Source: Phyllosticta citribraziliensis | Taxonomy: Eukaryota | Assembly: GCF_038025025.1 (NCBI RefSeq) | Contig: NW_027117338.1 | Location: 620,001-684,000, forward strand | DNA: 64,000 nt | Direction: 5' to 3' | In this document: piece after piece, positions 1-64,000 of the stretch | Position numbering within the stretch: position 1 is the stretch's first letter | Layout: each line of letters starts with the position of its first letter | Program-made: the position numbers and the translations under genes | The notes under the pieces: generated by a model | Told to the model about the DNA's origin: nothing | Seen by the model: only the letters and a program-made list of their open reading frames with translations | Database searches by the model: none

Positions 1-806
1 CTTCTGAATGAGCTCATCAATGGTGGCGTTGCAAACGTAAGCCTTTCGCCGAACATTCGTGTTGAACCACACTGACATCGTCCAGTTTGGCAAGCTCATC
101 ATCAAGGGCCTCGTTTCGGACCCTCTGTCGACTACGGCACTTGGAATCCCCCAAGGCGGCTTTCAAGTTCTCTTCGTCCTGTCCGGCGGCTTTTTTGCCT
201 CGTACTTCAAGAACTCGAGGACAACAATCATGGCCATATACCTGCTTCCAACCATCGCCGGATCGTGCATGCTGTGGAAAGTTCCCAGGACCGACAAGAT
301 TGCGAGTCTTTTTGGCTACTACATTGTAAGTCCCCTTGTATCCCCTTTCTCACACAGTCGCTGACTCCATCAGGTCGGAGCCTACGTCGCATCACTCACA
401 ATCGCGCTCCAAATGCCCGCAACCAACATTGGAGGCTACACCAAGCGCGTGACAGCAACAGCCTTCGTCTTCCTGGCCTACTGCATCGGCAACATCATCG
501 GCCCGCACGCCTTCCTCGACTCCGAAGCGCCCATCTACCAAACCGGAATCAAGATGATTCTGTGCTGTGCCTGCATCCAATTCGCGCTTGCAGTCTTTTT
601 GCGCTTTTGGCTCACGAAGCGGAACAAGGAGCGCGACGCAAAAGCGGCAGCAGCAGGAGTCGACGGCGCGGCGGAAGACGAGCCGCTGTGGGACAAGACG
701 GATTTCGAGGTGCGTCCATCATCATTTCCCTGTCAGAAATGTCGTGTCCCCGGGTACTTTACTGACTCTCCTTGCTTAGAACCCGGCGTTCCGCTACTCG
801 CTATAG
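1..806 (+). CDS. MFS transporter, allantoate permease (Dal5/ACS) family; 3' part, 5'-truncated
   Basis: Introns 37-85, 326-373 and 710-779 (GT..CTGAC..AG). Peptides include NIGGYTKRVTATAFVFLAYCIGNIIGPHAF, the end of exon 3 (WDKTDFE) and the last exon NPAFRYSL*, all typical of the fungal Dal5 family. Confidence 0.9.
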
Positions 807-1132
807 AAGGCGCCAGGGGTGCCGAAACACGTTTTTCTTTCCCTCGTTACGCAAGGCCATGTAATTTCTTTATTCTCACTCTGATATCCTAGATATGTAA
901 AATGTGACGCATTTGACGATTTTACAAGAGAATTCGGCTTTTTTCTTGCTCAAAGCGTGTTGGGCTGCTTGAAGAGCATTCGCTGGGTGTGTGACAAGTG
1001 CGACTTTCCATGCAAGTCTGGCGGGTGCATGCATGCAGAGAGCCCGACAATTCCCCCCATCCGACATTGAATTTAAGAGCGTCTGACACCTGTCAAGCCT
1101 CTCATCAATATGACCGTTTGCTTCCAGGAAAT

Positions 1133-2406
1133 ATGGCGCCGCGCAAGTTCTCATTGGCCGCGTTTGCCTCGCTGCTGAGGAAGAAGCCGGCGGCAAAGGA
1201 CAAGATTCTCGTGTGAGTTGACCGGAATTGTCGGACCGCGGGGCTGAGCTGACGAGATAACAGATTGGGCGCTGGAGAGCCCGTTGGAGGAGCAGTTCTG
1301 GCCGCCATTGTCCAAAAGTACTCCAAAGATCTCAACATCGTGGCCGCCGTATCGACGCGTCACGAGGCGCAGAAGCTACAACAGCAACACCCAAGCATCC
1401 GAACAACCATCGGGAATGTCGAGAACCCAGCGTTTCTCGAAACGGCAGCGCAAACGGCCAAGATAGTCATCAGTACAGTCCAAGGCACCTCCAAGGCAAA
1501 TCCAAAATTCTAAAGTCCTCTGTGTGGATAGATACCCATGCATCGCCCAGCTCGAGCGCTGCCACGGCCGCCGCACACCTAGTCCACGTCCTCTCACACA
1601 ACGCGTGCACGCACACCTTCTACATCCACACCAGCAGCATCGCTGTCCTGGAGGCTTCGCCCAGCGATCCCACGGCCCAGCGTAGCGAAACCATCACCAC
1701 AAAAGCCCGCGAGGAGACGCAGCTGAAGCGGAAGGGTGATGTGCGGGCAAGCGTGCACAGAATCTGGAACGACGTCGCCGACATTGACGAGATTCGCGCG
1801 CGGCCGGCGAGTGATGGATACGCGCGCGTCGACGCGGCTGTGCGGGAGGCTGTACGGGCGGCGGAGAAGCGGAGCGGAAAGAGGAGGAAGAAGGGCGGGC
1901 AGCAGCGTGTTAGGCTGGCCGTTGTGGCACCCGGCGTTGTATATGGGAGTGCATCGTTATCGACCCATGGCTCAGGCTCACCTCAAGAGATTTCTGGAGG
2001 GATTGGCATGAGGGATGAGAGAGAGGTAGGTGTTGTACATGTGGCGGACTTGGTGCAGTTGTATCTGCTCTTGGTGGAGCAGGCGGTCCTGGTGCCGTCT
2101 GCTCAGGGGAAGAATGAGAAGGCGAGGCCGTGGGACAGGCGCGAGTGGGCTTGGGAGGAGTGTTGGGGGCTGCATGCTTTTTACTTTGCGGTTGCGGAGC
2201 ACATGAGAGCTGGGGAGTTGAGAAGATTGCACACGGAGAGCAGTCGGCGGATTGAAGAAGATGAGCGCTGTGGGGATCAAGAAAGTGATAGGATGGCCGA
2301 AAAAAAGGACAATGATGTGGTTGTTGAGATGCGATGTTACAGCGAGCGGGCGAAGTGGATTCTTGGGTGGGTGCCGCATGAATGGCATGAATGGCATGAT
2401 TGGTAG
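1133..2406 (+). CDS. NAD(P)-binding Rossmann-fold protein (epimerase/dehydratase-like, diverged)
   Basis: ATG at 1133, introns at about 1213-1263 and about 1473-1550. Motifs KIL-LGAGEPVGG, FYIHTSS, AVVAPGVVYG, VHVADLVQLY and SERAKWILGW match fungal extended/atypical SDRs. Confidence 0.65.
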
Positions 2407-3001
2407 ATTGGGATGTTGAGAAAGAGAGACGACTCAACTACGAGTGACAGCGGCGTTGTTTCCTCTCTTTCCGTTATTCACACTCTTGTTGGACTACTTT
2501 TGAGAATTATTTCAAGCAAAGGTCGACCACAAAATGGGAACCAACGAACTCTGGGGGACCTGGTGGGCTTATACCATACCCCAAAATCCGCACGCCGAGG
2601 TTACCCCTTTGGGATTCAGGTAGCCACCCGGGGTTTTGCCGTTCCCTTGCTGCTTCGGCGAGTTTCTTCAAGGTTTGAAACAAAGACATCCTCTCTTCTT
2701 TGTCCTACAGAGTAAAAAACAGCTGCCTTCGATGCCATCCGTACAAACGACGTCGATTAGTGATGGCGGACTTCGGAGCGGGGAGAGAACGGTGTTCACA
2801 TGCAACTGCAGCCATCAGTCTCGGCATCTCAGCTGAGAGGCCGGAGACCCACATCAGCCCTATACGTAAGCGATAACGCGAGCGCAGACCCTGAGCCCGC
2901 ACCCTACTTCTCCATGCCGGATCGTCCTCGGACCTGTTCAAATCACCATTGTCGTTGACCGCACTCGCCGCCAGCCTTCGCTGGCCGAGCACCCTCCAGC
3001 C

Positions 3002-3894
3002 ATGTCTCTCGTCGAGTTCACCAACTTCATGAACAATGCCGCGGCGTTGGAAAAGTTCCTCAAGCTGCTGCAGGGCTTTGCGCAGCTCGGCATGAGCGTC
3101 TTTGCCTCGGCCCAACTCGTCGAGACGAGCACTTTGCTCCGCAAGCACTTTGCTCTGGGTCGACGCTACTTCCGCGTCTTCAAATGGATTGACTGCGCAC
3201 TGGCAGCTTCTGCTGTCCTCTGCGGAGATGCAAGCGGCGGCAAAGAAGGAATTCTAGCCATGTTGAATGTGGCCAAGTGGAGCTATTTGGGCATGTTTCT
3301 CTTCACTGAAGCACTCACCCTTGTATGTTGCCAATTTTTAATGTTGCTGCTCTACATGCGGTGTTCCCGAAACTTACTCTTCCTCAGTTGGATGCCATGG
3401 ATCTCAAAAAGTTTGAGTGGACGCCCATGATCTTCACCGAGGCCATGCGCTTCTGGTTCTATTCCATTTCTTGTGGGCTGATTCTCATTGGCTACGACTT
3501 GTACCTGAACAACAGGGACATGGTCCGCACGGAGAAGGAATATGAGCTCATCGAAAACACACCCGATGACTCCCCGAAAAGCGTAAGCAACGGGAAACCT
3601 AAAGCAAACGAAAAAGCCAAAACCAAGGACCAAGATCAAAAGCAAGAGAAAGGACAGCTGAAGCCGGATTGGATTCCGAAAGACGCACAGTTGTCTGCAA
3701 AAAGACGGCAACTTGAGCAAGCAAAGGCCCGCCGTAGATCTCTCCTGCGCCAACTGTTCGCCAATGCCTGTGATCTCCTCACCCCCGGATCAATCGTCAA
3801 GTACACGCCAGTCCACCCAATCCTGGTCGCTGTCACGAGCATTATTAGTTCGTTCATATCGTCACAGGATCTATGGATGCAAATCAACAAATGA
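3002..3894 (+). CDS. PEX11-family peroxisomal membrane protein
   Basis: Two exons (intron 3323-3387). Motifs LEKFLKLLQG, FALGRRYFRVFKWID, RFWFYSI and ACDLLTPGS fit PEX11-like proteins. Confidence 0.75.
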
Positions 3895-4011
3895 TTGGGA
3901 AAATGGTCTCAATTTCTACTTCTCTACAAATCACTTGGATTCTACGACCAGATCCGGCTGTCTAGTTTGTCAACACATGACTGTCGCGTCGGTCAACGAC
4001 GCAGGGGTACT

Positions 4012-4446
4012 CTAGACCATGTGGACCGGTTTCATCTCGCTCAGCTCAATGTCCTCAAACTGCTCCGCGGGCCTTGGGCGTCGGGACGAGCCAGCGCGCG
4101 TGCGCGTCGACTGGAACTTCGGGAGCGCATCGGAATTCCTCGCCTTTGGCCGCCTGGGTGAACTTACCTCGCGTCTCGTAGACGGTCCCGCAACCACAGG
4201 CCCCGGCCGCGTCAATGGGACAGCCTCTTCAAGCGCTCGCGCCGTGCGATAAGGACGCGCGCCTGTGCGGGCCCGCCACTCGGGCATGAAGTCCCTCGCG
4301 CGTGGCGTAGTGAGGACGTAAATGATGCTGCTCAGAATGGAAATGGCCATGAAGAGGATGATGACCAAGGTCACAACGAAGACGGGGCCGTGTTCAGAGT
4401 ACTCGGCGTGCTCTGCGCGTTCAACGAGCTTGGAGAGCGCCGCCAT
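4012..4446 (-). CDS. small single-pass membrane protein, hypothetical
   Basis: 144-aa ORF with a good start context (CACAATGG), one strong TM helix (VFVVTLVIILFMAISILSSIIYV) and a basic tail. Confidence 0.55.
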   Translation of the reverse strand: MAALSKLVERAEHAEYSEHGPVFVVTLVIILFMAISILSSIIYVLTTPRARDFMPEWRARTGARPYRTARALEEAVPLTRPGPVVAGPSTRREVSSPRRPKARNSDALPKFQSTRTRAGSSRRPRPAEQFEDIELSEMKPVHMV

Positions 4447-5228
4447 TGTGTCTGATGTTTGACCTGTCGTAACTATTGAGATAAGGGGGTTGTTCGAGAT
4501 TAAATATATTTTGAATGTTCAGACGTTGACATTGTTTTGGCGTAATTTTGAACAATGTGGGGTGTTGCTGGGCGCAGGTGCAAAGCGAGGGAAGAGACGA
4601 ATGAAGTGATGAACATGGAGCTGCCGGATCATGGTCAGTGATGTTGTTTGATTTCCATAGGAGTGTGATGGGGTGTTCATCTTTAGCGCGGTTTGGTGTT
4701 GGATTTAAGAAGAAGCCAGTGATTCAGGCAGAAGATGCTTCCCACGCGCAGAGTCTCCCCGCCGTTGCCTGAATGGTGGGCTTGCTAGACACATTCCAAG
4801 TCACAGGGCTGGAAGGCTGTTGATCGGCTGTCTCATTGTTCCTAGACAAATGCCTTTGTTCACGTTGGTTGGTCGGCGACCTGATTTTCGTCGGGAAGTT
4901 TCGAAGTAGCCGCCTCTTCATGGCGGGGATCATCAGCCAGTCGGCCAAGACTTTCAATCTGATTATGGCAAGATGCTTAAAGTTGACAGGGAGCATGGCT
5001 GAATTCGCGAGGTCAGGCTTCAAATAGCGGTAGAAACCACGTCTATGGAAACGAGCTCCGTGTTTTTGTCCGTCTTCGCGTCGCCCTCGTCTCCTCTCTG
5101 CACGCCAGGGCCAGGATCGCCAGCCTTCACCTCGTGCTGCTTCTTGACGATGCTCCGCCCGCATTGTTACGATCTTCAGTGTTACCCTCCCCGCTTTGCC
5201 CATTATCCGACAAGCTCTTCACGCCCAT

Positions 5229-7319
5229 ATGACAGATGGCCGGCCGAAGAAGCTGCAACGCGCCTCCCGGGCCTGTATGACCCCTCATCTAGACTTTCCA
5301 GGCCCCACATTGACGCTTTCTAGGTGATTTTTGTCACAAACGCAGCATCAGATGCAAACCCAGCGAAATTGACGGCCAGCGTTGCCAAAACTGCGTCGAT
5401 TTCGACATAACCTGCACCTACACGCGCCCATGGCGTCGAGCAAGAGGCCCTGCCACCGGTGCCAGCGGCAGCAATGCATCGCCCGAGCCCAATGGAAACC
5501 GACAGGGCAGCGTTCAGTATTCGCACGACACGCGAAGCAGGCAGGCTTCACAATGCGACCGCCAAAAGAGCTCAGATACCTCTCTCACGAGCCGAGTCCG
5601 ACCGTCCGAACCACGACAGGCCATACGCCCCGAGAATGTTCACACCAACCGCATCACCAGGAGCAAGCCTGAGGACCGCCAGTGTACGGCGTACGGAACC
5701 GATCCGCTGGGAGAGGCTTGGAAGGGTTTTGCTTTGGCATCTCACTCGACGCTCGTTGCTTTTGCGGAACTATACTTTGACGCCATCTACCCGATATACC
5801 CGTTGTTCCACAAAAAGACATTCTTGGACAAGGTGCGCAATCGCGATTACCTGCGAGAACGCGGCTTCTACGCGTCGACTATGGCCGCTTGTGCCTTGGT
5901 GGCGGCGCGCGCAAGAGATGGAGCTTTGGTACCTGGTACCGAAAGTCAAGTCCCCGCAGGCGAGATACCGCCAGAGACGTTTTATGCGGCTGCCAAAGAT
6001 TCCATCCCCAGGGACTATACTGCTGCGTCGGGCTTGCACTATCTTAGAGCATGCGCATTGCTCGCCATTGGAAGCATTCAGCTGGGCAAGATCGACGAAA
6101 TGCATGAGTATCAAGGACGATACTTTACTCTCGTTGCACTCCAGCGATTCTACGACGAAGCGTCTTGGCCAAAAGACATTTCGCTGATTGAACGAGAAGA
6201 GCGACGGAGACTCTTCTGGTCCACATACACGCTCGATGTCTACTCGTCCATTGTTTGGAACGGCCAGCTGTTCTCGCGAGAAGCACATGTGCACGTGGGA
6301 TATCCAACAGAAGCCGACGACGATCACTTGGAAGAAGCGCCAGTGGGGCTTCAAGATCCTACGTGTTGGATGCACGGCTGGAACTTCACCATTGACATTT
6401 ACCGAGTCATGGAGCATGCCATCAACCGCCTACGCGCCCACCGTAACGTTAACATGTCATTGCGGCCTGTCCAAACATTTTTCACTCCGGAATCTTTTTC
6501 CCCATCGGGCTTACTGCAGGCCGTGTTCGACATGTGTAATCGATTGCCGCCCTCATTCAAGGAAATACGTCCTATGACGGGAGATCAAAAGAAGGACATA
6601 TTTGGATTCCAAGCCGCCAATGCCCAGGCTACTGTTCAGCTTCTTCGAATGGTTCTATTCTCCATTGAAGACACTCCTGACATTGAGCAAAAATGTAACG
6701 TCGCGGCGGAGCTTCTGGCAGTCTTTCAGAGTGTGCCCAAGGCATACTTGAAAGTAATTAGCACGCCCTTGGTACGTCTTCATCTGTATTGCCCTCCTCG
6801 CGTCTGCTAATAGCACATCAGATCTATCATCTGGCAGGCATTGGAACGATCCTAGGGTCTGTCATTGAGAGTGCGCTGTCAGAGGCATCTTACCAACGGG
6901 TTCGAGGCATGCTGTACGTGAAGATTTGCCCCCGCACATCAAAACAACCTGGGCCGAAAAGGAGAAAGCTCACTAACAAATTTTCGTCTAGTCTGTCCAT
7001 GGCCGATCTACTTGAGAACCTCGAGTCGGGCCTGACCCTCGACGGCGGCACGAGCCGTGGTCTGCGGCTCCAAGTCGACCGTATCGACGAGTACATGCGC
7101 GTCCAGCGGGCTCAGCTCGTACCCAGTTTCCAAAACACGATTGCGGATATTACAGGCGCAGTCCCGGCTCCGCGACAGCCCTTCCTCGCGTCGAATGGAG
7201 TCGGGCACCTGCAGCCCCGATCGGAAATCCAGTTGCCGCCAGAGTTGCTCGAAGATTGGCCTTGGGCTGGCGACCTTTCCCAGCAGGACTATGGTCCGTT
7301 CCCTTTCGGCTTTGATTGA
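5229..7319 (+). CDS. Zn(II)2Cys6 transcription factor with fungal-specific TF domain
   Basis: Exon 1 (5229-5274) spliced to 5324 gives ASRACDFCHKRSIRCKPSEIDGQRCQNCVDFDITCTYTRP. The middle homology region contains IYPLFH and ERRRLFWSTYTLD. Further introns at about 6772-6821 and about 6914-6991. Confidence 0.93.
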
Positions 7320-9464
7320 ACCTTCAGCGCCTTTGCTTTGGAAGCTGGTGATCGCTCGTCGCGGATTCCTTGGGGTTCTCTCGTGAATGCTGCTGGAAAG
7401 GCCAAGTCCCGCTGCAGACAGAGGTGTCATACCCATCCTGTGTTCTGGGAAATGAGCCTGCCAGGCGTTCGATCGAGACTCTTCCCAGATTCGTCTGGTT
7501 CGCCGTGATTGTCATTCTCTCGTCGGTTCGCAGATCTCTGTGGTATCTGCCAATTTCCCAAGGCCAAAGGAGAAAGCGAAGAATTGATTTCGTTGAGCCT
7601 GATTTTCAAGAGGATGATTGGACACAGACGTGAAAGAATATGGAAGAGGGTAATTGATGTTGAACGCCAAAGGTTGGGGGTCCGCGCGCTTCGACACGGC
7701 AAAGAGCAAAAACCATGGCAATAAGAGGTCTCATGCCTCTCAATCCTACCATGATCACTGCCAAGCAACGAATTTGATGAGTCCGATATCAGGGTGAGAT
7801 CTTGAGGTAGCATCAGAATCTCGAGATTGCGCGTCAATACATCTTGCAACAAGACCGCTGGTTTCCCAAGGCCGAATTCCATGAGCCATCAGGCGACAAT
7901 GAAGACACCACCAGCTAGAAACTTCAACCTTTCCTGTTCAGTAAACACACTGGTCCTTTTCTGACGTATTCAACATGTCATGCCTGCTTTACTCCAAGGC
8001 GAGTGGCTATGAAGCAATATCGATATCGAGCACAATGCAGCTTCAGCCAGCCCGCTGTAACGTCGACGCGTGGCTCCACATACAGAGCTATCACATAGCA
8101 GGTGTAGCATCATCACAGCCACACTATCCAAAGAGCAGCCGCATGAAAGCTCCTTGGCAGAAACAGGAACGAAAAGAGATCGACAAGCCAAGTTCTGCTT
8201 CTTCTGCAGCAAAGCCCAAGTGTTGTATTTTTAGAAAGATGCCTCCATCGCGCTACCGCGCTTGCTCTGCTCACTATGGTGTGAAGAACGGGCCCATATC
8301 CAGGACATCAGGTTACGACGGAAGTCATGCTGCGCCGTTACTGGTGCTGCTGGGTCGGGATGCCCGCCTGGGCAGTTTGGCATTGCCTCCAAGCAACGGG
8401 CCGTTTTGTCTTGTCTTGGACCCAAGACCATTGGCCTAGCCAGGTGGGAGTTCTTGTCGAGGTGCTCTCTATCGTGACAAGGGAGCGTAAGGTGTGGGTG
8501 CTCCGTACGTTGCCTCGGAAGTCTGAGCTGCGACAAGAGTCACGGCCAGCGATACGAAAGATCTCACACTTCCCGCCAAAGACAAGATCCAACCCAGAAC
8601 AAAAGCCTTCCCATTACATCATCGGTGTGGGTGGTGAGAAGTATCAACAACTCCAGGCAACAGCCAAACGACCACCTCGCATCCGCGCCACAAGCTGCGG
8701 CCATCGCCTCACCTGAGCGCCGAGCTCCATCACACGGAGAAAGACTTGCTCCTTGTGCGAGCTGAGCGTATCGTACTGCCTCCATGAATCTCTCACGACG
8801 CGCTGCCTTTTGCGCCTCAATGAGCCCACTCCCTCGGTCAAGACTCGAGACACTTAGATTTCTCTGCGTATGATTGCCTGTTAGGTTCCCCCGCTTGCTC
8901 GTCATCGTTTTCGACGCGCAAGCGACTGCTGTTGTGAAGTCTGATTGGGTGCACATTTTGCTGGTGGTGTTGATTGATACGGATTCACGCGGCACTACTG
9001 GTGGCAGGGAGGGTAGATGGATGGATGGAATAATGGGTGAAGCATGGTTACTGCGAGTTCAGGAAGACCGAACAGAAGCAAAAGAAAGTCTCAAATCTAT
9101 GCTCCAAATGTTGCTTGTGTCGAGAAGAAACAAGAGTTCGCCTGCTACCTGCATACTCACACTTGGCATGCTCGCGCTCTGCATACTCGCACAATTGCGC
9201 TCGAATCGCATCTCTTCTCTCTAGACGTCACTGCATCATGCGACTCACCTCGCAGCCACTTTCCATCTACCAAGCACCCCAAACTCACGGCTAGCCCCTC
9301 GCACACCTCAAGCCACCGCCGGTGAACATCCTCAACCCTACCCGCAACAACCACCCGCAACCATCCGCAGCGCCATGCGAACCAATCAGCATAATCACAG
9401 TACGCCTGGCCTCTCTCGCACGCCTTTCATTTTCCAAGCCGTGCCCTCCCCGCCCGCCAGTTCT

Positions 9465-9484
9465 CCCCCCCCCCCCCCCCCCCC
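9465..9484. repeat. poly-C homopolymer (20 nt)
   Basis: Uninterrupted C20 run in intergenic DNA. Confidence 0.95.
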
Positions 9485-11241
9485 AGCAGAAATATCTCTC
9501 ATGTACATCGTAGTCTTCCCCGATCGACTCATCTCGGTACGCGTGCAGAGATACGGACGTACATGAGCTCGGAAATTGAAAGCAAAAAAAATTCAAACAG
9601 CCAAGTCACGGCTACGCCCCCGCCGCGCCACGCTAGCTGCGGCGCTGTGCGGTGCCGGGAGAGTACCGCCAAGCCTGGCAGCCCAGCTGCTGGACAGCGG
9701 GCGGGAAGAGCAGGGGAGCGCTGCGCTGGCCGACAAGACGGGCGGGGTTTGCTTGGCGGAAGGAGCGGGTCGGGCTCTTTGGGGAGGCTTTGCGGTGGAG
9801 TTGTGGAAGGCCTTTTGGGGGAGAAGTGTGGTTGTTGGGGAAGATGTGGGCTGTGTGTGAGGCCTTGAAGGCGAGGGCGCGGACAAACATGGAATGGGGT
9901 TGTCAAGGGGGGTTTTGTTCAGGGGTGGTGTTTTGGAGAGAAGGTTTGGCGGTGGGAGATGCGCGCTGCTGCAGTGAACGAGCAGTTATGTAACGTCAGG
10001 GCTTTTCAAAGACTTACGGACGAAAAACTCGCCCACTGAACAAGATTGGAGCAATGTTTCATTTCCGTTCGTCTTGACTTTCCTCTTGTCGTCGTCGAAC
10101 AACATGTTCGGTTGTCGGTTAGCGACTAAAGTATACAGTGGCGGGCAGCCTCTGCGCCACAACTCAATTGGCCCGTCTGTTCGGCTTGTCTACCTCACAT
10201 TTCAACAAGCATTCGTTTCCAATCCGACGGCTGCTCCCTCTTTGCACTCCCGAAGCCACCATCCCATCCCATCTCATGACCCCGCGCCGCCCTCGTCGTC
10301 TGGGCATACATCATCTGTCAGATGCTTCTGATCGGCGCCTAACAGGGGACCCCCCTTTGCTCTTTCATGTCCTGCCAAACGCCTTACTTCGTCACATCGT
10401 CTTGTCTTGTCCCTCCACCGCAGCACGGCGGAGCGAACACTGTGGGTCGCTCTCGGTTCGCCTTGTCTTTGGCGGAGAGATGATCCCGCCCACCAGCGGC
10501 CTGTCACTTGACCCAGGAACCCGCATCGCCCTCGGTACGTATCACAATGAGCTCTGCCCAGCCCAAGACCGCAACAGATCGCCTACCGGCCCGTACCTGG
10601 TCGAATCCCGGCTCAGGAACTGGTCGGGCGACCAGCCAACCAGCCAGGCCATGCAAGAGTAACCAAGATGCTGGCTGCGTGTCGATTGTCGTTGGCTCGT
10701 TTGCCAAACAGACTTGACGTGACCTGACTTCATTCAACAGATGGGGCATGACGGGACGACGCGTCCGTCATGGAGGCGCAGCACAGCCAGCAGCACCGCC
10801 GGAGGCGCGCAGCGCAGCGAGCCGGACAAGCAAGCAGGCGCGGCTGCGGACGATGAGGCAGCAGTTTTTCTTTCGGGCTGGTTGGTCGTCGGTGCTGGTT
10901 AGGCGTAAAGGCTAACCAAGAGCTTTGGTGTGTCGCTGTTGATCTCGCGATGATTGTGGTCTGGCATTGAAAGTTAGGTAGTTCTCGGCAGAGTCGCTGG
11001 ACGGGTTATATATATGCGTCGAGTCGACGCCGTTGATAGTGTAGTTTGCTATACCACAGGACCTGATCTCTCACAACGACCATCATCACCAATTACGACC
11101 TTTGACGGAAGGCCTTCGACATTGATTCAATCGCTGCCTGAGGTAACCTCAAAACAACCAAGTTGTCGCTCGCTGCTCAATCGACTCAACGCCATACATT
11201 CGCTTCGTTAGTCACATTACGCCGCTGTTCATACAGACAAT

Positions 11242-12021
11242 ATGCGTTCAGCAATCGCAATCATCCCGCTCTTCGCTCTTATGCGCCTGGGTCTCGCAGA
11301 CTTGGACTGGAATGACGTCCCCGGAAACTGCCGCAGCCAATGCGAGCCAGTCATAAACATCTTCACCGACTGCGCTCGAGAGGTCGGGACGGACGCGAGC
11401 GTTGACTTCTTCCGCAACGGCACGCTGGACGTTGACCGGGACGGACGGCCAGATGTTGATGAGCTCCCGGGCCCTGGCCGTGTCGACCGCGACGGTGATG
11501 GAGACCTGGACGGCCCTGGCGACGACGACGGCCCTGGGGATGGTCGTGGCAACGACAATAACAACAACAACAACGACCGGGACCGAGATGATGATCCAGT
11601 CCTTGAGCAGAGATACGTTGATTGCGTGTGCAACAAGCAAAATGCCAGGACCGACATTCCAAACTGCTCCGACTGCCTCATCCGGAACGGCTACAGAGAC
11701 AAAGGTTAGTGATCAGCAGAACAGATACAGTGAGACGACGACTGATTGGCACAAACAGAGGCCGGCGACTTTGTTCGCGCATGCAACTTCGCTGGAGCTG
11801 GCGTGCCCAATAACACTGCGAGCCCCACGGCCACCCTCACAACGACCAATGCTGCTGGCAGTACCATTTTGAGCACGCTGGCCCCCACTCCAACCAACAT
11901 TACTGGAACCGGCGTCAACAACAACCAGCCAGTGCAGGCAACGGGAGCTGCGTCCAAGGTCGGCGCTCAAAACGTCCTTGTGGCTGCTGCGCTGGTGGGG
12001 TTGCCTGCTGCATTTCTCTAA
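11242..12021 (+). CDS. secreted Cys-containing, probably GPI-anchored cell-surface protein
   Basis: Signal peptide MRSAIAIIPLFALMRLGLA, 8 Cys, intron 11705-11758, a Thr-rich stalk and a hydrophobic C-terminus (ATGAASKVGAQNVLVAAALVGLPAAFL). Confidence 0.85.
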
Positions 12022-12657
12022 TCGTATCGTAAAGGGCGCGACGACCGGTAGCATTCATGCGGGACGGAGAGGGAAGACTGGTGGACGATTGGAATGCTCC
12101 ATGGATCAGAATGACTCGATGATTGATTTTGCGTTGGTTCTCCTTGTATTGATAGTAATGGTCGTTGAGGATTGGTTGGCGGAGCGAACGGTACTGGCAC
12201 TGGCACCACGGTCCCAGTTGGCTGCATGTGACGACGAGTAGTCAACGGCTTTTCGGTTTCTCATATGTATCGAGGCATCTTTCGACAAACGAATTGCGAA
12301 TTTCGACGCGATTCTTCCTCATTGGTCTGATATTTGCGCTCGTGAACAAGGCTATCCATGCCCTGAACGCAGGGAGAAGTGTAGATGCGATGAGTACAGT
12401 CGTTGAGCAAGCAAGCGTGAGAATAGGGTTATTTTGGCGGTCGAAGGTGTTGGAAGACGTTGGTGGTTCGACCGGGCGATGTCGGTGTCGCGGTGGCGTC
12501 ATTGGCGGGCGGCGGACAAGAAGCTTGGGCCACCACTTCGGGCAGCCCGTCACGTTGCGTCGTCCGAAATTTTGGAACTGCAAGCACATCTACACCACCA
12601 CACACCACCTCTCAAATCGACCTGGCCGAGCCAATCCATTCCACACACGCCATCATC

Positions 12658-13573
12658 ATGCTGTCCCGGTCCGTCTTCCGCGCCTCGCGCGCCGCAAACC
12701 TTTCCTCGCCGCTCCGCTCCACGCGCGCAGCTGCCACGCCAGTGCTCCGCGCCTCCGCCGCCGTGCCCTCGAGGTTAGGCGCCGCGCGGTGGTATTCGGA
12801 GGAGACGAAGAAGGAGAATGGCGACAAGAAGGAGGGTGGTGAAAAGAGTGAGATTGATGCGTGCAAGGAGCAACTCGACGCCAAGGGCAAGGAGGTTCTC
12901 GACCTCAAGGTGCGTTGATGGACCATCGAATCCGGTTGTCCGTGGTTGCCAATCAGCTGGGAAGACAATGGCAATGTCTTGCTATATTGAGAACGAGAGA
13001 GTCTCATGGCACAGCGGATCATGTCCTGATGAGCAGACTTGCTGACCTCGCCACCACCACCAACAGGACAAGTACCTGCGCTCCGTCGCCGAATTCCGTA
13101 ACCTGCAAGAGCGCACCAAGCGCGAAGTAGCCGCCGCGCGGGACTTTGCCATCCAAAAGTTTGCGCGGGACCTGGTCGAGTCGGTCGACAACCTCGACCG
13201 CGCGCTGCAAACCGTCCCGGCGGACGCCATCACGGCGCCCGACGCCAACAAGGACCTGGTTGCGCTGCACGACGGGCTCAAAATGACGGACAAGATCCTG
13301 CTCGACACGCTCAAGAAGCACGGTCTCGAGCGTTTCGACCCGTCCCCCGCCCTCGAGAAGTTTGACCCCAACGTCCACGAGGCCGTTTTCCAGACGCCCA
13401 TGCCGGACAAGGAGGACGGCGTGTGCTTCCACACGCAGCAGAAGGGCTTCTTGCTCAACGGCCGTGTCCTGAGGGTGAGTCCGCTCTCGCAGTGACTCGA
13501 TATATCGATCAAAACTGACACATCTTTTTTCCAACCGCAGGCCGCCAAGGTTGGCGTCGTCAAGAACGCGTAA
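12658..13573 (+). CDS. MGE1: mitochondrial GrpE nucleotide exchange factor
   Basis: Arg-rich presequence. Exons 12658-12909, 13067-13474 and 13541-13573. Motifs DKYLRSVAEFRNLQERT, FDPNVHEAVF and KGFLLNGRVLRAAKVGVVK. Confidence 0.96.
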
Positions 13574-26504: not shown

Positions 26505-29179
26505 AATGCGGATTCGATGACCACTGAAGAAGGAGGAGGTTTGTCTGTTCCCGCCCCAAGCCAGCAGAAAGAGACTCGCTCTCCCGCTCTCTCCTTAGAC
26601 GACTGGGACTCGACTTCCGGTGCTGCTTCTGCTGCTTGTTTTCCTTAGTAAGCGGTGATGGCGACTCATTTTAAGCTTTGTTGAAGCTTGGGATGTGCCA
26701 ACCGCCCTCCCCGCGCTCATGGAGTGGCTGTTCTTTTAAAGCCATGCTACGTCAGGCCGGCAATCAGACCTGATTTGCACGCCTTGAGCTGCGCCATTGG
26801 CTGCATTGCTAGGGTATCAGCTGTTGGGCGTCCGCTGTCTCCCTCGTCAAGTCCTTTATATGCCATTCTTTTGGGCCTTGAGGTATGCCTAGTTTAGTAT
26901 TGTGGCCGTGGTTTGTCGGCCCGCCTGCATGACCACCATGATCAGCATCCCCGATCTTCTCGCTTGCGCCCGGCTTGTGGCCGCAAGCGATAATCTTGTG
27001 TCTGGACCGTGACGACTGATTGCCCTTGCTAGTGGCATTTGAAGAGTTCGGCAACCTTGACCGCAGAATTATCCGGGGAAATCGCGTGTCCGGTTCTTAA
27101 GGTTCATGAATGAGGTTACTGCTGGAACATGTTATTTCCCTGTCGTTGCATGAAGGCTGCGGAATGCAAAAGCGGCGAGCATTGTTTCCATGGTGCTTAG
27201 TTGAGCATTTCTTCCAATCGACAGAAGTTCCCTCGAGGTGCCATCTTCGCGTCAGTGGATAATAGTGTGATGATCAACGGCTGCAGGGGCTGCGGGCCCG
27301 ACGCGACCAGCTGACAGCCGAATTGAGGATCCCGGAAATGTACTGAAGAAGAACATGGTTTTCCTGGCGTAATCCCAGCAGGGCACGTATTTGACGTGGG
27401 ATTCTACAGGGTCCCGACGCGCATCGACTATCATGCGAGAGGGGATCTCCACTAGGAAAGAACAGCGCGTGTTGACGCAGAGACTCCATCATCCAATTGA
27501 CTTTTGCGGATGGCTGCGAAAGAGCGGTGCGCGGGAACACAAACGGGAGCAAACGTAAAACGGTTAATGGCGGCGGAATCAGCGAATCAACCGCTGCGGA
27601 GGAGAACCGCGTCAAAGTCGAGTGTTTAGAAGATGAAACCTGCACATCTTTGGAGCGAACTGATGAATTTCCGCACCCAAGAAGCTTGTTCAGCTCTGAG
27701 GCTGATGGAAAAGTGCATCAACATTGCTGCCATTCCATCACAAGTGTAGATGGATAGTGAACGCGGCCAAAAGCGTTTGGCGCCTTCAAGACAGAACCGA
27801 TCATCGGTCCCTGCAGGGGTTCCGGGTTCGGCGTCTTATCCAAAGCCGCACAGGACACTTTGTATCCTGCCGTAACCTTCTTTGACATCGAGCTCGCTCG
27901 GAAGCTCCTCGACCAGGAGCTGGCAGGAGAGTGCCGTCGCTTGCAGGGATTTTGAAGATCATGGACAGTTCATGACGATTTTTGAACATGAAAGTAAGCC
28001 ACTACAGCCTCTCTCGAATCCGGCACACACGAGCAAACTGATGAAGCATCCGGCTCAGCTCGTTCGGCCAGGCGAAAGTTCAGTCTCAGCTTTCACCAAT
28101 CCAGGCCAATCGAACTCAACGTGCAAAGCATACGAGCGAGCATTCCAGGACCTTTTTCATCAGCAAAATACCCTGAGAGCTCAGAAGCGTGCGCGTGGCA
28201 TGGAGGCTGATGGTTTTGAAGCCACAGCAGGCAAAGCCTTGCATCTCTTGCCAAGGTGTTTTGGCCCAAGGCGACAGGTCTGGACCTCGTTGGCTGCGAT
28301 CGTCCCTCGGTGGTTTGAGGGTGTTTTGCTCTTGAAACTCAAGCGGCTGAACCTAAAAGGTTACGCGCGATGAAGGGTCCAGTTGGCGGCGGCGTCGTCG
28401 TTGCGTTTGATGCAAACTGTCAAGACATCGCAAAAGCAATGGAGCAGTGTCGATTGATAATGGTTCAGAAACTGATGCCTGTAGAAACCAGACTCTCTCT
28501 ACGCGCCAACGCAGGCAATGAGTGCGAGCGCTTCGACGAGTTTCAGCGTTGGGCCTTGGCTTCAGAAAGCAATGCGACCAGAGCTATCAAAAAGCGAGTG
28601 AAGTTACCATTGCAGCTCGGCTTCAAGGTTGTCGAGGCCAAGAAGCGCAGTAGATCTGTTTGGCGAGCGCGGGTCTTGTGCCAATCAGCAAGAGATCCTA
28701 CCTGTTTCAAAGCGCTTCCTTCGGGTAGCAGGGGACGGAAACTGGTTGCGAGTGTCTGGGCGAGTCCTCAGCGATTCGATAGCGGCGACTGGCTTGTGTA
28801 TGTTGAAGTGTCTTGCTCGTATAGGAAATGATGAAGATTCTTGGATCACAGCCAGTGACGCCAGAAGCATTGACTGAAGGCAACATGCTTAATTCATGTG
28901 ATGTGCAGCGGCAATAGGGGGCACCGACGGCCGGTGAGCCACTGGGCTGTCAGGCACTGCCCCGTTTGGTAGCGTTTTCGAATCCTCTGCCGCAGATGCC
29001 TAGCTCAACTTGTCCAAGTCGTGGAGCGGCAATTCGGATGACCGGTCAGGGCTACTGATCAGCAACGTTAGCGCCAGGCGTACAAGTAGTGTGCCTAGTC
29101 GTGTGTCTCAAATTGAACATCTTTCGCAGATTCTCCAGCTCTTCACAACAACATACACTCTCTTTACACCTATGCAGTC

Positions 29180-29968
29180 ATGTCTCTCCCTTCTCGTTAT
29201 GAAATCAGGAAGCTCGGCCCAGAGCACCTCGACTGGGCCAAAGCCATTGTCGCTCACAGCAACATGTTCCACTCGCCAGTTTGGCCAGTGATATTCCCAG
29301 GCAGAAAGACAAAACGCACCTACGCTCTCTTTCGAAGCATCGACTACCTTTGTCGACACAGCATCTCATCAGGCCTGTCATATGGCGTCTTTGACAAGCT
29401 GTACGCGTTCAAAAATCCAGACTCCATACCCAACGGCGGAAGGCTATACTGGGACGAACGAGACCTGGAGGCGGACGGGGTGGACCTGCTGGAGCAAATG
29501 GACTTTCCACTCGTGTCGGTGGCCATGTCATACGACAGCATAAACCCACTGGACAAGAACAAGATGAAGCCGCTCGTCGACATACTGCCACCCTACGCAC
29601 TCATGTACCAAGAGCTCGAGCTCCTCGACCGGCGAGACGCACGGTCGTGGAAGGCGACGGGCCCAAAACAAGTGCTCTTCCGCAGCGCGACGGCCACGCG
29701 GGTCGAGTACGAGGCACAAGGCCTGATGAGGACGCTGTCGCAGTGCGTCATGAAGGTCGCCGCATCAAAGGGGTTTCGCGGCATCCAGATCGAATGCTCG
29801 CATGACGCGGTGTCCAAGGCGTGGAGCAGCCCGCCGGCCCCCTTCAAGGGCAGGGTGGTGGCCAAGTTCAGCACGACAATGTACGAGGAGATGGACGAGC
29901 GGGGAAGGAAGATCAACCCGTTCTACCCAGCAAAGCAGACGATGACGAGGGTTTACGTCGCGCTGTGA
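29180..29968 (+). CDS. conserved fungal protein, probable GNAT (acyl-CoA N-acyltransferase) fold
   Basis: Intronless 262-aa ORF with coding-like codon usage. TATRVEYEAQGLM and AASKGFRGIQIE resemble GNAT motifs A and B. Confidence 0.7.
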   Translation: MSLPSRYEIRKLGPEHLDWAKAIVAHSNMFHSPVWPVIFPGRKTKRTYALFRSIDYLCRHSISSGLSYGVFDKLYAFKNPDSIPNGGRLYWDERDLEADGVDLLEQMDFPLVSVAMSYDSINPLDKNKMKPLVDILPPYALMYQELELLDRRDARSWKATGPKQVLFRSATATRVEYEAQGLMRTLSQCVMKVAASKGFRGIQIECSHDAVSKAWSSPPAPFKGRVVAKFSTTMYEEMDERGRKINPFYPAKQTMTRVYVAL

Positions 29969-30350
29969 GACGTCGGGGCTTTGTCGACAGGTTGCCAAAG
30001 AAAGGAATAGAGGAATCAAGTTGTTGACGTCTCGAGTGGTGTCTCATTCGCGACGCGAGATACGGCGCAAGAGAAATTCAATGCCGATGTTGTTGTCGAT
30101 GCTGCAAAATTCCAAATATAATGGAGTCCATGATGGACGATGAAGGTTTGGGACGGCGAGAGGACATGTGAAAGCCATGCACTCGACTGGCTCGGATCGT
30201 CCCATGCGCCACAACCGAGCCCGCGCCACTCGAGAGCCTGGGCAGCCACAGCAAGCGAAAAAGTTCCCAAACTCCATGCTATCTCCGGCACTAAACACAG
30301 CACCTCCACACCACCACGACTTTCTTCCATTCCTCGTCCAGTCTACCGCC

Positions 30351-31144
30351 ATGCCGCCCTCGCAATCGTGCGGCGTCTGCGCCGACCAGCCTCCCAAATA
30401 CAAGTGTCCATCATGTGAGCTGCGATAGTGAGTGCCCCTGCGCAGACAGGCAACAAAACACAGCGGGCAAGACACTGACTAGACTGCCCGCGCGGGTGGT
30501 GCTGCTGCAGCTGCTCCATCGTCTGCTACAAGACGCACAAATCCACGACGCACGCAGATGCAACCGCATCCTCAGCCGCAGGCCCAGGCCCAGGCCCAGG
30601 CCCAGCCACCACATCTTCTTCCGCTCCCGCAACCACGGCGTCCTACACATCGTCAAATCCGACGTCCAACGCGTCCGCTCACCCTCCTCCACCAACGCTG
30701 CCGAGCGTCGCAGCTCCAACCACCTCTGCTCCCACTACCACAACCACCTCGCCCCACGCATCCCTCCTAACCAACCCGTCCCTCGCGGCCCTCTTCACGC
30801 GCTACCCCGCGCTGCGGCACCGACTCCAGCGCATCTACGCGTCGATGCAGGAGCCCGATCCCTCGACGCTCGCCGCCGACGATTCGTCGCACTCGTACCA
30901 AGCCCACCATCGAGGCGGGCGCGGGCGAGGCCGGGGGCGCGGACGCGGACGTGGAAGGGGGCGTGGAGGCGGCGGCGGCGGCGGCGGGCCGTGGAAGCAG
31001 GAGTACGCGGATCGGGCGGCAGTGAAGCAGCTGTTGCGCATGCGGGCGTGGGATGGCGAGGTGGGCGAGGGCGTGCGGGAGTTTGTAGCGTTGGTTGCGC
31101 AGCCAAGGGAGAACGGCAGTAGCAGTGGAGAGACAACGGCCTGA
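30351..31144 (+). CDS. HIT-type zinc finger protein (Hit1/ZNHIT3-like)
   Basis: CGVCADQPPKYKCPSCELRY|CSIVCYKTHK across intron 30428-30510. The C-terminal part has LFTRYPALR, an RG-repeat tract and EGVREF. Confidence 0.85.
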
Positions 31145-31818
31145 GAAGGTGCTGGAAATGAAGGGAGATGATGAGATGGAAGCGTCGAGTTGAGAGAGAT
31201 GTATGTGGCTGGACGGACAGTGGACGGAAAAGGAGTGAATCAAGATACCCCAGAGACATATAGGAAAGAAAAGGAATATCGCATTGGAAAATGATAATCA
31301 ACAGTCCATCCACGGATCCGTCCATCCACAACCACCCCACCTAACCCCCGAAAAGAGCCGCATTTCACAATATTCTGCGCGCTCAATTCCGCTCCGATTT
31401 TCAAATCTTCACGAACTACACCGGGCAAAAAAGATGCCTTCTCCTCTAAATGCTCACTCAACGTGTTGGTCATCGACAGTCCAAACAGATCGATGGCCGA
31501 AAACTGCTGCTGCCGTCGCCGCCGCTGTGGTGGCCACTGACTCGAGTGTCTGCTCTGTTTTTCCTCTCCGTTCCCATGTCATCTCTTTTTTTGCAGCCGA
31601 GGAGCGGAGTCCGTCGTCGCCGCCGCCGTCGACTCCTAGGTATTCCCTCTCTCTGTCTTTCACCTTGTTCTCTCCGCCTGTCGGCCACTTGCCGCAGGTG
31701 CGAATAGATGTATCGATTCGCCCGTATATCAGAGAGCGCACTCCTCCGTGGCAGAAGCCATACCACGCACCGCGCCGCAGCAGAATGGCGCGCGTAGTCT
31801 TAAAAAGCGTGGTTTGGT

Positions 31819-32739
31819 TTAGAACAGCGTCTCGCCGCTCTGCTCGCCTTCGAAGCCGTGGGTCTGCAGTTTGGCGCGGCGCCGCTTGTCGCGCTTCTTG
31901 CGCTCCTCCTGCTCCTGTTTTTGCAGCGCAAACACCTTTTCGATGGGCGCTTGCTCGAAGGGTTCGGGGATGTAGTCGTCCTTGTCGAGGTCCTGTTTAA
32001 GGCATTGCGCGAGCGGTCAGCAGCTGTTTTTCTCTCTCCTCTTGGTCGCCGTCACCAATTTTCTCTCTCCCCCCTAAATTGTATGCTGGGATTTTGGGTG
32101 TGGTGTAATGCAAGGTAGAAGCGCAACGGAGCGGTCACGTACGATTTCTCCCAGCAGCAAGACGTTCTCGCCGCGCACGAGGAAGATGCCGCGCTGGATG
32201 TCGGCGTACAGGTTCTGCACGTAGATGCGCTCGATCGTGTCCTGCAGGACGAGATTTGCTGGATCAACGCGTCAGCAATCCACGGCTCTTGCTTCATGTT
32301 GGTGCACCCTCTTCGTAACGTCCGCGCCCCGCATACCGAATTGATCCCAACTCCGCAGCACGCCAATCAGTTTGCGCCCGTCGCGCAGCGACACCATAAG
32401 CTTCTCTGCAGCACGAACAATACGTCAGCCCTTGTTCCCAAAGTGCCCCGTTTGCCTGGAGCCAAAGCGAATTGGCGCCTCGCAATGCTTTTGGCCTTAT
32501 TTCTCTCCCACTGTTGCCAATTGGCCTGGTCCCGGGTCTCACTGACTGTCTGTCAAGTCCAGCAGCTGCGCGGCCGTCGTGAACATCTGCGGCGGCAGCT
32601 GCGGTACCGTCATGGGCGGCGGCGGCGGTGGGCCGCCCGGCTGTTGTTGCGGAGTCGGCGCGCCGGGCACCTGTTGGTGAGGCGGCTGGGGCGTGCCACC
32701 CAGGGCGGGCGAAGCGTCGTGGATGGTGAGATTCTCCAT
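31819..32739 (-). CDS. LSM1: Sm-like protein LSm1 (mRNA decapping complex)
   Basis: Four exons giving [64 protein letters not shown] and DLDKDD...ETLF*. Confidence 0.95.
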
Positions 32740-33585
32740 GGCGATGTGTTTGTTCGAGGTCGAAAGGGTTCGGTCGATGTGAAGTGAGTCGGTGGTCAGG
32801 TTCGCTAGCGGGGGAGGATTCGAAGTGGAGACGCGTTTTCAGGGAGAGTCCATGACCGCCGGTAAGACTTTTGGTGTTGGTAGAAAGGGCGTTCGTCGCT
32901 GAAGATTGCAGTGGAGACTGACTGGCTGCGCGCAATCGGCTTGTTGCTCTTGGTCGCTGGTTGACGTTATGGACCAAAACGGATAGCGAGCGGTGAGTCG
33001 GCCCGCCGCCACGACCAGAGCCCGTGCGCAGGAGACAGCCAACGGAATACCTGAGGCACTTGGTTCGCTTGGGTGCACTGAACAGTGGAGGGGAGCAGAC
33101 CGCAACGTGTACATACTCAGTCCTTTCCAATTTTCATGCTCCTCACCCTTGTGTCTCTAAAAATCGCAGTTCAAGCCGGACGCTGTCAATTTTGCAAGTA
33201 AGTGTTTATTGTAGACACCTCGAAAGTGGTCCTAGAAGCTCCGACTAACCCAAGAATCGAACAAAGCAAAGGAATAGTAGAACGCCGTCCCCTGGCATGC
33301 AGTGCCCCGCACCTGATGCTCGTCGTCCTTCATGAGGGTATCACAAGTCGAAGCGTCAGTCAGTTACCTATGCCTGCACGTCACCGTTGCTCCGTCCCGG
33401 AAGCCCGCCACCCAGCGTTCTGTTAAGCCAAGACTGCCTCTCCGCGGTTATACCAACCCGCCTCTCTAAGCCAGCCTGAAATGGATATCTCTTGATGCCA
33501 GAAAATCGCCCAAAAAACTCCAGGCCTATGCAGGACCGAACAAGAAGAAGGAAATACAAAACGAAACATGGGCCGGTCAAGCCCT

Positions 33586-36483
33586 TTAGTGACCATGCTT
33601 CTCGGCATGCTTCACATACATTTTCTTTGTGGGAGCCGGTTTGGTCTCATCGTTAATGTGGAGCAGCCTGGCCTGGTTCATCATGCCCTCGATCCACTCT
33701 AGCTTATCCTCAGAAAGGTCGTGCTTTTTGGTGTTGGGGCCCGCCAGTCCGACTTCAGATCCCGCCCAGGACCTCTGCGACCCAACAGAGTTTCCGAAAT
33801 CTTCTCTTCCCATAGAGCTGTAGTTCGACATGGCGCTCCCAGGCCGGGATCTGGATGCGGGTGTGTTGCTGTTGCCAGTCGCAGGAGTGCCGAGGAACTT
33901 GGACTTGTTGGACTTGTTTGACTTGTTGGAGCCGGCATTGCTGTGTGAACTGGTCGGCCTGACGCCTTCGGGCGTGTGTTCCACCCCGAGAATCTCAAAC
34001 TTGCTGTCAGATACGACGCGCCGGCTGTGGTGTTCGACGTATTGCCGCAGGTACTCTCCCAGATCAGCCCATCCGCCTCCAACACGGACCATGACTCGCT
34101 CGCCATTGGGTCCAACGCGCCGCACAAACAGCTTGATGGGCTTGTCCTGGCCAGGTTGAATGAGATGGTACAGTTTGATACCCGAGTCTCTCTGGAAATT
34201 ACGCGCATTGCCGGAGCCGTGTTCAGACTTTACAGGAGACAAGATCATCGAAGGCGTACTTGGTTTGCGAGAAACACGTAGGGACGAAGGAGGACGTGAG
34301 CCAGCGCGAGATCCCGAAAAAGTGCGAACCGATCTGGATGCCCAGTCCGTGGGCGAGTTGTCTCCGCCGGAAGAAAGATGAATTGGGGCATGGACCGAAG
34401 TGATGATTTTGCGAATTTGAGCCTCCAAATCCTGCGTAGCGCTGGACTGTCTTCGATGTTGGTTCTTTCGAGCAAGGCGGAAGGTCGGTTCTGTCGGGGA
34501 CAATGAGCTCCTTTCAAAAGGTTTGGAATCTTCGTCCGAGCCGTGGCCGGCGGAAGTACCAGAGGTTTGCCGACCCTTGGCACCGCGCTTGAACATTGCG
34601 GAGTTGAGAGGAGGGCGAGCTCTCGTGTTCCGTCCTGGTAGAGCGCGAATGGACGGAGAATCGTCAGGGGTGCCAACGCTAGAATTGGACCGCATCGAAC
34701 CGACCGAGCGATAGCTACTCCGAAGTTCACGTTCTGGCGTCGTCCCGGCTGAGAGCAGATCATCATCCGCGTCTGAGGATGCTACGGTTCCGGATTTTCT
34801 TGGAACACTCTCGCCTACCATCCTGTCGGAAGAACTCTCTTCAACGGCAGGCTCAGCTCTGGCCTGATGTCGTCCATTTTCCGGGGAAGTTGGAGTTGAA
34901 GGAGAGGGGGAATCGTTAAGTCTTCGCAGATTGCCGCTTTCCTGCTTCTTGGAAAGAGGTTCGGCGAGGCTGAAAGCCCGGCGAGTCTGGGCGGGTTCGT
35001 CAGACCCCTTGATGCTTGAGCTCCTTGCACTGTCCTCGGATTCCTCTGCCTCGTCGCTGTCGATAGTGTCGGGGTTCAACGTAAAGACACGAGAAGGACC
35101 AGGTTTTGTCGGAGTGCCTTCAATCGTTTCCAGTCGGATCTTGGGCGCGAGCTTAAAAGGAGAGATGTGCACTTGCGGGACAGAGCTTGACCGATTCCGC
35201 TGATGACCCCGGTCATCCTTATCCGCGGGAGAGTCAAATCCAAACGTAGTGCTGGACCTGTTGATACCCGGTGAAGGTTCTCCGGACCGGCCCGAAACCT
35301 TGGGTGAATCGTTTGATGTTTCGGATAGCAAGGAAAAGGGACTGTCTTCTGGCGACAAGAAACGACTGTCTCTAGGGCTGGTCAATCGGGTTCCTCCAAA
35401 CGGTAGAGGCTGATCAGCACCGCGAGCCGAAGTTGGACGGGTCAGTCTCTCGGGCGGCCGAGACATGAGCATGTCGGCTTCGAAGATTCGGCGCTGAGCG
35501 TCGGAGCACCACTTTCCATATTCGGCCTCGAGTTCTTCAAAATCGTCTATCCAATGGTCCGGGAGCGAGTCGTTCATGTCTTCGAGGGAATCGAGCATTC
35601 GGTCAAGTTTTTGTCCAAGGCTTCTGACTTGAGTTTCCAGTACACTGCGAATCGTCTCGGCGGCTTCTTTCCACTCGGCCAGAGCCTTTTGCGATGGCTC
35701 CAATTCTTTTGGAGGAATCAGAGAGTCCCACCCGAGGCGCAGGGCCTTTTTAGCCTCCTTCAGGCCGCCCAGGAATTTGGGAACGTCGCGCAAGACGGCG
35801 ACTCTCATGGTCCATGTGCGCGACAATTGGTTGAGGTAGGATAGACACGGAAGAGCTTGTAACATGGTGTGGGTCACGACATAGGAAAAGTCGTCTAGCA
35901 AGTGCAAATCGGCGCGCTTCTTTCCCTCGGATGGTGCCGACTGCCAGCGGTCCATGGGATACATGTCGAGAATGTGTCCTTTGAGCTCGTCCATGTTGAG
36001 ATCTTCTAATTCGTCCTTGATCTGGTCGAGCCTCTCCCCATAGGCCTGGACACGGGCAGCGGGCAGCGAGCCCCAGTACGCAGCGCGAACGGCATTGGGC
36101 CCCGATGAATGCTCTGCTATCCGATCCAGCTGGCGAGGCGGCTCCTCAAACGTGTCGGGCCAGGTCCATTGTTCCAATTCGGCACACCACGACTTGATCT
36201 TGTGGGTAGCCGAGGCAACTCGAACACCCAGGTCCTTTTCGGCGGGAGACGCGTTGGAAAGCGATGCGAGGAGGGTTTGGTCGTTTGGGGTGGTGGCGGA
36301 AGAGTCGACGCCCTCGGTGAAAGCCTTGAGGGTGGCCGAGGGAGAAATTGGCCATGCGGCGTCGAAGGCGCTGACATTCCGGCGACGATCGCGCGTGGGC
36401 GAAGGTGAGGGAGCATCGCCGACTTTCCTGCGGTCGAGAACGGGTGCGGAGAGGGACAGGGCGCTGGGGGGGCGGGAGGTCAT
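33586..36483 (-). CDS. GAS2/GAR-domain microtubule-associated protein
   Basis: Single-exon 965-aa ORF with the GAR signature RVMVRVGGGWADLGEYL, an N-terminal helical region and Ser/Pro-rich linkers. Confidence 0.88.
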   Translation of the reverse strand: MTSRPPSALSLSAPVLDRRKVGDAPSPSPTRDRRRNVSAFDAAWPISPSATLKAFTEGVDSSATTPNDQTLLASLSNASPAEKDLGVRVASATHKIKSWCAELEQWTWPDTFEEPPRQLDRIAEHSSGPNAVRAAYWGSLPAARVQAYGERLDQIKDELEDLNMDELKGHILDMYPMDRWQSAPSEGKKRADLHLLDDFSYVVTHTMLQALPCLSYLNQLSRTWTMRVAVLRDVPKFLGGLKEAKKALRLGWDSLIPPKELEPSQKALAEWKEAAETIRSVLETQVRSLGQKLDRMLDSLEDMNDSLPDHWIDDFEELEAEYGKWCSDAQRRIFEADMLMSRPPERLTRPTSARGADQPLPFGGTRLTSPRDSRFLSPEDSPFSLLSETSNDSPKVSGRSGEPSPGINRSSTTFGFDSPADKDDRGHQRNRSSSVPQVHISPFKLAPKIRLETIEGTPTKPGPSRVFTLNPDTIDSDEAEESEDSARSSSIKGSDEPAQTRRAFSLAEPLSKKQESGNLRRLNDSPSPSTPTSPENGRHQARAEPAVEESSSDRMVGESVPRKSGTVASSDADDDLLSAGTTPERELRSSYRSVGSMRSNSSVGTPDDSPSIRALPGRNTRARPPLNSAMFKRGAKGRQTSGTSAGHGSDEDSKPFERSSLSPTEPTFRLARKNQHRRQSSATQDLEAQIRKIITSVHAPIHLSSGGDNSPTDWASRSVRTFSGSRAGSRPPSSLRVSRKPSTPSMILSPVKSEHGSGNARNFQRDSGIKLYHLIQPGQDKPIKLFVRRVGPNGERVMVRVGGGWADLGEYLRQYVEHHSRRVVSDSKFEILGVEHTPEGVRPTSSHSNAGSNKSNKSNKSKFLGTPATGNSNTPASRSRPGSAMSNYSSMGREDFGNSVGSQRSWAGSEVGLAGPNTKKHDLSEDKLEWIEGMMNQARLLHINDETKPAPTKKMYVKHAEKHGH

Positions 36484-37117
36484 TGCGGCGGAGGAATGAT
36501 CAACTCAGCATTGAGGGAGCTGTTTGTCGAAAAAGGGCGGGGAGTCGAGTGTTTACAGTGCGGCAGGGTGCGGACGGGAAGAGGTGGGTGGGATGGCAGA
36601 AGATGGGGAACGCGTCGCGCAGGTGTGGAGGGTGCCGAGCCAGGATGTTCGTTATTTCACCTAATTATTGGATCTGAGACCACCTCGCAAATGAGAGCGC
36701 CCATGATGATTGGCGCCGGTGATGAGCCGCCCGTGGGTGTGCCTGGACGGACCTGGGACTGGACCTGGACCTGTCGCCCTAACAGACCTGTGTGTTTTGT
36801 TTCCCGTCAAAACAATGACATTAACCCTTTCCGTCCCTCACGTCCTTGACACTTGACAGCGCATCGTCACTCTCGCTGCTTGCAGCATCCCCCCGCTCCT
36901 CGCAAACGATCCGCGCATCAGCTCCACGTCGCGTCCATCATGTCCACTGCGCTAAAAAGGGGCCAGGTGGATCTTCAGCCCTGCAGAGGCGATCGTGGAG
37001 GCTGAAGAAACAGAGACTGTCTTTGCCGGCTCATTTGTTTTTCAAAGCAATCTTGATTCTTCTTATCTCAACCTCGCTCAAATCGTCTCGTCTACGCCCC
37101 ACGGTCCCGGCCTCCAC

Positions 37118-37916
37118 TCAGTGCTTTGCCTTTTCTTTGGCCAGCCGTTCCTCGCGAGCGACCGCTTCAACCCTGCCATCTTCGCATCAGCGCCAAATTT
37201 ACTCGAGAGTCCCCACGCCCGGTTCGCTTACCTCTGCAGCGCGCCGAAACCCTCAATAAAACACGAGGTGATCCACTGCCACCAAAGCCCGCTGAGCATT
37301 GGCACGTTGTACCTTTCCAGCTTACGCGCCAGCACCACGCTCTCGATGAGGTGGCCTACGACCATGCCCCAGAGCACCACTGGCTGCACTGTAGCCGTGA
37401 AGGCGGCAAAAGCCGGCGCGTAACCCAGCACGTTGTCATGAATGTAAGATCCCGGCAGTGCGTTGGCGCGCCTCGACACGAGGATAAACGACAGGATGCA
37501 GACTGCGAAGACGAGCGCGTGCAGTCCGCGAGGTCGCGTGTACCTCTTGACAGTGACGTCGCTCCTACCCAGGCCCTCCAGCGCGTCCTTGTCCAGCTTG
37601 ACCAGACGCTCGCGAGCCTCGCGCCATGACTTCATCGGAGGGTTCAGGGGGATGGTGTGGTGCTTGCCAGCCGCCGCGATGGTCATGGACTCCAACGAAA
37701 TATCTGCGAGACGAGCGTTTCGGGCCTTGTAGGACGAGACACTGCAAAAGTGCTCAAGGTAACGGCAAACCTTGACAACTCAGCCACGGCGACGCTGGAC
37801 AGGACAGGACAGGACAGACGCAGTTGGAAAAGGCATACCGAGTCATGATGGTCCGCGTTCATGTGGGAGAGAATGCGCTGCTTGGCGGCAGCATCTTGCG
37901 ACTGCGAGTCGGCCAT
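37118..37916 (-). CDS. DUF2470-type N-terminal domain fused to a membrane domain (fungal integral membrane protein)
   Basis: Motifs RILSHMNADHHDS, IPLNPPMKSWREARERLV, GHLIES and WITSCFIEGFGALQR. The last exon reads VEAVAREERLAKEKAKH* and ends at 37118. Confidence 0.8.
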
Positions 37917-39128
37917 GGCGGGTGGTTGGCGGGGGGGAGCTCGCTCGCTGTCACTTCACCGGAGGCGATGAGGTGGCTACATTAGCCGCTGTCGGAGAAG
38001 GAAGCCAGCGCTGTCCAGAAAAAGTCGTGGCCATAATAGCGCGCATCGGATCTCGCCAAAGACGTTCATCTCAAGCGACCACTCGACCGATGTCTTGTCA
38101 GCTCTTTTTTCTACACCGCAATAGATTCAACCTCGGGGAATCGGCTCGTCCGTGTCGAGGCGTGTACAAGCTCCCGCGCTCGCAGGGACCAAGATCCGAG
38201 CGATCTCCCGGAGGACAGAGAGTGATCCCGTGAAGTCGCGTCCTGGAACAAGCTACCAGCGCGACGACAAGACAGTGCAGTGCAGCGAAAACGGGAAGAA
38301 ATCCGAGGTCATGCGCAGAGTCTTCCCAGCCCCTTTTGTGATCACTAACACACCAACGTCAGACTTGATCTCAGCTACTCGGAATCGACGCTTTGCCACC
38401 AGGTGCAACGGTTAGGCGTAGCACCAGTGACATGAACATGTTTGCTAGCTCCGTCTTCCCGGCCCCCCTCCCGTGGGAGCTCCCTCCCGCCCGTCCTCAC
38501 CCTCCCGCCGGGACTAGGTTACGTTAGCTGCTGTGTGAGAACTTGACGTGAACAAGGGTCCTGCAGCTTGGCACCTGGGTAGACGAGAGTTTACGGAATG
38601 CTCTCGTCATTTCTGCAGCGCCCACCATCATGATCGATCCTGTCAGCCGTCCCCACTAGGCTGAGACGCGCACCCTGCCTCCGACATTGAATCATAACTT
38701 GCCGAAAAGGCACCAAAGACGTTGCGCATGACGCTGGGCTGTCTGCCAAAACTTGGAACGGTGCACGGATTCCCGCAGTGGGCCTGTTAGCACCGCGCCG
38801 ACGAGGTGCGAGATCGAGACCTTTTTCCCCCACCGCCATCAACCCTGCCTCTCCACCTGCTGGCTTGCGTCAGAGGCTCCCATGCCCTCCAGTCTGTCCT
38901 GCAGGGGTCTCAATGGCCATGAGCGCAAACCTGCTGCTGATGCACCAAGCATCTTTTTCCCCCCGCTGCCCCCCGTCATTTCCTTTTTACAATCTTTCGT
39001 ACCTGAAGTCTACCTCTTTTCACATCTCCTCTGAACAACTCTTCCTCCGCTCCACCAACAACCAATCTCTTTGATCAAAAGACCCCAACCAACCAAACAA
39101 CACATCTCTCTCCTCAACCATCAACACC

Positions 39129-39837
39129 ATGGCGGACAAGACCGAAGAAACCCAAGCCTCTGCCGGCGCTCAGGGACAGGCCTCTGGTTCCGGTTCCATT
39201 GGAGCCCAGGGATCGAGCAAGACGGCCGAGAGAAAGAAGCCGCAGAAGCTCGGTAAGAAGCAGCCCGAGCCACAGCAACAGCCTACGCCTGAAGAGTCGC
39301 CCGAATCTGATGACGGCGGAAAAGACGACGAGCCAGAACCAGAGCCCCGCCAGCAATCACGGCGCCGCCAGTCGCGCGGACGCGGCCGTCGAAACGTCCC
39401 CGACAGCGACACGGAATCGCTTGCGCGCTCTGATGTGTCTACCTCTGGAGGTCGTCGCAACCGCCAACGCCAGAGGCAAAAGGGCAAGCAGGGCGGAGGT
39501 CCGCTCGACGGCATCTCCGAGGGGCTTCCCGGCGGAGACCTTGTCAATGGCGCCGGCGACCTGGTGCAAAACACGGCCGGCAACGCCGTCAACCAGGTCG
39601 GCAACACGGCTGGCCAGGCGCTGGGCGGGCTCACTGGCGGCGGCAAGAAGGAAGAGGAAGGCGGCGAGGATAGCAAGGGTGAGCAGCTGCGGCTGCGCCT
39701 GGAGCTCAACTTGGACATTGAGGTGCAGCTCAAGGCAAAGATCCACGGTGACCTCACGCTTGGCTTGCTGTAAGTAGCGGCAAATCCTCGATGCAATTCA
39801 TCGCTCGATCATTTGCTGACAAGAGTTTAGGAACTAA
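39129..39837 (+). CDS. hydrophilic disordered protein with conserved C-terminal beta-module (paralog A)
   Basis: Start context CAACACCATGG. The C-terminus is LRLRLELNLDIEVQLKAKIHGDLTLGLL, followed by intron 39770-39830 and then N*. Confidence 0.85.
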
Positions 39838-40776
39838 AGCAAGAGCGGCGTATGTCGAACGAGCGGGACGGGTAGCAGCGCCGGTAGCTTGCAGATTGGA
39901 TGCATGTCGTTTTCGTTGTCTTTTCCATGTTTTCTTTTTCCTATTTTTTTTTTTTCGATTTCTCCGTAGCAGCTAATATTCCGGGCATGGAGGAGCGTTA
40001 CGATTGCACGTCAGACATGGGACGATTTTCCTTTGGCGCACGGGATGCGGCTGGATTGGCTTCCAGTGTTGGACTTGGTGTATGTTAACATGACCAAAAT
40101 GCTACGCCTGTCTTAGCTCTTGGAATGGACTCTCGACGGTGAAGAAAATAACGAGCGAGTGGGCTGCTGCAGTGTGACGGCGTGTACACCACTGGGTAGT
40201 CTGGTCTGAGGTTGGACAGGCGGATGTGCCGCGATGGGAGCACCCCTGCTGGCTTCTCGAAGCGCTGCGGCTGCGGGGCGATGGCTGGCAAGCGCCGGCC
40301 ACGATGCTGGTCTCTTTCGTCACCGGCCACTGACGCCTGAATCACTCGGCCAGCCCAGGATGCCCGCTCCCAGAGCCCCCATTGACGTCACGCTCGAAAC
40401 GGCCGACGTCCAAGCTGCCCGCAGCTGCATGATGGCTGTGGTGGCCATCAGGTTCTGGCTGCTTTTCGCCTCCTGCTCTGGCCAGACCGCCGTCACTGAA
40501 GTCCGGTCTCTCCCCCTGTCGCCCTGGTTAGCCTTGGTGTCATCACCCTCTCTTCTGCCACTGTGTTCCCGCGTCTCACCACACCCTGCACCCTCTCCGC
40601 TTTCTTCCTCTCTTGCTCTGCTTCTCCTCCTCACAACTACTACTACAACTCGCTCGTCTCTCAAAATTGCTTCTTCCTCTTCCAGACAAGAAAAATCATA
40701 CAGTCGTGCCACATCCGTCTCTTCGGCTGCATCATCGACAACTACCCCTTTCTTTTCAACAACACCCTCATCCGTC

Positions 40777-41420
40777 ATGTCCGACTCTGAGAGCGACCAC
40801 CGCGAGGTGCCCGCCCAGCGCACCATGATGCAGCAAGAAAAGGCCATGAACAAGTACAAGCAAGACCGCCGCGAGCAAGGGCTGCAATCGAACCGGTCGC
40901 GGTCGGCCTCGCGACGGGCCCGCCGCCAGCGCATCCAAAAGGCCATCTCCGAGGGCAAGTACATGAAGACCAACAGCCTCGAGGCGCTCGAGGAGGCCGA
41001 CGCCAACGGCGAGCTGCAAAACATGGGCATCTTCGAGCGCATCGGCCCCGACAGCACGTCCATGGACGGGCCCGTCACCCACGCCCGCGCCATGCGCGGC
41101 GAGATCCCCATGCGCGGCACCAACCCCAACCAGCCGTACCGCCTGGACCCGCAGCAGCAGAAGAGCAGCCTCGACGACACCGACGGCCTCAAGCTCAAGC
41201 TCGAGGCAAACCTCGACGTCGAAATCGAGCTCAAGGCCAGCTTGAGAGGCGATTTGACGCTTAGTCTCTTGTAAGTTCTGCCCCCCTTCCCGCTCTACAC
41301 CCGTCTCCCCACCCCCTTGCGCGCGTACGCACCCCCTACCTACCTACTCCGCTTGTTTTGTGTTGTCATCCTTGATTGACGCACGACTCCCAATTTTCTT
41401 GCGGTCTTTCCAGCGAGTAA
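40777..41420 (+). CDS. hydrophilic protein with the same C-terminal beta-module (paralog B)
   Basis: ATG at 40777 (MSDSESD). The C-terminus is LKLKLEANLDVEIELKASLRGDLTLSL, followed by intron 41271-41413 and then FE*. Confidence 0.82.
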
Positions 41421-44093
41421 AGATACGAAAAGAGAGAAGTCATGAAAAATAGCGCGCGCTCTCCTCCTCCTCCTGTTTTCATTACAGCCTTTCGGCTGAT
41501 CTGTTTCCCCTCGTCGTCCAGAGAATAACAAGCAATGCTCCTCTGTAGTGCGTGATCGACATGTCGTCAGCCAGAGCACGATCGACCACCACTACCTCCC
41601 TCCTTTTTCCCTGTGCGAGCGAAAAAAAAAGAGTCGGTCAGTCAGTCGGTTGGTCAATTGGTCGGCCCAGTCAGTCAGCAACTCGGCCCAGTCTTGTCGT
41701 TCTCGTCACTTGTTGCTGCTGCTGCTGCTAGTCAAATTGTTTTTGCGCTGCTACCGCTGCTGCTGCTTTTACTGGCTTCTTTGCCTCTCTTGTCTCTGAC
41801 TAGCAGTAGCTCCCACCTCCTTGCCTGACCAACTGACTGGCTGCCTGGTTGGCTGTCTGCCTACTACTACTGGCTCTTTTCTTGCGCGCGCGAGGGAAGA
41901 AATTAACGAAACTCATTTACTCTTCGATCGATCGGTCGTCGTCATCGTCTTCGTCGTCATCGTCGCGAGCTACAGGGGCCTCAAATCGGCATGGAACGTT
42001 TTTGGATCTCATTTGGGTGGTAGTGGAGGAACCGAGAAAGATGGAAATGCCCCGTTGATGTCCTCACGACGTTTGCTTGTTCGTCTTTTCCTTGTCCTTT
42101 CGTTTCTTGGGTACCATTTCTTCCTCAACTTCTGTTCTGTCTCCTTGTTTTTTTTGGCTCCCAAATGGATGGTTGGCTGTTGGACGGATATCGGTGTTTC
42201 AGAATTAATGACTGTCTTCCTTGCCATCATCCACCATTCATCCTCGGCCGTCATCTCTGTCTTGCTTGAATAGCACTGTCGTCAGTACCACCGCCAAAGG
42301 CCCGGGGGTCCAGGGATTGAGGCACTGAGAGACTGCTCGCGAGGGCAACAGAATCTGGTCGGTCAGTCAGTCAGTCAGTCCGTCACCCAGTCACCTGGTG
42401 CCCGCCTGCCTATTTTTCTGTCCATCTCTCTTGGCCTGTCTCACAACAAGCGCATCCATCCGCCCATCCGCCCACCTCGCCCTTTTCTCAACCACCCTCA
42501 GCGGCACCACCATCATCATCATCATCAGCGTCATAACCACCATCGTCATCGTTTCTGTCGCATTTCGGCGTTCGGATGTTTTTTGCTCGTCTCATTTCCC
42601 TTTCCAGCCGCAGCACGGGACCATATACATCACTACATTAGCAAGGAACTGTACCTGGTAGGCCAATCAAAAGCTTCCTTCTCACCGCACGTCGTTGGGA
42701 CCTCTTTTGTGTTTCGTGTCGCGCTTTCCCTTGGTCTAGTCGTTCGTTGTTTGGGACTTGGGAGGTCATGCGGAGGCAAGTGAGGTAGGTTGCACGCAAA
42801 GGGGTCGCTTGGTCGCTCGCTTCTGTTCGGCTCAAGGTAATGGACAGAGCCGTGTGGTGGGACCGAAGCGAAGGAGAGAGAGAGCAAGAGGAGAGAAGGG
42901 GAGAGGCTGAGGATGCCTCATCTGAACAAAGGTCAGTCGGCAGTCAGTCAACTCGGAGGCGACACGAATCGACGTGACGAAGACAACTCGCTCACCTTGT
43001 TGCCTGCGGCCCTTTTGCCCTTCTGTCACGCTTCCCTGCTTTCTCTTGCCTCCCTCCACTTCTTCTCTTTTCATCATGCATAGCATCTTTTTGTGCAAGT
43101 ACTCGCCAACCAGCCAGCTCTCCTCTCCCTCGACCAAGCGCAAACGGGCACTCAGTCACCTCAGGTCGGCACCACCGCACAAGACACGGCCACAGGACAC
43201 TCGCGTGCGGCAGACCGATGCATGAAGAAAAAGGGGAACGGGACAAGACAAGACAATAGACGATGCGATGGGATGAGGTGAGGTGAGGTCGAGATTGAGT
43301 GTGCGCGCCAAAACCTGTCGACCGGCGCCAGGCCCACCGCACCACCACTCCCACTGCTACCACGAAAGGGTGACACGCGGGACCCAAAGCGTTGGTGTAC
43401 CGTATCCGTGCGTACCGGTACTGTGGGCTGCGCTGTGCTGCGCTGTCTGTACGACCACACCACCGCTACCACCGCTACCACCAGTCACCACCACACTCAG
43501 CTTGTACTGTACATACGTACATCTCATCTCCACCAAGCAAATTTGGTGCAGCGCATGCACGCGCGCACTTTTGACGCGTTCCGCTGCCCGGGCAAATGAT
43601 TACGGACGGGCCGGCCGGATTGCAGCACCCACACGCGCCCACACACTGTTCGGGAGTGCCGACTGTGGGTTGGTTCATCCCTTGCATGCTACTTAAGGTA
43701 CGAGGGTACCGTAGCTACAAGTAGTGCGGTACCCACACCACCACCGTCAAGGCGTTGTGCGTACAGTACCGTACGGTACCTGGCTTCCGTTCGCTGCTTC
43801 CATTGTTGGTGCGTCATGCGCGGCGACTCCGCTGTCTGTCAGGTGCGAGGTGCGCGGACCTTATTTGGACGTCTGTCTGTCTCTCAGTGTGTCGGGCAGT
43901 CAGTGTTTTTCCTGTCGAGCTACTCTCATCCCTTTATTCGATACCTCGCTATGTCGCAAGCGTCAGCAGACAGACTAAACGCGTTCTCGTCGTCAATTCT
44001 GAGCGAGCGCATGACCTCTGTTTCTTGCAATGGAACTGTGCCGCCCTGCACCCATTCAAGGATAGCGATAGCGATACAGGATAGTCAGATGCT

Positions 44094-45370
44094 TCATCCT
44101 GCCTCTCTCTCTTTCTTTGTTTCTTTCTCGCCCTCTCCTTCACCGCATCCATCCATTCGTCCATCCGTCGTCTCTCGAACAGTGGATTTGGAAAAAGGGG
44201 CCTGCCCGGTTGCCGAACTCAAGATCCCTCTCATGCACCAGACAGCCTGGAAAAACTCCTTCGCTTCATGAGTTTGCAGCTCCTTTGAATATACCGCGCG
44301 TGTCCATGCCTTCAGATCCAGGTATGCTTTGTCCATGTCCGCGTCGAGTGGGTCGACAAAAGGCGGTGCGAGACGATTTTCGGACAGGACGGTGAACACG
44401 GCGGCCATGGCGAGCACTTTGGCGGAAAAGGCAGATAGCGTTTTGTGTTTGCAGCTGTCAGGCAGTGAGCGGATTAGCTCGCTGGCTGGAGATGGAGTCA
44501 AGAGAGGCGGGGAGCGCGACGAGACAGCACACACGCTTGCAGGCTTAACCAGCGAATTTGCTGGCTTGATCCGCGAATTTGTTGTATGATATGCGTCGGT
44601 AAGTTCTCGATGAGCGTTCTGCCCCTCTCGTCTCCACCGTGTAGAGGCGCCTCTGTGCCATTTTCTTCTCCCTTTTCAAGCGGTGGCTCCAGCTCCACTC
44701 CATCACTCGTTGTAGGATTCGAATCATCTTCATTCGGGTCTTGCGATTTCGCACCTGCGACGAGCAACGCTCGCGCCAAGTACATTTGGTCGTACTGCAC
44801 TGGTGTGTCGAAATGAATATCAAAAGCCAGGATCCTCAACAAGAGCGTCTCGGTCGCATCGATGGCGTTCCGTAGAGAGCAGAACAAGGGACAATCAGCA
44901 AGACGTGAAGATGAGCACTGTTCCAAAGGCGGAAAAGGACCCGGCGCTCCGCGACGTAGCAAGCGCCACGCCACAATGAGAATCTTGGGTAGCGGCTGCG
45001 GAAAGTCGGTCATTTTAGCTGCGAGGTGAAGACAGGTCAGGGCGAGAGTCTGTAGCATCAGTCACGTCACTCCCAGCTCGGGGGTTGGAGTTGGGAGAGA
45101 GCGACACATACGTGGGCGTCAATCTGAGGACCTGAGAAGGTTTTCGTTGGTATTTTTGCTTTTAGAGAGCGTTCAAGGTAGGCGTAGGCGAGTGCAAGAG
45201 TTTCGTCTTTCCTATCCGTGGCACACAGAGTCAATTCGGTAGGATCCGCTTTTCCATCATGGTGCCACTGACATATGGAGCACGCGCCAAACTATGTTTA
45301 GCAGTACGCCAGGATTGGGGATTGGATTTGCAATCTGGAGCCCGGGAACACCTGCGTAAAAGTCGATCAT
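44094..45370 (-). CDS. cyclin-fold protein (divergent transcriptional-cyclin-like)
   Basis: Predicted exons 45370-45352, 45291-45273, 45211-45112, 45049-44535 and 44454-44094. Cyclin-box motifs ETLALAYAYL, TLALTCLHLAAK and ETLLLRILAFDIHFDTP. Confidence 0.7.
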
Positions 45371-45553
45371 GATTGCGGCGGAATGGTTAACCTAGCGAAA
45401 ATAACGAATGCTGCAGGCGAGCGGATGGGTTTCGAGTTTGAGCAGTGCGTCGTTTCCAGGAGCCGCTCTCCCAGGCTAAGACGATGACAGAAGCTTGAAG
45501 AATTAAGTGAGCTGTGCATAGAACATGTGGGTTGAGAGGATTGAGTTCATGTC

Positions 45554-48500
45554 ATGCAAGATGGATGTCAAGGTGTTTGTCGGGGAGACGCGTCGGGCAG
45601 TCGCGTCCCGGGACGCACGCTAAGGAAGCGACCAGGTGGTCCATGCTCACCTCCCCCAACATCGGTCCCGTCCTGCCTGGCCCCCGGAGTCTCTTCCCGC
45701 ACGGCATGCTTTCAAGCTTTTCCATCGCGCCTCACTGTCGACCAAATTGTCTGCCTCGCGCTCCCCGGCAGTTATGCACGTCTCGCACAACCTCACTTAT
45801 TCTCCAGCCACGAACGTTGTCGCGTGGTTCCAAGTTCGTCCCGTATGACGCCATTATTGAGCGTAACGAGCGCGAGCTCGCTGCACACCGACGGCCATGC
45901 CTCTACCCGCCCCTCGGGGTCAAATACTCCTGCAACCTCCCAGTCATCTGCAAGCACCCTGGTCACAAGTTCTTTCGGTGCCGCTGGACTCTCGGGCGCT
46001 TTTTCGACGCTGCAATACCTGCCACTCGGCTGTTTCTTGGCTACAATACCAACGGACCTCGATCTAACCCACAGCGACAACTGGACTGAGCTCAGCACCG
46101 CCCACTTGGCAAGCCCTTCATGGGAACTTGACAATGATTTACGCAAGCATCTTGTTCAACTACTTGACGCCCAATGGATCCGCGCTGAATCTTCCCGTCA
46201 CGTGGAACAACATCCTACAAATGTTGCCGTCATTCGCCTGTGGATTCTTCCCCACGACGTTGGTCACGCAACTGTCAATCGGAGCGCTAGAAAAGTCCAT
46301 TTAGCCCTGGAGCATGTCATCCAGTCGGTCACTATTTCGACCGATGTGTGGCACAATGTCTCGATTGACTGCACCGAAAAATTCGACCCTTGGGCGTGTC
46401 CAGATGAGTCCTCTCTCTTCTACTTGTTCAATACCTTGCCTTCACCCGAGCCATCGCCTTCGAGGGTGGAAAACCTGTATTCCAAAGCAGCCATGCAGGA
46501 TCTTTTGGACTCAAGAGTAGAAGGCCTCAAGTCAAAACTCTACCCGTTTCAAGCACGATCGGCCGCGCTGATGCTCCAGCGTGAAGCATCTGATGAGCTT
46601 TATTTGGACCCACGTCTAGAGAAGAGGCGAGCGCCAAACGGACGGCTCTTCTACTATTGTCCTCGGAATATGGAGTTTCTTCACGCTCCGCGCTTCTACT
46701 CCTCCCAGAAATCTGGTGTTCTAGCCGAATTGATGGGCTCTGGAAAGACAATCATCGCTCTCAGTCTAGTCTTGGCCACCAAGAACCACGTTCCTGCCAT
46801 ACCACCACAACACCAAAGGATTCCAGTGCGAAAGACAGTCGGGACGCTCTTCGACATGGCAGCTGCGGCCGTAAACCGTCATGCAATCCCATGGAAAACC
46901 GTGCTTGCTTCACACGCAGCCGAGACCGGAGAATTCCTCACTGCATGCGAGAAACAGCTGGAAGCCAATCCTCCGATTTATGAGATCCCATCGCAGCCCA
47001 TAAGATTGAATAGGAATACGACGACACCAGCTCCTCGGAGGCTTCGTATATGCGGCACTACCATCATCGTTGTGCCCTTGAATCTGCTCCATCAATGGCA
47101 CTCTGAACTGCAGAAACACGTTGAAGAAGATATACTAAAAGTTCTCATCATGGACCATAACAAAAAGCAGCTGCCGCCTGCCGATGAGCTTGCCACGTTC
47201 GACGTCATCTTGTTCAGTAGAGGTCGCTTCGAAGCAGAAGTCAGAGATGGCTACGATGCTCAAGGACGAAAGTCAGCCGACTACAAGACCCCATCAGTCT
47301 GTAATTGTCCTTATGTCGGTTCCAGCCGAGTTCGGGATTGCACGTGCTTCAGGGAAAACGAAGTCTACGTGTCGCCTTTACGACATTTGCATTTCCTGAG
47401 GATCATGATTGACGAGGGTCACTCCTTTTCTTCCTCCAACTCCAATGCCGTCCAAGTGGCCCAGAAACTGGTTCATGCGGAGCGGCGCTGGGTGATTTCT
47501 GGTACGCCCGCAAAAGATGACTTGCTTAGTGTTGAGGTGGACCTTGCTTCAAGCCAGTCTACAACAATGGAAGAAGACATGCAGATTCTGCGCGAGGCGG
47601 CGCTGGAGAGGCGCAAACGTTTTGATGGTGAAGAGTCTAACAGTGCTGCAAGAACTTTAGGCACGCTGGCCACTCACTTTCTTCAAGTCCGTCCCTGGTC
47701 TGAAGGAGCGGATTGGATTGAGCATGTTTACCGGCACGAGCATCCCAAGAAGCGGACTCTTTCGGCCTTTTCCGAATGCATGGGGAAAACCCTGGGACAG
47801 CTGCTGATCAAGACACAGCCAGCAGACATGGAGCGCGACGTGGTCTTACCTCCCTTGAAGCACTCCGTGGTCCGTTTGAAGCCGAGCTTCTTTGACAAGG
47901 TCACGGCCAACCTCTTTGTCTTCGTGCTCACAAACAACGCCGTGACGTCTGAACGAACTGACGTCGATTACCTCTTCCATCCAAAGAGCCAAGGATCGAA
48001 GAATCGGTTAATCACCAATCTCCGGTTGAGCAATTTCTTCTGGTCTGGCTGGCGAGACACGGATATTGGCAACGCCGTCGAGATTGGTTGCAAATACCTG
48101 CTGAAGAAGGATATCAACTGTTCTGCCGAAGACCGCGAAACGCTGGAAGCTTGCATCAAGTTTTCCGAAGAATTCGTCCTCCGCTCTGAAAGCTGGAAAG
48201 CCATGAGCAGGACGCACGAAGTCGGTCTCTTTGTAGACCACTGGCCGGAGAATTCACCCACGTGGGCACTGGCAAAGGATAATCCTCCGGAGCTTTATGG
48301 AGCCACATTAATCCACCAGGCCCAGGGCCACGTGAATTCCCGATTGAGCGAGGATCCACTTGAAGAACTGGAGGCAGCAGGTACGACTGCTGTCAATTTA
48401 ATTCTCGCACAGTCCCAAGACTTGGATGAGCCAGGAGAGGGCAATAACAAGCAACTCATCAAGGGCATGCCCGCTTCTGGTATTCACGCAGAACTTTCTG

Positions 48501-49755
48501 TTGAAAGAGTACGCAAAGGGGCCGCTACAAAGATCAAAAGCCCACAGAAGGGGAAGGGTGCCAGCAAGACGTCGACTAGAGGCAAAGCTGCGAAGACGCC
48601 AGCCAAAGGTGCACGAGCAAAGACAGACAAGTGGGTATTTGCACCTTTGGCAATTGAAAGATAACTAATGCATTCAGAAAATCCGAACCGGCACCACCGC
48701 TCCCTACACCGCGCAAACGGCCAGACACTGGCATCGAGCTGCCATACGATGCTCCTCTGGCACTCACTCGCATAATAGGCACAGTCTCTGCGAAGCTCAG
48801 CTACCTGCTTGATCAAATCTTAGCGTACTACCAGGACGAAAAGATCTTGGTCTTCTACGATGGGGATAATACTGCATACTACATTGCCCAGTGCCTGGAT
48901 ATCTTGCACATCAAGCACGAAATTTATGCCAAAGGCATCTCGAACGACCACCGCTCGAAGTACATTGTCGCCTTCGCACAAGACCCAAGCCTGCGCGTCT
49001 TACTCATGGACGTCCGTCTCGGTGCGCTCGGCCTCAACGCCAACTCGGCTTCACGCGTGTATTTTGTCAACCCAGTCTGTCGGCCAAGTATTGAAGCGCA
49101 GGCAGTCAAGCGCGCGCACCGCATCGGCCAGACAAAGCCTGTGCATGTCGAGACCCTCATCCTCAGTGGTACGATTGAAGAGGCTATGTTTGAGCGCTCC
49201 AAGGCGATGACGCGAAACGAACATTTGGAGGCCAAAACGCTGGAAGATGACGTCCAAATCACGGACATCATTCAAAATGCCAAGCTCCTGCCCATAACTG
49301 CCGACGAGGCCAGTGGAGACAAACAAATGGCTCCGCTGAGCGTGCCGCAACAACTCTTTGGCCGCCCTGGCCGCATGGCTGCAATCGGAACTCCTCCCCG
49401 TTCAAAGAGATTGCGCACAGAGAACGTTCCAGATGAAATGCCAAAACGTCAGAGGGTCCATCGACCCGAATTGGGCAATTACTTTCCAAATCGAACCATC
49501 ACAGAGCCTCCACCAGGCAGCTACCGAGCGCGCGAGCGACAGGAATTCTGGGATACGTATTTGAGCGTACCACCGACCTCGAGCACTTGGATGGCGACTC
49601 CTGCTCGTCCACTCGAGCCCTTTGCGCCGGTTGCGCCCGCAGTGCCGTCGGTGGCGCAACCGCCAATGCCGATGGAGAGTCAGATAGGCGAGGAGCAGGG
49701 TGAAGATAGGAGTACTAGTCTGTTTGGCGATGGTGGCGGCGGCAGCTGGAGTTGA
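45554..49755 (+). CDS. SNF2-family helicase/ATPase (Rad5/Rad16-like group); true start may be 45845
   Basis: Motifs LYPFQ, AELMGSGKT, IVVPLNLLHQW, IDEGH, RWVISGTP and QAVKRAHRIGQTKPVHV. Intron at about 48632-48677. Confidence 0.92.
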
Positions 49756-50290
49756 GAAGAGCCTTTGGCCGGGTCAGGGTTCGCATTGCTTCTTGTTGTG
49801 CTAAGGTTTGGTCTGGCATGGCCGGTTGGTTGGCATCACATTTGCATTCACAGCTTTGTGGTTATTGTTGGCGCGGTGGTGCATTTTTTAGCGATAACCC
49901 TTTCTTACTTCTGTCCATCAGACTCTGGGCTGATGCTGGAGGTCACCGTCCTCTCTTTCCTACACCACATTCTGGTAGGTCTGGCTATATTTGTTAGCGC
50001 ATTCATGACGCACGAGATTGGATTCGGAACAGTTTCTCGTCTCTTGCCAATTATGAGTGCTGGGATGAGGAGTTTACAGGCTACCATTGACCAAATCTGT
50101 GACATTGCGACGTAGTCATTCTGCAACCAGGAAACTAGCACTCATCACTGAGGAAACACGATGTCTCCTTTTCTTGCCCATCGGTGATAAGGTAGGAAAG
50201 CAGAGCAAGCAGTCAAGCACCGTTATGCTGGCATGTCAGAACAGCAGTGGAAAACGTCTACGTAGAAAGAATCAGTGAAATCGATTCAAT

Positions 50291-50641
50291 AGTGAGACTC
50301 AGACAGACGTTCAAAGTTGCTTGAGTTGCCCGCTTAGGTCATGCGGGACCTGCAACTTTGAACGTCTAGGCAAAGAGACTCACTCACAGTGAGTGGTTCC
50401 AGTAGTGATTCCAGTAGTGAGACTCGTATAGACGTTTGAAGTTGCTTATGTTGCCCGGTTAGGCCATGTTGACTTGCAACTTCCAACGTCTGTGTAGAGA
50501 GAATCTCTACTTCACTACTAGTGATTCTCTCGTCTAGACGTTCGAACTTGATCGAATTTACCCATTTCAGCCACGAGGCCTGCAACCTTGAACGTCTAGG
50601 TGGAAAATATCACTACTAGAGAATCACTGCTAGTGATTCTC
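50291..50641. repeat. tandem array of three inverted-repeat units (MITE-like/foldback)
   Basis: AGACGTTCAAAGTTGC (50305-50320) pairs perfectly with GCAACTTTGAACGTCT (50352-50367). Diverged copies lie at 50430-50491 and about 50535-50598. Confidence 0.85.
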
Positions 50642-51182
50642 ATATGCAACTTCAGCAGCTCAGCGGCCACCGTCTTCATTTCTGTCAGTCCTAATGGCAT
50701 GGTCAGGCGCAAATAGCTGCCAGGAGTTCCGCTGGGAAAGAGAGGGAGATTCTTGGACTTGAAAGAATAAAGTATAAAGATCAGCAGACTAAGTAAGTAC
50801 CAGGTATGGTATGGTATTTCCCACCGTCACTCCCAACGAGACCCGCAGGACAACGACCAACCGACCACCCCAGCCCAGCCCATCCCATGCGCAAAAAGTA
50901 ATCAGTAGAAGAAGAAGAAGAAGAAGAAGCCATGGCAGACTAAGGTAGTTAGAGTAATGGAGAAAGAGAGGAAATGCTGCAAGTCCATAACGCCCGGCCC
51001 GGCCCGGCCCGGCCCAGCCCTTCATCAACAACCTGCGCGGCCTCCTCGCTTCTTTCTAGTCCATCCCACTAGAGTCTTCCATTATTACTCGCAGCAACAG
51101 AGCAGCGGCAGCAGCAGCAGCAAGGTCAAGCATCGCCCGGCGTCGCCGACGACGCCGCACCCAAGCCGCGCCACCAAGATAG

Positions 51183-54100
51183 TCAGGCATCCGGATCGTC
51201 CTCGCCCACAGCATCGATGTCGACGTCTTCGCCCTCGGCGTCTTCGTCCAGCTCGTCGACGACCTCGACAATCGACTTGCCCTTTCCTTTACCCTTGCCT
51301 TTGCCTATTCCTTTGCCTACGCCTTTTCCTTTACCCCGGCCGCTGCCTCTGCGCCCTCGGCTGAGCGCTGCGCTCGACGCGGCGTCTTCCATGTCGTCGT
51401 CATCTTCTTCATCGTCGTCGGACTCTTCATCGTCGGATTCGTTCTTTCCTCGCGTGTTCGCCTCCTCTCCCAGCCCGTTGAGCAGTTCCATCTCGCCGAG
51501 CTTGCTGCGCGTGCGCCGGACCGTCGTCGGCGGCGCTGGCCTGCCACTGCTTCGCGTGCCGTGGCCCGCGAGTGGAGTTTCGGGCTGTGCTGCTGACGAA
51601 CGTGTCGATGTGCGGGCGGGCGTGCCGGTTCGTCGGGCTGTAGCTGACGATGAAGAGAAAGGACGCCCGCGCTTGCGTGCGGCGGCTCCGGGGATGGGTG
51701 GGAAGACTTCGAACCGGGTGGGAGGAATGGCTGAAGTGGTAGCGTTGGGAGCGGGAGCGGGAGTCGAAGCGGTCACTGAGGGTGCAGGTTGGGATTGAGA
51801 TGCGTGGTGGAAGCCATTGGTCTTGGGGGTCGAAGGGTTCGATTTGTTAGATGTTGCCGTAGGTTCGGCAGCGTTGCTGGTGGCCGCAGTGGCAGCAGTG
51901 GCAGCAGAGCTGCGACGACGAAGTGGTGTCGTTGGACGATGCTGTGCCGATGGACTCCGTGGTTCTGGGGCAGTGACTTGTGTGGACGGCTCTCCTTCGT
52001 CTTCCTGTTTTGTAGGAACTTCCTCGGTATCTTCCTTCTCCTCAGGTGGATGTCCGTTGGTTTGTGGGGGCTGTGAGGATGATTCCTTGGCAATTTCTTG
52101 TTGAACGCCTTCCTCGGGAGCAACCTTTTCTTCTCCATCACCATCGCGCTGTGCAACAGTGTGAAGAGGCGGACCTTCGTCGTAGTGAGCCAGGTTGTTT
52201 CGTCCCATGACGTAAGGTGTCCAAACAAGGCAGTCTGGTTTGATTTGGGGGTATTTTTTGGCCTCAAACTTTTCAATGTAGAACTTGAAGTAGTCATAGT
52301 CCAACCTGAGCGCATACTGTTTCGTGACTGGATCTCTGACGAGCGCGCGCAAGCCCTCGAGTGCGGATACAATGTCATCCGGTGTCATGCCCGTTCGCTC
52401 GGACAGTTGTGTGATGCTGATGGGGCCCTTTTGGTTGATGAGATTGTAGCACAATATCAACCGCCAGTAGCTTCTGTAGGAGACCAGACCCATGTCGGAG
52501 AGAGGCTTCTCGGGCGAGCCGGTCTTCTTTTCGACCCGGGTCAAGAGGTAAGAGAACTCAATGAGCATATGCCCAAAGCCCTTTCGCTGGTGGATGGGAA
52601 GGACCAGAATGCAAGAGACATTGTTGAGACTGCTTGGGCGCTTTTCTTTTGAAAAGTACCCAACAAAATGGCAGCCATATTCGTCCGTCTCGGCCATGAC
52701 GTAAAACAGAAAGGGCTCGACATCGTAGTACAATGTCTTGGAGCCAAGGAAAAGCTTTGCCAGCAGGCAGAGATTTTGACAGTAGACGGGATTTTTTCGC
52801 CCATCGACTTCAAAGAATGAGAACCGTCCATCACGGTATATCTCGTCGCCTGGCGGGTGTTTTGCGGGGCATTTGAGCTGCAAAACATTAGCAAATTCAC
52901 GAACAGACCAACTTCAACACGGCTTACCTTGTGCCGCCACGCGACGTAGTCAGAGTTCATATACTTGAGACAAAATTCGCAAATATATAAGACTTTGTTT
53001 CGGCTGTACTCTTCAGGATACGGCGCGGCATGCCAAGTATCAATCTCGTAGCCTCCAAAGTTGATGCACTTGATCTTGCTGGGCGGTCCCGATACTTTGG
53101 GAGTGCGAGAGTGATCGTGGCCGGATCCCGTCGCAGTCTTCTTCTTCCAATCGTCCTCGGCCTTGAGCCGTGCTTCTTCAAATCGCTTGCGATCTGCTGC
53201 TTGAGGGAAGGTCTTACTGGTGTCGGCTTCAGCTTCCGAGAGAATGCCGCCGTATGGCTTTGACTTTGTGTCATCAGCATCGCGGTCAGGAAAGCCAAAG
53301 AACTGGTGAAAGTTGTTGTGCAAGGCCGGATAGTGTGAGACCTCGGGCTCTTCAACTGCGGCAGCGGCAGCCCTTTCGGCTCGTCTGGCACGGTCGCGCG
53401 CTCGCCTCTTCTTTTGCTTGAGCGTAGAGCTCAAGACGTCTCGGAGCTTGGTGGTATCAAGATTAGTAAACGCTATCACTAGCGAGTTTTTCGTAGATTT
53501 CATGATGAGGGCACCAGGACGGTCTACCTTCTGCGACGTCGAGCGTCTTGGTCTCGTACGCCGAGAGGTCCGGACGGCCTGGGAGCCTTCCTCCTCAGAG
53601 TCTCGCGTCTCTCCGTCTGTAGTCATTGCTCTTTGAGAGTTGACCGCTGCGGCAGCTACGGACGAGCCCTCATCATCGTCTCCACCTTCAGATGCAGTCT
53701 GCGTCTGAGAGGAGCGTCGGCGTTTTCTGGTAGAGCGCAAAGGCAAGGCCTGCTCTTCAGAATCGGCCTTGCGCTTGCGCAGAGCGCGGGAACCGTCCAT
53801 GGGATCATCTGGATGGATGAGTGTGTTGAATACGGAGTGGGAGTCTGGCTTGGTGGTCCCACGAGACGTGGGCAATAAATCTCTAGTCAGTTTGGGCGCC
53901 GAGGAACGTCTCCGGGGAGCTGCTTTGGGCGTCTCTTCTTCGTCTGCCTGCAGGCCATTTTCCATACAGGAGTTGCAGCGCCAATTCTCAGCATCTGAAA
54001 AGGGTGAGTGAATGCTCGGTAGAATAAAGCGGCCGAGTTGGGAGTGAGCACAGGGCTTGGCTTACCATCATCCGTCTTAAGAGAGTTAGCGTCTCGGGCA

Positions 54101-54752
54101 CACTGCCGATGAGCTGCGAACAAAACATCAGCGTCCAGCTCTTTCACAACAGGGCTCTCACTCACAATTGTCCCCACACACTGCGCACGAGAGATATTCT
54201 TCAAACTCCTCACTCGGGTCATGCTCCTCGTCTTGTCCGCAAAACCTGTTTTCAACAGATCAGCATCAGGCCCACCCAGGTTACAGACATGCATATCTGG
54301 ACTTACACACAGCGGTTCGGGTCGAGAATCTCAGCATCAGCTTCCTCTGCAGTGTCGCTTTGGCCCTCCCAGTCATTACCAGCGTCTGATTCAGACTCGC
54401 TCTCCGGGTCTGCTTCGCTTCCACTGCTCTTGGCATCCTCCGATGAGGAATCAATCTCGGCGTCCTCATCATTCTCTCCTACGTCCAATTCATGCCCAGC
54501 TTGTATCTTGACAGCTCCAACCGGTTCGCCGGCGTCTTCGTCGTCGACCTCTTCGCCTTCGGCATCCTCGTCCTCGCCCTCTGCATCGATGTCCATGCCT
54601 TGCTCCTCCACGTTGCTCAGATCCTGCCCTGCCAGCGGCGCCGGTTGTATCATGTCCACGTCTTCCTCGTGCTCGGCATCCACATCACTGTCGTCGTCCG
54701 CAGCGTTGTTGCCTGGTCCCGGGCCTAACAGCCTGCTCGGCTCGGCGGCCAT
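51183..54752 (-). CDS. SAS3: MYST-family histone acetyltransferase with PHD finger (Sas3/MOZ type)
   Basis: Acidic N-terminus and a spliced PHD finger (RCVFC..SCAVCGDN..HRQC..WRCNSC). MYST domain motifs TWHAAPYPEEY, ICEFCLKYM, HPPGDEIYRDG, CQNLCLLAKLFL and GSPEKPLSDMG. Confidence 0.93.
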
Positions 54753-55371
54753 GGCGTATGACAAGACCGAGGCCAGTTTGGAAGCAAAGAAATCCAGGTT
54801 TAGATACTGAAGCGTCCGAAAGTCGCGCGTGAAATGAGTCTTGGACACGCCTTATTGCCTGCACATGCAGAGGTGGGTGTCGCGCAGTGGCCAAGTCGCG
54901 TGTCCGTACGGGTGGATTGCTCGCTATGCGCCCCAACACACGAGTATATGGCGTCTTTTAGGCATATACCGGCGTGGGTGACGGCATTGGCGGATGTTGA
55001 GGGAGGTGGGTGAGGTTGTCGGCGCTGGTGCGTGGCTGGATCGACTGCGGAGAAGCCGCGGGCGCGACGCGTTGGTCTCTGGGCGGCGTCGCGGTTTTAT
55101 AGCGGGTTCTGCGACTGTGCAAATAGCTTGTGAGCTGGCGACACCGAATCCGTCGTCTGCCGGCGGCGAGAGTGCTGTTGGCGATTGTACTGCCCCTTGG
55201 TTTGCTTTCTGTCACGGAGAGGGCTCGCTCACTTCCCAAGCGGCGGCGAGCGCGCACGGACCACACCCCAAGTGCTGGACCGCAGCGTGCAGCCGTTGGC
55301 TACCTATCTACCCAGGAACAACACCATCCCGCTCCATCGCGACCAGTGCTCCTATCCGATTGTCTCTCAGA

Positions 55372-55855
55372 ATGGGCATTCCCTTCGAGGCCCTGTTGCC
55401 CTATGGCATCATCGTTGGCGTACGTGTCCTCGCCAATCGCCCCAACACCCAATGAAGCTCACGCCATTACAGATGTTCGGCGTTTCCAGCTTCGGCTTGA
55501 GCCAGGTGCGCAGGATCCAGAACGGTGGTAAGAACTGGAGATATGGCATCGACAAATGGGACAAGGTGAGCAATCTCGCCCGCTACAAGCAATGACTGAG
55601 GATGCAAGCTGACTCTCCGTAGCAAAGTACCTCCGTCCGAACCCCCTCGGCGATTGGCGGCGTGCTAAGTGGCGACAGTGATGCGCCGCGACAAGCGTTT
55701 GACCGGCTACCACAGAGGCCAAGCCGACAGGCCTATTGCTCCCGACGGCTTCGAGCTCAACAACCCGTGGCATGTAGGTGTGCAGCTGTCCTGCTTGCGA
55801 GGTATGCGGAGGTTAACACACGGTGCAGCTCGAGCCCGGCTACACTGGCTGTTGA
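55372..55855 (+). CDS. NADH:ubiquinone oxidoreductase MWFE (NDUFA1-like) accessory subunit
   Basis: Exons 55372-55419, 55473-55565, 55623-55626, 55679-55773 and 55829-55855 give MGIPFEALLPYGIIVGMFGVS...NGGKNWRYGIDKWDKQMMRRDKRLTG...FELNNPWHLEPGYTGC*. Confidence 0.9.
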
Positions 55856-55944
55856 ACAGTGCGGGGAACGCTCCCAGATCCACTCTCGTCATGGACGCAC
55901 TCAGTGCAATCAGCGGCCGTTCAATTACATACAATTCAAGACTA

Positions 55945-56933
55945 CTACTTGATTTCCGTCACCAGGCCCTTGATCCCGTCTTGCTCGCTCTTGGTCAATG
56001 CTATGCCAAACACCTTGTCCAAAGCCCCCAGTCGGTCCTCCTCGCACTTGAAGACTTGCTGCGATTCTACCCTTCCGTGAATGCACATGGTCAACTCGTT
56101 CTGAAGAATCATGGCGCCAATGAGTTCGGGGTTTTCCGGGGAATCTATGACCATCTTACTGCAAATGACCGTCTGTGTGAACCAACTTCTGGGGTTTGTG
56201 CTTGTGTAATAGTTGATGAGCTGGAAATCTTGGTGCAGCCATTCCATCTCACTGAAGCAATACAAATCTTGCCATGCGCTGTCCTGGTTCCGGCGGTACT
56301 GGTACACCCAGAGACGCTGATTTGGATCTGTGTTTCCTTCGATGTTCTTCCACGCCAGGCGCATGTGAGCTGGAGCGATTTGGGCGCAGGTATTCTCGCT
56401 CGTATTCTTGTCAACGCGTAGTGGGCGTGTTGGACCATTTGGCCCGAAACCGACATCAACGACGTGGTTGTAAAGGCCGATTGTGACCAGACAAACAGCA
56501 TGGCACCTGGACCAGCATCAGACTCGGCTGCGGGGTTGGAGCATTCATGTTCCAATACGAACCATGCGCTGAAGGGCCTGTCTTCAGCCTCCTTGACTCG
56601 CGCTCCGGTGAGATAGACGTTGTAGCCCAGAGATCTCAGCACGATGCTCAGCAGAAGGTTATTTTCAAGACTCGAGCCGCCGCGACCGGGGCTGAGGACC
56701 TGCTTTGCAAAGAGCTCTTCTCCGTCCAAGGATATTTGTCGGTAGGTTGAGTAGTGGAGACTGATGTTCTCCATGGGAATGGTTGACAGGCTATGCCGCT
56801 GCAAAACGCCCAGGAATTCGAGCTTATCTGCCGGACTCAGAGGATTCACATCGTACATCCTCATGTTCTCTTCCAGACAGATTCGGTCGTAGTACTGGCG
56901 GATCTGGTGGTACGAGTACCGCGGAGCTTCCAT
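55945..56933 (-). CDS. arylamine N-acetyltransferase family protein with catalytic Cys replaced by Ser; alternative start 57011
   Basis: Motifs IPMENISLHYS, GRGGSSLENN, WCHAVCLV and VDVGFGPNGP. Intron 56562-56507. The C-terminus reads RLGALDKVFGIAL. Confidence 0.9.
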
Positions 56934-57699
56934 TGCGGCAACAAAGGCGGACTCGCGATGCCAAATGTTTTGGTTGGCGGAATCATGACGTTTAAGAGCA
57001 CTTTTCCTCATGATGGGAGCTTGTAAATGATAGGTTCCCTCTGGCTGGGACGAGAAGTCTCAAGTAGTGGACGAGTCATGGAGGTGGAGAGGGATGGAAT
57101 GGCGAGATGCGGAGAAGCACGCAGCAGATGAAGGGAGCCATGAAGCGCAGTTCCCGAGCGGGCTACGTGGGGGTATGCACAACGGGTTGCATCATTGCTG
57201 AAGAAAACTGCGGTGAGGGCCGCCAATTGACCGTGACGGCTGATGGCTGTGAGCATGTGCAGAAGGGAGGAAGGGGTCCCTGGGCGGGATGGTCGATGAC
57301 GGTGTAAGCCGCTGGGGGGTGCAGGTGCATGGTCGACGGCAGAGAATGAGGGGGCTGGCAGGCAGATGACGGACAGATATGTTTTGACCGTGACTACGTG
57401 CTAGCGTCTGGAGATTTGGTGTTGAGGGGCTCCTTTTCCTGAAGCACTGGGGATGACGACCGAGGGGCGGCGGCCAAGCCCAAACGGGACGAGATCGTCC
57501 CTGTCACAATCCATCAACCCCAAGCCCCTATGAACCCAAAATACGTACCATTACCTATACGCTTTTCCCCTCCATGCTCTGAGCCCCAGGCTGCCGCCCG
57601 AGACCGCAGAACCCAACTGATGCCTTTCGTTTGATCTACCCGCCAATCCCTCCACTCTCTTCTCCTCCCGTCGCTCTCGAATGCTCCTCGCGCGTCGCA

Positions 57700-60482
57700 A
57701 TGCAGCGAATGTCTGAAAGCCAGGAATTTGCCCTCAGTCCACCGCCGCCTTTGAGCTACAACTTCCCCGCCCCCGGAACTTACACGTCTCTCGACTCTCC
57801 AACCCTAGGTGGCGGTTCATCCGTCTACAGCAATGGTCGGAGCCTACCACCTCCGCCCCGCGACGTGTTGCAGGAGAACTACAGGAGCGCCGTCGCCGAC
57901 GCCCAACCAGACAACTCGACCCCTCAACAATCGAAGCCGCGCACGTCTCCCTCCCTCAATCTCAACGATGTTGTTCACGTCCACCTCTTGGTCGAGACGG
58001 CTGTTGGAGACAGCATGGCATACGACGTCTTGTCGATCGACGAGTTGGAAGCTTTGAAAAAGGAGCGCGCCTCCCTGGCTTCGCGCATGGAGGCCGTTGG
58101 TCAAAAATTGGCTCTGGAATCCAAGGTTCGCGACGCTGCGCAGTCTCTCAATCGGCTGTACTCGTCAAAAAGACGTCGCGGGTCTAGCGGAAGCTTCGAA
58201 AAGCTCCACTCGCGGAACATGAGCAAAGCTAGCCAGACAAGTATCGGCCAAGTCAACCCAGACTCCTTGTCCAAGAGCGAATCGGAACTCGCTGCGAGCG
58301 CAAAGAAATGCGACGACTTTACGCGCGATCTTTGGATGATGGAAAGACGCTCGAGGGAGATAGAAATGCAGTTGCTTAGGCATACTGCGGGGATTTTGCA
58401 ATTGACTTACAAAGGACCAACGAAACTAGGGAACAATCGACAATCGCTGCTCCAGAACATCTCCCAGGCAGCGCGTCCGGATAGTCCGGCTAGCTCGTAC
58501 ACCTATGAGAATGCTAGCGCAAGAAGTCCAACAAGGATTGAGGACAAGAATGGCTTCGACGAGCGGAGTTTTTATCGGTCGCCAGAGAATCTGGATCGAT
58601 TGGTGGATGCATTGAAAAATGGCAAAGCTCTACCTACCAAAGCTGATTCGCTCGGAGGAGGTACTTCGGAGGTTGACAACGAAACACTACAATCTGTTGA
58701 GAACCGACTTGAGGACCTCAGTGACCGTCTTCGGCAGCTGATAATACGGGCGAACCCCGAGTCCAACAAGGAATACAATGCTGCTCCAAAGCATTCGACG
58801 GATGCGAGTCCCGCGGAGCGCGCTGCCAAGATTGCGGAAAAGCTCGACTATCTTGACCAAGGGTTGCGTGATGTCGAGGCGGAGCAAAGCAACATGCGAC
58901 AGAGCCTCCATCAAGACAGAGCGCTCGAAGCTCCCCCAGAGCAACTCGAAATCATCAACAAACTCCTCTTCCAAATAATATGCGCTTCCAGGCAAGAGTA
59001 TGATGAAGAGTATCCCGCTCCACCTATCGGAGATGGTATTCAACATCAGTTCTCTTACATGGAGGGCGTGATATCGGCCATTGACCAAGCACAAAAGGCG
59101 CTTCGGGCTGAGCTTTCCTTGGCCTCAAGAGGTGGCGGAGACGACATGAACGACGCCGGGAGGTACGAGAGCATCTTGCAAGAGCTGTGGACCACGATCG
59201 TGAATGGAGAGGAGGAATATCGACAACGCAAGGCTCAGCGACGCCGGATGCTCGAGGCAGAACCAGAGCACAATGCTGCTGAGCTGGATGAGATTTCGCC
59301 TGATGAAGATGCCTTGCCCGAGAAATTTTCCATCCACCAATTCACTTCCGAAGTTTCCCACATTTACCGCAGGTCCCAAAGCCTGAAGGAAAAGAACTCC
59401 ATTCTCCGTCGCCAAATCCGGCAACAGCGCGAACTCAACGAAAAGTCGGATGCCGAAAAGGAAGAAGAGTTTATGCGTCTGCGTGGCGAGATGGAGCGCC
59501 TTCGCGACGCATTGCACAACAGCGCCAACGATAGAGATGCCATGCAGGAGCAAGAAGAAGCGCAGCGTGCTTCGCAAGAGCAAATCGCCCAGCTAGAGGA
59601 ACGTCTCGAGCAAGCCCTCGAACAGGCGCGCGCTTCCGTGACCGACGCTCAAGCCCAAGTCGCAGAAGCCGAAGCACATGTGGCGGATCTCTCAGCCTCG
59701 CTCGAGGAATCTCAAGCCGCGCGCGAGCAAGCCGAGCGCACGGCCAAAGAGAAGGGTGATGAGCTGCAACAGAGGGAGAGGGAGTTGCGTGAGCTGGAGG
59801 GTGATGTCGTACGTCTCCAAACCGAGGTTACGGTAGCACGCGCCGAGCTGGACGAGGCGTATGGCAGTCGGTCACAGCGAGCGGCCGCCAATCCGGAAGT
59901 CGAAGCACAGCTGGAAGCCCTTAGCGTTAAGAACGTCGAAATGGCCGAAGAGGTAGCCCGTCTTCAACAAGAGTCAGCAGCCGCGCAACTGCAGATGCGC
60001 GAGGTGACTGAGCGGGAGAAGAGGCTTCGCGAGGAGTTGCGCGACACCATCACCGAATTTGAAGAGCTCACCAGGGCCAACGTGGAAACGGAGAAGGAGC
60101 GCGAAGGACTGGAGGGTGTCATTGACCAGCTCAGGGAGAAGGCCGAACAGCTCGAGGCGCAGCTGAACGAGGAGAAGATGCGCTGGATGGGCATGAGGAG
60201 TCCAGGTAACGGTTCTGGCGGGCCGGTACAGGACACGACGAGCACGCGCGTCATGAGGGACGAATTCAAGAGGATGATGAGAGAGGAGAGGGCCGAGGCG
60301 TTCAAGGCTTTGAGGGTAAGTCACAATCTCAACAGTACCGAGCTATGGTTGACTGTCGTGTGCAGGGTGAGCAGGAAGAACGCAAACGCTTGGAACAAAT
60401 CATCCGCGCGTTGAAGAGGGAGCAGCTCCCTACCACGACCCGCAAGCCGAGTTTGCAGACACAGAACCTGACTGTCGCCTGA
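57700..60482 (+). CDS. Uds1 (up-regulated during septation 1)-domain long coiled-coil protein
   Basis: Motifs HLLVETAVGDSMAYDVLSIDELEALKKE, LESKVRDAAQSL and LLRHTAGILQ, plus extensive heptad repeats. Intron 60316-60365. Confidence 0.88.
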
Positions 60483-61066
60483 TCTTATTGCACCACCTAT
60501 CGGCAACCGTTGCAAAGAGGAAAGAAAAAGTCGCTTCTTGACAGCCCGCTCGCGCCGCACACTTTTTCGCACGCTTCTTTAATGGGCACGCGCCATTTGA
60601 TCCTTCTTGTATCTACTTTAACTTTGGATTTTGGGTTTGAGGGTTTGTCAGGTGTTTGGAGCGGGTTGTTCTGCGGTTCTTGTTTTGTTTGTTCTCTCCC
60701 TTTTTCGTCCAACGTAATACCACGAAGCGCTCCGCTGAGTCCTAAGTCCTGGAAAATCAGTTCAATACCTCTTGTTTTCGGTCCCTTCTGCCGTCGTTTC
60801 TTTGGTTCCCGTTCAGGGCGTCCTTATGGGTGGAAATCTTTAGGGGGCACATGGAGTCTTTAACTGTCTACTTTCTATGCGACCTGTTTTTGGGTCGGCT
60901 GTTTGAAATATCAAAACACCTTGTACTCACTGTACTTTTACCAGCGCCTTCGCTTTCGCTGAGGATTTTGTTAATGCCCATTCAATTGTCTTGTACATTC
61001 CTTTACCATTCTTGTCTTCCTTCACTCTCCTCCGACCCACGTTTTTCATTCCTTTTGTCATCCTAC

Positions 61067-62839
61067 TCATACCGTCGCACTGACCCGTTGCTCAGCTGCG
61101 CCAATGGCCTTCATGATGGCTATGAGAGCTGCTGACATGTCTGCTCCCATTTCTGTAGACGTTCTCAACGTCGTCGGGACGGTGGTTGTGGCTGAAACGC
61201 TTGTCGGTGCAAACGTAAACCTGGGTCGACTTGATGAAGATGTCGACCGCAGGCTGCTCAAACTCGTCTTCGAAGATGATAAAGACGAAGTCTTTGAAGA
61301 AGAGGAGGACGAAGACGAGGTTGACGATGAGCCTAAAAAAGTCGACCTGCTCAACGAAGAAGTCGACGAAGTGCTCGAGGAAGAAGTCGTCGTGCTGGAA
61401 GTCGAAATTGAGCTTGTTTTCGTCGGCCGCGAGGGCACAGTTACTCCACCTTTGATCGTCAACGCCTGCCGGTTGACCAGCAGCAGCGCGTCAAACACCT
61501 CCAACGCCGCTAGCTGCGGTCCCAGCCCATTCATGCCGTCGAAGTTGCCTGTGTTCCAGCGGAAGCCGCAGTTGAGCTCGCCAGGACCCGTACACGCATC
61601 TGCCGCGCCTTTCGCCGACGCCGTAATTAGCGGTTTGATAATCTCCAACGTGTGGGGCACGATGACCGTCGTCTTGGCCAGCCATCGCGACAGATATGCC
61701 TTGAAAGACATCTGGTCAGTGTTGCACATGTTGATGGGCTCGCACGCCGCCTCATACATGGCGTCGCCGTGCTGCTCAAGGGGGATGCCGGGGCGATTGA
61801 AAAAAGAGCGCGCAGCGTGTGCAACGAGTGCATCAACCCTCTCCTTCCACATTCCCGCGTCAGCTGACTTGGTCGACGCCGTCAAGTTGTACATGGCAGC
61901 GGCGCCGTACAGATACAAGGCGTTGTTGTACGTCCACTGTACGAGGTTGATGTCGGTGCAGTTGGTCCCCACATTGGCGCCGTCGTACACGGCGTACTGG
62001 TTCTCCTGATCAACGAAGCCGACCCCGACGCTCCAGTCCCACAGCTTGGCCGCCCACGTCGCGTACTTGCCGGTTACATCGTTGTTGAATAGCGCCAACC
62101 GCGCTGCCACTTGGAACAGTGCCCCGTTGGACACGCTATTCTTATACGTGTAGCCTTTGTTTTCTGGATACACTTGCCACCGCAGCCCCCCACCGCAGGA
62201 TGTGGTGTCCCACCGTGCTATCTGCGCGCTGAAAACATTGGCGGCTAGTGTGGCGTAACCGTGTGAAGGGTTCGCGAGCGCAGGAAAGGATTGTTCGGCG
62301 GCCGACAGCGCGGAGAGAGCCCAGAAGGCTTGATCATCATTGCCCTGGACGTTGTCAGTCTGGACGGTCATGCATTACAGGTGCGAAAAAATGGACAAGA
62401 AGCGCAACCGAGGCTCGCTGCTCCGGACAAAATTTGTTTCAGTCACCAGAAAAGGGTAGACCAGACTCACAAATTCCTTGCGGAACTCGTCGCGCGTGAA
62501 GCTATTTTCTGGACCTGCCTGCGCCTCGAAGGCTCGCTGGATCAGCTGGTTGTACTGCGCGTCGCCTGTGTACGCCCGGTAGTCGACCATTCCACCCCAA
62601 ACGGCGCCCGCCTCCCACCAGTAAATGGGCTTCGGCCACGTCCCCACCAGGTATTCGGCTGTGCCCGCCGCCCCGAACGTGTAGCTGGATATGATGCCCT
62701 TGGCAGCGGTGTTGGCTGCTGCTTTGATCGAGGCGGCATCGTTGGTGTCGAGAGATATGGCGGATGTCAGAGGGGTGAGGAAGAGAAGGAGCGCCATAGC
62801 GAGTCCTGAGGCGGTGAGGGAGTGTTTCGAGGACTGCAT
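61067..62839 (-). CDS. GH76 endo-alpha-1,6-mannanase (Dcw1/Dfg5 family); start may be 62797
   Basis: Signal peptide, YWWEAGAVWG, catalytic GNDDQAFW, CGGGLRWQ, YKNSVSNG and DQMSFKAYLSRW. Intron 62470-62345. Ser/Thr-rich tail. Confidence 0.95.
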
Positions 62840-63563
62840 GGTAATGGTGGCGATATTTGTTTTGGTTTGGTCCGTTAGAGATCGTTTGTTGTGGCGGGCA
62901 ACCTGTGTTTACTTCAAAGAAAACACAGTGACATTGACCAAGGTGAAATTGCAGGAAGGGAGACGAAGTTTTTAAGGACAAAGGAAGCGAAAGAAAGAGG
63001 TAAACCAGGGACCAGGTGGCGGACTGAATGGCATAATTACTGCGGGAGCGCGTGCCAATATCGCCCGCGAGATGCGATTATAGGCGCCCCTCCTTATATT
63101 CAAGAAGTTGGGCAGCTAATCAAAAGAATCCCCCAGCCAGGCTTGTGGCTTGGTGAAGACAGGAATGAAGTGTATGATAGGGGAGGGTGTCACAAATCTT
63201 TGCGTAAGCATTCTTTGTACATGTAGTCGGCGACCTGACGTACCATGTGGCCCAATGACTGACACGGCACGTATTCGGGGACAGGGACATGGCCTGCAGC
63301 CGATGAAGCGATGAACCGATGAGACGGAGAGCCGATGAGCCAGTGGCCTAGCATGTTCCAAAACGTGTGAGGTGTGTGCTATTAACCGCCCGCCTACCAA
63401 GCACTTGGGAGGCGGCATTTGGCTGCGACCTGAGAAACTCGTCCTTCCCCACGGGGTATAGCTGCACTCCTACATCGCGCGGGCCGCGCGCTTGACATGA
63501 ACCTTAACATCGCATCCCAACACATCTGTACCAATCGCGGACGACATTCCCTCTTTCGTTCGC

Positions 63564-64000: not shown

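Follow-up and report, generated by a model that had tools for sequence, protein, structure and literature searches.

Genes A and B, from a Phyllosticta-like fungus, lie head to tail on the plus strand of the 64-kb window, by which we mean the whole stretch of 64,000 nucleotides that was analysed (Table 1). Both are transcribed and spliced genes, as seen in contigs from four RNA runs (X1, X2, X8 and X11). The terminal intron of A is removed in all four runs. A second, optional intron in A is represented by a GT..AG joint in one contig of X1 and one of X2, and unspliced contigs also occur. The terminal joint of B is carried by one X1 contig with 152 letters on its shorter side; in X8 and X11 the same joint is present in a diverged relative (13 diverged letters), and X2 contains matching loose ends.

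Table 1. Features of the A-B locus (positions are those of the window; HMM, the local profile of the C-terminal module).
Feature	Position	Strand	Details
ATF/CREB-like word TGACGCAA	38865..38872	-	264 nt 5′ of the ATG of A; sole copy in the 64-kb window
Gene A, exon 1	39129..39769	+	codons 1-213 plus 2 nt of codon 214; ORF, translation, RNA contigs (4 runs)
Optional in-frame intron within exon 1 of A, 72 nt	39253..39324	+	excision removes 24 residues
Module of A	39687..39769	+	residues 187-214; final codon split by intron; HMM 68.1 bits
Phase-2 intron of A, 61 nt, GTAAGT..TTTAG	39770..39830	+	joint 39769>39831 in X1, X2, X8, X11
Last coding exon part of A	39831..39837	+	G AAC TAA (..LLN stop); sequence and RNA joint
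Probable 3′ UTR of A	39838..40125	+	tentative poly(A) site near 40125
Palindromic CRE word TGACGTCA	40383..40390	.	394 nt 5′ of the ATG of B; one of two copies in the window
Gene B, exon 1	40777..41270	+	codons 1-164 plus 2 nt of codon 165; X1 contig spans 40496-41270
Module of B	41188..41270	+	residues 138-165; final codon split by intron; HMM 62.2 bits
Phase-2 intron of B, 278 nt, GTAAGT..TGTAG	41271..41548	+	joint 41270>41549 in X1
Last coding exon part of B	41549..41555	+	T GCG TGA (..LFA stop); sequence, X1 contig

An earlier, sequence-only reading of this DNA had given both genes a last exon with 7 nt of coding sequence, and the RNA contigs bear this out, as they do the donor it placed after position 41270 in B. 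Its acceptor for B at 41413 has to be replaced: no joint to that position is among the RNA-contig joints listed, the acceptor in RNA is at 41548, and the protein ends in LSLFA at 41555 rather than in LFE at 41420. The contigs are weak evidence on transcript ends and cannot rank expression; within these limits, one X1 contig stops at 40125 and is followed by 24 A residues, X1 depth drops from thousands to 3-114 between 40122 and 40497, and the 3′ UTR of B extends past 41700, the X1 contig running on from 41549.

The bodies of the two proteins differ in kind. A is rich in glycine, glutamine and glutamate and shows little conservation except in its last ~80 residues; a search for its family gave 149 matches. 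B is 75-83% identical across Dothideomycetes over its full length and likewise over its N-terminal 137 residues, where 50 columns are invariant in 34 sequences. Its family comprises 839 matches, with 75-96% identity among the 120 listed, and AlphaFold2 predicts helices at residues 17-33, 39-58 and 68-76 (pLDDT about 75-80). The description of both N-termini as disordered and of low complexity thus holds for A and fails for B, which, judged by its conservation, is neither a fast-evolving disordered cargo nor low-complexity filler. Neither translation has a signal peptide or a transmembrane segment. Some UniRef entries of the B family are labelled bZIP, and B does resemble such proteins in carrying a basic stretch, SRSASRRARRQRIQK, within a predicted helix. 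We rejected this identity on finding no Pfam bZIP match (E up to 10) and no leucine-zipper heptads after SRSASRRARRQRIQK; the helix at 39-58 is followed by short helices and no long zipper, and the label looks automatic.

In being small, very hydrophilic, glycine-rich, largely disordered and probably cytosolic, A resembles the hydrophilins and the LEA-like and dehydrin-like proteins (DprA and DprB of Aspergillus fumigatus, CON-10, Hsp12). Hydrophilins are defined, in the passages of PMC6730492 on their composition, by a GRAVY below -1 and glycine over 6-8%, and a further mark of the class is its induction under water deficit; in composition A lies inside these bounds (GRAVY -1.25, Gly 17%) and B at their border (-1.09, with 10 glycines in 165 residues, or ~6%). 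B is further unlike all of these families in its full-length conservation and in not being glycine-rich. No LEA or dehydrin family was matched by A or B at E up to 10 in a scan of Pfam profiles, which include none for the DPR repeat (23 residues, in an excerpt of PMC3103405). Both proteins are set apart by a single, near-invariant C-terminal module of beta type and by the terminal intron, features not described for the hydrophilin, LEA or dehydrin families.

A ends in LRLRLELNLDIEVQLKAKIHGDLTLGLL(N) and B in LKLKLEANLDVEIELKASLRGDLTLSL(F..). That these ends are nearly the same and that nothing else is common to the two proteins had been claimed from inspection, and two comparisons agree. BLASTP of A against B aligns only the 28 C-terminal residues (18/28 identical, E 3e-10), and hhalign of the two family alignments matches 31 module columns only (probability 98.1, E 9e-14). 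Paralogy over the full length was also considered and rejected, since tblastn identities of 24-30%, obtained with composition correction off, were not reproduced and hhalign recovers the module alone. In both genes the phase-2 intron splits the same module codon, and metagenome loci have the same split codon; in 10 of 40 loci the intron of A has been precisely lost while that of B is retained. The common position of the intron points to an old duplication, as had been proposed, and from this gene structure we take A and B to derive from one ancient duplication, at least in the region of the last exon.

The A family has 17 invariant columns, all of them within residues 186-214. Thirty distinct DNAs for the A module encode three peptides, with pairwise differences of 0.153, 0.000 and 0.513 at codon positions 1, 2 and 3, and 62 DNAs for the B module encode 20 peptides (0.217, 0.058 and 0.524). 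By this measure the module is under very strong selection at the protein level, on both of its faces. As the module abuts a conserved intron, one might suppose that a nucleotide-level element, such as a splicing or RNA-structure signal at that intron, is what is conserved, and not a protein module. The high difference at third positions and the near-zero difference at second positions refute this explanation, and the A module is unchanged in the 10 loci that have lost the A intron; we accord it practically no probability. Few short protein segments that we have met in these fungi are as strongly conserved as the module.

An alternation of hydrophobic and polar residues in the module had been noticed by eye, and it is statistically strong: the hydrophobic moment at 180 degrees has a z of 5.6 in A and 5.8 in B and is matched by none of 5000 shuffles. 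At 100 degrees the moment is under the shuffle mean, and there is thus no helical amphipathicity. So strict an alternation fits a beta strand and not a helix. The order of charges is fixed (+ + - N - -. +. + G D), and the conserved NLD and GD positions are turn-like. The polar-face residues N8, E12, K16, G21-D22 and T24 are fixed as firmly as the leucines, which favours specific contacts over mere amphipathicity.

Structure prediction adds little to this. The AlphaFold2 monomer of B (mean pLDDT 58.9) leaves the module unstructured at a pLDDT of about 40, below 50, and that of A (mean 50.6) draws it as a helix at about 50, which we distrust because the helix would be without amphipathicity. A prediction for the complex of A 160-214 with B 120-165, run without alignments, scored 0.05 and weighs neither for nor against their binding. 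The low-confidence monomer folds lend no structural support to the earlier proposal of a polymerising or amyloid-like module.

With one face all leucine and a GRAVY of +0.37, against -1.4 to -1.5 for the remaining protein, the module might instead form an amphipathic beta sheet that lies flat against a hydrophobic surface such as a lipid droplet, a membrane defect or a spore surface layer, and there tether a hydrophilic protective chain. Designed peptides of alternating leucine and lysine form beta sheets at interfaces, and the module is like them in its strict hydrophobic/charged alternation, its amphipathic strand and its all-leucine face; the hydrophilin-like composition of A would also suit such an anchor. 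Unlike the designed peptides, however, the module is natural and known from sequence; its length is defined, its charges follow a fixed order, and its conserved NLD and GD positions are turn-like. Simple binding to a surface would not need a polar face that is equally conserved. As A and B have neither signal peptide nor transmembrane segment, any anchored surface would be intracellular. We consider an interface anchor unlikely.

The two genes have stayed together for a long time. In all 36 metagenome loci with more than 1828 nt of upstream sequence, A lies 5′ of B in the same orientation, and in three Aspergillus species (A. cavernicola, A. nanangensis and A. egyptiacus) A-type and B-like genes bear consecutive locus tags. 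These loci confirm the two-gene arrangement that had been read from this one locus, and they place the A-then-B order before the divergence of Dothideomycetes and Eurotiomycetes. The neighbouring long ORFs within about 9 kb of the pair are GAS2-domain, DUF2470 and SNF2/Helicase_C genes.

The promoters of the two genes also carry conserved words. Within 600 nt 5′ of A, 16 of 23 promoter clusters have TGACGCA; within 600 nt 5′ of B, 12 of the 23 have TGACGTCA, against 0 of 20 control stretches. In 13 of the 23, both genes are preceded by CRE-type words; the loci are related by descent, so Poisson figures for this conservation overstate its significance. The AtfA/Atf1 consensus quoted in an excerpt of PMC12731236, ATGACGTCA, has a core that TGACGTCA matches. 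STRE words show no enrichment, at 1.12 and 1.06 per 600 nt upstream of the two genes against 1.10. These candidate ATF/CREB-type sites hint at regulation in stress or in spores and are indirect support for the link to stress or spores that had been suggested. Dehydrin-like genes are described as AtfA-dependent in conidia in part of PMC4869263, and the CRE-type words of A and B invite comparison with them.

Adjacency could nevertheless be a relic of tandem duplication in a slowly rearranging block, the two genes being functionally independent. DUF2470 and SNF2 genes are often close to the pair in Dothideomycete-like loci, which implies some general synteny, and A and B are tandem rather than divergent, with apparently separate transcripts in X1. 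Yet flanking genes are rearranged, moved or inverted among loci while the pair is retained, the arrangement recurs in the three Aspergillus species and in every informative metagenome locus, and related words are conserved in both promoters. We regard the absence of functional coupling as a possibility to be taken seriously, although on the unlikely side.

The module is not confined to this pair. The window has two copies and no third by the local HMM, but some loci have a third module gene, and the profile search that the sequence-only reading had proposed as a check returned 1052 representative proteins at E up to 0.001. The two-gene system is therefore conserved as an arrangement but does not exhaust the module, whose named carriers, spread over several classes of ascomycetes and found in two mushrooms, are without exception labelled hypothetical. 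Its range takes in ascomycete moulds, lichens and mushrooms. Of 455 module-bearing proteins examined, 453 have the module in a single copy and none has it within its first 10 residues. In 334 it lies at most three residues from the C-terminus; the other 121 run past it, and the extended models printed look like intron read-through or fusions. The N-terminal parts that carry it are very diverse.

The module has no assigned function, as had been stated. A Pfam scan of 71 other module proteins gave no family in 69, the two exceptions being fused gene models, and A and B themselves gave only chance-level CDC45 and FUT8_N_cat at E up to 10. Searches of solved structures with B, the module profile and the B profile gave no matches, and that with the A profile gave one at chance level (E 0.25). 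In the ESM Atlas, B retrieved unnamed ascomycete clusters only, and A no usable named match. Literature searches with four short module strings and with the topics of disordered, amphipathic and septal-pore proteins returned nothing on the module in the portions of text available. For An12g10450 of A. niger, named by one source as similar to an A-family match, no literature was found, and it is absent from five supplementary files of the Aspergillus conidia transcriptome paper PMC4869263. Taken together, distribution and sequence support an autonomous, ancient and uncharacterised unit that appears joined to unrelated N-terminal parts.

Such a unit might be a docking peptide that adds strands to the sheet of one conserved folded partner, with no self-assembly, and so serves as a signal for localisation, chaperone handling or turnover common to otherwise unrelated proteins. 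A C-terminal module in one copy per protein, carried on diverse N-terminal parts and drawn as unstructured in the B monomer, is compatible with this, and two faces near invariant across classes are as expected of a peptide read by a single receptor. Twenty-eight residues with ~13 leucine-type positions are long for a linear motif, however, no candidate partner was found, and docking does not explain why two module genes have been kept side by side; we would give it low odds.

Fungal amyloid signalling motifs follow a gene-cluster logic in which adjacent genes have a common motif (PMC9815663 and PMC5485727, in part). Like the HET-s/HRAM, PP and sigma motifs, the module is short, C-terminal, beta-prone and common to genes side by side, and an immune receptor of the NLR type, encoded next to it, might template it as a prion-like tail. 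Unlike them, it is C-terminal in both genes, never N-terminal in the proteins examined and near invariant from Dothideomycetes to Eurotiomycetes, and it is found in basidiomycetes; no NLR gene adjoins the pair, and no Pfam prion or amyloid-motif match was found at E up to 10. The module is also charge-rich, and A and B have like charges at like positions, so that parallel stacking in register, the arrangement of a classical amyloid, would bring the same charges together. Lacking an NLR neighbour, an N-terminal copy and a Pfam match, this explanation is largely refuted and seems to us very improbable.

By inference, the tails of A and B are best read as a tag for assembly or docking, so far undescribed, that is carried by hydrophilic proteins of the stress type. 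In the mechanism that we prefer, the module would be unstructured alone and become a beta strand only upon association, and it would act as an assembly tag by pairing module to module, A:A, B:B or A:B. Hydrophilic, arginine-rich proteins would thereby be gathered in a defined beta-sheet oligomer or higher-order body, to which A may contribute a glycine-rich, hydrophilin-like disordered protein and B a conserved, basic, partly helical one. The two would probably be co-induced by an ATF/CREB-type factor (AtfA/Atf1) in a stress and spore programme. The like charges of the two modules, which disfavour stacking in register, count against this mechanism too. For this mechanism as a whole, assembly and control together, we estimate a probability of about 0.35. 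A bolder form, in which the module is a beta-assembly tag throughout both major fungal divisions and A and B form a reversible ordered body within an AtfA-controlled programme, is speculative and more doubtful; if true, it would define a new class of functional beta scaffold, to be told apart from both prion-like amyloid signalling and the helical protectants of LEA type. Were the module a tag for assembly or targeting, it would define how abundant hydrophilic proteins are organised, possibly in dormant or stressed spores, and would offer a compact, portable tag for experiments.

Many fungal gene models of module genes end inside the terminal intron or read through it. Both the conserved pair and the conserved terminal intron, which lies 7 nt ahead of the stop, can serve as markers for correcting them.

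Genes A and B resemble each other only at their C-termini. In a BLASTP comparison the likeness was confined to the last 28 residues (18/28 identical, 24/28 similar, E 3e-10), and comparison of profiles made from alignments of 32 A and 34 B sequences matched only 31 columns round this segment, which we call the module (probability 98.1, E 9e-14). Longer A-B alignments of 24-30% identity, returned by tblastn with composition correction off, are rejected as effects of composition because the profile-profile comparison aligns module columns only.

Contigs from four public sequencing runs were aligned to window positions 38900-41700. For runs X1 and X2 the source organism is identical to the window across the pieces listed, and their labelling as RNA is presumptive; both contain spliced joints. 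X8 and X11 are plant-metagenome RNA-seq holding a relative 90-99% alike to the window. In all four runs the A splice product reads CT|G AAC TAA, giving a protein of 215 residues that ends LGLLN, as the sequence-only reading had stated. The B product in run contigs reads TT|T GCG TGA, and with its acceptor at 41548 B has 166 residues and ends LSLFA; the donor previously placed after 41270 thus stands, and the acceptor placed at 41413 does not. No joint to 41413 occurs among those listed from the four runs, and minor use of that site is possible and compatible with the contig data. The joints match the phase-2 introns and 7-nt coding last exons proposed for both genes, and both introns interrupt codon 28 of the module. 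One X1 contig ends at 40125 and is followed by 24 A, and X1 depth falls from thousands to 3-114 between the genes.

X1 and X2 each have one contig in which the intron within A exon 1 is spliced out, and other contigs are unspliced; removal of this intron would delete 24 residues of A, including part of a lysine-rich stretch. The gap at 39987-40713, where X1 cover is nearly nil, is spanned by a single X2 contig at a depth below that of the genes, which could be read-through transcription or library DNA.

Features of the A-B region and its neighbours in the window
Feature	Positions	Strand	Remarks
972-residue ORF, GAS2 domain	33589-36504	-	neighbour
DUF2470 protein	37231-37779	-	neighbour
A promoter ATF/CREB-type word	38865-38872		1 copy in 64 kb
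Gene A start	39129	+	214 codons read to ...GDLTLGLL
Optional in-frame intron, A exon 1	39253-39324	+	72 nt, GT..AG, X1 and X2 contigs
A intron	39770-39830	+	61 nt, GT..AG, phase 2, spliced in 4/4 runs
B promoter ATF/CREB-type word	40383-40390		2 copies in 64 kb
Gene B start	40777	+	165 codons read to ...GDLTLSL(L)
B intron	41271-41548	+	278 nt, phase 2, acceptor from contigs
SNF2-family helicase, two reading frames	45545-49752	+	neighbour; frames probably split by an intron

The B alignment picked out 80 loci in a scan of JGI metagenome contigs. In every one of the 36 loci whose DNA extends beyond 1828 nt 5′ of the B module, an A-type gene lay upstream on the same strand, the two module ends being 1260-1828 nt apart (median 1550; window 1501). 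Another 40 loci have a B module and no A and are uninformative because each has at most 1637 nt of upstream DNA, and at L079 A is present and the contig ends before the B module. Flanking genes, which in the window are ordinary, vary among loci: the DUF2470 gene, mostly upstream and divergent, is downstream in L057, L065, L066, L067 and L080, and the SNF2 gene may be upstream, downstream or inverted. The A-then-B order is unbroken throughout. In three Aspergillus species, likewise, the locus tags of an A-family member and of a B-like module protein run consecutively on one contig (166912/166913, FE257_003070/003071, 544028/544027). Adjacency through descent only is a live explanation of this order. 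A third small ORF, some 2.2 kb 3′ of B, is present at L009 (9378-9648) and L010 (12688-12835); it closes with a diverged module, ..SLKIKIELDLEVEVEIYARVKGDVTIGLM stop, after which comes an out-of-frame duplicate of the module's second half; the window has no third module gene.

In the majority of genomic loci a GTAAGT, GTGAGT or comparable donor follows the split codon. Given phase 2 and such a start, translation of an intron-keeping message would run straight into TAA or TGA; the product would end in ..LL and be nearly the same protein, with its last one or two residues changed. The A intron is precisely absent from 10 of the 40 loci that reach the A end (..LGLL AAC/AAT stop); the B intron is kept in the same loci, several of them on contigs of 24-184 kb, and the absence is intron loss rather than a cDNA origin. 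Eleven intron-less B contigs of about 1.0-1.8 kb, ending LSL(Y/F) plus one codon and a stop, are probably transcripts. In the window both introns begin GTAAGT, and a message retaining them would stop immediately (39770-39775, ..CTG TAA in A; 41271-41276, ..TTG TAA in B), and many public gene models end in the terminal intron or run through it.

A local HMM gave exactly two copies of the module in the 64-kb window (68.1 and 62.2 bits). A 36-column profile was built from 34 copies in window and locus DNA; searched against 1.84 billion representative proteins, it matched 1052 with E no higher than 0.001, 333 of them with E no higher than 1e-10. Among the 150 matches listed, 115 had not been met in other searches, and simple motif rules sorted these into 27 A-like, 19 B-like and 69 other; many of the last have acidic DDYSD runs and an AMQPY word and look like fast-diverged B-type proteins. 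Sampled sources are Aspergillus, Penicillium, Paecilomyces, Thermomyces, lichen fungi, Mariannaea, Xylaria, Orbilia and Arthrobotrys, with two basidiomycetes, Lentinula edodes and a Coprinopsis, and sampled names are 'hypothetical' or 'uncharacterized' throughout. The module lies within three residues of the C-terminus in 334 of 455 module-bearing proteins, is N-terminal in none and double in only two. In the other 121 the text runs on; in extended models inspected, the extra text begins exactly at the intron position or is a fusion with the next gene (e.g. a TrmE GTPase). No Pfam family matched 69 of 71 module proteins of at least 100 residues, the remaining two being next-gene fusions. Thus, with no Pfam match, ordinary neighbours and no N-terminal copy, an NLR-type amyloid signalling motif is largely excluded. 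Sequence and profile searches found no related solved structure, and no paper on the module was found in open full texts; by these searches and by protein names it is new. The module is an ancient, autonomous C-terminal unit, and A-B an ancient gene pair.

The automatic labels 'BZIP domain-containing protein', 'Integral membrane protein' and 'small subunit ribosomal protein S8e' lack Pfam support in B and in the module protein P0311, and source labels on P0311, P0423, P0009 and P0018 look spurious. In the Lentinula edodes model P0277 two similar proteins, each bearing the module, are joined in tandem, which suggests tandem module genes in a mushroom too.

Outside the module the two families differ in conservation. 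The A family (149 matches) has a mean column identity of 28% over 32 members, and its 17 invariant columns all fall within residues 186-214. A glycine-rich stretch, VG.TV.GA.DLVQ.TAG.AV..VG.TAGK..GGL, precedes the module, as do arginine-rich runs and a KR.PPKL word; for A as a protein, GRAVY is -1.25 and glycine makes up 17%. Among 120 listed matches to A there is no NCBI-named Botryosphaeriales protein, the best being of metagenome origin and 67% identical, so gene A may be missing from those annotations. The B family has 839 matches, the 120 listed being 73-97% identical over 85-100% of B, with Phyllosticta proteins closest (92-97%). Its 34-member alignment has 50 invariant columns, including SRS.SRR..R.R, the block FERIGPDSTSMDGPVT.ARA.RGEIP.RG and the module, and an AlphaFold2 model from the family alignment predicts helices at 17-33, 39-58 and 68-76 (pLDDT about 75-80), with residues 124-165 lacking structure. 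B (GRAVY -1.09) is therefore a conserved protein rather than disordered filler.

Over its 27 whole codons the A module has, across loci, 30 distinct DNA versions that encode only 3 peptides, with 0.153, 0.000 and 0.513 pairwise differences per site at codon positions 1, 2 and 3; the corresponding figures for B are 62, 20, and 0.217, 0.058 and 0.524. Many DNAs, few peptides and low second-position differences place the constraint on the protein, embracing the polar as well as the leucine face, and largely exclude a nucleotide-level element. The hydrophobic/polar alternation noted earlier is borne out by the hydrophobic moment at 180 degrees (A 0.94, z 5.6; B 0.89, z 5.8; equalled by 0/5000 shuffles); at 100 degrees it is below the shuffle mean (0.016 and 0.066). 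Both polar faces share the charge order + + - N - -. +. + then G D. Tentatively, at roughly one chance in three, the module would be an association-dependent beta unit that gathers its carrier proteins. We favour beta association because both faces are fixed, because the module is long and strand-like and unstructured alone, and because the two genes stayed together; a peptide that docks on a single conserved partner and an interface anchor are live alternative explanations of such a module. A and B may be seen as hydrophilic stress-type fungal proteins, with the new tail module as their defining trait.

For 32 distinct loci, 6- to 8-letter words found within 600 nt 5′ of the start codons were ranked by presence in most loci and rarity in 20 control stretches; Poisson values for them overstate significance because the loci are related. 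The highest-ranked were of ATF/CREB type, TGACGTCA and GACGTCA before B and TGACGCA(A) before A. When promoters at least 80% alike were merged into 23 groups, TGACGTCA preceded B in 12, TGACGCA preceded A in 16, and a word of this type preceded both genes in 13. TGACGTCA forms the core of a consensus to which AtfA of Aspergillus nidulans and Atf1 of fission yeast bind, factors that ready conidia for stress (PMC12731236); conidia-associated genes, dehydrin-like ones among them, are under AtfA control (PMC4869263). The words before A and B are candidate regulatory sites. STRE words were not enriched 5′ of either gene. A palindrome, AACCGGTT, whose single window copy is outside 38000-41000 and hence not in the A promoter, lies within 600 nt 5′ of A in 13 of the 23 groups (e.g. 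L001, L009 and L011) and 5′ of B in 5, compared with 0 of 20 controls.
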